Positions 1 to 64,000 of a stretch of DNA of 64,000 nt are shown in pieces. Where the stretch lies: contig OX597839.1 in assembly GCA_951406725.2 (NCBI GenBank), positions 5,084,001 to 5,148,000 of the forward strand, in the 5' to 3' direction. The notes beneath the pieces were generated by a model. The model was given only the letters and a program-made list of their open reading frames with translations. It made no database searches and had not been told where the DNA came from. The translations under genes were made by a program, and so were the position numbers. Within the stretch, counting starts at the first letter, position 1, and the number at the start of each line of letters is the position of its first letter. The stretch comes from Octopus vulgaris (lineage: Eukaryota).

Positions 1-550
1 CAGGAACGACCACGTGCGCACCAAAAATCATATGTTTCTAGGAGTAATTCCAGGGAGTGAGCTGCGGAAAATAATATTAAATTTAAAATATTGAGGAAGT
101 GCACACTTTGTTTTAATAGTAACACAGAAATTTCAGGTTATGCTTAGAGAAGAAAATAATATTTCAAAATTATTCTAATCATTTGGATATCTACCTAAAG
201 TGTAGGAGCGAGTCTTTTACACGTATACACACGAGAGAAGATATATGTTGCCTTTCTTACAAGAATCACCATAACTATAATCAATATGTCATCCAATAGG
301 GGTACCACCACAATCACATGCTGAAAATCCAGCAAGATCAATAGAAATTTACTTTCATTCGAAGAAAGAAAAATTGTTAGCAACTCTCAAAATACAGATG
401 AAATTCAGAAAGGAATACTCTGAGAAGATATTTCTAAAATGTTCCAGAAATAGAACCCGAGGATACTTTCAGTAATATTTTCATAAGCGCAAATTCTGTA
501 GTTGAATTTATGGCGAATTTTGTCATCATTGATGTCGTTGTTGTTCCAGT

Positions 551-933
551 GGAGGCGCAATGGCCCAGTGGTTAGGGCAGCGGACTCGCGGTCGTAGGAT
601 CGCGGTTTCGATTCCCAGACCGGGCGTTGTGAGTGTTTATTCAGCGAAAACACTTAAAGCTCCACGAGGCTCCGGCAGGGTGTGGTGGTGATCCCTGCTG
701 TACTCTTTCACCACAACTTTCTCTCACTCTTACTTCCTGTTTCTGTTGTACCTGTATTTCAAAGGGGCGGCCTTGTCACTCTCTGTGTCACGCTGAATAT
801 CCCCGAGAACTGCGTTAAGGGTACACGTGTCTATGGAGTGCTCAGCCACTTACACGTTAATTTCACGAGCAGGCTGTTCCGTTGATTCGGATCAACCGGA
901 ACCCTCGTCGTCGTAACCGACAGAGTGCTTCCA
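551..933 (+). mobile_element. tRNA-derived SINE, family A (full length)
   Basis: Pol III A-box-like TGGCCCAGTGG and B-box-like GGTTTCGATTCC; near-identical copy at 59836-60216; flanking duplication TTGTTGTTCC at 538-547 and 934-943. Confidence 0.85.
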
Positions 934-1207
934 TTGTTGTTCCTGCTGTTGTTCCTTCTATTCACGCCTTGTTTGGTGCTCATCATTTTTTGTTGCTTCT
1001 TACCGTCTCTAATTCATATGTTTGTGGTCAAATATATTCTATTCCGAAATATTTTTAATGTTTGTGTATGTTATTGTCATTGTTACTATAATCATATTCG
1101 CTTTATATTTATATATTTTTGTTTTGCATTTCTTGTTGTTATTGAACGCTGATGTTTTAGTTGAAGTTTCTGAATCTAATATGTCTCTTTAGTAAATTCA
1201 TGTTATG

Positions 1208-1255
<48 letters not shown>

Positions 1256-1458
1256 AAATATATATATATATATATATGTATGTATATATATATATATATA
1301 TATATACATACACATATACATACATGCATACAAGCACGCACGCACACATACACAAGCACAGACATACATATACATGTAGTTAGGTAGATTGATATATATT
1401 GATAGAGAGAGAGAGAGTGAGAGACATATGCATACATGCATATATATACAAACATACA

Positions 1459-1524
<66 letters not shown>

Positions 1525-2326
1525 TACATACATTTCTTATGTTTTATATTTTATATTTCCTATTTTGAATTTTCTTTAATTTTTCTTCTGAACGTTTGTC
1601 CTCCAGTTTGATGTTGTAGTTGTTAAAGTACTCCTCAACATTGTTCAACAAGTGAGTCTTTTTCGTTTTTGATGGTATTTTTCCACTGCCATAGCTGCAG
1701 CTATTTTCGTTGCTTTGTTTTGCATAATCATTTTCCTAATGTCTGTTGACTTCGCCTTTTTTTTTTATTATTATTTCACATTCGTATTTGTCGAATTTTC
1801 TTATTATTGTTCTTATATTTTGTGGTCGTTTTGTGTTGTAATTGTGGTCATGGCTATACAAGTAATGCCGGTGGTGGTGGTCGTTGTGGGGTTGGAGTTT
1901 TGTGTTATTTCTTGACAAGCTTTTTGGCTTTTTTATGTTATTGTTATTTAGTGTGTTTGTAAATAGATTTGTAAGAATAAATACCAGCAGAGAGACAGAG
2001 ACAGAGAGAGATATGCCAGAACAGAGGGAAGTCTACATAGACATCTTGGAGAAGGGAAAGTGCAGAGAAACTTTCGGATGTGTGTATTTTTTTCTCTTTG
2101 ACTCAATGACTGCGTGTCTTTGCGTGAGTGCATAATATATAATGAAGTAAAAGACGGCAGATAGGTTAAAGAAAAATGTATATGTTTTGTACATATCCTT
2201 GTTAGAACTGACGAAATTAATACACAGACAGAGTGAGGGATGAACAGAGAGAAAGGAGCAGAGAGTGAGCAAGTATATCTGCTCATGTATAGGTTTGCAC
2301 ACGCACACAAGAACAAGACATACCCC

Positions 2327-2395
<69 letters not shown>

Positions 2396-2573
2396 CGTTA
2401 TATAACTAGGGTTCAGTAAAAAAATTTACTTTACCATACACCGAACTTTTAGAAATAGCAGCCCAAAAATTTAGCTATTTCCTCTACTATAAGAAAAGTC
2501 TCCCAGACAATGTATACTCAAAAATAATTCACGTAGGTATAGAGGGAAAAATAACGAAAGATCACTCGTACAT

Positions 2574-2970
<397 letters not shown>

Positions 2971-3006
2971 TACATATATATATATATATACTCATACATA
3001 CACTAC

Positions 3007-3162
3007 CGGTACTCCGTCTGTCACGACATTGCCTTTCATCCTTTCGGGGTTGATAAATTAAGTACCAGTTACGCACTGGGGTCAATGTAATCGACTTAAT
3101 CCGTTTGTCTGTCCTTGTTTGTCTTCTCTGTGTTTGGCCCCTTGTGGGTAGTAGGGAAATAG
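3007..3162 (+). mobile_element. SINE family B, 5'-truncated
   Basis: Core and 3' tail match the family; inverted relative to 2608-2835. Confidence 0.8.
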
Positions 3163-3462
3163 GAATGACGATGGTGTAGGCGTTTGGCGTAGGACTGAAC
3201 GGGGGCAGAATATAGGTGACAGAGAGTTAGAAGAGAGAGAGGGGGGGGCTAAGTTGGAAAACATGTTTGAGGGTTTAGTGGAGAAAGAGAGAGGGAAGAA
3301 GTAGAAAGACTGGTGGATGGGAAATAGGAGGGGTTGGAAATGAAAGAGGGAAGAGTTAAATGTGAAGGAACGGAGAAAGAAAGAAGAGAGAAAGAGAGAG
3401 AGGGAGACGTGGAGGAAGAGAAAGATTTTACGCAAAAAACGTTTAGAGATTAGATGCGCAAG

Positions 3463-3498
<36 letters not shown>

Positions 3499-3792
3499 GG
3501 AAAATATGACAGAGAGAGAATGAAAGAGTGAGAGAGAAAAAGGAAAAAATATGTGTGATAGAGAAAATGGAGTGAAGGATTTAATGAAAAAGAAGTAGAG
3601 GGAGAGAGAGAGAGAGGAGATAGTGTGTGTGTCAGAGAGAGAGGGAGAGGGGAGATAGTGTGTGTGTGTGAATGAGAGAGACAGACGGACAGAGTGAGAG
3701 AGAAAGAAAGGGAAAGAGAAAAATAGAGGAAGCGAAGTAGAAATTTCGTTGAAGAAAAAACAAAAGAAAGAATATCTATGTTTCTGTCATTG

Positions 3793-3827
<35 letters not shown>

Positions 3828-3828
3828 G

Positions 3829-3859
<31 letters not shown>

Positions 3860-4051
3860 GTATCTATCTATCTATCTATCTATCTACCTACCTACCTGTC
3901 TGTCTGTCTGTCTTTCTGTCTATCTATCTATCTATATATATATATATATATATATATACATACATATACATAAGCACCTGTGTGTATGTGTAAAATCACG
4001 TATTTTTAGGTGTACTTCAGTATTGTTTGAATTTATAAGTAGTAATGTATT

Positions 4052-4096
<45 letters not shown>

Positions 4097-4767
4097 GTAT
4101 ACTTGTGTGTGTTTGTGCGTGCCTTTGTTCGTATATGTGTGGCTTTATGCACGTGAAGCAAACAGGATATTTGTAGCTATAAGCATAGATATCTGACCCG
4201 CTACTAAGATAATAAAAACAGGAAAAAATGATTTTATACTGGGGCATTATAAAGGCCACAATTTAAAATTTAGAATTTTGTATACATTTAGTTTTATTAT
4301 ATATCGTAAAAATAATCGTTAAATGCGTTTAGCTGAATTGTGCATCTCTGTCGTTATCATCAAACAAAAAATATATTACGATCATTTATTGATTTTTAAA
4401 AATTTAATAATTGCTTGAAATTTATTTTACGAGGACATGTAAAGACTACTGTTGATTCTATATTCTACTAAACTTAATTCTGTAGGTGACTTTCAGGGTT
4501 AAGAGAACTAATGTGAATCAGTGTAGAAATTAAAATCGAGTGCACAAGATATTTTTAGAAGTTCACTAACGAATCACGGTTTGTATATTATAAACACTGC
4601 AGCCATGTTGAAAATTAACGTGATCCAACCTGAAATCGATTTGTAGATGTAACAGGCTGAATAGCTTAACCTTTTCACAAATAATTTTATCACCTACATA
4701 ATTATGCATTTATGCACGTGCCTGTGGGTGTATGTGTGCGTGTATATACATACATACATACACACAC

Positions 4768-4816
<49 letters not shown>

Positions 4817-4830
<14 letters not shown>

Positions 4831-5512
4831 TGAGAATGTGTGTCTGTGTGTTTCCCTAAAACTTGAGAACTACACAACCAATTTCATTCAAATTTTACAC
4901 ATGCCTTACTTAGGGTCCATGTAGTTTCATGGGCAAAAAGAATGTTTAACTTCTTGCCTAGAACGAGCCCATAGCAATATCATATCTTCTCCACTATTTC
5001 AGTATTATGTGTTAAAAGTGAAACAAAACTATTTCTCTATTTTATGTCAGATGCTTTCACTTTAACAATAAAAATAATAATAACAATTGAATTATATGTA
5101 GTAAGTAATAATTAAAATCAAACTAAAGTATAATATAATCGTAACATACAAAAGTAAAAATAGCAATTTGTATAAAATTGCATCAATGATTTGAACTTGA
5201 ATAAGTGGATTCACATGAATGGGAATAAGTTAAAAATATAATTAGCGTGCAGAAATGGAATAGTCCAGATGGATAATAAAAAATTAAATTAAAGAAAAGA
5301 CTATTGTCTATAAAGTAAACAATCTAGAAAAAAAAAGAAGAGCTAACAATGCCAGTCTGTTATATATTTTGAGTATTGTTATCACTAGCGATATCAAGAT
5401 ATAACTTTGTATTGTGCATTTTATGTGTAGTTGTATATATATAGATGTACATGTAATATGTACTCATATATATATACACATATATACGGCAACGACGGGT
5501 CTTTAATGCTAG
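4817..5512 (+). mobile_element. Non-autonomous Helitron-like element
   Basis: 5' TATATAAAACTGAGAATGTGTGTCTGTGTGT; 3' decayed GC-rich hairpin CGGCAACGACGGG (5487-5499) followed by CTAG (5509-5512) then T; no TIR or TSD. Confidence 0.6.
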
Positions 5513-5757
5513 TATATATATATAAGAAATTCACTCGTGAATTTCATCACACACAACATGGACAAAATTTCTTCTTAAGAAAAATATATATTCAAATAAG
5601 TAAAACATAATATCATGAATAGCGATAGCGAAACCGGTCGAAATATTAAAAATTATATTAAAACTATGTAAGTGAGCGTATTTTCCTTTTTTAATTTCTT
5701 ATATAGATTACAACTCACCACGTGGGGATAATCGAAATTCCTCTTTTCTGTTACTAC

Positions 5758-5805
<48 letters not shown>

Positions 5806-6045
5806 CGCGGAGTAGACGAAACAGGGACAACTGTAGAAGGGGAATATTCCTTGTGTTGCATGTCTTGTACTCTGTTTTTTCGTTGTTTGAAAAAAAGTTC
5901 GTTTCCATGCTTTTTTTATGTTTTCGTTTCTCATGGTGTTCAACGTTTTTTTTTATATCCTTTACCCATATATGCATCTATATATACATATAGATGTTGG
6001 TATGCACATATATGTGTATATATATGCATATATTTATATATTATT

Positions 6046-6082
<37 letters not shown>

Positions 6083-6086
<4 letters not shown>

Positions 6087-6566
6087 TAAATTAGAGATAA
6101 AACCACTATTAGGCAAATCAAACAATGAAAATCTTAAGCCAATACATAAAATTAATTAATTTATATTATTTTAAATATATATCAAAATTATTAAACGTTT
6201 AATAAAAGATAATGAGTAAAACACTACGATCATTTCATGGCTGTCCAATTCGTAATAATTCGAGTTATGGTTACTGAAGATTGACTGTAACCATAACTCG
6301 AATTATTACGAATTGGACCGCCATGAAACGATCGTAGTGTTTTACTCATTATCTTTTATTAAACTTTTAATAATTTTGATATATATTTAAAATAATATAA
6401 ATTAATTAATTTTATGTATTGGCTTAAGATTTTCATTGTTTGATTTGCCTAATAGTGGTTTTATCTCTAATTTAATATGATATAATATTTTACTATAAAA
6501 TTGGATTCAATCCTAAATCTGAATTTTCCCTGTAAGTTTGGATTTATTCCCTAATATTTTATTATA
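6083..6566. mobile_element. Fold-back element (192-bp arms, 12-nt loop, one-sided tail) with a degenerate HHR
   Basis: 6083-6274 is the reverse complement of 6287-6478; CTGAAGA at 6274-6280 and GAAACGATCGTA at 6325-6336; tail motif TTTGGATTT..TTCCCT recurs near 13845 and (reverse) near 25045; (TA)n on both sides. Confidence 0.75.
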
Positions 6567-6887
6567 TATATATATATATATATATAATATCTTGGAGCTT
6601 TGACATTTCACTGTTGTGGTAGTTTATTTTTATAATGACATTGTAGAATAGTTGTGAAGGTCCAGATCTGCCCACTTTGAACATGTAGCAAATATAATAT
6701 TTTAGCTAGTTTTGGCCGATTTAAATGTTAAAGGGTTCGGAAAAACATGAAAAATATGGATGATTGTAAGATTTGACCGGAAACCTTGCGCAATGCAATT
6801 GTTTTCTATAAGAATGTAAGTCCACAGAAACTACAGACATACACGAGGGGAAAAGATTAAAAAGGCAGATACACAGACACTTATTTG

Positions 6888-7148
<261 letters not shown>

Positions 7149-7247
7149 TATATTACTCATATGTAATGGTGTATTAAAGTATGGATTGAGTATCATCGGA
7201 TAGTTGATGTTTTACTGATTTAAGTATGTTTCTCCATTCTCTAATTT

Positions 7248-7280
<33 letters not shown>

Positions 7281-7320
7281 CCGGCTTCCACATAGTTCCT
7301 TTCTGTATATATATATATAT

Positions 7321-7669
7321 TTCATCAAAAACAATTAAGATTAAAAATAATTCAAATGAATTCAAATGAATATGGTACTTAACTTAGATGCATCAAGATT
7401 CTCTATGGTATTAACCATAAAATTATCTGGGGTGATTATAACCATGGAAAAAGCAACAAGAATGGATCGGTAGATTAGTACCATTGTTTCATACTAAAAA
7501 CATTTAACTTAATATTACAGCAAATAAGAATATATAGAAAACCTATATGTGATTTAGCTGATGAATACTTGACATTATATTTGCTGTAATATTTGCAGCT
7601 TGAAATTAAATGTTTTTAGTATGAAACAATTGTACTAATCTACCGATCCATTCTTTTGCTTTTTTCTTA

Positions 7670-7673
<4 letters not shown>
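7321..7673. mobile_element. Fold-back HHR element, family H1
   Basis: About 7449-7527 is inverted to about 7578-7665; the tail 7350-7445 is the reverse complement of tails at 21135-21222 and 32672-32762; (TA)n-flanked. Confidence 0.75.
7551..7640 (+). ncRNA. Type I hammerhead ribozyme, canonical core, short palindromic stem III
   Basis: TTAG-CTGATGA-ATACT-(48 nt)-AGTAT-GAAAC-AATT-GTA-CTAA; stem I TTAG/CTAA, stem II ATACT/AGTAT; predicted cleavage after 7634. Confidence 0.75.
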
Positions 7674-7717
<44 letters not shown>

Positions 7718-7729
7718 CATTCTTTTAAA

Positions 7730-7860
7730 TGTTTACTTGTTTCAGTCATTTGACTGCAGCCATGCTGGAGCACTGCCTTAAATGGATTTAGTCAAAGAAA
7801 TCTACCGCAGGAATTTATTCTTTGTAAGCCTACTACTTATTCTATGGGTCTCTTTTGCCG
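7730..7860 (-). mobile_element. SINE family C, 3' end
   Basis: TACTTGTTTCAGTCATTTGACTGC.GCCATGCTGGAGCAC is the reverse complement of about 58638-58678. Confidence 0.75.
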
Positions 7861-7981
7861 AGATCAAATATAGGAAAAATTATGATAAATGCAATGTACT
7901 GCTTTTATTAGTTCTTTCTCTACGTACGTGTCGATATTGTAATAATTTCTAACTTTTGCTGTAGATGTTTGTTTGTTTGTT

Positions 7982-8283
7982 GAGCGAAGCGGTCTTCGTG
8001 GGAGAAGTCCAAAACGTGGTCCTTTGCTATTCGTAAGACCAGCAGAAGAGAAAGCAGGTCAACCCCCCGACACCGAGAGCATCGACGGATGGATGAATGT
8101 GCATCCAGGCTCAGCGATTGTGTAGGAAGTCGGGGGACAAGAAACAGGAAGAAAGAGTGAGAGAAAGTTGGAGCGAAAGAGTACAACAGGGGTCGCCACC
8201 ACCCCCTGTTGGAGTCACGTGGAGCTTTAGGTGTTTTGGCTCAAGAAACACACACAACGCCCTGGTCTGGGAATCGAAACCGC
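7982..8283 (-). mobile_element. SINE family A2 (family A head, alternative 3' half), 5'-truncated
   Basis: Collinear with 60246-60525. Confidence 0.8.
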
Positions 8284-8343
8284 CTTTCTCTATCTATCTG
8301 TCTGTCTGTCTCTTTCTCCCTCTCTTTCTCTTACCCCCTCTTG

Positions 8344-8406
<63 letters not shown>

Positions 8407-8547
8407 AAGTGAGAGAGCGGGGAGAAATAGAGAGAAACACCTATCCATCTTTCTATCTGTGTTACAAACACACACACATATACATATCTGTCACCTCTCT
8501 CTCTCTCTCTCTACGTGTATGCATGCGTGTATGTGCATGTATGTGTA

Positions 8548-8597
<50 letters not shown>

Positions 8598-9202
8598 TGA
8601 CTGCCTACCTATTTGTCTGTCAGCTTATCTTTCTGTCTGCTTATCTATCTGCAGCATTTTAATGCTTTCTTTTCTTCCTGATCTATATCATTCCCCTTAT
8701 TTGATATTCCCACATCCCTCCTCCCTCACTGCTTCTCTCTTAACTGCTTTATTTTCCTTTTCTTTTGCATACTTCGTTGTTACATCACTTCTCCTCCCAC
8801 CACTTCCTATACTTTATTACCACTATTTTTTCCCTTATCTTCTTCCAACCTTCTCTTTCCAAATCGTTCCTCATTTTATCACGCCTTTCTTACCCGAACT
8901 TTTTCTTTCGCTTTCTCATCTTCCCTATTTTTAATTTTTTTCCTTTTTCTACACTTTATTCTCTTCGCTATTTCTTTCATTTCCCCATCCGTAATCCTTC
9001 GTTCTTTCATCACGTAGTATATGCACATCACTCCAGTCTCTCTCGATCTCTTCGTATCTGTCTGTTTGTCTGTCTCTCTTTGCCCTTCTTCCACGCTCTT
9101 TCTTCGTGGTGCTCCCTTTCTGGTTATCATTTACATCTCTCTCTCTCACTTTCTTACAACTTCGCCTCCTTACTTTTCTTATTTACTCTTCATTTGTCCT
9201 TT

Positions 9203-9246
<44 letters not shown>

Positions 9247-9391
9247 TATTTACATTTTCATCTTATTTTTCTTTTACTTCTCTTCTTTCTTGATTTATTC
9301 TGATTTCACTAAAACTTTTTTGATATACGTTCCTTTGTTTCCGGATCCAACATTTATTTTTTTTCCATCTTATCCTCATTTCTGCGAGAAT

Positions 9392-9422
<31 letters not shown>

Positions 9423-9586
9423 CATTATTATTATTATTATTATTATTACCATCATCACTATTACCTCATCATCGTCAACATTCTCCTCATCATCATCCCC
9501 ATCATGATCGTCATCATCATCACCATCACCATCGTCATCATCATGATTATCATCATCAGCATCATATTCATTGCATCACCGTTATC

Positions 9587-9618
<32 letters not shown>

Positions 9619-10160
9619 TATCATCATCATTATTATTATCATCATCATTCTTCTTCTTCTTATTATTATTATTATTATCATCATTATTATTATTATTATT
9701 ATTATCATCATTATTATTATTATTATTATCATCATTATTATTATTATTATCACTATTACCTCATCATTAATATCCTCACCTCCTCCTCATCATCTTCGTC
9801 AACGTCATCATCATCTTCATCATCATCATCATTATCGTCATCTTCTTCTTCGTCGTCGTCGTCGTCGTCGTCATCATCATCACCATCACTGTTATCATCA
9901 TCATCATTATCATCATCATTCTTCCTCTTCTTCTTATTATTATTATTATCATCATTATTATTATTATTATCACTATTACCTCATTATCAATATCCTCTCC
10001 TCCTCCTCCTCATCATCTTCGTCAACGTCATCATCATCTTCATCATCATCATCATCATCATCATCATTATCGTCATCTTCTTCTTCGTCGTCGTCGTCCT
10101 CATCGTCATCATCATCACCATCACCGTTATCATCATCATCATAATCATCATCATGATTAT
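9392..10160. repeat. Compound (ATT)n/(ATC)n/(GTC)n microsatellite with higher-order duplication
   Basis: CACTATTACCTCAT recurs at about 9457, 9751 and 9971, and CATCTTCGTCAACGTCATC occurs twice. Confidence 0.9.
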
Positions 10161-10599
10161 TAAGTTCCTCCACTCCCCCACCCCCCATCGGTTTCATTTT
10201 CTTTTTTTTGTGTCTTTTCATCCTCATTTGCTCATGATGTCATCATAGATGCCTGTGTTGACTTTGAAGTGATCGCATATGTTTGCTGTTGTTTTTGTTG
10301 CTGTTTTTGTTGTTGTTCTGTTACTGCTATCCTTGTTGTTGTTGTTTTTGTTGTTGTTGTTGCTAACGATCATGATGTTTATGTTGCAACCGTCTTTGTT
10401 GTTGATGGTGTTGTTGTTGTTGTTGTCGGCTGTGGTGTATTTGTTGTTGCTCTTCTTATTTACCGTTGTTTTAATTTGTTTATATATTTTATATTAGTTT
10501 GTCTGGTCTTTTTTTTTTTTGAAATGTAACGCTGTCACATCCACAACTCCACCATTATGAAAACAATATGAACAGCAATACCATCATGATCAAACATAA

Positions 10600-11195
10600 C
10601 ACCGCCATCTCTGCTTCTACCATCACCACCATAAGCACCAGTACAACAACCACCACCACCACCACCAGCGACAGCAACAAGACGACGACAACTACCACCA
10701 ATACCACCACAACTACTACAACCACCACCACCACCACCAGCGACATCAACAGGACGACGACAACTACCACCAATACCACCACCACCACTACAACCAGCAC
10801 CGCTAACACCATAACACTATCACTTCTACCACCACTACCACCACCATCACAACATACCAAGCATCACCACCACAAGCACCAGTACAACAACAACCACCAC
10901 CGCTAGCGACAGCAACAAGACGACGACAACTACCACCAATACCACCACCACCACTACAACCACCACTAACACCATCACACTATCACTTCTACCACCATCA
11001 CAACACACCAGCATCACTACCACTACAAAAACAAACACCACCACCAGCGACAGCAACAAGACGAAGACAGCTACCACCAATACCATCACCACTAACACCA
11101 TCACACTATCACTTCTACCATCACAACACACCAGCATCACCACCACCACCACCATCAGTACAACAACAACAACCATCACCATCACCAACAGCGAC
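10600..11195. repeat. (ACC/AAC)-rich minisatellite
   Basis: Unit GCGACAGCAACAAGACGACGACAACTACCACCAATACC is repeated about four times with variants. Confidence 0.85.
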
Positions 11196-12390
11196 ATTTC
11201 TCTTCTAGCGCAGACTTAAACTGCTCAAGCTTCTCGCAGTAGATCTCCTTTGTTATTGTTCGGTTTGGGTTTAAAAGTTGACAGTGGACTAAACGTTTCT
11301 TATCACACTAAACAGATGACAACACCTTTCGTGGGTGAAGACTTCTTTAGCCTGGGTTGCCGGTGATTCTCCTTTCCCTACCCACTGCGTTCAGCGCTTG
11401 ACATATTTATATAGAACCCATTTGTCGTCACCAGTCACTATTTGGTCCAAGAAAGGTTTATTGGTGAGGCGTGACAGCAAAGAAGAGCACATATTCGCTC
11501 TCTGTGCGCGATTAGAGACGGAAAGTTTGTGAGAAACCCATTGATCCATATTTTTGCTGAATTTTCTGATGTCATGCAGGTGTCAATGAATGGTTGAATG
11601 ACCAAATCCAAGCTTCTCTGCTAATTCCTCAATATTTACGACTGGATTTTGTTCCACCAGGGTTTGCAGGACGTTCTCGTTGAGCTCTTCCAGGTCGATG
11701 CTCGTCTTCTAGGCTGTAGTTTCCGGCTCGGAATTTCTGGAATCACCGTTGGCACTTTGCGTTCCCAAAGTCCATCCGCTCCTCACCGTGGTGGGGACGC
11801 TGGCAATGGGTAGTGTCAGAGCTATGCCGTCGGGAACTTCGGTTCCTGGTTGGGCCACCCAAGGCGGATTGGTCTGACACCGAGTAGTATCAGGGCCACA
11901 ACCCGGCAGACAGGGCTCTGGTGAAAATCCTCGGACTGTCTGTTTCGGTAACCGGCGGCTCCTCGGTTGTTCTGTCCCTGCGTCTGCGGACAATCTGCGG
12001 CAAACGGGATGTCTCTACATGCGGGATTGTTGGGGACCGCTTGTGAAATCCACATATTCCCACAAAACTTCTTCCATGGTAGAAGAAGCCGACTCACCCC
12101 TCCCAGGGGGAATGTCGCCACAAGTACAAGTATAAGATGGCACTAGCTTACGCTTATTGTCCGATCCCCATATACTGCATTAATATACGTTGCACTTTAC
12201 GTTGCATTGTTGCCTTTATTGTACTCATAAAGCAAAATATGCCCGAATATGCCCCTTTGCCACTTCTATTATTGCTATGAAAAATCGAACTGCACTGTTA
12301 TAAAAAGTTGATGCTAGTAGTTTATCCCACCCCCTCCGACATTTAGTGCATGCAATTGAAAATACCCCATTATTTCTGGGATGACTCAAT
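11196..12390 (-). mobile_element. Mariner (Tc1/mariner) transposon remnant: 5' TIR plus decayed N-terminal and catalytic transposase
   Basis: Hand translation of the minus strand gives ILLYEYNKGNNAT..INAVYGDRTISVS (about 12145-12245), FQKFRAGNYSLEDEHRPGR, EELAEKLGFGHSTI, WVSHKL (WVPHEL-like) and FLDQIVTGDDKWVLY, with stops and frameshifts. Putative TIR TTGAGTCATCCCAGAAATAATG abuts TA at about 12390. Confidence 0.9.
11757..12137 (+). mobile_element. 381-bp GC-rich retroposed insert inside the mariner
   Basis: 7-bp TSD TGGCACT at 11750-11756 and 12138-12144; the mariner frame rejoins across it; 3' short-repeat tail CAAGTACAAGTATAAG. Confidence 0.75.
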
Positions 12391-12428
12391 ATATATACAC
12401 GATGGGATAATTTCAGTTTCTATCTACC

Positions 12429-12912
12429 AGGCTTAACTGTGTGAGAAGAAGCTTGCTTCCCAACTACTTGGCTCCGGGTTCAGTCCTACTGGTGGGACCT
12501 TGAGCAAGTGTATTTTACTCTAGTCTCCTGCCAACCAGATCCTTCAGTGGATTTGGTAGAGGGAAACTGAAAGAAGCCTGTAGTATATATTGAAAATTTT
12601 TGTATTAATGGAAAACCTCTATAATTGGCTCATGAGTACTCAACATATTAAATCTGTTGTAATACTTACAACATTTAATAAAATGATGTAGTACGAAACG
12701 ATCGTACCAAATTACCGGAATCATTCTTGTTGCTTATTTTGATATATATATATATATATAAATATGTATGTGTGTGTGGGGGTGGGGATTGGTGTGTCTT
12801 TGCATTTTTGTTTCTCCCCCACCACCGCTTGACACTCCAATGTAGGAGTGTTTGCAACATCGTAACTTAGCGGTTCGAGAGAAGAGACTAGTAGAATAAG
12901 TACGTGGGTTAA
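12429..12912 (+). mobile_element. SINE family C, split at its internal (TA)n by an H1 element
   Basis: 5' half at 12429-12590 and 3' half at about 12786-12912 (CGTAACTTAGCGGTTCG..AGAATAAGTAC). Confidence 0.75.
12625..12710 (+). ncRNA. Hammerhead ribozyme, family H1, with core mutation G5C (probably inactive)
   Basis: TTGG-CTCATGA-GTACT-(49 nt)-AGTAC-GAAAC-GATC-GTA-CCAA; all stems pair. Confidence 0.7.
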
Positions 12913-13466
12913 ACACCGAGACCGACATCGGAACCGTAACCTGCAAGGCGACCTTTAGAAGTCTAACGGCAACATCACAACAACCAACGCCTTTATTGTC
13001 ATCACAAAGGCACCACCACCACCACCACCATCACCATCACAACCACCTACACCTTCACCGCCAGAACAAACCACCACAGCCAACACCACCATTACAACCA
13101 ATACCACCACGAACAATAACACCGCCACCACTATCGTCAACGTCACCACCATCACCACCAATACTACCACAAAAGCACCACCAACACAACTACAACCACC
13201 ACACCACTAATCCCACCACCGCTAACCCCACCACAACTACCCCTCCCACCACAACTACCCCTTCCACCACAACTATCCCTCCCACCACTGCCACTATTAT
13301 TTTGATACAACATTCCACATTAATTAGACATATAAAACCATTAACTTCATTCTTTTACTTTTAATTAGTTCCTTCCTTTCATCATTCATCCTTAAATTCT
13401 TTCATTTTTCCTTATTATCTCACTCTTTTATTCTACACTAAAATTTCTATCTATCTGCTCTTTCTC

Positions 13467-13520
<54 letters not shown>

Positions 13521-13702
13521 TGCATACAAACATACATACATACGACAACAATATTCTGAATCACATTCTTTCCATATAAACAGACGAATTCTGTAAGAAC
13601 AGTTACAAAAGACGCAATATTCGACATAGCTCCATATAACATACACATTTGAAAATCAAATGTGAAACCGGTTATGGATGTGTGTGTGTGTTTCTGTGCA
13701 TG

Positions 13703-13764
<62 letters not shown>

Positions 13765-13863
13765 GAAGAAAAAAACACATTTTATCAATTCAAAATGAAC
13801 AATTAAATTATACCATCTAGAAAATTACATATAATAGAAATTTGTTTGGATTTTATTCCCTCA

Positions 13864-13899
<36 letters not shown>

Positions 13900-13900
13900 T

Positions 13901-13978
<78 letters not shown>

Positions 13979-14330
13979 GACAAATAGGAAAAAATTCTAA
14001 CGATACAGAGAGCTTAAAAAGGCTTTATATTTTCTGGCAGAAATGCCTCTTTTCGGAATAGTCTAGACGAAAAAATGTGTGTCTACACGAAAACATTCAG
14101 GCAGGGTCCTTGGGGACGCATAATTCTTTGACTCTACCATTCTGAAGATAGGTATTTTCGTCCGAAATATATAGGTTGTTTCTGCGCTGTAGGCTTCTCA
14201 TTTTATATATTTTTCTACGTCTGTACTACAGTGCTTCAAGCGAATTACGATACTCTTCATACAATCGCATACACACACACACTAACGCGTGTGCCCACAC
14301 TCAAGACATATATGCATGTATATGCATATA

Positions 14331-14794
14331 GAAGCTGGCTACCCGCATGGTTCTTGGTCTCAAGCATTTGTCTTATGAAGAAAGGCTGAAGACGCTCGAT
14401 CTTTATTCTCTAGAAAAACGACGACGCTGTGGTGATCTCATTCTCGCTCACAACATCATAAGCGGAAAGTGTAACCTCTCGAAAGAGCTGTTCTTCACTC
14501 CTGCTCCAGAGCGTCGGCTGTGGGGTCACTCCGAAAAGCTCTATCTGCGACGATTTCATCTCAATCGAAGGAGAGGAGCTTTCTCCGTCCGGGTTGCGGA
14601 TCCGTGAAATAAGCTGCCGGACAAGATAGTGAAGATGCCGACGACCGCTCGGTTCAAAGTCTCTCTTGACCAGAAATGGCCTGAACTCTTTGCATGAACA
14701 CCCGCCCTGTACATAACTCCATGTCCCCCTATATGGCCTTGCTTTTTGCTTTTTGAGCCAAAAAAATTAACTTAACTTAACTTAACTTAACTTA
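14331..14794 (+). mobile_element. CR1-group LINE 3' fragment
   Basis: ORF 14347-14607 LKHLSYEERLKTLDLYSLEKRR..GDLI...GH..KL...FSVRV..*NKLP is a typical CR1 ORF2 C-terminus; (TTAAC)n tail at 14767-14794. Confidence 0.88.
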
Positions 14795-15024
14795 ATTTTT
14801 ACACACATAATCAGGCAGACAGACAGACAGACAGACACAGACATACACACACAAACCACGAAATACCATATCTGTATTTCTTGCGAACTTTTGTGTAAGT
14901 TTCGTGTCTTAGCTTTTTTGTATACATTATTTTTAACAAAATACTTCTTGAAAAAGATCTCTCCCAGACTGCAGTTATGCGCATTTCACAGCGCATAAAT
15001 TTATTATGTAATGATTATAATATT

Positions 15025-15064
<40 letters not shown>

Positions 15065-15464
15065 TGTGTGTGGATCAGATGTGTGGAATGGGCGTAGAAT
15101 TACTTTTCATAAAGTCACAAAGTTTTCAAAACATACGCTATTGTTATTTGGTCACAGATGTGCGACAAAAATTTTTCACATGTCATAAAATTTCTTTAAT
15201 TTTGGGACGAATTTAATAGCTTTGAATATCAGTGAATGGGTCTTCAAAATTTACTTGCGTTGATATCTCTCTCTCTCTCTCTCTCTCAAAATTTCTCTCC
15301 CTTTCTGCTCCTCTCTCCCGCTATATTCACACACACATATATATATTCATACTTATGCAACCAGAACTTGATATATAAGTGCTCATGTATTTATCTCTAT
15401 CTCTTTCTGACTACTCTTTCTTTCTCACTCTCTCACTCTCTCTTCCTATATATTTACAGACAGA

Positions 15465-15479
15465 TAGATATATAGATAA

Positions 15480-15523
<44 letters not shown>

Positions 15524-15620
15524 GTAACTAGATAGATAGATATATAGATAGGTAACTAGATAGATAGATAGATAGATAGATAGGTAACTAGATAGATAGA
15601 TAGATAGATTGATAGGTAAC

Positions 15621-15651
<31 letters not shown>

Positions 15652-15680
15652 TTGGGTAACTAGATAGATATATAGATACA
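15465..15680. repeat. (TAGA)n with periodic GGTAAC interruptions
   Basis: Read directly from the sequence. Confidence 0.9.
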
Positions 15681-16571
15681 TAGATACATACATGCATACA
15701 TACATACATGCATACATTCATACATGGGTATTTAGTGTGCTTAATAGTCGAATCGTATAAATACATAATTTTGTCAGTAACCTGATATTATTTCACAGAT
15801 AAAATATGTATAAAATCTGTATGACGTCATGCAATCTATTTGCCTAAGACTCACACGTACGAAACTGTGTGTGTGTGAGTGTATATACGTATACATACAG
15901 ATAAATATACACACATATAGAAATGCAAGACCGTATACGTACGTAGGTAGACATATGCGTGCATATATATATTGGCCTGTAACTACCCATATTCATATCC
16001 ATATGCATATAACTATGCGTATATCTACATCTATATCTATATATGCACATAGATATATAGATGGATGTACGTATATTTGCATAGTGATATAAGCGTATAT
16101 ATCTTAGGATAAATTTTATGTAATACCCTAAAAAAAAATAGAAACAAAGGCCTTCTGATGTTTTTAAGCGTAAGGACGCAGTTTGTATGTGCTCGTTATA
16201 TTTCTTATCTATTTTAAGCTTAAAATATTGTGATGTTAACGATCTAGGGCTGGGAAAGGATTTTAAAATGAAGAAAGAAGATATCGTGCATAGGTGAAAG
16301 GAAAGGGGAGATAAGTAGAGACAGAGAGAAAAAGAGAAGGAATGTCGGGGGGGGAGGCGAAAGAGAATAGGAATAAGGTTGATGGGGGTGGCTTGGTTGG
16401 GTTGAGTCGGAGTGTGAATCGCTTAGAGGGTAAATCTTAATGTGCTCATAGCAAAAGAAGTCGGGAAGATGAAAGGGAGAGATGTGTGTGTTTGTAAATA
16501 TGCATGTTATAGGTAGATATATATATATGTATATAGATAAATATAGATTAATATATATACATGTACATATA

Positions 16572-16602
<31 letters not shown>

Positions 16603-16676
16603 ATACACGCCTATATATATATATATTCATGTATGTATATTTAAGCGCATAGGCAATCATTTATCTTGTACTCAAA

Positions 16677-16737
<61 letters not shown>

Positions 16738-16797
16738 GTGTGCATATAAGATATTTATATATCATATACATATTTAAATGCACATATCTAATATATA

Positions 16798-16842
<45 letters not shown>

Positions 16843-17163
16843 TACATATTAAAATATATGTGTTTGTGTGTGTATATGTGTCTGTGTGTGTGTGTATGCG
16901 ACTATATAAAGTGTGTGTTTTCGTGTACAGCTATACTTAAAGTTATCTGCATCTGTGAGGCATTGCGAATTTTCATATAAAATGTGAAAAATGTAGATAC
17001 AAAGAGGAAGAACAAGTAATACAATGTCTACCGTCAGATTAATTGATAGATAAATGATTACACGTTTCCCTCTGTCTACATATTTATCAACATAACGATG
17101 TATCTACGCATGTACTTATGTAAGTATACTTCTGACTACGTTTAGGCTATTTATTCCGTTCAT

Positions 17164-17217
<54 letters not shown>

Positions 17218-17759
17218 AATATATATATATATGTATGTATGTATATGTAGATATGTATATATATATACATAGATATACATATATATATACATAGAGATAT
17301 ATATGCATATATATGTATATATATATGTATATATATATACATACACACACACACACACACACACATATATGTATGAATGTATATATATATATATATATAT
17401 ATCCATGATATGTAATCGTGTATGTTGGCAAGTCTCCCTCCCTCCCGAATTCCATAAATTTATGCCTAGTATGTAGCTAGGCTTCCATATGTGTAAGGAC
17501 CCGTTTCTCAATATGCATCTTTCTATCTATCTATCTATCTGCATGTATGCACATACACACACACACACACACACACGGACACGGACACAGAAATATATGT
17601 ATAACACGTGACCGGCCAGTCTATCAGATTATGTTACACACCACTGATCACAATGCACTTAGCATTGTTTTAGCCTTCAAATGACGACCCCCATCCCCGG
17701 CTGACGAGCGGGCCAAAATCTTCCACTGATCAAAAGGGAGTCTGCATGAGAATATTACC

Positions 17760-19283
17760 ATAGTGAGCGCAGGGGTCGATGATGTTATACAATATAGTGA
17801 TTGTTAATTTCAAATCTGTTGTTTATCTGTCTATGAGGATTGCCTCTTAATTCTTAAATTTTCTAAATTTTTGTCATTCACCTCAATTGTGACTGTTATG
17901 TTTTTGTCGATGTTCCAGCATCTGTCAAGATGTTTTCTGAAGGAGCAAGCTCGTGTGTTTAGATGTTCTTTGATGCGAATGTGTAAGGGGTCTTGTGCTA
18001 TCCACATAGAAATTCTTGCATTTGTTACATTGTATTCTATACTCAACATTTACCCGTTGGCATAAATCTGTGTCACGAATGGGGTAGTTACTTAGTGGGC
18101 ATTCATTGCTGTACCTTGCTCGATTCTTTGCTAGGTGTCATCTCAAAGAGGGGCCGGATTGCGCTAGTTGTATGTCTAGTCCTTCTCTTAGTGGCTCTTT
18201 GGATGGCGGTAGTTATCCTCTCGCTAAAATGGGGTATTTTAAGGAAGCATGTATTGCTGGGTCTTCTGTGTTTGGTGTGTTTGTCGTCTGTTACTTAAGC
18301 TGATTCACAATACCTCTGGGAAACGTGTGATGTGGGTCGCTTTGCCCACTGTCCTGCTGCACTTGCTCTTGATGCGTATAAGTTCATTTCTAGCGTATCC
18401 TATTTTGGCACCGAGTACAAGGGCTGAATTGTAGTGAACAAACATATCTCTACAGGCTGATTTCCTGTAGAACTCGGTGTGAATCTCTCCTTCTCCCATT
18501 ATTTTCAGTTGGAAGTCGAGCAGCGATAGGGATCCAGTGTTGTCGGGATGTTCTATAGTGAACTGTATGTTCATGTCCATGTTGTTGAATGTCGTGAATA
18601 TTATGTCAGCCTCTTCACGAGAGGATGTGACTTTGAGGATGTTATCTACGTACCTGGAGAAGAAGGCGCATGATTGGCGGATGTTGAGTGCTTGACGTTC
18701 CCGATGGTTCATATAGGTGATGGCCAATAGACTCGAGAGACGGGATCCAATGGGGACACCTGTTGTCTGCTTGTAGGTGTGATCATGGAAAGAGAGGTAG
18801 GTGTTGTCCACGATGATGGACAATAGTTGATGCATATCAGCTGCGGTGAGTTCGAAGCAGTGGATATCGGACGCTACCATGCCGTCAGTCAATAGGTTGA
18901 TCGCTGAGTGTGCTGGTACCGTTGTGTACTTTGAGACAACGTCAAGACTAAAGGTATAGCTGTTTTGCCTGGGTTGGTCTGGGGGCAGTTGGCGGATTCT
19001 TTTGATGACTTCGTGGGAGTTCTTGACGTGTCCAGGAAAGGTGGAGAGCACGGGTTTCAGATATTTTATATGGAGGCCTCTCAACACTTGAGACGATGAG
19101 TCTAATCTGGATCGTGTCGCTATCCTTGTGTGTCTTAATGAGGTGGCAGAATCTGGGTTATCTATTTTTCTTTGTGATGAAGTTGGTCTTGTATTTGTTA
19201 TGTAGTTGTCTCCGTCTACAAATGTCAGTCCAGCTGTAAATTCTGTCTTCAAGCCTGGTCGCGGTCGTATCTGTCACTTCAGA
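17760..19283 (-). mobile_element. Decayed Penelope-like retroelement (RT + GIY-YIG endonuclease)
   Basis: ORF 18305-19252 has SLDVVSKYTTVP, YKQTTGVPIGSRLS, RYVDNI (YVDD mutated), IQFTIE, LSLLDF and FYRK; downstream ORF 17831-18049 has LHIRIKEH, a GIY-YIG-type RxKEH motif; frames are broken. Confidence 0.9.
18305..19252 (-). pseudogene. Penelope-type reverse transcriptase fragment
   Basis: RT motifs as above; catalytic YVDD reads YVDN; premature stop at 18305. Confidence 0.85.
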
Positions 19284-20194
19284 TGTATGTATGTATGTAT
19301 GTATGTATGTATGTACATAGTCCTGTCTTCGAAAAGTCATATGACGTATTCAATGGAGAAGAGAGTATCCTGACCGTCTTACCTGCATGTCACATGACCC
19401 TAATATATGAACGTAGACCAATCAATCTGAACGCTCTCGGATAGCGTTCTTAGGCATATTTTTTCTTAACAAACAACAACAACGACTTGACAGAACACAA
19501 TTTACGATACAGCTCCATACAACATAGCCTTTTGAAAATCAAATGTGAAAGCGGCCATGTGAATTTATATAAATTCATATCTAAATAAATTATAATATAT
19601 TCTCTCTGCATTTTCATCTTCTGTTCTTCTGGGCTACCAGTTGTTTGGATAAATACTGAGTTATGCTATATAATCTCTAATGGTTTGAATTGACTCAGTG
19701 ACAGTGGATTATTTTCGTGTACTCATTACAAGATAAAAATGAAAAATTCATTTGTTTTTTAATAAATATTTCAAAGAACGTTTCGGTCCCTGATTTTCAA
19801 CGGGTGAGATATTAAAAACATTTTCGTGTATCTATTCAGAATATTATTACCAGCTACTAATCTGGTCATAAGTAAAAATTATTAACTAATATTTTTATAG
19901 TTATTAATAAACAAGAAAGTGAAATTGCATAAAAAATTAGCTTTAGTAAACATCATTAGGGATCTTAGTCCTTTTCTAATATTTTGTAATATATCGACAA
20001 AGGAAATTAATTGAAGCCAACAAATAAGTATAAATTCTGACATTATCTATCGAAAGATCTATCGTGGCTCTATCGATACTTATAATTAGATTAGTGGTTG
20101 GTCTCGACTTTCTATGTGAATATATGATTTTAAGAAAGGCTTAATGACACTTGAATATATCGCTATCGGCGATATATGTATGTGTATGTGTGTG

Positions 20195-20226
<32 letters not shown>

Positions 20227-20441
20227 TATAATATGTATATATATATAATATAATATATAATATATATAAGATATATATAAGATATATATACATATAATAT
20301 ATATAATATATATAATATATAATATATACATATAATATATATAATATATGATATATATAATATATAATATATATATATATACTCTCTTTTCTCTATTTTA
20401 CTTGTTTCAGTCATTTGACTGTGGCCATGCTGGAGCACTAC

Positions 20442-20488
<47 letters not shown>

Positions 20489-20691
20489 TAAGCAACAAGT
20501 ATATCTTAGGTAATTTCGTACAATCGTTTCATTCTACTTCATTTTATTAATTACGGAGATGTACTCGCATAGCAAGTGATTTGATCTGAGATCGTGTGCT
20601 GGAACGAAAAGAATTGCAGCGTGGAAGGTGTTTGTAAGCCATTTAAGAAACACACAAAAGCCGTTCGATTCACTTCAACATTTAAGTTTAA

Positions 20692-20741
20692 TTTGTCAAA
20701 ATATTTTCGTCGCTATAATCCGCGACCTGTTCACTGACAAA
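20692..20741 (-). ncRNA. Hammerhead ribozyme variant (G3-C8 core), minus-strand copy
   Basis: Reverse complement: TTTGTCA-GTGAACA-G-GTCGC-GGATTATA-GCGAC-GAAA-ATAT-TT-TGACAAA. Confidence 0.65.
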
Positions 20742-20760
20742 AATCCATGCTGCACGGATT

Positions 20761-20810
20761 TTTGTCAGTGAACAGGTCGCAGATTTTAGCGACGAAAATA
20801 TTTTGACAAA
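20761..20810 (+). ncRNA. Hammerhead ribozyme variant (G3-C8 core), plus-strand copy
   Basis: TTTGTCA-GTGAACA-G-GTCGC-AGATTTTA-GCGAC-GAAA-ATAT-TT-TGACAAA; 7-bp stem I, 5-bp stem II; predicted cleavage after 20803. Confidence 0.65.
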
Positions 20811-21023
20811 TTAAACTTAAATGTTGAAGTGGATCGAACGGCTTTTGTGTGTTTCTTAAATGGCTTACAAACACCTTCCACGCTGCAATTGTTTTCATTT
20901 TATTAAACATTGTTAATATTACATCAGTTTTAAAATGTTGAGCAATCTTCAGCCATTTATACTGTTGGCAAACGAAATGGAAATAAGAATATGTATTGTC
21001 CGTTTGAAGGAAGACTTCTATAA

Positions 21024-21109
21024 ATGGCTGAAGATTGCTCAACATTTTAAAACTGATGTAATACTTACAATGTTTAATAAAATGAAGTAGCATGAAACGA
21101 TTGTAGCAA
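21024..21109 (+). ncRNA. Degenerate H1 hammerhead
   Basis: ATGG-CTGAAGA-TTGCT-(long loop)-AGCAT-GAAAC-GATT-GTA-GCAA; core intact, stems partly decayed. Confidence 0.55.
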
Positions 21110-21217
21110 ATTACCTAAGATATACTTGTTGCTTATTTTGATTATAATCACCCCATGGATTTATATGGATAATACCATACAAAATTCTGGTGCCTCTGAC
21201 TTAAGTACCATATTTAT

Positions 21218-21264
<47 letters not shown>

Positions 21265-21275
21265 TGTGTGAGAGT

Positions 21276-21567
21276 GATTGCACTAGAAAGTTACCCTTCG
21301 AAGCCTAAGTCCGGGCAAACTTGTCCGATAAGACCATCAATCGCCCATGCATACCAGCCGCCCCTCTCCACGCAACCAATGTTATCCAAGGGAAAGCAAA
21401 GACCGATACCATTTGGCACCAGTGACGTCGCAACCCGTTTCTACTGCTGAGTGAACTGGAGCAACATGAAATAAAGTACCTTGCTCAACAACACAACACA
21501 CGGTCCGGTCCGGGAATCGAACTCACAACCGCGCGATTGCGATCCCGACGGTCGAACCACTGAGCCT
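21276..21567 (-). mobile_element. tRNA-derived SINE, family D (V-domain-like core)
   Basis: Minus strand GGCTCAGTGGTT..GTGAGTTCGATTCCC..TTGAGCAAGGTACTTTATTTCA; the 3' half is shared with 61107-61324. Confidence 0.7.
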
Positions 21568-22119
21568 TACTCATAAGGTAAGGATTGTTCCGAGCCTATA
21601 GTAAAACCCACCGCGCGATGAGATTGAACACACGACAATGCGGTTGCCAAGTAAAACCTCTTAACCGCACAGCAAAGTTTGCACCAATATTTTTATATAT
21701 TTTGAAAAATTCAATTTCAGTTTTCTTATTTATTTATTTTTTGTCTGCCCTAAATTATTTGCTCGTAAAAATCATATATAATTTATATTTAAAATCTTAA
21801 CCGCTAATGTACTTCTTGTAATTATGCAGACGCATACATTCAAGTTTTCAAGACTTTACCATTCTTGCTTACAACACTTTTAATTCTTCTATTTCATTGT
21901 TGTTTCTGTGTTTCGAACCCTGCTACGATGCTAAGTAATGCAGAGAAAATTTAATGAATGTTTATTGGCGCTATAATTTAACGTTTGATTTTTTCCTAAT
22001 TCCTTTCATCCAATAGACCGGAAGTTGATGGCTATTAACAAAATTGACAATTCTCAAATAGGCTAAATTTCCGGTATGCTGTTTTGTATAGATATTGCTA
22101 TTTTTTGTGTGCTATCTCG

Positions 22120-22167
<48 letters not shown>

Positions 22168-22179
22168 TGTATATATATA

Positions 22180-22212
<33 letters not shown>

Positions 22213-22845
22213 GTTTGTATATATATGTATATGTTTGTATATATATATATACATATATACACACAAACATATACATATATATATGTGTATATGTTTGTGT
22301 GTATATATGTGTGTATGTATGTATATATATATATACGCATGTTTTATATATACACATATATATACACAAATACACGTATACATATATAAAGGTATATATA
22401 CGCATGCACACACGTGTGTATATATGTTTGTATATATATATATACATATATATGTATATATATATATTGTCTTTGCATATGAGGGCATATAATAATTGCA
22501 TTTAGTTATTGTCATCGTTGTCATCATCGTCACTTTCTTCATCACCTTCATGATCATCGTCATGGTGTAGTAGTAGTAGTAGTAGTAGTAGTAGCAGCAG
22601 TAGTAGTAGTTGCTTCTGTTGTTGATTTTGTTATTTTTTGTCGTACTTTGTAATCTTATTTTATTGTTCTTCGAAATTTATTTTCACAAAATTTTCAGGA
22701 AGTACGTCTGCTGCTCCCTGCTTTTATTCCTCTCCAGTCTCGAATTCATCCTGTCCCCTTTTTTCCCTTCATATTACTCTTATTCTTGTACTACATTTGA
22801 TTCTTCATTTCATACTACTGCCAGGTCGGCTGCTGCTGCTGCCAA

Positions 22846-22904
<59 letters not shown>

Positions 22905-23096
22905 ATGCAACCAATACCACCACAACCACCACTATTACTGCTACTAACGTAATAGCCGCCACCACTAACACTACGACCACAACTATCACCATCACCGACT
23001 CCTCCAACACTAACATCTTCAACATAACTACTATTACTACAACTAGTACTACAACTACTACTACTGCTACTACTGCTGCTGCTGCTACTACTACTT

Positions 23097-23142
<46 letters not shown>

Positions 23143-23724
23143 AATAACAATTTTTTAATTTTGGTATTTTCTCCCCACTCGTAATTTCCTCTTTCCTCTC
23201 TTACTCGACTTTTCTTTTCTCCATCTCCTTATCACCGGAACCCCCTGCTGCTAGCATCCCCGCCACTAACTCATCCCGTCTTTATCCCCAACCGAGATCT
23301 TTTTCGTCTCTTCCTCCTACTTTTTCTGTTCATCATCGTTATTATTCATTTGGATATCATCCTCATAAATAAATTTAAATACCACTCCAACATCAACAAC
23401 AACAACAATAGGTACAAGGCCTGAAATTTTCGTAAGGGCTAGAGAGATTCCGCTAAACCTTTTGGCTAATTCGATTATGATTTTACTCATTCAGAATAAA
23501 ATTCTCCCTGATTTTGGTACAAAACCAGCTGTTTTGAGGGGAGCAGCGGGAGAGGTTCATTAATTCGATCTCACTACTTGACATTTACTTTATTTCATGA
23601 GCATCCAAAAGGATGTAAGTCAAATGTGACCTCGGTGGACTTAGGACGAAAAGAGCCAAATTAAATGCTGCTAAATATTGTATTCGGTGCGTTCCTGATT
23701 CTGCCAGCTCGTCACCTTACACTT

Positions 23725-24138
23725 TCTCTGTTTTACTCTTTTACTTGTTTCAGTCATTTGACTGCGGCCTTGCTGGAGCACCGCCTTTAGTCGGTCGAGC
23801 AAATCGACTCCCAGGACTTATTCTTTGTAAGCCCAGTACTTATTCTATCGGTCTCTTTTGCCGAGCCGCTAAGTTACGGGGACGCAAACACACTAGCATC
23901 GGTTGTCAAGCGATGTTGGGGGGGGTGTGACAAACACAGACATATACACACACATACACATATATGCATATATACGACGGGCTTCTTTCAGTTTCCGTCT
24001 ACCAAACACAGTCACAAGGCTTTGGTCGACCCGAGGCTATAGTAGAAGACACTTGCCCAAGGTGCCACGCAGTGGGACTGAACCCGGAACCGTGCGGTTC
24101 GTAAGCAAGCTACTTACCACACAGCCACTCCTACGCCT
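23725..24138 (-). mobile_element. SINE family C (CORE-like, internal microsatellite), full length
   Basis: Reverse complement of 58284-58700. Confidence 0.88.
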
Positions 24139-24517
24139 AGTGTAACAGAAAAATACAAAGTGAAAAGCAAGATGATCGACGCTGAAATAAATTTCATTGT
24201 AACTTTTACCGACCAGGTTTGTCCTTGGGCGAACGTCAAATCACCATTAACGAACGTTGATTTCGATGTAACTATTTGGAAAAACGAAAGATTACAAAGC
24301 AACAATAATTACATCAACGCTCCACTCAACTCATTTAGCTTAGAAAATGAATGCTCTTTCATAATAGTTTCGCATGTTTTACGTATGTAGCTTCCATTGT
24401 ACAATCGTATTCGTTCAAAGTTAAAAGTGTTACATGTTACACTACTTTTCCGCTTCTCTCATTCACCCATGCAAAATAAACGTATAAACATTTACGAGCG
24501 CAGACACATACACACAG

Positions 24518-24562
<45 letters not shown>

Positions 24563-24730
24563 CACACTCACACACACACCCAAATACACAAGCGCACATA
24601 GATGTGCACGTAACTACAAGGAGCGAGTGTCTTTCTCATTTGGTTGTTTTTGTTCTCTTTCCTATCAAATAATACATGTTATGTGTTCTTTATAAACAAC
24701 GTAACTTCCTCTTGCTCTATGCATGTGTGC

Positions 24731-24785
<55 letters not shown>

Positions 24786-24864
24786 ATAAAAAATCACGAC
24801 CGAGAAATGCCAAAAACACGACAGAACTACTCGCAGAAATATCTAGTAAGTTGTAACATTCTGA

Positions 24865-24908
24865 TTTTGTCCAGATGAGTTCGATAAACGAACGAAAGAG
24901 CTAATAAA
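24865..24908 (+). ncRNA. Degenerate minimal hammerhead (U4A)
   Basis: CAGATGA-GTTCG-ATAAA-CGAAC-GAAA-GAGC-TA; perfect stem II, imperfect stem I; lies just after a (TA)n run. Confidence 0.45.
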
Positions 24909-25255
24909 TAATTATACAAAATTCTGACTGCCTTTTTGTCAATATACACAATCTGTAACATCTTTAAACACCTCTCTGTCTCTCTCTCTCTCTCTGTATA
25001 TATATATATATATATATATATAATAATAATAATTATTATTATTTGAGGGAATATAAATCCAAACTTACAGGGAAAAAATTCAATTTAGAAATACTAAATC
25101 AAATTTCACAGTATATAATATATATATAAAAAATTAGAAAAAGACCAATTAAATTACACCATCTAGAAAATTACATATAGAAATATTAAAATTAAAATAA
25201 CAATAAAATGTCAATGATTAAGTAAATTGCAAAATAATTGCAAAAAATAATAAAA

Positions 25256-25318
<63 letters not shown>

Positions 25319-25973
25319 CCATCTGCCAAAATATTAGGACGTTCTTAATGAATGTCTTAATATTTTCGCAGATGGCTGGTATGTAATTGTACATTTGTTT
25401 CCATGTACTGTGTATTGTGTGTAAAAAAACATCCTGAAACGGTCTGTAGATGAAAAATTTCGTAATTATTGTGTTTTTGTATTTTTCTGTATTTTTTTGA
25501 GGAATTTTAATACGTTATTTTAGTATGTCCTTTTTATGTTTTATTATCCCAAATTTTTAATTTACCAATATTTTATATCTTTAAGCGTTAATTCTCAGTG
25601 TTTTTTACGTAACACCGATTCTTATATATTTATATATATTATATGATTTTTTATCTATTTAGATATATTATTATATTCATATATGTCGGATTTTATATCC
25701 GGTCTGTGGATATAAATGAATATATGTATGTATTTGATCTTTGTGTGTGTATCTTAGTAATGCTCCTTTAGTTCCTGCTCGTATTGCCTCTGCTCAGATT
25801 AAGAAGTGGAATGTAGCTCATTTGGAGTACTACAACTCCAGTCTGTATTGCTAATACTAGCTATTTCAAGATATGACTGTGTATTTTGTATTTTATACAA
25901 ATATATAAATATGCGTGTCTGCATGTGTATATATGTATGCACGTGTGTATGTATATTCTTACTTAAATGTGTG

Positions 25974-26004
<31 letters not shown>

Positions 26005-26141
26005 TTGTGTATATGTATGTGTGTGTGTGTATATATATATATATACATGCATACACACACATATATATATATATTTACACACATGTATATATATATATAT
26101 ATACATACACACACACATATATATATATTTACACACATGTA

Positions 26142-26183
<42 letters not shown>

Positions 26184-26214
26184 TGCACACATATATATAT
26201 ATATATTTACACAC

Positions 26215-26250
<36 letters not shown>

Positions 26251-26260
26251 ACACATACAT

Positions 26261-26291
<31 letters not shown>

Positions 26292-26334
26292 AATAAATAA
26301 ATATATATATATATATATATATTTTACACACATG

Positions 26335-26376
<42 letters not shown>

Positions 26377-26948
26377 CATACACTAGACACTAAAACAGTT
26401 TTGGTTATATATCATTCACCAGTTTGTATTTTTTAATTTAAGTTTGTCACTCGGTATGTTTCTGCTCTGCAAATCTTTTGTTTTAAAATGAGGTTTATGA
26501 ATTTGAGAAATATTGTAACTCTTCAAACAATATACATTGTGCTTCCTCTATTATTAGTCTTCTTATCAAAATCTTTACAGAAACAATGGTGATTTCGCTT
26601 CGATTACAGAGCCAGTGGTTATATTTGAAATTAACGGAAGAATACAACGGAACTGTTCCATTGAATATCCTCCTATCTGTTGTCATCATAGATATATCAG
26701 TGTAATACCAAGTCATTTATAATTGTGTTGGTATCGTTATAGAAGCCCGACATTCGTGGTTCGCATTGTTCCAATTGTATGAACATACGCCTAAGTATAT
26801 GCGTCTGTGCGCGTGTGTTGTGTGTGTGTGGGCGTATGCGTGTGTGTGTGGGGGGGGGAGGTGCGTGTGTGTGTTTAATATGTATTAGCGTATACATGTA
26901 TGTGTATCAGATATTGGTGTACGTACTAATATATATACAGTACGTACA

Positions 26949-26997
<49 letters not shown>

Positions 26998-27167
26998 GTT
27001 TAAGACGTCTGCATGTGTATTCTATGTTTATGCGTGTATATTTGTGTGTTTATGCGTGTATACATGTAGGTATGTATGTACACACACACATACACGCACA
27101 CACATATATTGACATATATACACACACACACTCTCTCTTTGCCACAGATACATACACATACGCACAC

Positions 27168-27210
<43 letters not shown>

Positions 27211-27971
27211 ACAGAAATGCATATGTTACTACCTACACCTCTTGTCTATCGCACTATACACACACATACTCATTGTATTTCCTCATCCCCTATTTCGAGA
27301 TCTCTCTCTCTCTCTCTCTCTCTTTTTTTGCTCTCACTATATGTGTCTGTATGCCAGACTGTATTTAGGTTCATATATATATATATTCTCTGACTCACTC
27401 ATAGTCTGTCTCTGATCATCTATATCTCCAGCCCAGTAACACCGATCCTTCGAAACAAAATAATTCCGCCATTGGGACCAAAGAGGCTCACAGGGACATT
27501 TATCTCGAATAATCACCCGTCAGCAAACAACACCACAATGAAAACTGACCCCTGCATCATTCAGCAGCAGCAGCAGTAGTAGCAGCAGTAGCAGCAGCAA
27601 GAACAACAACAACACCATAAGTGTTATCAGCCTCACCCCCACCATCACTACCAACATCAATACCATAATCGTTACAACCACTACCTGTACCACGACGACG
27701 ACCACCACCACCAATACCACTACCCCCACCATCGCCATCATACTTCCATCACCACTACTACCGCCACCACCATCCCTACGATCATAACCATCTCCACCAC
27801 AACCAGCACCAGTCTACTGGTTTCGTTTTATCGAACCGCTAAATTACAGGAACATAAACACACGAACATTGGTTGCGAAGCGGTAATTGGGGACAAACAC
27901 AGACGCACACTCACGGATATATATATATATATATATATAAGAATCCCATCGTATGTGTACATATATATATA

Positions 27972-28165
27972 TAGGGAGAGTTTACGAAAAAAAAAAAAAC
28001 AAAAGACGAAGACAGGTGGTGTACAAAAAAAAACAGATGTATTAGTATAACGCTCAGGAATAGAAAAAGTCTTTTACGTTTCGAGCCTACGCTCTTCTAC
28101 AGAAAGGGACACAGAGAAAAAACAAGGAGAGAAAAAATGTGTGTTGAGGCTAACGATCTATCAGG
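27972..28165 (-). mobile_element. Short repeat family H3 (Penelope-terminus-like) with a minimal HHR at 28071-28106
   Basis: Reverse complement of 48184-48352 and 63829-64000; minus strand CTTT-CTGTAGA-A-GAGC-GTAG-GCTC-GAAA-CG-TA-AAAG; (TA)n-flanked. Confidence 0.75.
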
Positions 28166-28309
28166 ATATATATATATACACATACAACGGGATTCTTTTA
28201 GTTTCCGTCTTCCAAATCCACTCACAAGGTGCTGGAATATCACCTTGAATTTTTTAGTCGAATGAATCAACCCCAGTACTCGTCTATATATATATACATA
28301 TATACATAC

Positions 28310-28359
<50 letters not shown>

Positions 28360-28441
28360 GCATATATATATATATACATATATATATATACATATATATA
28401 TATACATATATATATACATGCATACATATATATACATACAT

Positions 28442-28484
<43 letters not shown>

Positions 28485-28616
28485 ATAAGAGAACCGTACA
28501 ATACACGACAACGACGACTCCATTATGATGATATAATGGCATTGTGGTTATGATGTTAGACTGAAGATTATAATAACGTCGTTCGATTTTAGGATCAGAC
28601 GCCGCGATATGTCCTT

Positions 28617-28848
28617 GGCGGCAAGCTGGCAGAATCGTTAGCATGCCGGGCGAAATGCATAGCTGTATTTCGTCTGCTGTTACGTTCTGAGTTCAAATTC
28701 CGCCGAGGTCGACTTTGCCTTTCATCCTTTCGGGGTCGATTAAATAAGTACCAATTACGCACTGGGGTCGATATAATCGACTTAAATCGTTTGTCTGTCC
28801 TTGTTTGTCCTCTCTGTGTTTAGCCCCTTGTGCGTAGTAAAGAAACAG
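28617..28848 (+). mobile_element. SINE family B, full length
   Basis: GGCGGCAAGCTGGCAGAA...GAGTTCAAATTCC (B-box), core and tail. Confidence 0.88.
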
Positions 28849-29154
28849 ATATGTCATTGGAAACTGGAATTTAAGATGGCACCAGAACTTAACTGAAATT
28901 GAGTACCACCCGAGTAGTGCGGCAGTTCCTTATCTTTCTCCAGTTGTTACATTATCCGATGTGTTTAGCTGACCCCAGGGTAGGAAAGCCAACGAGGAAT
29001 CAAAGTCTGCATGAGAATATATTAGCAGCTAAAACAAGATGGGAAAGTATATTTCACGCTACAATGCCATTTTACTCTGTCTCTCTGTCTGTCTCCCTAC
29101 TTGTCTCTGTTTAAATGTCTGTATGTCTGTCTGTCTGCCTGCCTGCCTGCCTGC

Positions 29155-29190
<36 letters not shown>

Positions 29191-29274
29191 TGCTCTGAAT
29201 CCTTCTCTGACTCTCTCAAAATATCTGTTTTTCTGTCCAGTCTGTCTGTCTATTTGACGGTATGTCTGTCTGTC

Positions 29275-29502
29275 GGCGAGCTGGCAGAATCGTTAGCACG
29301 CCGGGCGAAATGCGCAGCCGTATTTCGTCTGCCGTTACGTTGTGAGTTCAAATTCCGCCGAGGTCGACTTTGCCTTTCATCCTTTCGGGGTCGATAAATT
29401 GAGTACGAGTTACGCACTGAGGTCAATGTAATCGACTTAATCCGTTTGTCTGTCCTTGTTTGTCCCCTCTGTGTTTAGCCCCTTGTGGGTAATAAAGAAA
29501 TA
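29275..29502 (+). mobile_element. SINE family B with 16-bp TSD
   Basis: TSD GGTATGTCTGTCTGTC at 29259-29274 and 29503-29518. Confidence 0.9.
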
Positions 29503-30472
29503 GGTATGTCTGTCTGTCTCTTGCTGTAGTTTATTTTGATGACCATTATCATCATCATAACAATCAACTACTCCAATATAACATAACTACAAACGCTGTT
29601 GATATTGTCTCCCACATTACCAAACATCGCCATGACAACCACCACCACCACCACCACCACCAAAGACAATAACTCTGCTTCTAACAATACTACTATCACA
29701 AACATTACTGACATCTTAATCTCTACCAGAACCAACACTAACATCATTATCAACTTCACCATCACCGCCACCACCATCACCATTAACATAAGGCCGGCAT
29801 CATAACCGCCACGACCATCACCATGACAGCCACCAACAAAGCCAGCATCACCACAATACAAACCTCCACGACCACCATCACTACTACCAACACAGTTCGT
29901 TCCTCCTCCTTCTCACCCTTCAGCCTCCTTATCATCATTATCATCATCATCATCATCATCATCACATGGCAACTACGTCACCAGTTGACACCATATCCCA
30001 GTAAACACAGTGTACACAAACGTAAGAGCCGCTAACCACCACCACCACCACCACAATCACCACCACCACCACCACCACCACCACCACCACCACCACCACC
30101 ACCACCACCACCACCACCACCACCATCTTCAATATCTCCACCCCCACCTCCTAATCTGGCTACAACAGCCAGCATTTCCACAACCATCAACGTCATCCAT
30201 AGCCTGATATCGGTTTGATATCACACAACAATATATACATATGGTGGTGATATCCTTTGTTACAGATACAATGTTACTTAGACGTATGTATCACCAATAT
30301 GGATGACATCGCATCAGCGTAGAGTTATCTCTTATTAACATCGTTCGGTAGTGTACATATGTGTCTACGTTTGTTTGCGTGTATGGATAGGTGTGCTTGT
30401 GAGGGAGCGAGGGAGACGTTGTGTGTGTGTGTGTGTGTGTATATGGCATACATATATAGATATACATACAAC

Positions 30473-30521
<49 letters not shown>

Positions 30522-30808
30522 ATACATTTAAATATACATATATACATACATATATGTATAACTACATAAACACAAATTTATATATTTTATAGATATACAT
30601 ACATATACATAAATACATACATGTATACGTTATGTACATTCATCCATAAATACAAATATACATACATACATACATACATACGAGCATATACGCATACATA
30701 CATATATTTATATATTTCGAACAGTATATCACGAGTCGGTGTATCATTTTTCTTATTCACTCAACCATCGGTGTGTGTGTTGTGTGTGTGTTGTGTGTGT
30801 GTATGTGC

Positions 30809-30873
<65 letters not shown>

Positions 30874-31393
30874 AAGAGAGAAAGAGATAGATAGGAATAT
30901 ATATACATACATACATTCACAAATACATACACACATACATGCACGAGTAAACGCACTCACATATATATACCCACACGCATGCGCGCATGCACACACTGCG
31001 CCGAGATAAAAATCAGACTAGCAGGTTTGTCACAAAAGGCATAACAAAACGAAAACCGAGATATTGTAAAAGATATTAGTCAGGCGTTTAGCAAGGGAGT
31101 TAACTCTTCATCTCTCACCAGCAGCGCAGCTGGTGACATTTTTTTCCCAACGTCCCCAACCTTGCTCTAACATGGATATTACATTTAGCAATCTACTATA
31201 TTACATTTTACACCATGCATTCTCTCTTCCATGATCGCATGCCTCATCTTTTGCTATTACATCATCTCACACAGAGAGTGTCACGCACATACGCATGCCA
31301 GGAAGCGTGCACGCATACTAACATATGCTGGCATGGATATGCGATTATGGATGTATATAAATAAATAATATATATATATATATGCATATATAA

Positions 31394-31453
<60 letters not shown>

Positions 31454-31650
31454 ACATATATTCATATATATATATATATATGTATATTTGTGTGTATGTA
31501 TATATGACTATATATATATCAATATATATGCGGATATATATATATATGTGTGTGTGCGTAAATGCATATATATGTATATATATGTTTATATATACATATA
31601 TAAATGTATGTTTATACATATATACACATATATAAATACATACATATATC

Positions 31651-31740
<90 letters not shown>

Positions 31741-31793
31741 GTATACATATATTCATATATATATATATATGTATATTTGTGTGTATGTATATA

Positions 31794-31838
<45 letters not shown>

Positions 31839-31984
31839 GAATATATATATGTGTGTGTGCGTAAATGCATATATATGTATATATATGTTTATATATACAT
31901 ATATAAATGTATGTTTATACATATATACACATATATAAATACATACATATATCTATACATATATATATATACATATATATATAT

Positions 31985-32035
<51 letters not shown>

Positions 32036-32071
32036 ACAGAATATGAATCATATACATATGTATTATTTGCG

Positions 32072-32103
<32 letters not shown>

Positions 32104-32145
32104 CATACACATATATACACACACACAAGCACTTTTCTATATATC

Positions 32146-32200
<55 letters not shown>

Positions 32201-32637
32201 AGAGAGTGAGAGAGAGAGAGAACGAGAGACCCACTTACACATATATGCTCGTACCTGTTTTGCCCATATATATGCGTGTGTGCTTGTGTGTATACATCTA
32301 AATATATTCCTACGTGTCCGCATCCTATTAACACTAATATCTGACTAATCGAATCATATGATCACTTGTCACTGATTTGGTGTGAAGACATCCGCGTGGA
32401 ATCCATGTTTGATTGTCGTCTACACATATTTTTCCTTGCACATTTATATGTTCTGTGTGTGGACTCTATCATGAGCGTATAAGTTTCTACAAGTCCAACG
32501 ATTAATCTACACATCCACAGACACACACGCAAACAAGCATATATAAGCAGTACCTATTCACATGATCTCAGATCAAGTCACTCGCTTTGCAAGTACATCT
32601 CCCTATATATATACATATATATACATATATATATATA

Positions 32638-32778
32638 ATAAAAATAAGCAACAAGGATATTCTTGTAGCTTATTTTCATTATAATCACCCCATTTTGAAT
32701 TATACGGATAACACCATACTAAATTCTGGTACCTTTAACTAAAGTACCATATTCAACTGAATCTACATTTTACTGAAC
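32638..32778 (+). mobile_element. Minimal H1 element (short hairpin plus tail, ribozyme lost)
   Basis: AAAATAAGCAACAAG/CTTGTAGCTTATTTT hairpin, then ATTATAATCACCCC..ACCATAC.AAATTCTGGT..AAGTACCATATT as at 21141-21214. Confidence 0.7.
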
Positions 32779-32967
32779 TTATATATAAACAAGGGTACAC
32801 AATATCACAAACATTGCTAGAAATAGGACTAAAAAACAACTCGAGTCCAATGGTGGTACTATTTTGTACTGTTTTTTATCCTTGTTTATTAATTTGCCTA
32901 TATATTTGCCTTGTATATATATATATATATATACAATATTAAATAATGTATATATATATATACACAT

Positions 32968-33675
32968 ACATGCATATATGGATACAGGATATCACCAACG
33001 GTTCAAACAACAGGAAACAAACGAGTTAAATACGTACTCAACGAGAAGAAAATGGAAAACAGGACAAGTAAACACAGAGAAAGGACCCTTCATCAGTCGT
33101 CGGCTGTCTATCTTCTCATTTCGAGCATTCAACGACAATATGAGTCTTCAAAGAGAGTTGCTTCCATAAATTCTAAAATAAAATTTAGGAACAAAAACAT
33201 GACAGTAGATACATATAAGGTAACCGAACGAAAACAAACATGGATGCTCGTTAGATTAGAGCGAGAGGAATATAGTGAACGCCGTGGAGAAATATTTGTT
33301 TGAAAAGAGAAAAGCTAGAATAGAGAGAAAAATGTCCGTTCTTTTGAACGTCCGTACAGGAAAAGAAAGACAGTTACGTGAAGAAAAGAAAGACGGACGT
33401 CGGTCACGTTTGAGCAATGAGTGAGAGGGAGAGGGAAATGGATGCGTAGCGTTCAATTGAATATTAACTATTAAATCTCTATAGAATTTACGAAGCAACT
33501 GACTTTGAAGACTTATATTATCGTTGAATCCTCGAAATCAGGAGTAGATAGACAGCCGACAACTCATGAAGGGTTCTTTCTCTGTGTTTACTTGTCTTGT
33601 CCTCCATTTTCTCGTTGTTTACGTATTTCATGTTGCTTGAACCGTTGGTGACGTCCTGTACCATACATACATGTG
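32968..33675. mobile_element. Diverged fold-back element (about 200-bp arms, about 300-bp spacer)
   Basis: TACAGGATATCACCAACGGTTCAA / TTGAACCGTTGGTGACGTCCTGTA and GTCGGCTGTCTATCT / AGATAGACAGCCGAC are inverted; TA-flanked. Confidence 0.7.
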
Positions 33676-33757
33676 CGTGTCTATATATATATATATAGTA
33701 TATATAAGATGTAATATATACTATTTAATTGAACGCGACGCATCCATTTCCAAGTAG

Positions 33758-33837
<80 letters not shown>

Positions 33838-34231
33838 GACACACACACGCACACGTACAGACATATATATGTATGTATGTTTCTATGTGTGTGTCTGTGT
33901 ATACATGTATAATAAATCCTCTTATAACTAATTATTATCAACAGCAGGTTAACTCGTTGTATAGAAATCATTATGTAGGTTTCTAGCGTTGCCGTTTCAA
34001 TATTTCGATGTCTGTTATCGGTTTGTACTCTGCAGCTCCAATGGGAAACGAAGCACTTTTGGGAAGATTGTGACGAGCCGGTAAATATTCCATATCCGCT
34101 CCTCGTTAAAGACTCATCTATCCATCCATCCATCCATCCAACCAACGCTACAACTGCCTATCCAATTAGCGAAGTCCCTCCTTCTTACATTCCGTCCTTC
34201 CTTTCCTCAATTTACTCTCCGTCTGTATGTG

Positions 34232-34359
<128 letters not shown>

Positions 34360-34364
34360 GTATG

Positions 34365-34466
<102 letters not shown>

Positions 34467-34947
34467 ATATATATATTTTTATTTATATATATGTATGTAT
34501 GTATGCATGTATGTATATGTGTGTGTGTCTCCGTATTTTTTTCCAACATTACTATAGCCCTAAGGTATTTAACGCCAACTGACCATAACAGCATAATGTA
34601 GTAGTAGGGAAGATAATAATTCTTAGACGGATCAGTTGGCAAATATGCATAAATCGCTACAAGATCAGCTATCGTTTTATTTCTATATCGCTATGGTAAC
34701 AGATTGAAATATATCGGCAATCACTGGAGCATGAGATTGGAATATGATTATCAATCGGATTTCACTGGAATGAACCAGTCCGCTCACCGGTCTGACCTCG
34801 GTTAAAAGCTCAGTTGCATATTTGACAATGATTGAGAGAAATAATGTAGGCTCTGATACTTGACGGTCGATCGGATTCGTCACATATATGAGTGTGTGTG
34901 TGTGCTTTTATGTATATGTAAGTAGTACATGTATATTACGCATATAT

Positions 34948-35000
<53 letters not shown>

Positions 35001-35064
35001 CATATACATACATACATATATGGGGGCAAGTCGTATGTATACGCACATATACGCTTCTGAGTGT

Positions 35065-35133
<69 letters not shown>

Positions 35134-35243
35134 ATACACTAAATATATATATATATGTATATATATATAATTATATTTAATATAGTGCTTTATATGTCAT
35201 AGGATATAGCTCTATAGACACATACATACACACACAAACATAA

Positions 35244-35283
<40 letters not shown>

Positions 35284-35317
35284 GTACAAGTATGTATATA
35301 TATATATATATTTTTTT

Positions 35318-35520
35318 TTTTCTGTTATTTGTTTCAGTCATTTGACTGCTGCCATGCTTGAGAATAGTTTTAAGTCGGACAAACTGAACCTAGGACTTAT
35401 TCTTTGTAAGCCTAATACTTATTTTATCGCTGTCTTTAGTAGGAATCGTTAAGTTACAGGGACGTAAACTCACTAACTTCGGTTGTCAAGCGATGTTGCG
35501 GGGAGAAACACAGATACACA
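35318..35520 (-). mobile_element. SINE family C, 3' half
   Basis: Matches 23740-23945. Confidence 0.75.
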
Positions 35521-35616
35521 AATACATACACACACACACACACACACACATACACATATATGAATATATATATATATACATATATATAGATGTGAATAAC
35601 ACCTGCGTTTAACTCC

Positions 35617-35650
<34 letters not shown>

Positions 35651-35664
35651 GACGTGCATCTTTC

Positions 35665-35790
35665 ACGGAGCCTTGTGGAGCTTTAGGAGTTTTCGCTCAA
35701 TAAACACACACAACACCCGGTCTGGGAATCGAAACCGCGATCCTCCGACCACGAGTCCGCTGCCTTAACCACTGGGCCATTGCGCCTCCA
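35665..35790 (-). mobile_element. SINE family A head
   Basis: Reverse complement of 551-675. Confidence 0.8.
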
Positions 35791-36312
35791 CTGCTGCTGC
35801 TGTTGCTGCAGATGGTGGTGTTAATGTTGTTACTGCTGTTGCTGCTATTGCTGTTGTTGTTAAGCAACAAGACAGGTAAAAGTGATTAGGTGATGATCAA
35901 GGGTTAGGGGCAGAATACCCCAGACCTTAAAAAAAAAAAAAAACTTTGGTCGTCTTGTTGTTGTCGAGGGCTCTTCGTTGACGTCCGACACCATTGGGAG
36001 GAAATGGAGATCTCCAGATCCAAATTCTTGAACGGCTGCTGCTGCTGCTGCTGATGATGATGATGGTGATGCCGATGATAATGAGATGATGATGATAACC
36101 ACGACGCCGATGAAATTATTGATTATAATTAAGAAGAGGAGGATTAAGAGATGGACAACTGTGACTGAAAAAGTTTTGGGATTCCTATAACCGAAAGCCA
36201 GCTATACACCCCCCACACACATACTACAGTACATTACTAATTAACTACCTACTTATATATACATAAATAACTATCTATATACCAGTCTACATACATTTCT
36301 ACCTATATACAT

Positions 36313-36350
<38 letters not shown>

Positions 36351-36639
36351 GACATGTATGCAGATGCACATATGTATGTACACATATAATATATAATTAT
36401 ACAAAATGCGTTGATATATGTAACCACAAGCATGGAAAGATTCATAAATTTGTACATAAAATACAGACACACAAACATACATACATATATGTATATATAT
36501 ATATATAAATATATATATATACATACATATATAAACATATATATGCATTTATCTATCTATCTCTATATATATATATATACATAATCATATACATATATAT
36601 ATACATAGTTATATGCATATGCATATATATATATGTATG

Positions 36640-36676
<37 letters not shown>

Positions 36677-36748
36677 TTAGGAAGAGGGAAGCAAAACCAA
36701 GGAAGGACAAGCTTATCAGATGTTATATGTATATATATATATATATAT

Positions 36749-36825
<77 letters not shown>

Positions 36826-37059
36826 TAAGTCGGGCAGAAAGAGATAAAGCATTTTAAATATAATTTCGATCAGTTTTTTCCTCTTCCTCATTTACAATTT
36901 TTGCTGCTCGTCTCTGTATTTATTTATTATTGCTATTTCACGTTTTAACCCATTAACAGCAGCCAGTCTTTGTTTAAAATAATCCTCTGCAGGGTTAATT
37001 GAATAATGGAATGTGTACACAAAAACTCACATATCTATCTATCTATCTATCTATCTAAC

Positions 37060-37103
<44 letters not shown>

Positions 37104-37143
37104 ATATATATATCTAACTAACCTATCTATATATCTAACTAAC

Positions 37144-37212
<69 letters not shown>

Positions 37213-37673
37213 AACCTACCTACCTGCCTGCCTACCAACCTATCTATCTATCTATCTATCTATCTATCAACCTACCTACCTGCCTGCCTACCAACCTACC
37301 TACCTATCTATCTAGCTAGCTAGCTGTCTGTCTGCCTCTCTCCTTCTCTCTCTATCATTTATCTATCTATCTGTCTATTTATCCGTCTATATACCTACGT
37401 ACATACATAAGCATACATACTCACTTACACCCACACACTCATATACATACAGACACCCATATACGTGTGTTTCTGTGTTGCTATGTCTGTTCTTGTTGGC
37501 ATAAACACCTGTGTATATGTATATGTATGTATAAACAGATACTAAAATACATATGTTGACGTGTGTATAAGCGCTTAAGTGCAAACAAGAGGGAGGATAG
37601 CGTGTTGTTAATATTAAAAATAGAAAATTATATATTAATTTACAATTTAACAATTTTGCTTCCTGTTTTCCTA

Positions 37674-37836
37674 TGCGTAGGAGTGGTTGTGTGGTAAGTA
37701 CCTTGCTTACCAACCTCATGGTTCCGGGTTCAGTCCCACTGCGTGGCACCTTGGGCAAGTACCTTCTGCTATAGCCTCGGCCCGACCAAAGCCTTGTGAG
37801 TGGATTTGGTAGACGGAAACTGAAAGAAGCCCGTCG

Positions 37837-37894
<58 letters not shown>

Positions 37895-38022
37895 TGTTTG
37901 TGTGTCTGTTTGTCCCCCTAACATCGCTTGACAACCGATGCTAGTGTGTTTACGTCTCCGTAACTTAGCGGTTCGGCAAAAGAGACCGATAGAATAAGTA
38001 CTAGGCTTACAAAGAATAAGTA
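37674..38022 (+). mobile_element. SINE family C, 3'-truncated
   Basis: Collinear with 58284-58608, including the internal (TA)n(TG)n. Confidence 0.85.
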
Positions 38023-38163
38023 TTTTTTCAAGTCAACATAAATATCAAATACCTTCAAATGATTCAAAATGGTGGTGTGCCCCAATCACCAGTTAATGTA
38101 AGGAAGAGTATCATTTATAGATTAATCTTCACCAACACCACCACCACCATCACTACCACTACC

Positions 38164-38194
<31 letters not shown>

Positions 38195-38199
38195 CCAAC

Positions 38200-38230
<31 letters not shown>

Positions 38231-38949
38231 CCAGCAACATCAACAACAACAACAATTATAGCAGTACCGACACCACCATATACAACGACTAACGCCACTA
38301 CAACCACTAACAACCAGAACCACAACCACAACTACAACCAAACTACCACCAACCAACCAACCAACCAACCAACCAACCAGCACCACTAACGCCATCAGCA
38401 CCGCCACCACTGCCACCACTGCCGCCACCGCCGCCACCATTACTAACATTTATAGTGTTTTCTCAATGACATCTCCATTATGTTATTAAATTCTTCGCTG
38501 TTACATCAATCTGGGAGAGACGAAGTGAGGAATTGGTAAAAAAAACAAACAAACAAAAAATACAAACAGAAGCAAAAAACACAAACAACAATAAACGATA
38601 TGTATCTCACCCCCACCCCCACCCCGTCCACCGCAGAACAAGCTATCCGCCAAACCCCCACATCACTCCACTCACATAAATTGTTGGGGGTTGGAGAGTG
38701 AATTAAATAATTAGAAACAAAAATCATCATCATAATCATCATCATCAGCAGCAGCAGCAGCATAGAAGCAGAAGAAGCAGTAGCAGCAGCAGTAGTAGCA
38801 CTGCTGGCAACAGTAGTGATACCAGGTGCAACGACAGCGCTATAATCGTGGCCATCATAATCGCCGTCATCATCATCATCGTCGTCATTATCGTCGTCAT
38901 GGTGACCATCATCATTAGCAGCAGCAGCACCGTAATTGCTATCATGGAC

Positions 38950-39039
38950 ATAATAATAATAATAATAATAATGATAAAAATAATAATGATAATAATAATA
39001 ATAATAATAATGATAATAATAATAATGATAATAATAATG

Positions 39040-39113
<74 letters not shown>

Positions 39114-39180
39114 AATAATAATGATATTGATGATGATGATAATAATAATAATATAAATATGATAATAATAATAATAAATA

Positions 39181-39215
<35 letters not shown>

Positions 39216-39274
39216 TAATAATAATAATGATAATGATGATGATGATAATAATGATAATGATAATAATAATAATG

Positions 39275-39305
<31 letters not shown>

Positions 39306-39387
39306 TAATAATAATAATAATAATGATATTGATGATGATGATAATAATAATAATGATAATGATGATGATGATAATAATAATAATATA

Positions 39388-39436
<49 letters not shown>

Positions 39437-39520
39437 GTAATACTAATAATAATAATAATAATAATGATAATAATAATAATAATAATAATAATGATAATAA
39501 TAATAATGATGATGATGATA

Positions 39521-39551
<31 letters not shown>

Positions 39552-39562
39552 TGATGATGATA

Positions 39563-39593
<31 letters not shown>

Positions 39594-39622
39594 TAATGAT
39601 GATGATGATGATAATGATGATA
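38950..39622. repeat. Long (AAT)n/(GAT)n microsatellite
   Basis: Read directly; explains the poly-Ile/Tyr ORFs. Confidence 0.95.
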
Positions 39623-39887
39623 ATCCCTTCTATAAAAGGCACAAGGCCTGAATTTGGTGGGAGGGGGCCAGTCGGTCAGATCTACCCAGAAAGGATGAAA
39701 GGCAAAATCGACTGGTGGAATTTGAACTCAGATCATAAAGACAAGCGAAATGCCGCTAAGCATTTCGTCCGGCATACTACTGTATTAGCCATCTCGCTAG
39801 CCCGCTATGAGGATTTTTTCTTTTCCAGCCGTCTAATCTGTTGTGCGTATATGAATAATAATAAAAATAAAAATAATAATAATAATC

Positions 39888-39939
<52 letters not shown>

Positions 39940-40139
39940 GACTGATTGGAAGTGTTATCATGTACATTGTATTGTCTTGGTATAAAAGATGGGCTACAAC
40001 AAATATTCTGCTCATTAGAAAGTGGGTAATTAACCAAAAGAGGTAATTGTCCTAGGGAGTAGTTGTCGTCTGGGAGAATTGTCTTATGGGTGTAATTGTC
40101 CTAGAGGTTAATTGTCCTAATACGCGTTGAGTACTTGAA

Positions 40140-41100
40140 ATGCAATAAACTCAAGAGCCATATCTGTGATTAGGTTGGGCGTAGGAAAAACTTAACGTAC
40201 ACAAAAATTAACAACAAAAAAAAAAACAAGGAAGATTCTGACAATCTACAGGACCTTACAGCCACTGGCAGATGTTGAAGGATTATATTTCAATGAAAAT
40301 GGTAGCCGAGGAGAAATGGTAAACATAGAAAACTTTAGAAGTAGAAATTTAGATTTTAAAGCACTACGTTGGTGATAGCAGAGAGTTGCTTTTCACAGAA
40401 GAGAAGATTTATTGGTTAAAGGTAAAGAAAAAGATGAATTTTATGGAAATAGAAAGCAAGTATACGATATGGAATGTTTATATAAAAAAAACTTTATTTA
40501 GAGAACTAAAGGCTACCGGTATTAGACATTAATTCAATGATTAAAGACGGGAATTTCTATATATAAACGGCAAAATGTCTGTGTGTGTGTCCTTTATACA
40601 AATCCACAATTTTTCAGTTAGAAGGCTCGTACTTTCTATGGTCATTTAAAACCGTCCAAGGGTGGTCGTGCATATCTTTACATTTCCCCAGTCAGCCAGC
40701 AAAGCGATTAAAAAATCAATAGAAGTGACTTTTTTGTGAATTTTCTATCCAAAACCCAATCAAAATGCCCGAAACTTGATACGCCAATTGAAAGCTTGCT
40801 AGCTGTATGTGATTATTCAGAGATTTGGACAGTACTCGCGTGTATGTGCCCACGCACACAGCTGTATATGCATGCACTAGCACTATGACCCGGCAACGGA
40901 AATGTAAAGCTGTGTACGACCAACCTTGGATGATTTTGAATGACCATAGAAAGTGCGAGCCCTCTAAATAAAGGGACAGAGGGATTTATACTTGTAACCA
41001 GAACAAGATACATCATGAAGTACTAGATAAAGAAGGCAAACCAAATGAATGCAGAATAAGTGGTGAAAGAGAAGAGACAGTTGAGTCTGAGAGAGACAAG
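40140..41100 (+). mobile_element. Highly decayed Dong/R4-type (RLE) LINE fragment interrupted by a Helitron
   Basis: Hand translation gives AINSRAISVIRLGVG (40142), LQPLADVEGLYFNENGSRGEMVNIE, LKTG | NKGTEGFIL and ECRISGEREETVE, resembling R4-clade AIN..AV.VIRY, HP.ADV.RLY..GGRGL.NIE, ETEGF and CR.CG..EETV.H. Confidence 0.65.
40556..40963 (+). mobile_element. Helitron-like element ending in an inverted copy of its own 5' region
   Basis: 5' TCTATATATAAACGGCAAAATGTCTGTGTGT; CCCGGCAACG near 40889; about 40900-40965 is inverted to about 40620-40686. Confidence 0.6.
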
Positions 41101-41412
41101 ATAAATGACTCGGAGGAAGTTACATGAATGCTGAATGTAAAATTCTTAATTGGAGGGTCAATAAAAATTGGAGATCTACCTAGGCTGGGTCTCCGTGTAA
41201 ATAGTTTTATCTGGTGTTGACTCAAGAAATATAAAAGAGAACAAGATAGATGATGCTGCTGGTGGTGATTCTGACAGTATTTTTGGTGGTAGTGTTGGCG
41301 GTAATGGTGATGGCTCGTGGTGAAGGAGGTGGTAGAATTGATGGTTATCGAGGTCCCTAAAATAGATGAATTAGTGAAGATATTGCGATAATGATAGAAG
41401 TCATTATAACTA

Positions 41413-41452
<40 letters not shown>

Positions 41453-41819
41453 TATATATATATATGTATATCCATTTGTTGTCACGTGCTTTCCATTAAT
41501 TACAATAACAGCATTCCTCACATGTTAACTTAAACCATACACAATCAACCTACAAAACCAACAAATTGAATCACACACGAATGCATATATATAAATACAT
41601 ATATATACGTATATATATTAATAATAGATATATATATATATTAATAATAAATATATATATATATATATATATATTTGTATATACATATTTGTATATATGA
41701 TTATACATGCATATATATATATATATTTATATATACATATTTGTATATATGATTATACATGCATATGTATATATATATTTATATATATGTATATACATAT
41801 TTGTATATATGATTATACA

Positions 41820-41853
<34 letters not shown>

Positions 41854-42419
41854 AGGGAAATAACTATGTGGACACCCATATGCTAGAAATAGATCCGCTA
41901 CGGTCTCACCACTAAGAAATGATCTCAAGAAAAATTTAGCAAAACAACCAAAACGTAATCGAGCAAGACAAAAGAAAAAGTAATAAATATATGGATTATA
42001 TATAAAAATAAAAATAAATAAATAAGTAATAAAAATAAAAATCATATATATATATATATATATATAAACTTATTGAAATATCTAAACGCCTGTAGCTGAG
42101 CTGGATGTTTGATGATGCATTTTGCTAATAGCTAGGACGAGATCGAATCTGGAAATATACGTAAATTCTAATATATATGCATTGGAAATCTAAATATAAT
42201 TTGCAACGCAAACACAATCAACGCAAAACTGATGTCTTCACACTGATATATCAATTAGTTGCCGAACTGTGGACAGACTATACTTATTCATACATATATG
42301 TCCGCACATATATAAACATATACTTATACACTATTACTATCTCTATATATAAAATATATTAATATAAATACCTGTATAAATATAAATATAAATATAAATA
42401 TAAATATAAATATAAATGA

Positions 42420-42476
<57 letters not shown>

Positions 42477-42512
42477 CACAGACACACAGATATATGTATG
42501 CATACATGTATG

Positions 42513-42547
<35 letters not shown>

Positions 42548-42730
42548 ATGAACCCAAATACATTCATTTTCATTAATGTAAGTGATATTGTACGTGCATG
42601 TTCTTAAAATATTTGTATTTCTTTATAGAGAAAAATGTGTGTGTGTGTGTATATATTTATGTATATATATATATATATATATATATGTTTATATTTATAT
42701 GCACATATATATATATATAACACAAATACG

Positions 42731-42764
<34 letters not shown>

Positions 42765-42821
42765 CATATATATATATTTATTTATATAATTATATTATAT
42801 AATTAATGAGAGCAGCTGTGT

Positions 42822-42859
<38 letters not shown>

Positions 42860-43564
42860 TATGTACATATAGAGATATATATACATACATGTATATATAT
42901 ATTTATATGTATTCATTATATACATATATATATGTGTACATATATCTATATCTCTCTGCCTATCTATCTATCTATCTATCTATATATATAGATAGATATA
43001 GATATAGATGTAGATATATATATATATATGTACACATGTACAATCATATACATGCAGGCACATATGAATACATAAATACATCTGTCCGCGCATACAGACA
43101 CACACGAACGCACACAACCCCCCCCCACACACACACTCTCTTATATAAATAACCATTTACAGTATTTGCCGAAGTTCATGTGAGCTCTTTTTTAGTATAT
43201 TTGTTTTTTATTTTATACATTTTGTTTGTATTTTTTGATGCTCGTCGCCGCTCATCAAAAAAAAAAAAAAAAAATATGGTGATTCCCATTTAATGGAGGA
43301 AAACGAGGTTACTATTTCGCCAATAAGTAAATATAATACTGACTCATTTTAAAGCAATTAACTAAGAATTCATTGCTTTATTTGCAAAAACCGAAATGTG
43401 GCAGAATCTCTTAGCTATTCTTTGACAACAGTTCACTTCTGTGGTACGAACTACATGAAATTCGGAAAGAAAAATATGCAACCAACAATGGCGCCCACAT
43501 TTTATATATCTTCGTCTCTGCTTATATAAATAAATGTGTGCATGTGTGTTTGTGTATGTGTGTG

Positions 43565-43608
<44 letters not shown>

Positions 43609-43669
43609 CACATATGTATACATATACATATATACACACACAACGTATGTATATATATGTGTGTGTATG

Positions 43670-43709
<40 letters not shown>

Positions 43710-45572
43710 TATACACACACACACATAGGTTCCACGTATCTATGTACATGTACGTAAATATGTGTATGTATATACACAAACATATTTATGTATGCATACA
43801 TATATATATGTATATATATGTGTGTATATATATATATATATATGTGTGTGTATATATATATATATATATACATACACATACATACATACGCATGTGTGTG
43901 TGTTTGCGAGTGTATGTTTCGTATGTGAGTGCTTGTGCGTGCGTGCATGTGTGTGAGTGTGTGTGTGCGTAACCTGAAGGACGAAGTACTCTGTAATTTA
44001 TATGAGTTAGCATATTAACGACAGAAATCGCGCACACACAAACATAAACACGCACACACTCGGTACAGGCACACACTCACACACACTCACACACACACAC
44101 ACACACATATTCAAACGTACATATATAGATATATCTATGCACATATATGTATGTATGTATATATGTATATATATGTGTATTTGTGTATGTATGTGCATAT
44201 TTACGTGTGTGTATGTGTGTATACAAACGTACCCACCTGTGTGGGCGAGAGCCTGCGTTAATACGTTAACATAATTGCAGAGCACCTTTTTTTTCTCATC
44301 TTCAGTATATGTGTGCGTGTGTGTGTTTATGTGTGTGTATGTTCATGTGCGTGTGTACGTGAGTGCACAAGTGGGTGTGTGTATTCATTTACATATATAA
44401 ATATGCATAAATATATGTATACATGTACCTATACATATGTACATATGAATGCGCGTATATATATATATAATATATGAATATGTATTTTTATGTATATATA
44501 TGAATGAATATATATGTATGTATATATATAGATGTGTGTATATATATCTATATATATATATATATATATATACATATTTATTTGTTTTGCGTGAGTGTGT
44601 ACGCCCATGTTATATATATATGTGCGTATGTAGGCTTGTATACGCATGTATACACACACTTGCTTGAGACACAGAAGGAGATCGGAAAACAATGAACAAG
44701 ACAGACTTTAGCAGCCATATATCAAAGATGTATAATTATAAATATTTTCATATTAACACACACTCACGCAACCTTATCTACGCAATTATATTCACAACCG
44801 CACTGACGTCCCTCTATTTACATGTATGTTTAAATTAATTAAAGAGTACTGATATATATTTATATCCTGTTTTAATTTACTTTTTTATAATGTCATATAT
44901 TCTTTATAGAAAAGATGCAGAAGAAAATATTAAGCTAATGCAAATAATGAACTGTTTCTACCGAGTTTCGAACTCGTAATAACACCGTACCATACTACAA
45001 GAATAAATTCGTTGCTGTCCAATACAATACCTTGATCTTTATTTTCGGTTGTATCAGAAAATAGAATGAGAGCTGAAACAAACATACGTGTCTGCCGTTT
45101 CGTCAAAAATAAATGGGTGTGTGATTTAAGAGGCTTGCCTTGCCAACGTTTTGTTCCGAGTTCAGTCCCACTGCACGGCAACTTGAGCAAGGGCAATTGG
45201 ATTTTAGTGATAAAAGCTTGTACAACGGTTTCGCCGCTTTGTTATCCCAGCTTCTAGCGACACCATAGCAGGGTCCACTGATAAGCTTTGTAACATGACT
45301 GGATCCTATTTTTTGCGAGTCTTTGTGTTCAGGCTTGTCCCACCTGAATCCCTGACAAACCGTATTGGTATTGTGTACGTCCCCGAAACGAAGACCTTCC
45401 ATTTAATACTCCGAGAAAATGAGTACCAAACTTTAAAAAGGTATTAGTATTCTAATAATGCCTGAAAAATCTCTTTAAGTCGCAGTCTCTATCTCATTCT
45501 GGTTCTTTCACTCTCCTTCTCAATCTCTCTGACTCTCTGTCTTTCTAGTCACTCAAACAAATACAACACACA

Positions 45573-45638
<66 letters not shown>

Positions 45639-45712
45639 CTGCCCCATTTCATCTCACCCGATACTATATATACCAGCATCCATGGATCAGAAAAGGTACA
45701 AATTTACTTCGC

Positions 45713-45744
<32 letters not shown>

Positions 45745-45746
45745 GT

Positions 45747-46097
45747 ATTCCACGGATTCCATGGACAGCGAGGCTCACCAATGAAGAAGTTCTTAAGCAG
45801 ATCAGGCCGAAATTGTCGCTAGAAGCTAGGATCACCAAGCATAGATTGGCATATTTCGGTCATATTATGCGGAGAAAATCCATGGAGAAGGACATCATGC
45901 ATGCTCGGAATGGTCAGTGGCAAGAGAGGAAGAGGACAACGAAGAACCCGCTGGCTTGACACCATCAAGAGTGATACCGGAATGGACATAGCCAATCTGA
46001 AAGAAGCGGCCCAGGATAGAACTGACTGGAGGACACTGATCCAACGAGTGACCGGGAGTCGACTTCGACTGAGCGGATAGATAGATAGATAGATAGA
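45747..46097 (+). mobile_element. RTE-clade LINE 3' fragment
   Basis: IPWTARLTNEEVL..RLAYFGHIMRR..EKDIM, frameshift, then GMVSGKRRRGQRRTRWLDTIK..EAAQDRTDWR..RVTGSRLRLSG*; (ATAG)n tail. Confidence 0.9.
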
Positions 46098-46399
46098 TGT
46101 ATGTATAGGCATGCACTCGCACACGAGAGCACGTGCAAGCAGATATACACATCAGATATATATGTGTGAATATATGCGTGTGAGAAGTGCGAGCTTTTGT
46201 ATGTCTATGTGTAGTACATTTGTACCTGTTCTGTTCCATGGATGCTGGTATGTATAGCTTCGTATATCACATACGTATCAGTTTCAAGGTACCTTTTACA
46301 ACGTTACGCATGCGCTAACGCGTACATCATATAACCATAGATCTCTCTCTCTCTCTCCCTCTCTCTTGTTCTCTCAGTGCATATGTACGTAGGTATGTA

Positions 46400-46451
<52 letters not shown>

Positions 46452-46553
46452 GCCTTTTCCTTTATTTCGCTACACGAGACGGTACGTAGTATGCGTCTTG
46501 TGTGTGTACGTATACGTCAGAGTTAGTGTGTGTGTGTGTGTGTGTACGTATGC

Positions 46554-46611
<58 letters not shown>

Positions 46612-46653
46612 GTATAACTATCTTTTCTTGAGATTTTATAACTAGCTACTTTG

Positions 46654-46692
<39 letters not shown>

Positions 46693-46975
46693 GCATATAT
46701 ACATATATATATATGTGTGTGTATGCGTGTATGAGTGTGTGTGTGAACTCTTTGGCTACGTGAACACATTTTGTATATGTCTGTATGAATAGTTATGCAT
46801 ATGTGTTTGTGTGTGTATGAAAGAGAGAGAGGTACACGTACACACAAACATAGAGATAAAATATTGTATGTGAGAGACAGACAGAAAGATAGCTTGAGGA
46901 GGGGAGAGAAAGAGAGAGAGTGGAGGAGAGTGACAAAAAGAGAGAGGATGAGAGAGAAACAGAGAGAGAGAGGAG

Positions 46976-47011
<36 letters not shown>

Positions 47012-48004
47012 AAGAGACAAAATTTATATGCGGATATGTGTAGAAAACCATGTTTGAATATTTTATAGGAAATAGGAGAATCGAAAGCGTTAAATGACGC
47101 CGAATTTCCTAACAGCCGACATGATGAAAGAAATAGATAGTTATAGCGATTTCTTCCTTGATTTGCGATTTCACATGCAGTTTTGCGGTTGGCACCAGTT
47201 AAGCATCTAGTTTTAACAACTGCACGTTATGCAGCTAAATGCATGCACTGTTGCTTCTTGTGGCAAAGTTTTACAACAAAAATTAGATAAAATCAAAAAT
47301 GAAAACGTACATTTTAAAATGCATGCGTAAGCAGATTTTACTTTAGACACGATTACGTGATAAACATATGTATCATGTTGTATTATTTGTATATTTTTGG
47401 GATGTATTTAAATGTAATCTTCCTCTACGTCACCATCCCTTAGTTTATTGTCAATTGGGAGAACCGTGAAGGCGCCGGATATATGCATTGTGATAACAGT
47501 TCCGGATCTTCTCGTTATGAGTTCAAATTCTGCCAAGGGCAGTTTCACTTTCCATATTCCCATAAGTCAACAGAGTACAGGTCAAGTACTGCGGCATATT
47601 CTGCAAATATGGTCGATTGTCATTTTCTCGTTCTTAAAAAAATCCTGACTTGTTAGAGTTACAGTTACAGAGGAGTAGGGAGGCAGAGGGGGTACCTAGA
47701 ACCCCCTCTGCATTTTTTTCTTTACACGTATATATTTGATGTGGTGAATATCGGTGAGTGAGAGAAAATATAAGTAAAATATAAGCAAAGCTGAGAGACC
47801 GATATGATGTGCATATGTATGTGCATGCGTTGTACGTACGAGTATATATACATACACATATATGTATGTATGTATGTATATATAAATCTTTAAGGCTTAT
47901 TTATATGCTGGCCACTGATAAACTTTTATAATAGAATTTCATTCTTACGTTAGAAGTACATCTCTCTCTCTCTATATCTATCTATCTATATATATATATA
48001 TACA

Positions 48005-48170
48005 GACGAATGAGTGGCTGAGGGATAAGTAACTTCCTTACAAACTACATGGCTCCAGGTTCAGTACCACTGCATGGCACCTTGGGCAGGTGTCTTCTTC
48101 TATAGCCTCGGGCCGATTAAAGCCTTGTGAGTGCATTTGGTAGAGGGAAACTGAAAGAACCATGTCGTAT
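48005..48170 (+). mobile_element. SINE family C, 5' half
   Basis: GGTTCAGTACCACTGCATGGCACCTTGGGCAGGTGTCTTC..GGAAACTGAAAGAA. Confidence 0.78.
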
Positions 48171-48183
48171 ATATATATATTTA

Positions 48184-48352
48184 TATTTTTCTCTCTCCTT
48201 GTTTTTTTTCTGCGTATCTTTCTGTCGAAGAGCGTAGGCTCGAAACGTAAAAGACTTGTTCTGTTTCTGTTTCTGAGTGCCATACTAATACATTTGTTTG
48301 TTTGTACTCCACCTGCCTTCGTCTTTTGTTTATTTTCGTAAACCTTCCCGTT
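48184..48352 (+). mobile_element. Repeat family H3 with a minimal HHR at 48217-48254
   Basis: TCTTT-CTGTCGA-A-GAGC-GTAG-GCTC-GAAA-CG-TA-AAAGA; sits in the (TA)n of the preceding SINE. Confidence 0.75.
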
Positions 48353-49689
48353 ATATATATATATATATATATATGATATCCCATAGTGGGTTACACCCAT
48401 AGCCCCTATCTTAATTTGTATATATATATATATATATGCGCACATATATAAATATGCCCCAGCATAGCCGAATTGGCCGAAAACTTCGAGCTGAATCCAG
48501 TTACAGAGTTACAGAATTATATAAGCAAATACCGAGCACTAAGGATGTGAGTATAAGTACGTGATGCTGTATTAGTGGATATGTATTTTTAATTTGTTGG
48601 GTAGAAAGGCTACCAATGGTTTCATGTTAGGCATTTTTTACAATTCCTCAAGTTCACCAGATGGGAACGTTGATATGTATATATATATATATATGTGCGT
48701 ATGTGTGTGTGCGTTGTGTGTGTATGTGTTTGTATGTGTGTGTGTTGCGGGGGTTGTATTATAAACGAAGATCCAAGGCAGCCGTAAAGTGATGCACATG
48801 TGCGTTGCTCTAACTTCACTACAACTTAACCAGAAACAGCTGAAAGCTAACAATATTCATAGCATATTCTTATCTTCTTTTGTCATTTATCTAAGTGTGT
48901 AAAATTTCTGTGCATCTATGCATCTATTTTATATCTCTCTATATATATCTGTGGGGGCTATACCTCTATATATCTGTCAATCTATCCGTTTTATATAGAA
49001 AAGTCTACTCAAACACATGCACTCACACACTTAGGTATATAAATATTTATCTATATATCCTCAAATATACGCATGCATGACAATTCGTGTACATAAATAC
49101 AAACACAAACACATATGTGTAAATGAATGTGTGACCAAGCACATAAACACATATGCACGTGTGCTCAGGTTTTACGGGTGCATATTTTTATAATACACAA
49201 TACACATGCAGGCAAAATAACATCGTCTAGATGCAAACGAAGAAAAAATATACTCGACAGCGTGGCAAAAGGTGTCTGAGTTAACGGGAAAGAGGAGAAA
49301 CATCGTGACTATTCACGTGTACAACAAATCTACCCTCAGTGCATATATGGGATATATATGTGTGTATATATATATGTGCGTCTGTGTGTATATATATATA
49401 TATATATGTGTGCGTTTGAGTATGTTTTGTTTATATATATATATATATATACATGTATAAGTATATATTTATATATATATATATATATCTATATATACGT
49501 ATATATAAGTATATATTTATATATATATATATCTATATATACGTATATATAAGTATATATTTATATATATATATATATCTATATATACGTATATATAGGT
49601 ATATATTTATATATATAAATATCTATATATACGTATATATATATATATAAATAAGTACGTATATATATGCGTCTATATATTCGCATATA

Positions 49690-50063
<374 letters not shown>

Positions 50064-50169
50064 ATGAAGTAATATATACATGTGACTATACATATAAGCG
50101 CATATGTATATATATACATATATATATATTATAGTCATATATATATACATATATACGCATGCACACACA

Positions 50170-50200
<31 letters not shown>

Positions 50201-50229
50201 CGTATTTTATAGATATAAATGCACACACA

Positions 50230-50265
<36 letters not shown>

Positions 50266-50418
50266 CGCACACACATACACACGGTTGTTTGCAAGGTCGT
50301 GTTAAATTTAAATGTCTGTCACTTTTTTGTCTCTTACGTTAGAAAAAAGTTGCAAAATAACCATTAGAGTATTAAAATAAACACGAAAAAGAAATTACCG
50401 CGCCCAAAATAAGATAAC

Positions 50419-50464
<46 letters not shown>

Positions 50465-50496
50465 TAATAATAATAATAATAATTAAATGTCTCTTG

Positions 50497-50535
50497 CAAA
50501 AACAGTTTCGAGCCACACAGGATATTCTTCAGTTT
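50497..50535 (-). ncRNA. Degenerate minimal hammerhead
   Basis: Reverse complement CAAA-CTGAAGA-ATATCC-TGTGT-GGCTC-GAAAC-T-GTT-TTTG; stem I and core intact, stem II with two mismatches. Confidence 0.4.
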
Positions 50536-51157
50536 GGAACTCATGAAATTTCAGCATAGAGTCACGTGTGAATTTGGAAAGGTTGACATGACCTTATTGC
50601 ACACGGATTACATCGTGAGGTATACATGCAGACTGCCTTCTGTTCTTTTTTTAATATTTTTAACATTCCGTATAAGTTTACCATCTAAAGGTAATGTTTT
50701 GTGTATTTGTGCGTTGAAGTGTGTACTGTAGGGAAAATTATATTTTATTATGAAAGATATATTTGTATCGAAATGCTGATATACAAATATCTAAGCAGCT
50801 ATTCGATGTCACATTAATCTGTTAATTCATCCTTTTGCATCTCTTCCGAATTAACAATGTACTCCAACGTGTATCGTATATCACTGACTGGTTTTTATAT
50901 TTAATTAAAATACTCGCTAATTAGGTATTGTCTAGCATTTGTGAATATGTATGACTCTCGCAATAACATTCAGTATATATATATATATATATATATATGC
51001 GTGTGTGTGCATGCGTATATATGTATATATATATGACTATAATATATATATATAAGTTAATCCAAACACGAAAACACAAAAAAGACACAACAACGCGAGG
51101 ACGTGGAACAAATATAGTATTATTGGACGCTCAGGAAAGAAGGGAAGAAGGATATAC

Positions 51158-51219
<62 letters not shown>

Positions 51220-51562
51220 ACACACTCACGCATATATATAGATATATGTGTGTATGAAGACTGTGTCCATCGTAGTTATTATTACTATGGTGGCTGCGTT
51301 TCCACGCGTTGACAGTGTCCTTGTATTCGACTCTGTTAAAATTACTAGTAATAACGTTAACAATTTTGCCCTCATGTCAAACTTTCATTTAACATTGATG
51401 AGGTTTCTTACCTTAAAAACAACATTGAAAATACATTATTTTACTTTTATTTTACCGACAACACATAACAATGACATAGGAAATGTCTGATGACTTCCTG
51501 ATCAATTTACTGATATATCAAAGCAAATTATAAAATCAACATTACAAACCCATAACAATAAT

Positions 51563-51617
<55 letters not shown>

Positions 51618-51634
51618 TCAATAATAATAATATT

Positions 51635-51679
<45 letters not shown>

Positions 51680-51941
51680 CATGATATTGATGATGGTAAT
51701 GGTGATAGTAATAATAATGTTAATGATAATTAGTGCGTGTGCGCGTCACGTTTGCAGACACAAAAAATGGCTCTCATCCTGTGAGATTCCTAAAGTTCTA
51801 GCTGTCTCTCGTACAGATGAAAGCAGGCAGGCATCTGCCTCACATTATTCTCATTACTAATTACCAAAAAGCCTTTAATTAATCAGCAATAATAACAATG
51901 ATGATAATGAACACAATGATAATAATAAAAATGACGATGAG

Positions 51942-51994
<53 letters not shown>

Positions 51995-52232
51995 TAATAA
52001 TGATAATAATAATAACAACAACAACAATAATAATAATAATAGTATTATCAACAGTAGTAATATTAAGAATAATATTTATGATAATAATATTATTATTATT
52101 ATTATTAATAATAATAATTTTAATAATAACAATAATAACAATATCAACAATAGTAATAAGAGTAATAATCATAATAGAGTTGATAATAATGATGATGATG
52201 ATGATGATGATAATAACAACAACAACAACAAC

Positions 52233-52265
<33 letters not shown>

Positions 52266-52579
52266 GATGAAAATTGTAATGATAATATTAATAAAAATAA
52301 AAAATGATAATGATAATGGTATGAGTTGTAATAATAATAGAAATAATTATAATAATGGTAAAAAAAATGATATCAATATCAATATAACAAACAATATTAT
52401 GAATTATTTCTACCCTCTATACGTGGTGCTAGTTATGCTTCTTTGAGATATATAATTTCGTGGTATTTTTGAAGGACATTTTTATGTATTGTTTTAATTA
52501 TTTCATCATCGACACCATCATCACCGTTATCATTATTATTGTTATTATCATTATTATTATTATTATTATTATTGTTATT

Positions 52580-52614
<35 letters not shown>

Positions 52615-52894
52615 CATCATAATCATTATTTCATAGTGATAATAACAAATGGCGGTTAGATTGCAACATCTAATTTCTGAGGCAAGGAATTTCCATAGCA
52701 GGACATTCATTAGGAAATGCTGGGTATTCAAACAAAAGGGGTATTGCAATTACCATCATTCCATCCTTCGTTCATTCCATTATTCTTCCATCCCTCATTT
52801 CCAGCATCTCTTGGACAACTAAAAGCTTTTCTTTCGTTCACTTCTTGCTACGTTTTTTTCTTTCTTATTTTTAACACCGCTCCTCCTACCACTC

Positions 52895-52961
<67 letters not shown>

Positions 52962-52982
52962 ACACAAACATACACGAACGCT

Positions 52983-53016
<34 letters not shown>

Positions 53017-53243
53017 CACAAACACATACACGCACACAAACACATAAATGTACACACATACACGCACAAACATATATGTATATATGCATATGAATATAAT
53101 TATATAGCCGCTTATGTAATACATATATATATACACACATACAAACATATATACATATATATATACATATTTATATGTTTGTATGTGTGTCTATATATAC
53201 ATTACATAAGCGTCTATATAATTATATCTATATGCATATATAT

Positions 53244-53280
<37 letters not shown>

Positions 53281-53366
53281 ATCACAAGAATTATATATAA
53301 TTCACAAGAATAACACAAGAATATATAATATATAATATATAGAATATATAATATATAATTCACAAG

Positions 53367-53416
53367 AATAATCACAAGAATAACAATTAGTATTGAATAA
53401 TCACATGCACTTGTGC

Positions 53417-53454
<38 letters not shown>

Positions 53455-53504
53455 GCACAAGTGCATGTGATTATTCAATACTAATTGTTATTCTTGTGAT
53501 TATT
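53367..53504. repeat. Perfect 138-bp palindrome centred on (TA)n
   Basis: 53367-53419 is the exact reverse complement of 53452-53504. Confidence 0.9.
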
Positions 53505-53741
53505 TTTTATCGATTTTTTTAATGGAATCCATGCTATTTGGGTATTTTTGTTTTGTCTCGTCACATTTGCAATTGGTGTTCGATGAAGTACCAACAACAA
53601 GATTGACAACAACAAAACAACAAAACAACAAAACAACAACAATGTCAATAATAAACGCACAAACACTCGTATAGAAACACCCTACACGTATACGCACCCA
53701 GTTGCATATCAGAACCTGTTTTAGTTCTCCTACCCCTCCTG

Positions 53742-53799
<58 letters not shown>

Positions 53800-55226
53800 C
53801 TCTATTTCTGTCTCTCTCTGTCGCTCTCTCATTTTTTCCAACCACGTTCCACTTTTTTGCTATTCATAGCAATACTGAGTAAAGAATGACTTGTAATTTG
53901 ATGTAAACCTGCTTTCCAATCATGATATCATCATCATCATCATCACCGTCGTCGTCGTCGTCGTCATCACCGTTCGCGTCAGCATCATAATCATCATCAT
54001 CATTATTATCCTAATCATCGTCATCATTATCATCGTCGTTGTAAGCATCATCATCGTCGTTATCATCATCGTTGTTGTCAATATCATCATCATCATCATC
54101 CTCATCCTCATCATCATCATCATCCTTATCCTCATCATCATCATCATCCTCATCCCCATCATCATCATCATCATCCTCATCATCATCATCATCCTCATCA
54201 TCCTCATCCTCATCATCGTCGTCGTCGTAACCGTTCTCATCAGCATCATAATCGTCATTATTATCATAATCATCATCATCATTATCATCATCGTCAATAT
54301 TATTAAAACACTGATGAGGATGATGATGGTGGTGGTGGTGTTGGTGGTGGTTTTGGTGATGATTATGATGATGATGGACGTCCTTCTGTTCTATCATCAT
54401 CATTATCATCGTCGTTAGCATCATCATCATCGTCGGTATCATCATTGTTGTTGTCAGTATCATCATCATCGTTAGCATCATCATCAACACCTCTACCGGC
54501 TATCTCCTCTTTACTCTGACCCCTCTTAATCATCATCGTCATCAAATTCATCGTCACCGTCATCCTCATCATCATCCTCACCCTCAACATCATCTTCCTC
54601 ATTATCTTCATCATCATCATCGCCATTATCCTTACATCTTCAGGAACAGAAGGAAGTCGAGCAACATTATAGTCATCATCATTATCATCATCCACATCAT
54701 CATCATCATCAGTGTTTTGATAATATTAACAATCATTCTTTCTAATTTAGGCACAAGGCCAGTAACTCTGATGGGAGGGTGGAAGTCAGTTTTAGCGATC
54801 CCTTTGCTCAGTGAGGGCATACTTTATCCATCCTGAAGGGATGACAAGTGAAGTTGACGTCAGCGGAATTTGATCTCAGAACGTAAAGAAGGGCGAAATG
54901 GCGCTAAGCATTTTATCCGACGTTCTATCGTTCCTGCTCATTCGCCTCTTCATATTTCTCATTTAAATATAATCGATCTTTTACACGGTACTAAATCTGA
55001 GTCCGAAAATCAAGTGTAACCTCGGCAAAATTTGAACGCAGAACGTGAGGATTTGGGTAAAATGCTACAAATGATTTTGTCCGGCGTGATAACGATTCAG
55101 CCAGTTCCCCTTTCTATAATCATAAATCACCATGTCACGCACATATGTATGGGTGTATCTCTGCGAGTGATTATAATAAACATGCAGATTAAAAATAAAT
55201 AAATGAATAATAATAATAATAATGAA

Positions 55227-55261
<35 letters not shown>

Positions 55262-55280
55262 TAATAATAATAATAATAAT

Positions 55281-55534
55281 ATGCTAAAATTCAAAAGATA
55301 GTGCTCATGGGAACTGCTCATATCCTACGCAAAATACTCTCTATGTAATCTCAAGGATTAAAACAAACTTTTTTTTTATTTATTATTTTTTTTTATGTAT
55401 TAGACATTAACTAGTACAACACCAAAAAAAAAACCCCAAATATATGGCACAGAACTTCCAACCTGTTGTCTCTTGAGGTCTCTAGGTGAGACTTGGAGCC
55501 AACTTGTACAGACATAAAGCAAAAGTCAAACATA

Positions 55535-55583
<49 letters not shown>
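55281..55583 (+). mobile_element. Dong/R4-type LINE 3' end within (AAT)n
   Basis: IQKIVLMGTAHILRKILSM* resembles the R4-clade C-terminus QK.VLLGTA.ILR; 3' UTR shared with 58893-59385; (AAT)n on both sides. Confidence 0.75.
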
Positions 55584-55585
<2 letters not shown>

Positions 55586-55628
55586 CTTCATTTATTGGAC
55601 ACAAGGCCTAAATCATGGAGGACTATAA

Positions 55629-55859
55629 GGCGGCGAGCTGGCAGAAACGTTAGCACGTCGGGCGAAATGCTTAGCGGTATTTCGCCTGCCGTTACGTTCT
55701 GAGTTCAAATTTCACCGTGGTCGACTTTGCCTTTCATCCTTTCGGTGTCGATAAATGAAGTACCAGTTACGCACTGGGGTCGATGTAATCGACTTAATCC
55801 GTTTGTCTGTCCTTGTTTGTCCCCTCTGTGTTTAGCCCCTTGTGGGTAGTAAAGAAATA
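55629..55859 (+). mobile_element. SINE family B with 15-bp TSD
   Basis: TSD TAAATCATGGAGGAC at 55609-55623 and 55860-55874. Confidence 0.9.
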
Positions 55860-56129
55860 TAAATCATGGAGGACAATATCAAAGTATGAGATACAACCCA
55901 AAAAATCAGGTGGGGTTTACATAGATCAAAGGGAAACACAACCACACATCGTGTTTTTCCACAGCCAACTAAGAGAAAGATCTGTCTCTGCTAAAGGAAG
56001 GTGATGCGTCGAATTTCACTATACACTTGGCGGACATCCGAATTCGCCTGACACGAGACAGCAGATGTTCAACAAATGTCCATACGTTACTAATGAATGA
56101 TTGCATGCAGGACGGTTTCGTCCCCCATC

Positions 56130-56260
56130 CCCCTGCATCATCTCGTGGAGCTTTAGGTGTTTTCGCTCCATAAACACTCACAACGCCCGGTCTGGGAATC
56201 GAAACCGCGATCCTACGACCGCGAGTCCGCTGCCCTAACCACTGGGCCATTGCGCCTCCA
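56130..56260 (-). mobile_element. SINE family A head
   Basis: Reverse complement of 551-680. Confidence 0.8.
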
Positions 56261-56334
56261 GTATCACAAATAGAAGTTGTAATAATGATAATGATACCAA
56301 TATTAAAATCCACATCAACAACATCAACAGCAAC

Positions 56335-56717
<383 letters not shown>

Positions 56718-57189
56718 CTCCTTGTGTTAATTACTTACACAATACCGAAAGTGAAAGCGGTAAAATGCATTATTCTAATCAGGGAGAGCTATCCATCAGC
56801 TTCTTCTTTGTCCAAGGAATTCCTGATTTTTCGATGCTGATGTCGATGGGCAACAAAGAGCAGAATGGAACCAAAAGAACCAAGAGACAGCAAAAAAAAA
56901 AAAAAAAAAAATGAAACGTAAAAAAACCATTCCAAGACCATTAAAAAAATTAATAAATAAATATAATAAATAAATCAATGACGGAATAATTCGCAGAAAA
57001 AAACCCCAAAACATCGGAATGAACAACCAGAGAAAAACGAATGGAATCACGTCATTGTTATACCATTATAATAATTATCATTACACTAATGTTTTTCATC
57101 GTTCGTTGCACCCCGCCACGCTCCCCTCCAAACCCTGCTCCTTCTCCTTCTCAGTTTCCTCTTCAGCCTCATTTTCTCCTTTTCCTACT

Positions 57190-57560
57190 CTCTCCTTCCT
57201 CTTCTTTTTCTTTCTTCTTCTTCTTCTTCTTCTCCTTCTCCTTCGTTATCTTCTTCTTCTTCTTCGTCTTCGTTTTCTTCTTCTTCTTCTACTACTTCTT
57301 CCTCTCCTTCGTTTTCTTCTTCTTCTTCCTCCTCTTCTCCTTCTTCGTTTTCTTCTTCTTCTTCTTCTCCTCCTCCTCCTTCGTTTTCTTCTTCTTTTCC
57401 TCCTTCTTCTTCTTCTTCTTCTTCTTCTTCTTCTCCTCCTTCTCCTTCTCCTGCTCCTTCTCCTTCTTCTTCTTCTCCTGTTCCTCCTCCTCCTTCTTCT
57501 TCTCCTCCTCCTTCTTCCCTTACTTTTTCTTTTTCTTCCCTTTTTCCTTCTTGCCCACGT
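57190..57560. repeat. (CTT/CCT)n polypyrimidine tract
   Basis: Read directly from the sequence. Confidence 0.9.
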
Positions 57561-57942
57561 CCTCCTACACTTCTTCCCCTCTGTCTATTCTTCTAATCTT
57601 CCTCGTTTTCTCTTGTCTTTTTTCTTTCTTTCTTTCTTTCTTTCACATCTTTCCTCTACTTCCCCTTCTTTCTTCTTTTTCTTCTCCTCCTCCTCCTCCT
57701 CTTTTTTGTTTTTCTAATTCTTCTTCATCTCCCCCTTTCTCTTCCCCTCATCCACCTGCTCCTTCTTCTGCAACTACTACCACCACCACCACCACCACTA
57801 CTACTATACGACGACGACGACCACCAGCACCAGCACCACTACTACTACTACTACTACTACTATGACTACTACGACTACTACTACTACTACGACTACTATT
57901 ACTACTACTACTACTACAACTACTACTACTACGACTACTACG

Positions 57943-57985
<43 letters not shown>

Positions 57986-58188
57986 TTATTACTACTGCTG
58001 CTGCTGCTGCTTCTGGTACCACCCTCTCGATGCCAATTATCTCTCTCATCAACCACTGATTAACAGCGATATATTGAGGGATTCAATATAGGTCCCAGTA
58101 AGAAATACGCAGTTGTACAAACACCTAGTATTTCAGATTCGTTACCTCAAAGTACGAAATATATATTTTTTCGCAACATTTATATTAC

Positions 58189-58220
<32 letters not shown>

Positions 58221-58283
58221 TAATAATAATGATAATAATAATGATAATAATAATGATAATAATAATGATAATGATAATAATAT

Positions 58284-58700
58284 AGGCGCAGGAGTGGCTG
58301 TGTGGTAAGTAGCTCGTTTACCAACCACATGGTTCCGGGTTCAGTCCCACTGCGTGGCACCTTGGGCAAGTGTCTTCTACTATAATGTAGGGCTGACCAA
58401 AGCCTTGTGAGTGGATTTGGTAGACGGAAACTGAAAGAAGCCCGTCGTATATATATGTATATATATATTTGTGTGTGTGTGTTTGTGTGTCTGTGTTTGT
58501 CCCCCTAGCATTGCTTGACAACCGATGCTGGTGTGTTTATGTCCCCGTCACTTAGCGGTTCGGCAAAAGAGACCGATAGAATAAGTACTTGGCCTCCAAA
58601 GAATAAGTCCCGGGGTCGAGTTGCTCGATTAAAGGCGGTGCTCCAGCATGGCCGCAGTCAAAATGACTGAAACAAGTAAAAAGAGAAAAAGAGAAAAGAG
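58284..58700 (+). mobile_element. SINE family C, full length
   Basis: A-box-like TGGCTGTGTGG, B-box-like GGTTCAGTCCC, CORE-like CACCTTGGGCAAGTG, internal (TA)(TG) run, (AAAGAG)n tail. Confidence 0.88.
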
Positions 58701-58804
58701 AATAATAATAATAATGATAATAATAATGATAATGATAATAAAATGCTGCCAAGCACTTTGCCCAAAGTGCTAACGATTCTGGCAGCTCACCGCCTTAATA
58801 GTAA

Positions 58805-58860
<56 letters not shown>

Positions 58861-58892
58861 ATCTTTCTACTATAGGCACAAGGCTTTAATAC

Positions 58893-59052
58893 GTAAGTTT
58901 CTTTTAGGCATTCACTAGTACAACACTAAGTACAAAACCAAATATATGGCACCCTAGGCATAACACCAACATGAACTTCCAAGTTGTCTCTTGAGGTCTC
59001 TGGTAGAGACTTGGAGCCAGCTTGTGCAAATGTAAAGCAAAAGTCAAACATA

Positions 59053-59118
<66 letters not shown>

Positions 59119-59289
59119 TAATAATAATACGTATGTTGTTTTAGGCATTCACTAGTACAACACTAAGTACAAAACCAAATATATGGCACCCTAGGCATAA
59201 CACCAACATGAACTTCCAAGTTGTCTCTTGAGGTCTCTGGGTGAGACTTGGAGCCAGCTTGTGCAAATGTAAAGCAAAAGTCAAACATA

Positions 59290-59340
<51 letters not shown>

Positions 59341-59385
59341 TGATGATGATGATAATACTACGAATAATAATAATAATAATAATAA
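58893..59385 (+). mobile_element. Two tandem Dong/R4-type 3' UTR copies, each with an (AAT)n tail
   Basis: 58902-59055 is near-identical to 59139-59293; both match 55400-55537. Confidence 0.75.
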
Positions 59386-59835
59386 CAAAAATGATATACA
59401 GTGTTTGATAGAAGACAGAAAATATAACAGACATGGAACATGACAAAAATTCCTTTGGCAAAAAATAAAAGGCTATATCTTAGTAGTAGTGGCGGTGGTG
59501 GGGGGCATGTTGGTAGTAGTCGTTGTAGTATTAGTTTTTTTTATTGTTCGTGATGTTGCTGTCGTAGTTACTCACTTTAATTTGTTTGTGCCATTTCAAG
59601 AAATTCGTGCCGTAATTACGTAATTATCTGATTGACTGTACAACCCCCTATTGACAATGTCGGTAGCACTGTTTTTTGCTGCTGTTGTTGATATTTTTGC
59701 TGTTGCTGGTGGTGATGATGACGATGACGATGATGATGATGTTCTTGTTTATGTAAGCCGTTTTGTTGCTGCTGTTGATGCCGTTTCTATTAGGTAATAT
59801 TGTTGTAGTTGTCAGTGTTGTTATTGTTGTTGCTG

Positions 59836-60216
59836 TGGAGGTGCAATGGCCCAGTGGTTAGGGCAGCAGACTCGCGGTCATAAGATCGCGGTTTCGATTC
59901 CCAGACCGGGCGTTGTGAGTGTTTATTGAGCGAAAACACCTAAAGCTCCACGAGGCTCCGGCAGTGGGTGGTGATCCCTGCTGTACTCTTTCACCACACC
60001 TTTCTCTCACTCTTTCTTCCTGTTTCTGTTGTACCTGTATTTCAAAGGGCCGGCCTTGTCACTCTCTGTGTCACGCTGAATATCCCCGAGAACTACGTTA
60101 AGGGTACACGTGTCTGTGGAGTGCTCAGCCACTTACACGTTAATTTCACGAGCAGGCTGTTCCGTTGATTCGGATCAACCGGAACCCTCGTCGTCGTAAC
60201 CGACGGAGTGCTTCCA
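59836..60216 (+). mobile_element. SINE family A with 14-bp TSD
   Basis: TSD TATTGTTGTTGCTG at 59822-59835 and 60217-60230. Confidence 0.9.
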
Positions 60217-60245
60217 TATTGTTGTTGCTGCTGCTGTTGCTGTTG

Positions 60246-60579
60246 CGCGAAGCGGTCTCCGTCCGTAGTGGGAGAAGTCCGATACGTGGTCCTTTGCTAT
60301 TCGTAAGACCCGCAGAAGAGAAAGCAGGTCAACCCCCGAAACCGAGAGCATTCAGGCTCAGCGGCTGCGTAGTAAGTCGGGGACAAGTAACAGGAAGAAA
60401 GAGTGAGAGAAAGTTAGCGGGAAAGAGTAAAACAGGGGTCGCCACCACCCCCTGCCGGAGCCTCATGGTGCTTTAGGTGTTTTTGCTCAATAAACACACA
60501 CAACGCCCGGTCTGGGAATCCAAACCGCGATCCTCCGACCGCGAGCCCGTTGCCCTAACCACTGGGCCATTGAGCCTCC
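60246..60579 (-). mobile_element. SINE family A2, full length
   Basis: Same head as family A for about 190 nt, then a different 3' half shared with 7982-8150. Confidence 0.85.
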
Positions 60580-61106
60580 TGTTGTTGCTGCTCTAAAGGG
60601 TTCATACGGCTATAGTTATTACAGCTAGTGTTACAGTTGTAATAACTGTTTCTACTAGTTGTAGTAGTAGTATTAGTGGTGGTGGTGGTGCTGGTTGTGG
60701 TGGTGGCGTGCCTACAGCTATTAATGTGATTGGTGAGGGAGAACATTGTATTATTATCATATAAACAAATCGGAAATGGTATACTTAAATTTAACCGTCG
60801 TATAAATAAACTAGAAACACTATACATACATAAAACTCTCATATAAAAAATACAAATGATTTAATCACATATAACTGTGCAACAAACAAAGCAGAGATGT
60901 TGGTAGATGTAATTCCGCTATCAAGATTTGAATGACCCGATGCTATAGTAGAACTCAATTACTCAAGATGTCGTTCAGTGTAACTGAATGTGGAGCCATG
61001 TGGTTAGGTTAGGAAACAAACTTTTTTTCCCACAGCTAAGCATACATATTAATCACCTATTTTCTACAAGACTTCACGTTTTGCGCCCTTTATAACTCGG
61101 GACGCC

Positions 61107-61324
61107 CTTCGGTCACGACACTGACCATGGGATTGCACCGAGAAAGTTACCCTCCTCGTCACAAGTCTGGGCAAGGTGGTTTATGGAAGACGAGCAGTCG
61201 CCCATGCATACCGGCCTCACCTCTCCACGACGCCACCAGTGATATCCAAGCTCGATAACAATATTCGAACTCACAACCTCACGATCGTAAGTTCGACGCT
61301 CTAACCACTGAGCCATGCGCCTTC
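61107..61324 (-). mobile_element. SINE family D, internally deleted
   Basis: Minus strand GAAGGCGCATGGCTCAGTGGTTAGAGCG..GTGAGTTCGAA; the 3' half matches 21276-21390. Confidence 0.75.
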
Positions 61325-61404
61325 ACTATTTTATAACTACTGCCTTACTAACATATAGAACAAGCCAATATGGACTTTTCAGATTTCGGAGTATTCTATA
61401 ATAC

Positions 61405-61627
61405 CCGTGAGCAGACAAGATTTCAAATGCAATTTGCCGAAGGACAAGAAGCCGAACGGACACTATGCCGAACGGAACTAAAAACCGGACGGATATATTA
61501 ATAAAAAAAATCCTACCTACATGATTGAATTTTCGTATGTTTTTTCGGCATCTTGTCCTTTCGGCATTGTGTCCGTTCGGCTTCTTAGCTTCGGTTTCTT
61601 GCCCTTGGGCATCTCGTCGGTGTACGA
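61405..61627. mobile_element. MITE-like element with ~15-bp subterminal repeats in inverted orientation
   Basis: AAGAAGCCGAACGGACAC.ATGCCGAA (about 61446) is inverted to TTCGGCATTGTGTCCGTTCGGCTTCTT (about 61560). Confidence 0.6.
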
Positions 61628-61826
61628 TATTTCCAGAATAGTAGTTTTGCCTGAGGATTGCCAATTTCAGAAAGGCATTAATTAGTAAAACATGAAACTC
61701 AGAGACATGGCGTATGTTACAAAGTATTGTATCATTTATATATAGTTCACTCTGCTCAGGTATTGATTACACTACTTTGTTCATGTACAATCCTTTATAT
61801 TCTATATATTCATACACATACATACA

Positions 61827-61890
<64 letters not shown>

Positions 61891-62028
61891 TTATCCTATT
61901 TCTGCAATTTCGGTATGCAAATTCTAGTTCATTGTATTTGTATACAATAGCGATTGAATTGGTTTAAATTGAATTAAATCGACGAAGAAATGCAAAACGA
62001 AAGTGATAATAATAATAATAATAATAAC

Positions 62029-62077
<49 letters not shown>

Positions 62078-62617
62078 GAATAATTCTTTTATTCTTTTTT
62101 TACTTTTTATCCTAGTTTTTCTCTTCAATTCTGGAGAATGTTCGTGAAATCATTTCATTAATTCTACAATATTGTGTCAATTTTCATATTTTCCTATTCT
62201 TTTCTGTTCTTATGGTTTCTCAATTCTTTCTCTGTACATCACACATTTCTTCAAATATATATCTGTCTATCTATTTATTTCATTGTGATGCGCTTTCACA
62301 ATATTTTTACTGTTTTTTGTTTTTTGTCCTACCTTATCATCAATAACGTCTATATTCCATTAATTTTGTATATATATATATATTATATATGTATGTATGT
62401 GCATATATATGTGTGTATATAAATATATGTACATATATCTTTGTGTGTATACATGTATATGGATAAGAGTTATGAATATATATGAATAAATATGTTTATA
62501 CATACATGAATACATTTGTATACATACATGCACATACATAAATACAAACATATATATGCGTGTGTTTGTGTGCGTACAAATATGTAGAACAGCAATACAT
62601 ATGCACACATATATATG

Positions 62618-62660
<43 letters not shown>

Positions 62661-62902
62661 GCATATTCATACATATATATATATATATATAAATATACAT
62701 GCATATTCATACATATATATATATATATATTATATATAAATATAATTATATATATATATATAAATATAATTATATATATATAAATATAATTATATATATA
62801 TATATATAAATATAATTATATATATATATAAATATAATTATATATATATATAAATATAATTATATATATATATAAATATAATTATATATATATATATAAA
62901 TA

Positions 62903-62945
<43 letters not shown>

Positions 62946-63394
62946 CGAAAAAAATCAGGAACAAAACAAGCTAAATTAATTTATCCAGACAATTTCCTTT
63001 AATATGCAGCTTAAATTTACCACGTTTGTCATTGTCCGTATCTTTCACCATCTCCTCTCCATCCTCATTATCTCTTCCAAGGATTCTATTTAAAGCTAAA
63101 TCTAGTGCCCTTCATTCTAATTCCTCTGTCACATTTTCTCTTCCTCTCTCTCTCTTTTCCTCATTTTTATTATTTTTTTTTTCTCGCTTTGTCTATGTCA
63201 GTGAACAACCCAAATTATTTTATGAAATATATTTATTCTCGGCGTGGATGCCGTCGTGTGATTACGAAGCTAGATGTGCAACCAGGCGGCTGCAGTCAAC
63301 TGGTTTGGAATCACTACGCGGCACATAATGCACGTGCTTTTTGCCCTGGGCCTAGGACCAATGGATGACTTAGGAGTAGATTTAGTAGTCAGAA

Positions 63395-63823
63395 ACATAC
63401 ATACATACGTAAATACATACAAACATACACACACACACAAGCATATATGCATACACACAGAAGTATATGCATACACAGATACATACATACATACATACAT
63501 ACATGAATACATACATACATACATGCATGCATACATGCAAGCATACATACATACATACATACATACATACATACATACATACATAAATACATACATACAT
63601 GCATGCATACATACAATTATACATACATACGTACATGCATGTATACATACATGCATGCATCATACATGCATACATGCATACATACATGCAAACATACATG
63701 CATACATACATACATAACATACATACATGTATACATACATACATGCATACATACATGCATACATACATACATACATACATACATACATACATACATACAT
63801 ACATGCATACGTACATACATACA
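63395..63823. repeat. (CATA/CATG)n
   Basis: Read directly from the sequence. Confidence 0.95.
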
Positions 63824-63828
63824 TGGCC

Positions 63829-64000
63829 AGCGCCATGATAGATCGATAGCCATTACACATTTTTTCTCTCCTTGTTTTCTGTGTTCCTTTCTGTAGAAGA
63901 GCGTAGGCTCGAAACGTAAAATACTTTTTCTATTCCTCAGCGTTATAATAATACATCTGTATGTTTTGTACACCACCTGCCTTCGTCTTTTGTTTTTTTC
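63829..64000 (+). mobile_element. Repeat family H3 with a minimal HHR at 63888-63921
   Basis: TTT-CTGTAGA-A-GAGC-GTAG-GCTC-GAAA-CG-TA-AAA; the element runs off the window end. Confidence 0.75.

Follow-up and report, generated by a model that had tools for sequence, protein, structure and literature searches.

Type I hammerhead motifs with a long stem II arm in the Octopus vulgaris genome and their probable origin from a Hydra-clade Penelope-like retrotransposon

The window considered here, the whole of a 64,000-nt stretch of Octopus vulgaris DNA (contig OX597839.1, positions 5,084,001 to 5,148,000), contains two short sequences that an earlier note had described as copies of a hammerhead ribozyme with an unusually long loop II. 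They raise the questions of whether the motifs are real, to what element they belong and what the long loop represents. Both are real type I hammerhead motifs and lie where the earlier note had placed them, except that the start of the first, copy A, had been set 3 nt too early, at 7551; its stem I begins at 7554. Read from the sequence, stem I of copy A pairs TTAG (7554-7557) with CTAA (7635-7638), the core comprises CTGATGA (7558-7564) and GAA (7623-7625), and stem II pairs ATACT (7565-7569) with AGTAT (7618-7622) across 48 nt; the octamer ACAATTGT (7626-7633) precedes the predicted cleavage site after A7634. This core had been called fully canonical, which holds for CTGATGA and GAA but not for pair 10.1-11.1, which is A-U rather than the typical G-C. 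In copy B, stem I is formed by TTGG (12625-12628) and CCAA (12707-12710) and stem II by GTACT and AGTAC with 49 nt in between; the octamer is ACGATCGT and N17 is A12706. Copy A conforms to the type I core CUGANGA...GAAA...UH. Copy B fails at G5, its core being CTCATGA (12629-12635), and this G5C change, absent from the earlier note, was seen in this copy alone among 48 sampled copies of subfamily B. Since G5C serves as an inactivating control for hammerheads (PMC6908138), copy B is likely dead in place. When the window was scanned on both strands with a descriptor that required 4 bp or more in each of stems I and II, copies A and B were the only matches. A third copy of the same lineage lies outside the 7551..12710 interval of the earlier note; it has a U-U at the base of stem II, and its first stem I pair is broken.

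Table 1. Positions in the window of the hammerhead motifs and the insertions that carry them
Feature	Position	Strand	Remark
(TA)n run, left end of insertion A	7308..7321	.	target microsatellite
Inverted arm of insertion A	7322..7526	-	5'-truncated element end
Direct arm of insertion A	7525..7673	+	5'-truncated element end (pseudo-LTR piece), short end
Type I hammerhead motif, subfamily A (copy A)	7554..7638	+	core at 7558-7564 and at 7623-7634; predicted cut after 7634
Stem II domain of copy A	7565..7622	+	58 nt; predicted
Self-complementary octamer (stem III plus loop III)	7626..7633	+	predicted 8-bp duplex in double hammerhead
(TA)n run, right end of insertion A	7674..7717	.	
Insertion B	12590..12748	+	single 5'-truncated element end with short end, then (TA)n
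Type I hammerhead motif, subfamily B (copy B)	12625..12710	+	private G5C at 12631
Stem II domain of copy B	12636..12694	+	59 nt, interrupted hairpin; predicted
Third copy of same lineage, subfamily F	21024..21109	+	59-nt stem II domain

In the genome, a core pattern with a 53-67 nt spacer gave 19,946 matches, compared with 285 for the reversed pattern. Exact core matches numbered about 43,500 against 1,600 in the control; their arms span 8-97 nt, and 81% are longer than 30 nt. In Rfam searches at E 10, neither copy A nor copy B matched a hammerhead, nor did the short-arm control L220 from the same genome, and the best 150 of 679 matches listed for the whole window included only microsatellite-driven microRNA matches. 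That default descriptors could miss these motifs is plausible, as the earlier note had supposed; arm length is not demonstrated as the cause, because the short-arm control was missed as well.

Copies A and B are assigned to two subfamilies of one Penelope-like element (PLE), which by its protein motifs, its insertion into (TA)n and its hammerhead appears to belong to the Hydra clade as defined by Craig et al. (2021; PMC8557442). In the full-length relative L080, two direct hammerheads spaced 4,650 nt enclose an open frame of 984 aa (Met at residue 28; reverse transcriptase/endonuclease frame of 957 aa with Hydra motifs). In L080, L082 and L091 a single frame, with a reverse transcriptase and, at its C terminus, a GIY-YIG domain, lies between pseudo-LTRs with hammerheads, and the distance from hammerhead to hammerhead is 4,199-4,659 nt. 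The protein P0002 has the motifs RWK, DKT, YRDD, CxCX5C, CxxC and CxH, which recur in 21 aligned homologues with some variation, e.g. RWR; in P0002 and the alignment, CxxC and CxH stand beside conserved E and N, and CCHH is absent. Fragment P0001, of subfamily A, has G in place of the first C in the CxCX5C linker, and the GIY-YIG match of the subfamily A fragment falls just below the cut-off (22.1 vs 22.6 bits, E 0.0002). The full protein had no Pfam match at E 0.001 and the alignment profile none among solved structures. Its Atlas neighbours lie at 0.94-0.98, with RVT_1 in 16-48% of members for three of the seven listed; a profile comparison with another PLE fragment gave an uninformative probability of 4%. 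This hammerhead was found downstream on the same strand at 57 of 70 loci fetched by an endonuclease match. In 4 of 20 regions, Hydra-type frames lie upstream of hammerheads of unrelated sequence with arms of 20, 39, 51 and 73 nt. The Naiad clade, considered for what had been noted as half-cores, was rejected, since here the endonuclease sits at the C terminus and the frame ends behind it.

The two insertions resemble the ends of this element. The direct arm of insertion A is 92-93% identical to the endonuclease-linked copies L069 and L071, and insertion B is 96% identical to L089. Of the hammerhead, the inverted arm of insertion A retains just the 3' half, with a deletion in the extension and AATG as loop III, followed by a long tail that corresponds to the 5' leader of the element, as identified from L080, L082 and L091. 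Subfamily A copies end at TA runs at +30-49 (20/39) or +140-169 (18/39), and subfamily B copies at +30-39 (24/48) or +130-139 (19/48). Inverted pairs occur at 11 of 27 subfamily A and 9 of 29 subfamily B places, an arrangement listed for PLEs. The 5' truncation, the inverted 5' copy and the optional tail are as in PLEs, the tail of about 100-125 nt exceeding the usual 30-40, and insertion into (TA)n is as in the Hydra clade. Five copies about 6.6 kb apart on contig C9 were considered as a tandem full-length element and rejected as a local duplication, which includes a transposase fragment and SINE-like repeats. Assembled contigs from four runs whose RNA origin is only a guess span 22, 30, 6 and 18 of 30 bins of L080; none of those covering L080 ends at the cleavage site, which is evidence neither way.

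The 48-49 nt that the earlier note had described as a loop have the length it gave; they are predicted to form not an unpaired loop but a mostly paired, interrupted hairpin. In copy A the predicted stem II domain consists of the 5-bp base, interrupted middle helices and an apical 7-bp hairpin with a 3-nt loop. The extension likely leaves the catalytic core free to form. The active fold lies 4.5 (A) and 3.3 (B) kcal/mol above the predicted minimum as a monomer and 5.9 and 5.8 kcal/mol above it as a dimer, and the pair probability of stem I is below 0.1 in copy A. The predicted minimum in both copies contains a hairpin across the cleavage site, which is not evident by eye in subfamily F and was for that reason dropped as a conserved switch. 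A kissing-loop role for the apical loop was likewise rejected, that loop being palindromic in some subfamilies only. A tertiary contact between loops 1 and 2 was not identified by eye. Since arm length is free between lineages, the extension is most likely a tolerated, well-folded insert, not a new catalytic part, and is under some constraint in this lineage. The reading as a whole, that type I hammerheads of a Hydra-clade pseudo-LTR lie here in 5'-truncated stumps in (TA)n, with a folded stem II extension, is considered probable.

The alternative that survives best, which we consider unlikely, accepts the same element and makes the stem II extension a working module, either a handle for the reverse transcriptase/endonuclease protein or a switch that would keep the ribozyme inactive as long as the protein is unbound, leaving uncut RNA to serve first as template. 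In the extension, ten subfamilies share 75% identity on average, compared with 58-64% in three upstream UTR windows, whose fixed position lets indels shift them and so depresses the UTR values; the extension is more conserved than expected of a neutral insert, which favours a working module. The arm is, moreover, constant at 56-60 nt in this lineage while the distance from endonuclease to core is mostly 0.57-1.5 kb; RNAalifold recovers the apical hairpin unprompted, with its pairing reached in 55 of 1500 null runs; and the one PLE hammerhead tested with its protein cut only when the protein was added (PMC11167929). Arguing against this possibility, arm lengths across 8-97 nt each occur in thousands of copies, and L247, a Hydra-type element of the same genome, has an arm of 20 nt. 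Within one lineage, arms of 39, 44 and about 68 nt stand on a base of similar kind, the arms of unrelated families share no evident common sequence, and in the apical hairpin just one of seven pairs has a double-sided change, a pair that 5 of 20 rows break. It is unlikely that octopus Hydra-clade elements have repeatedly made stem II a protein-binding switch of 40-90 nt that leaves the RNA uncut for target-primed reverse transcription and permits cleavage only once the protein of the element has bound.

The pairing of the stems was assessed in 20 subfamily representatives, all from one genome. Copies A and B differ by three double-sided changes, one pair each in stem I, the stem II base and the palindrome, as the earlier note had pointed out. 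Among the representatives, pairing is kept in 93.9% of 380 cells, a value reached by none of 500 shuffles. In 1500 simulations that used the tree and kept the rate of each column, the observed pairing was reached in 0 runs for stem I, 3 for the stem II base and 0 for the palindrome. The number of doubly changed pairs (8 vs 4.8 +/- 1.7 expected, reached by 58/1000) is marginal on its own. In stems I and II, as in the palindrome of loop III, pairing exceeds what the tree-based nulls give, which bears out the earlier proposal that pairing was selected in the source lineages, and the three helices with an open stem I are backed by covariation. Loop III is self-complementary in 42 of 52 pattern loci, compared with a background of 26%. 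Pair 10.1-11.1 is A-U in 4, G-C in 4, G-U in 6 and U-U in 6 representatives, so that its change is weak evidence of pairing; it is A-U in 38/39 copies of subfamily A, G-C in 46/48 of subfamily B and U-U in subfamilies F, G and I, and the G10.1-C11.1 of canonical motifs is not maintained.

This weak base (A-U, G-U or U-U in 16/20 representatives) agrees with a still less probable explanation, according to which the motif is no longer a ribozyme here and its stems are kept only as RNA structure near the start of reverse transcription. The competing hairpin in A and B, the U4C change in most sampled copies of subfamily H and the finding that in one reconstituted PLE system cleavage is not needed for insertion in vitro (PMC11167929) point in the same direction. 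Against it, twelve core positions are invariant in 20/20 representatives and U4 and G5 are kept in 19/20 while the flanks diverge, and the palindrome covaries; furthermore, an axolotl hammerhead with a U-U base and a 2-bp stem III cleaves, and does so better as a dimer (PMC7229834). The core is intact in 35 of 39 subfamily A and 40 of 48 subfamily B copies. Cleavage of copy A, the medoid of 39 sampled subfamily A copies, is plausible for the excised motif. In place it is unlikely, because in a read-through RNA the upstream inverted arm is predicted to pair with, and would mask, the 3' half of the ribozyme (-107 kcal/mol). That the short insertions are a non-autonomous family of their own, retrozyme or fold-back MITE, is largely refuted and very improbable: most copies near 7551 and 12625 are frameless, 150-350 bp long and often inverted repeats, and an origin from PLE ends has been proposed for animal retrozymes (bioRxiv 10.64898/2026.07.22.740005), but among the best 60 loci short units nowhere form head-to-tail arrays, copies differ in their 5' ends and inversion points, and the same ends run into 3' UTR and endonuclease at 92-96% identity.

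If the insertions are truncated ends of a Hydra-clade element, the ribozyme of the parent would, by analogy with studied relatives, cut a more-than-unit-length transcript with low efficiency, either as a double hammerhead formed via the 8-nt palindrome or aided by the protein of the element. Reverse transcription, primed from nicked (TA)n DNA, would have two internal start sites on the RNA, which lie some 30-49 and 130-169 nt beyond the point of cleavage. Full copies are unbroken through the cleavage site, which suggests that the template would be uncut or re-joined RNA.

With Hydra-clade PLEs the octopus element shares the C-terminal GIY-YIG, RWK, DKT, CxCX5C, CxxC and CxH, (TA)n insertion, a canonical type I hammerhead that has a short stem III and lies close to the 3' end, and inverted 5'-truncated copies (PMC8557442). 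Hydra-clade elements are already known from octopus, as Hydra-1_Obim of Octopus bimaculoides; its hammerhead has another sequence and an 8-nt loop, unlike the copies here. In the Hydra rows of File S2 of that paper, loop 2 has 3-10 nt in 26/26 and the stem II domain at most 26 nt, compared with 56-60 nt here. The octopus unit of 4.2-4.7 kb, with 957 aa, Asn-rich inserts and the longer tail, also differs from described Hydra elements, which are generally below 3 kb, a tendency that is not diagnostic. Long loops 2 (35 and 29 nt) are listed as non-canonical for spike-moss PLE-X1 hammerheads, which belong to single families of unrelated, endonuclease-less plant elements with shorter inserts (PMC8557442).

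The PLE hammerheads of Cervera and De la Pena (2014; PMC4209133) are likewise of type I, lie in pseudo-LTRs and have a short helix I, palindromic 15.2-16.2 and loop 3, and consensus families with compensatory changes; most are truncated and occur singly, and some form pairs on opposite strands at distances of 100-700 bp. Their helix II has 6-8 bp, while the octopus motifs have a base of 5 bp with an extension of 46-50 nt, and G10.1-C11.1, which is conserved there and typical of canonical hammerheads, is variable here. PAc (Poseidon) of Anolis carolinensis resembles the octopus element in that its tail is delimited by two fixed 3' ends downstream of the hammerhead, its targets are AT-rich and its templates run intact through the cleavage site (Frangieh et al. 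2024; PMC11167929). It belongs to another clade, and its start sites are inside the ORF and lack homology to the target, whereas here both 3' ends are in the 5' leader next to TATA-like words; the accessible text of that paper mentions no long arm. Coral, mussel and axolotl non-LTR retrozymes (Cervera and de la Pena 2020; PMC7229834) share type I, a 2-bp stem III with a tetraloop and very high copy numbers, with 126,247 motifs counted in axolotl, and dimer-enhanced cleavage is described for theirs. They are non-coding head-to-tail repeats of about 170-400 nt, in contrast to the dispersed or inverted ends of a coding element found here.

At present, both the motif and the clade are already described, the octopus copies differ as a variant in size, and an arm function is only a proposal. 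Our literature search, whose scope excluded most subscription journals, returned no description of long-arm octopus hammerheads. Dimeric PLE hammerheads were reportedly treated by Lunse et al. in 2017, whose lists may include long-arm variants. Because about four-fifths of the core matches have arms of more than 30 nt, searches with short loop limits would undercount these hammerheads. The genome offers a natural series of one ribozyme with arms of 8-97 nt, together with a young intact element, L080. The role of the hammerhead in Penelope-like elements is stated to be unclear (PMC8557442); if the extension is indeed a switch, the approximately 35,000 long-arm motifs and L080 would make that role directly testable.

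Both hammerheads lie at the positions assigned to them in the earlier note, as confirmed by re-reading the window sequence, and in a descriptor scan with a 4-bp minimum for stems I and II, copy A (subfamily A) and copy B (subfamily B) were the sole matches within the 64-kb window. The two copies are 74% identical across 167 nt. The three changes on both strands that had been reported between them are real double-sided changes; pair 10.1-11.1, which varies among A-U, G-C, G-U and U-U, is best left out of the covariation.

Anatomy of the two hammerheads and their insertions (window coordinates)
Feature	Position	Strand	Remark
Copy A stem I	7554-7557/7635-7638	+	Sequence reading
Copy A core CTGATGA	7558	+	Sequence reading
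Copy A stem II base, 5 bp		+	Encloses 48 nt; sequence reading
Copy A octamer ACAATTGT		+	Predicted cleavage site after 7634; sequence reading
Copy B stem I	12625-12628/12707-12710	+	Sequence reading
Copy B insert, 49 nt		+	Octamer ACGATCGT; sequence reading
Insertion A	7322-7673		Inverted pair: minus arm long-ended, plus arm short-ended
Insertion B	12590-12748	+	Lone stump, short-ended

A search of the genome (G000; 2.8 Gb, 227 contigs) yielded 786 candidates with copy A and 1,288 with copy B as the query; 40 were scored in each case, and the full-length ones were 92-97% identical. The nearest named proteins are those of Argonauta hians and Octopus sinensis, which points to an octopus. The core of copy B reads CTCATGA, i.e. 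G5C, an exchange that serves as an inactivating control in PMC6908138 and that occurred in 1 of 48 sampled B copies, namely copy B itself. Since G5C is private to copy B and the medoid of 39 sampled subfamily A copies is copy A, the changes between A and B arose in active parent elements and not at the two window sites. Five subfamily B copies are spaced about 6.6 kb apart at G000:C9:97937108-97963751 (L061-L064); their interpretation as an element array was rejected, as they represent a local tandem duplication. Subfamily H (L175-L186) is older (88-94% identity), has a GGCC loop III and, in a sample biased towards the query, mostly a CCGAGGA core (U4C). Within the window, a subfamily F inverted pair, with 2,847 candidates genome-wide, occupies 20482-21222, its arms separated by other sequence, and a tail-only (5' leader) fragment of the same lineage lies between TA runs at 32659-32784, with 83% identity to the subfamily B tail.

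In locus L015, a subfamily A hammerhead is located about 0.9 kb downstream of a GIY-YIG-like frame. A search with this fragment returned 18,000 candidates, of which 150 were scored and 70 distinct loci fetched; in 57 of these endonuclease-matched loci a long-arm hammerhead, A-type and B-type included, follows on the same strand, the distance from endonuclease to core being mostly 0.57-1.5 kb across subfamilies. In the complete locus L080, a pair of identical hammerheads in direct orientation, with a spacing of 4,650 nt, flanks an open frame of 984 aa, in which Met is residue 28. The protein contains RWK, DKT and YRDD motifs and a linker of the form CxCX5C; CxxC and CxH surround the conserved E and N, and the GIY-YIG core itself lacks CxxC. 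The same motifs recur with some variation in 21 aligned homologues (21 of 120 listed). According to section 11 of PMC8557442, such motifs mark the Hydra clade of Penelope-like elements (PLEs), of which the supplement of that paper already includes an octopus family. On these motifs the parent element would belong to the Hydra clade, but the fit is imperfect: its unit is longer than the Hydra elements described there, usually under 3 kb, Pfam gave no match to the whole L080 protein and a single weak and unrelated match among 22 members, and no solved structure matched the profile of the homologue alignment. Atlas neighbours scored 0.94-0.98, some of them bearing RVT_1. L080, L081 and L084 form a young subfamily with near-identical ends, whose open frames are long (984, 947 and 668 aa); the 3' UTR measures 1.5 kb, and there are two Asn-rich inserts.

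The earlier note had proposed that pairing was selected in the source lineages. After copies whose spacer fell outside 54-62 nt or whose anchor was damaged had been removed, 252 rows were reduced to 207 distinct hammerheads in 43 clusters. From these, 20 representatives were aligned by sequence alone: the medoids of 14 clusters (out of 16 that held at least two copies), a single H-type copy and five singletons. Unprompted, RNAalifold recovered a 7-bp apical hairpin in addition to stem I and the base of stem II. Pair scoring leaves out the middle of the extension, where the alignment register is unreliable. Of the 380 cells formed by the 19 named pairs, 93.9% are paired, a value reached by 0 of 500 shuffles, and both sides change in nine pairs (10 of 500 shuffles); with slid partners, 25-51% are paired. 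Against a tree null built from unpaired columns and flanks, pairing in 15 pairs was 0.943 vs 0.689 +/- 0.045 (0 of 1000 runs) and doubly changed pairs numbered 8 vs 4.8 +/- 1.7 expected (58 of 1000 runs). In 1500 runs of a null that keeps column rates, the observed pairing was reached by none for stem I and the loop III palindrome, by three for the stem II base and by 55 for the apical hairpin. Selection on the hammerhead stems, as proposed, is well supported, that on the apical hairpin moderately so.

The copies terminate at (TA)n, and their 3' ends fall at two fixed distances downstream of the cleavage site: in subfamily A at +30-49 (20 of 39) and +140-169 (18 of 39), in subfamily B at +30-39 (24 of 48) and +130-139 (19 of 48). 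Full-length elements carry the sequence between these two positions as their 5' leader. This matches the pattern of the PLE "tail", which PMC11167929 traced to two internal reverse-transcription starts, and by analogy the tail may arise here in the same way. TATA-like words of the leader adjoin both 3' ends, which suggests priming through pairing of the leader with nicked target DNA. Inverted pairs occur at 11 of 27 subfamily A and 9 of 29 subfamily B places.

Computed without tertiary contacts, the active fold of the monomer is predicted to lie 4.5 (A) or 3.3 kcal/mol (B) above the minimum and that of the double hammerhead about 6 kcal/mol above it. Relatives are reported to cleave weakly and better as dimers (PMC4209133, PMC7229834), and one PLE hammerhead cleaved only when the element's protein was added (PMC11167929). 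In plus-strand read-through RNA across copy A, the inverted arm precedes the ribozyme and would cover its 3' half in a predicted hairpin of -107 kcal/mol.

The window consists mostly of microsatellites and repeats; a Pfam comparison of 68 of the 71 open frames of at least 85 aa that passed a low-complexity filter gave no host-gene match (1-64000). A 322-aa frame at 18308-19273 (minus strand) matches RVT_1 (E 1e-7), is not matched by the L080 protein and is probably a fragment of another retrotransposon. The segment 11197-11668 matches, at 84%, a part of L061 that resembles a transposase and that, from its motifs, we take to be Tc1/mariner. At 6130-6480, a fold-back insertion of a sequence-unrelated family carries a hammerhead core at 6274 (plus strand) with a 44-nt arm and a GATC loop III; at its inversion junction, other sequence appears to have taken the place of the 5' strand of stem I.

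Published work already covers hammerheads at the ends of PLEs, the palindromic loop III, inverted pairs, compensatory changes between families and the octopus Hydra clade (general background in PMC6155905 and bioRxiv 10.64898/2026.07.22.740005). The literature search found no description of long-arm hammerheads in cephalopods, "ribozyme" and "hammerhead" are absent from the main text of the 2026 Octopus vulgaris repeat annotation (PMC13282606), and Rfam matched neither window motif nor a control with a 19-nt arm. The long-arm hammerhead is real. The 48-49 nt insert described as an unusually long loop II exists, but it is predicted to form an interrupted hairpin instead of an open loop. Across 10 endonuclease-linked subfamilies, mean identity is 75% in the extension and 78% in the leader, vs 58-64% in three upstream UTR windows and 50-54% in the shuffled control. 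In each of the 14 multi-copy clusters that were folded, the stem II domain measured 56-60 nt, in contrast to a loop 2 of 3-10 nt in all 26 Hydra rows of File S2 of PMC8557442, which also lists two plant PLEs with 35 and 29 nt.

Genome-wide, the exact core pattern matched 8,230 times with a spacer of 8-30 nt (reversed pattern, 505), 7,993 times with 31-52 nt (347), 19,946 times with 53-67 nt (285) and 7,365 times with 68-97 nt (485). The total of 43,534, in which some sites are counted twice because the long arms of one family (that of L190, L215 and L218-L219) hold a second CUGANGA in their 3' part, is large yet below the 126,247 motifs of the axolotl (PMC7229834, section 15). Among the 52 pattern loci returned, loop III was self-complementary in 42 (background 26%), stem I was 3 bp or longer in 37, 39 had a TA run at most 250 nt downstream, and the arm fold had z < -2 in only 20. 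A Hydra-type frame was found upstream of sequence-unrelated hammerheads, with arms of 20, 39, 51 and 73 nt, in 4 of 20 hand-picked regions and in none of the other 16. These results show an arm length that is stable inside a lineage and varies across lineages.

What the first reader, a model, noticed from the sequence alone, without database searches (positions are those of the whole stretch)
20482..21222. One ribozyme fold-back element inserted into loop II of another, with a 13-bp TSD
Seen: removing 20551-20893 and one copy of TTCATTTTATTAA restores the left arm of the H1 element as the mirror of 21021-21143. The break lies inside loop II of its minus-strand hammerhead. Inference: the hairpin-plus-tail unit inserted as one piece, and a TSD of this length fits target-primed retrotransposition better than a cut-and-paste MITE. 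This is the best local evidence that these palindromes are mobile units rather than assembly artefacts.
Basis: partly seen in the sequence, partly recalled or inferred. Interest (0 to 1): 0.7.

Follow-up and report, generated by a model that had tools for sequence, protein, structure and literature searches.

The report
Nested Penelope retrotransposon stumps in octopus
A short mirror-image piece from the end of one Penelope-type jumping gene landed inside a similar piece of another, which is known behaviour for these elements; the unusual point is that the inner one carries a hammerhead-shaped RNA in which two core letters are swapped throughout a very large family.

Summary
The nesting is real: removing 20551-20906 restores H1's left arm (122 of 128 matches to its right arm). 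Two details need correcting. The break lies in the 3' strand of H1's extended helix II, not in its terminal loop. The 13-nt repeat includes junction microhomology, so the duplication is 8-13 nt. H2 is the end of a Penelope-like element (PLE). Its minus strand carries a minimal type I hammerhead fold, then the first 31 codons of an Octopus ORF (28 of 31 identical to XP_029654200.2) whose relatives continue into PLE-type RT motifs; the tail-less arm stops at codon 12. Contigs from three public runs show fixed unit ends, varied AT-rich flanks, solo monomers and varied centres, so the mirror arm is probably built at insertion rather than copied whole. Inverted pLTR, tail, 8-10-bp TSD and PLE-in-PLE nesting are published (PMC3846280). 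Possibly new: H2's core has G3-C8 in place of C3-G8 across the family; I found no natural report, but a key paper was unavailable and cleavage is untested. No long reads or empty-site allele were seen. This scan noted similar PLE palindromes (shark) and a G3:C8 core on other DNA.

The parts
20445..20481 (.). (TA)n left of H1 (target microsatellite)
   Evidence: sequence
20478..20550 (-). H1 left arm, outer part (holds stem I 3', N17, stem III, GAAA and the basal 3' strand of helix II of the minus-strand hammerhead)
   Evidence: mirror of 21074-21146, 4 mismatches in 73
20538..20550 (+). target-site duplication, left copy (13 nt maximum; 20541-20548 unambiguous)
20551..20602 (-). H2 tail: about codons 14-31 of the partner ORF; outer end is a fixed family boundary
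   Evidence: tblastn of P0006 to 20642-20550, 28 of 31; loose ends before 20550 in X2 (62 contigs) and X3 (29)
20550..20642 (-). first 31 codons of a PLE-type ORF (ATG at 20642)
20603..20750 (-). H2 left arm (sense pLTR on the minus strand)
20692..20741 (-). H2 hammerhead-like motif: 7-bp stem I, core GUGAACA (G3-C8) at 20734-20728, extra G, 5-bp stem II, GAA, palindromic 6-nt stem III, U17 at 20699
   Evidence: (z -3.2)
20748..20754 (.). 7-nt palindrome at the centre, shared by both arms; 20754 is the fixed 5' end of the unit
   Evidence: loose ends behind 20754 in X1 (50 contigs) and X2 (59)
20752..20899 (+). H2 right arm (inverted pLTR without tail); codons 1-12 at 20860-20895; element-derived for certain to 20893
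20761..20810 (+). H2 hammerhead-like motif, second copy; core at 20768-20774, U17 at 20803
   Evidence: (z -3.1)
20894..20906 (+). target-site duplication, right copy; first 3 nt also fit the element (5 of the first 6)
20907..20961 (-). H1 left arm, inner part (rest of helix II, core CUGAAGA at 20952-20946, stem I 5')
   Evidence: 2 mismatches in 55 to 21019-21073
20962..21018 (+). H1 centre: unpaired stretch, probably the longer 5' part of the right-hand copy
   Evidence: low but non-zero depth in X1-X3; reading is inference
21019..21146 (+). H1 right arm with intact-length hammerhead-like motif 21020-21113 (core 21028-21034, helix II 21035-21093, GAA 21094-21096, stem III 21097-21104, A17 21105); stem I and stem III carry private lesions
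   Evidence: family letters at 21102 and 21106
21147..21221 (+). H1 tail (about 75 nt), also present in copies at 7361 and 32656
21222..21260 (.). (TA)n right of H1
   Evidence: sequence

Best explanation
Both units are short terminal pieces ('stumps') of endonuclease-containing Penelope-like retroelements in an Octopus genome. H1 inserted first, into (TA)n. Later a different PLE family (H2) nicked the AT-rich 3' strand of H1's helix II with a staggered cut of up to 13 nt. Both freed target 3' ends primed reverse transcription on uncleaved H2 RNA, at two internal start sites inside the ORF start: codon 31 (gives the tail) and about codon 12-13 (no tail), helped by 1-5 nt of microhomology. Both cDNAs ran to the fixed 5' end of the roughly 204-nt unit and were joined head to head through its 7-nt terminal palindrome; gap filling gave the TSD. 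SHOWN: nesting, duplication, arm and tail anatomy, hammerhead-shaped folds, link to the ORF start, fixed ends with many flanks, varied centres. INFERRED: that the ORF is a PLE RT-endonuclease (RT motifs seen in gene models, endonuclease not seen), the two-primer step (by analogy with the anole PLE in vitro), and any ribozyme activity. About 0.9 for PLE origin of H2, 0.75 for H1, 0.6 for the two-primer step.
For: ORF link: phmmer of the 30-aa peptide against 1.84 billion representatives gave 2 hits; one is P0005 (O. bimaculoides, residues 1-25, 84%, E 3.4e-4). P0006 (O. sinensis) matches 20642-20550 at 28 of 31 and the right arm at 12 of 12. P0005 and P0006 overlap P0007 and P0009 (O. vulgaris; 81% over half of P0005; alignment). 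P0009 carries PKF, RWR, DKS, PLYGL-x-KDHK, RPVCG and DVVSLY, like the PLE motifs in PMC8557442. Atlas neighbours of P0007 score 0.96-0.97, mostly rotifer. Published anatomy agrees: in Pen2a the pLTR holds the first 12 codons, the tail extends this to 22, the inverted pLTR overlaps the direct one, TSDs are 8-10 bp, and it is nested in Pen3 (PMC3846280). The anole PLE cuts and extends both strands at AT-rich DNA from two internal sites that define the tail, using uncleaved RNA (PMC11167929). Family data: 21,626, 15,209 and 6,392 contigs laid in X1, X2, X3; loose ends with agreement 0.45-0.53 at 20550, 20754 and 20895; 7 of 15 shown joints link a variably cut copy to 20746-20754, some with filler bases. 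A hammerhead scan of the whole window gave 4 hits, all in H1 or H2, and 0 in 10 shuffles.
Against: No listed contig bridges either H1/H2 junction, none spans the stretch, and no 20550-to-20907 joint is among the 15 shown of 180; the best run holds 0.58 of the words. So this locus has no independent read support. The one raw-read run (X22) gave 12 reads, none on H2. Joints have sides of 21-48 nt at 85% likeness, and centre variants could partly be later deletions. P0007 has no Pfam hit and P0009 only two weak unrelated ones, no PDB hit, and the link to the RT runs through separate gene models, one of them (P0006) fused to a methyltransferase. No endonuclease was seen for the partner and no ORF partner was found for H1. 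The tail (52-57 nt; H1 about 75 nt) is longer than the published 30-40 nt. The anole study reports no homology at the start site, whereas short microhomology is seen here. TSD lengths across copies could not be surveyed (no genome held).
Confidence: 0.8

Rival explanations
1. Same PLE origin, but the mirror arm comes from one cDNA folding back on its terminal palindrome and copying itself (self-priming, as proposed in PMC3846280), not from a second target-primed cDNA.
For: A palindrome sits exactly at the centre; both arms share the same minority letters and the same 8-nt loop II variant against the family pool; proposed for rotifer PLEs.
Against: The 7-nt palindrome gives only a 2-bp fold-back stem; asymmetric centres with one side at the fixed 5' end (7 of 15 shown joints) and a preferred arm end near 20895 (49 contigs in X2) fit two independent cDNAs better; both strands are extended in vitro.
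Confidence: 0.3
2. One reading: a pre-formed hairpin-plus-tail master is transcribed and retroposed as one piece by a PLE enzyme.
For: The full-length centre is well covered in all three contig runs (depth at 20747-20751); arms share variants; this copy alone cannot exclude it.
Against: 13 of 15 shown joints are different centres, and solo monomers end at 20754; the three H1 hairpins in the window have different centres and a fourth copy is a monomer. A whole-hairpin RNA folds at -247 kcal/mol against -46 for the monomer, burying both hammerheads.
Confidence: 0.12
3. H2 is a MITE or fold-back DNA transposon moved by a transposase.
For: Long inverted repeats, no long ORF, a TSD, very high copy number.
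Against: A 52-nt tail lies outside the inverted repeat on one side only; the outer ends fall at codons 12 and 31 of an RT-linked ORF; monomers and cut arms exist.
Confidence: 0.03
4. Assembly or library fold-back artefact.
For: No read or contig was seen across this locus's junctions.
Against: Arms differ at 6 of 148 (H2) and 6 of 128 (H1) positions, which a chimera would not give; the insertion has a precise duplication; opposite-strand and centre joints recur in two or three independent runs.
Confidence: 0.03

Closest known systems
Endonuclease-containing PLE insertions with inverted pLTR and tail (Pen2a_Av nested in Pen3; Arkhipova et al. 2013, PMC3846280; passages and Discussion read)
   Same: About 200-nt pLTR holding the first 12 codons, tail extending the ORF start, inverted pLTR overlapping the direct one at a palindrome, TSD of 8-10 bp, microhomology junctions, nesting in another PLE, AT-rich targets.
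   Different: Here no ORF body is retained, only the two pLTR arms; tail 52-57 nt rather than 31; very high copy number (thousands of contigs per run).
Anolis Poseidon PLE (PAc; Frangieh et al. 2024, PMC11167929; main text parts 1-2 of 4 read)
   Same: Two internal RT start sites inside the ORF start define the tail; AT-rich cut sites; uncleaved RNA is the template; C3G/G8C double change partly keeps cleavage.
   Different: PAc has C3-G8 naturally and its ORF starts in stem II; H2 has G3-C8 and its ATG lies 57 nt after the predicted cleavage site; short microhomology seen here.
Minimal dimeric type I hammerheads of PLEs (Cervera and de la Pena 2014, PMC4209133; parts 1-2 of 4 read, 2 of 3 supplements searched)
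   Same: Type I, extra base between 9 and 10.1, G10.1-C11.1 pair, short palindromic helix III; pairs of motifs on opposite strands 100-700 bp apart were noted.
   Different: Reported core covariant is U3-A8; H2 has G3-C8. H1's helix II domain (58-59 nt) is much longer than the 7-8 bp described.
Hydra-clade PLEs (Craig et al. 2021, PMC8557442; passages, section 11, supplement parts 1-2 and search hits read)
   Same: H1 at this locus reads ATGG-CTGAAGAT-TGC...GCA-TGAA, like several Hydra motifs in File S2, and sits in (TA)n, their stated target; long loop II occurs in two plant PLE motifs there.
   Different: The listed Hydra-1_Obim hammerhead is neither H1 nor H2; no H1 ORF was found, so the clade is a resemblance only. 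The H2 partner mixes Hydra-like (RWR, KDHK) and other motifs (PKF, PLYGL, DKS); clade left open.
Non-LTR retrozymes (bioRxiv 10.64898/2026.07.22.740005; part 1 of 5 read)
   Same: Short, hammerhead-bearing, non-coding PLE derivatives.
   Different: Retrozymes are head-to-tail tandem arrays; H1 and H2 here are head-to-head pairs or monomers.

Membership tests
EN+ Penelope-like element insertion (H2) | pLTR holding a hammerhead-type motif and the first codons of the ORF | tested here: met
EN+ Penelope-like element insertion (H2) | Inverted, often 5'-cut copy joined at the 5' end | tested here: met
EN+ Penelope-like element insertion (H2) | Tail at one end only (30-40 nt in print) | tested here: met
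   present at one end, 52-57 nt, longer than published
EN+ Penelope-like element insertion (H2) | Partner ORF with PLE-type RT | tested here: inconclusive
   motifs up to RT motif A in P0009, 22% over 68 aa to the window's PLE RT at E 0.002, atlas 0.97; no RT hit in Pfam or PDB
EN+ Penelope-like element insertion (H2) | GIY-YIG endonuclease in the partner | not testable with these tools
   gene models end before it; no genome held
EN+ Penelope-like element insertion (H2) | Short TSD of variable length in AT-rich DNA | tested here: inconclusive
   8-13 nt at this one locus; AT-rich varied flanks; lengths across copies not surveyed
Canonical type I hammerhead (H2 motif) | Core CUGANGA | tested here: not met
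   core is GUGAACA in both arms and in 7 loose-end consensus rows from 3 of 3 contig runs; the 3-8 pair is kept by a double change, so filed as a covariant, not as canonical
Canonical type I hammerhead (H2 motif) | Stems I and II, GAAA, A15.1-U16.1, H17 | tested here: met
Canonical type I hammerhead (H1 and H2) | Rfam hammerhead model match | tested here: not met
   none among the 28 matches to E 10 in the region or the 150 shown of 513 in the window
Canonical type I hammerhead (H1 and H2) | Self-cleavage 3' of position 17 | not testable with these tools
   needs an in vitro assay
Type I hammerhead (H1 motif) | Core CUGANGA, stems I-III | tested here: met
   full motif in the copy at 7558, one core change in the copy at 12629; this locus has the core but lesions in stems I and III that the family pool lacks; 3 of 21 helix II pairs covary among 3 copies
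Hydra-clade PLE (H1) | ORF with RWK, DKT and CxCX5C linker | not tested
   no H1 ORF recovered; only the hammerhead signature and (TA)n flanks resemble
MITE / fold-back DNA transposon | Inverted repeats at both termini with fixed symmetric ends | tested here: not met
   tail outside one arm, monomers and cut arms
Non-LTR retrozyme | Head-to-tail tandem units | tested here: not met
   no tandem H1 or H2 in the window; not excluded elsewhere in the genome

The most novel reading that the evidence does not exclude
H2 is a natural, very high-copy PLE family whose hammerhead has fixed the G3-C8 swap, so far seen by me only as a laboratory rescue mutant, and it self-cleaves as a dimer through its palindromic stem III. 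Its fixed 5' end, about 55 nt before the cleavage site, marks a short SINE-like RNA that is mobilised in trans. With thousands of copies, its two outer ends, centres and TSDs would be a genome-scale record for testing two-ended priming in PLEs.
Probability: 0.4. Interest if true: 0.62.

Novelty: new variant of a known kind. Interest (0 to 1): 0.42.

Why it matters
The nesting itself is ordinary PLE behaviour. Two points go further. First, hammerhead searches use C3-G8 or U3-A8 cores, so a large G3-C8 family is invisible to them (Rfam missed it); a second-site pair kept across species argues for selection on catalysis although cleavage was dispensable for insertion in vitro. Second, how PLEs form inverted repeats and tails is still open (PMC8557442, PMC11167929); this family gives many natural insertions whose ends map to exact codons. 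It also means such palindromes in octopus repeat libraries should be classed as PLE, not MITE.

Tried and rejected
Own-genome survey: no genome held. Rfam: only microRNA-type hairpin matches, below gathering scores. H2 pattern scans: 1 match in metagenome contigs (L001), rejected as a chance match in bacterial-looking DNA with no further likeness; 0 in viral contigs; 0 in prokaryote genomes. P0009 against viral contigs: 16 pattern matches, none confirmed. P0004, the other phmmer hit, is a tandem-repeat peptide and was rejected. Atlas search with P0005 gave only 0.75. The PLE remnant at 17846-19273 was considered as H2's partner and rejected: 22% over 68 aa to P0009, and no H1 or H2 copy lies at its ends. 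Hydra-1_Obim rejected as partner: different ORF start and hammerhead. Candidate TSDs of other window copies are hidden in (TA)n or unclear. Searches for a natural G3-C8 core: and reads found only laboratory variants and natural U3-A8. Lunse et al. 2017 (PMC5785218) is not held, one supplement of PMC4209133 was not searchable, and the supplement of PMC13282606 was listed but not read; any of these, or Repbase and Dfam, may hold the family or the variant.

Full report
Observation. The region holds two nested inverted repeats between (TA)n runs. The inner unit, H2, has arms 20603-20750 and 20752-20899 (142 of 148 matches) and a one-sided extension at 20551-20602. A 13-nt direct repeat lies at 20538-20550 and 20894-20906; its only other occurrence in the window is the reverse complement at 21074. 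With 20551-20906 removed in a script, the left arm of the outer unit H1 matches its right arm at 122 of 128 positions without gaps. The chance of the 13-nt match at a fixed place is 3.4e-7. The nesting is therefore in the sequence and is not chance.

Two corrections. (1) A scan for type I hammerhead topology over both strands of the window gave 4 hits: both H2 arms and the H1 copies at 7558 and 12629; 10 shuffles gave none. Those copies show that H1's core lies 58-59 nt before GAAA and that the stretch between folds as one long helix II (3 of 21 pairs change on both sides among 3 copies). At this locus the core is 21028-21034 on the right arm. On the left arm the terminal loop mirrors to 20917-20919, and the duplicated 13-mer is positions 40-52 of 59, the 3' strand of the helix. 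The insertion splits the two half-cores but is not in the terminal loop. (2) H2's right arm mirrors its left arm for 6 nt into the right-hand repeat (5 of 6 match; 20894-20896 perfectly), and 20550 continues the element's reading frame. The unambiguous duplication is 8-10 nt; 13 nt is the maximum and is the physical overhang if the shared bases are priming microhomology (inference).

What H2 is. Each arm carries a 7-bp stem I, the core GUGAACA, one extra G, a 5-bp stem II, GAA, a 6-nt palindromic stem III and U17; both fold as drawn, with z -3.1 and -3.2. This is the minimal dimeric PLE hammerhead of PMC4209133 except that C3-G8 is G3-C8. On the minus strand an ATG at 20642 opens 30 codons to the end of the tail; 31 in 100 shuffles are also open, so openness alone means little. 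But phmmer against 1.84 billion representatives gave 2 hits, one a repeat peptide (rejected) and one the first 25 residues of an O. bimaculoides protein, P0005. Its relative P0006 (O. sinensis) matches 20642-20550 at 28 of 31 residues and the right arm, 20860-20895, at 12 of 12. P0005 and P0006 overlap O. vulgaris models P0007 and P0009, and P0009 continues through PKF, RWR, DKS, PLYGL-x-KDHK, RPVCG and DVVSLY, which resemble the pre-RT and RT motifs of PLEs in PMC8557442. Against this: no RT hit in Pfam or the PDB, no endonuclease in these truncated models, and P0006 is fused to a methyltransferase, probably a gene-model chimera. The atlas puts P0007 beside mostly rotifer clusters at 0.96-0.97. 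In the rotifer element Pen2a the pLTR holds the first 12 codons and the tail extends them to 22; it has an inverted pLTR overlapping the direct one, a 9-bp TSD, and is itself nested in Pen3 (PMC3846280). H2 repeats this plan: codon 12 at the tail-less end, codon 31 at the tail end. The host is an Octopus species by these hits and by the neighbouring RT's hits; the species is not established.

Family evidence. No genome was held. Of 24 runs listed, 20 hold part of the stretch, at best 0.58 of its words, under four coded organism labels and one marine metagenome. I laid 4 of them at 85% likeness. The raw run X22 gave 12 reads, none on H2, and says nothing. The contig runs X1, X2 and X3 (organisms A, B, C) gave 21,626, 15,209 and 6,392 pieces. 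Among the 20 loose-end rows shown (of 1,214): many contigs begin at 20550 (62 in X2, 29 in X3), end at 20754 (50 in X1, 59 in X2) or leave at 20895 (49 in X2), with flank agreement of only 0.45-0.53 and AT-rich consensus; the 20895 ends run on for about a dozen H2-like letters, so the second end varies somewhat. This shows a unit of about 204 nt with fixed ends at many loci, including monomers. Of 15 joints shown (of 180), 13 are alternative H2 centres; 7 join a copy cut at 20571, 20574, 20614, 20683, 20685, 20689 or 20700 to 20746-20754, some with filler bases. Sides are short (21-48 nt), so single joints are weak. Seven loose-end rows from all three contig runs contain the G3-C8 core, and no core position is among the 40 variable places shown (52 not shown). 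For H1, the pool corrects this copy's lesions: 21106 G>C in 97-98% of depth in all three runs (restores stem I), and 21102 T>C (84%, 19%, 24%) or 21099 G>A (7%, 39%, 34%), either of which restores the stem III palindrome; these are unphased, but the two window copies show the two palindromes. No listed piece bridges an H1/H2 junction and no empty-site joint is shown, so this locus lacks independent read support; contigs of repeats are short, so this is not evidence of absence.

What H1 is. Four copies lie in the window (7361-7675, 12610-12748, this one, 32634-32761): three hairpins with different centres and one monomer; three share the same tail of about 75 nt. This copy sits in (TA)n on both sides. 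Its motif reads ATGG-CTGAAGAT-TGC...GCA-TGAA, as do several Hydra-clade hammerheads in File S2 of PMC8557442, a clade that targets (TA)n. No ORF was found, so PLE origin is likely and the clade is a resemblance. Arm divergence is alike in H1 and H2 (6 of 128; 5 of 142), roughly 7 and 5 million years with wide, overlapping ranges if JC 0.09 equals 25 million years (PMC13282606); order comes from the nesting alone.

Mechanism. The anole PLE protein cuts and extends both strands of AT-rich DNA, starts at two internal RNA sites that bracket the tail, and uses uncleaved RNA (PMC11167929). Applied here (inference): a staggered cut of up to 13 nt in H1; the top-strand end primes at codon 31, the bottom-strand end near codon 12-13; both cDNAs reach the 5' end and join through the 7-nt palindrome at 20748-20754. 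Both arms keep sequence 5' of the predicted cleavage site, so the template was uncleaved. Asymmetric centres with one fixed side fit two cDNAs better than a fold-back of one, and better than later deletion or a hairpin master, but none of these is excluded.

Novelty. Architecture, TSD range and nesting are in print. Natural U3-A8 cores are reported (PMC3088659; PMC4209133). G3-C8 appeared only as a laboratory variant, with partial rescue in the anole ribozyme, and no core listed in File S2 has it. Five searches found no natural case, but the library lacks many journals and PMC5785218, the paper most likely to list such variants, is not held. A note on other DNA (e1-7353390) mentions a single G3:C8-like motif, unchecked. 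The octopus repeat paper mentions neither hammerheads nor palindromes in its main text (part 1 of 3 read, supplement not read). Papers seen only as passages: PMC6962438, PMC6765202, PMC3884650, PMC6155905.

Verdict. Real nested insertion of one PLE stump into another; known kind of event; a family-wide G3-C8 hammerhead core and a long-helix-II motif are modest, untested variants. Interest 0.42.

Noticed in passing
window 17846-19273 (-): 5'-cut, broken PLE with RT (Pfam RVT_1, E 1e-7) and GIY-YIG region, 57-75% to an O. bimaculoides model; not the partner of H2.
   Followed up: partly
window 6072-6567: Third hairpin family: arms of about 200 nt (195 of 199 match) plus a one-sided extension of about 75 nt, in (TA)n; carries a GAAA with the same 8-nt palindrome as H1's stem III but gave no full hammerhead hit.
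   Followed up: partly
window 32559-32761: An H2 tail-only stub (32559-32605) lies about 30 nt from a short H1 hairpin with tail, in the same AT microsatellite: a second H1/H2 neighbourhood.
   Followed up: partly
window 32924-33751: Older inverted repeat (79%) interrupted by about 300 nt, with a second short inverted pair at 33434-33483 / 33703-33751; possibly another nested case.
   Followed up: no
window 59837-60579: Inverted pair of about 190 nt (87%) around a 360-nt middle; the arms look like a SINE head (recalled resemblance).
   Followed up: no
window 53364-53507: Near-perfect (98.6%) mirror centred on a (TA)n run.
   Followed up: no
window 20380-20445: Dispersed repeat cut off by the (TA)n that holds H1; further copies at 7732, 23725, 35314 and 58631; the H1 copy at 7361-7675 also lies next to one.
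   Followed up: no
window 14332-14607 and 45549-45959: Short open frames resembling LINE RT C-terminal regions (recalled resemblance, not scanned).
   Followed up: no
P0006 (XP_029654200.2): Octopus gene model that fuses the H2 partner's N-terminal region to a methyltransferase domain; probably a mis-joined model, a true fusion is not excluded.
   Followed up: no
run X22: Listed under the same species label as X1, yet 0 reads on H2 in 1.9 Gb read; label or filter problem, unexplained.
   Followed up: no
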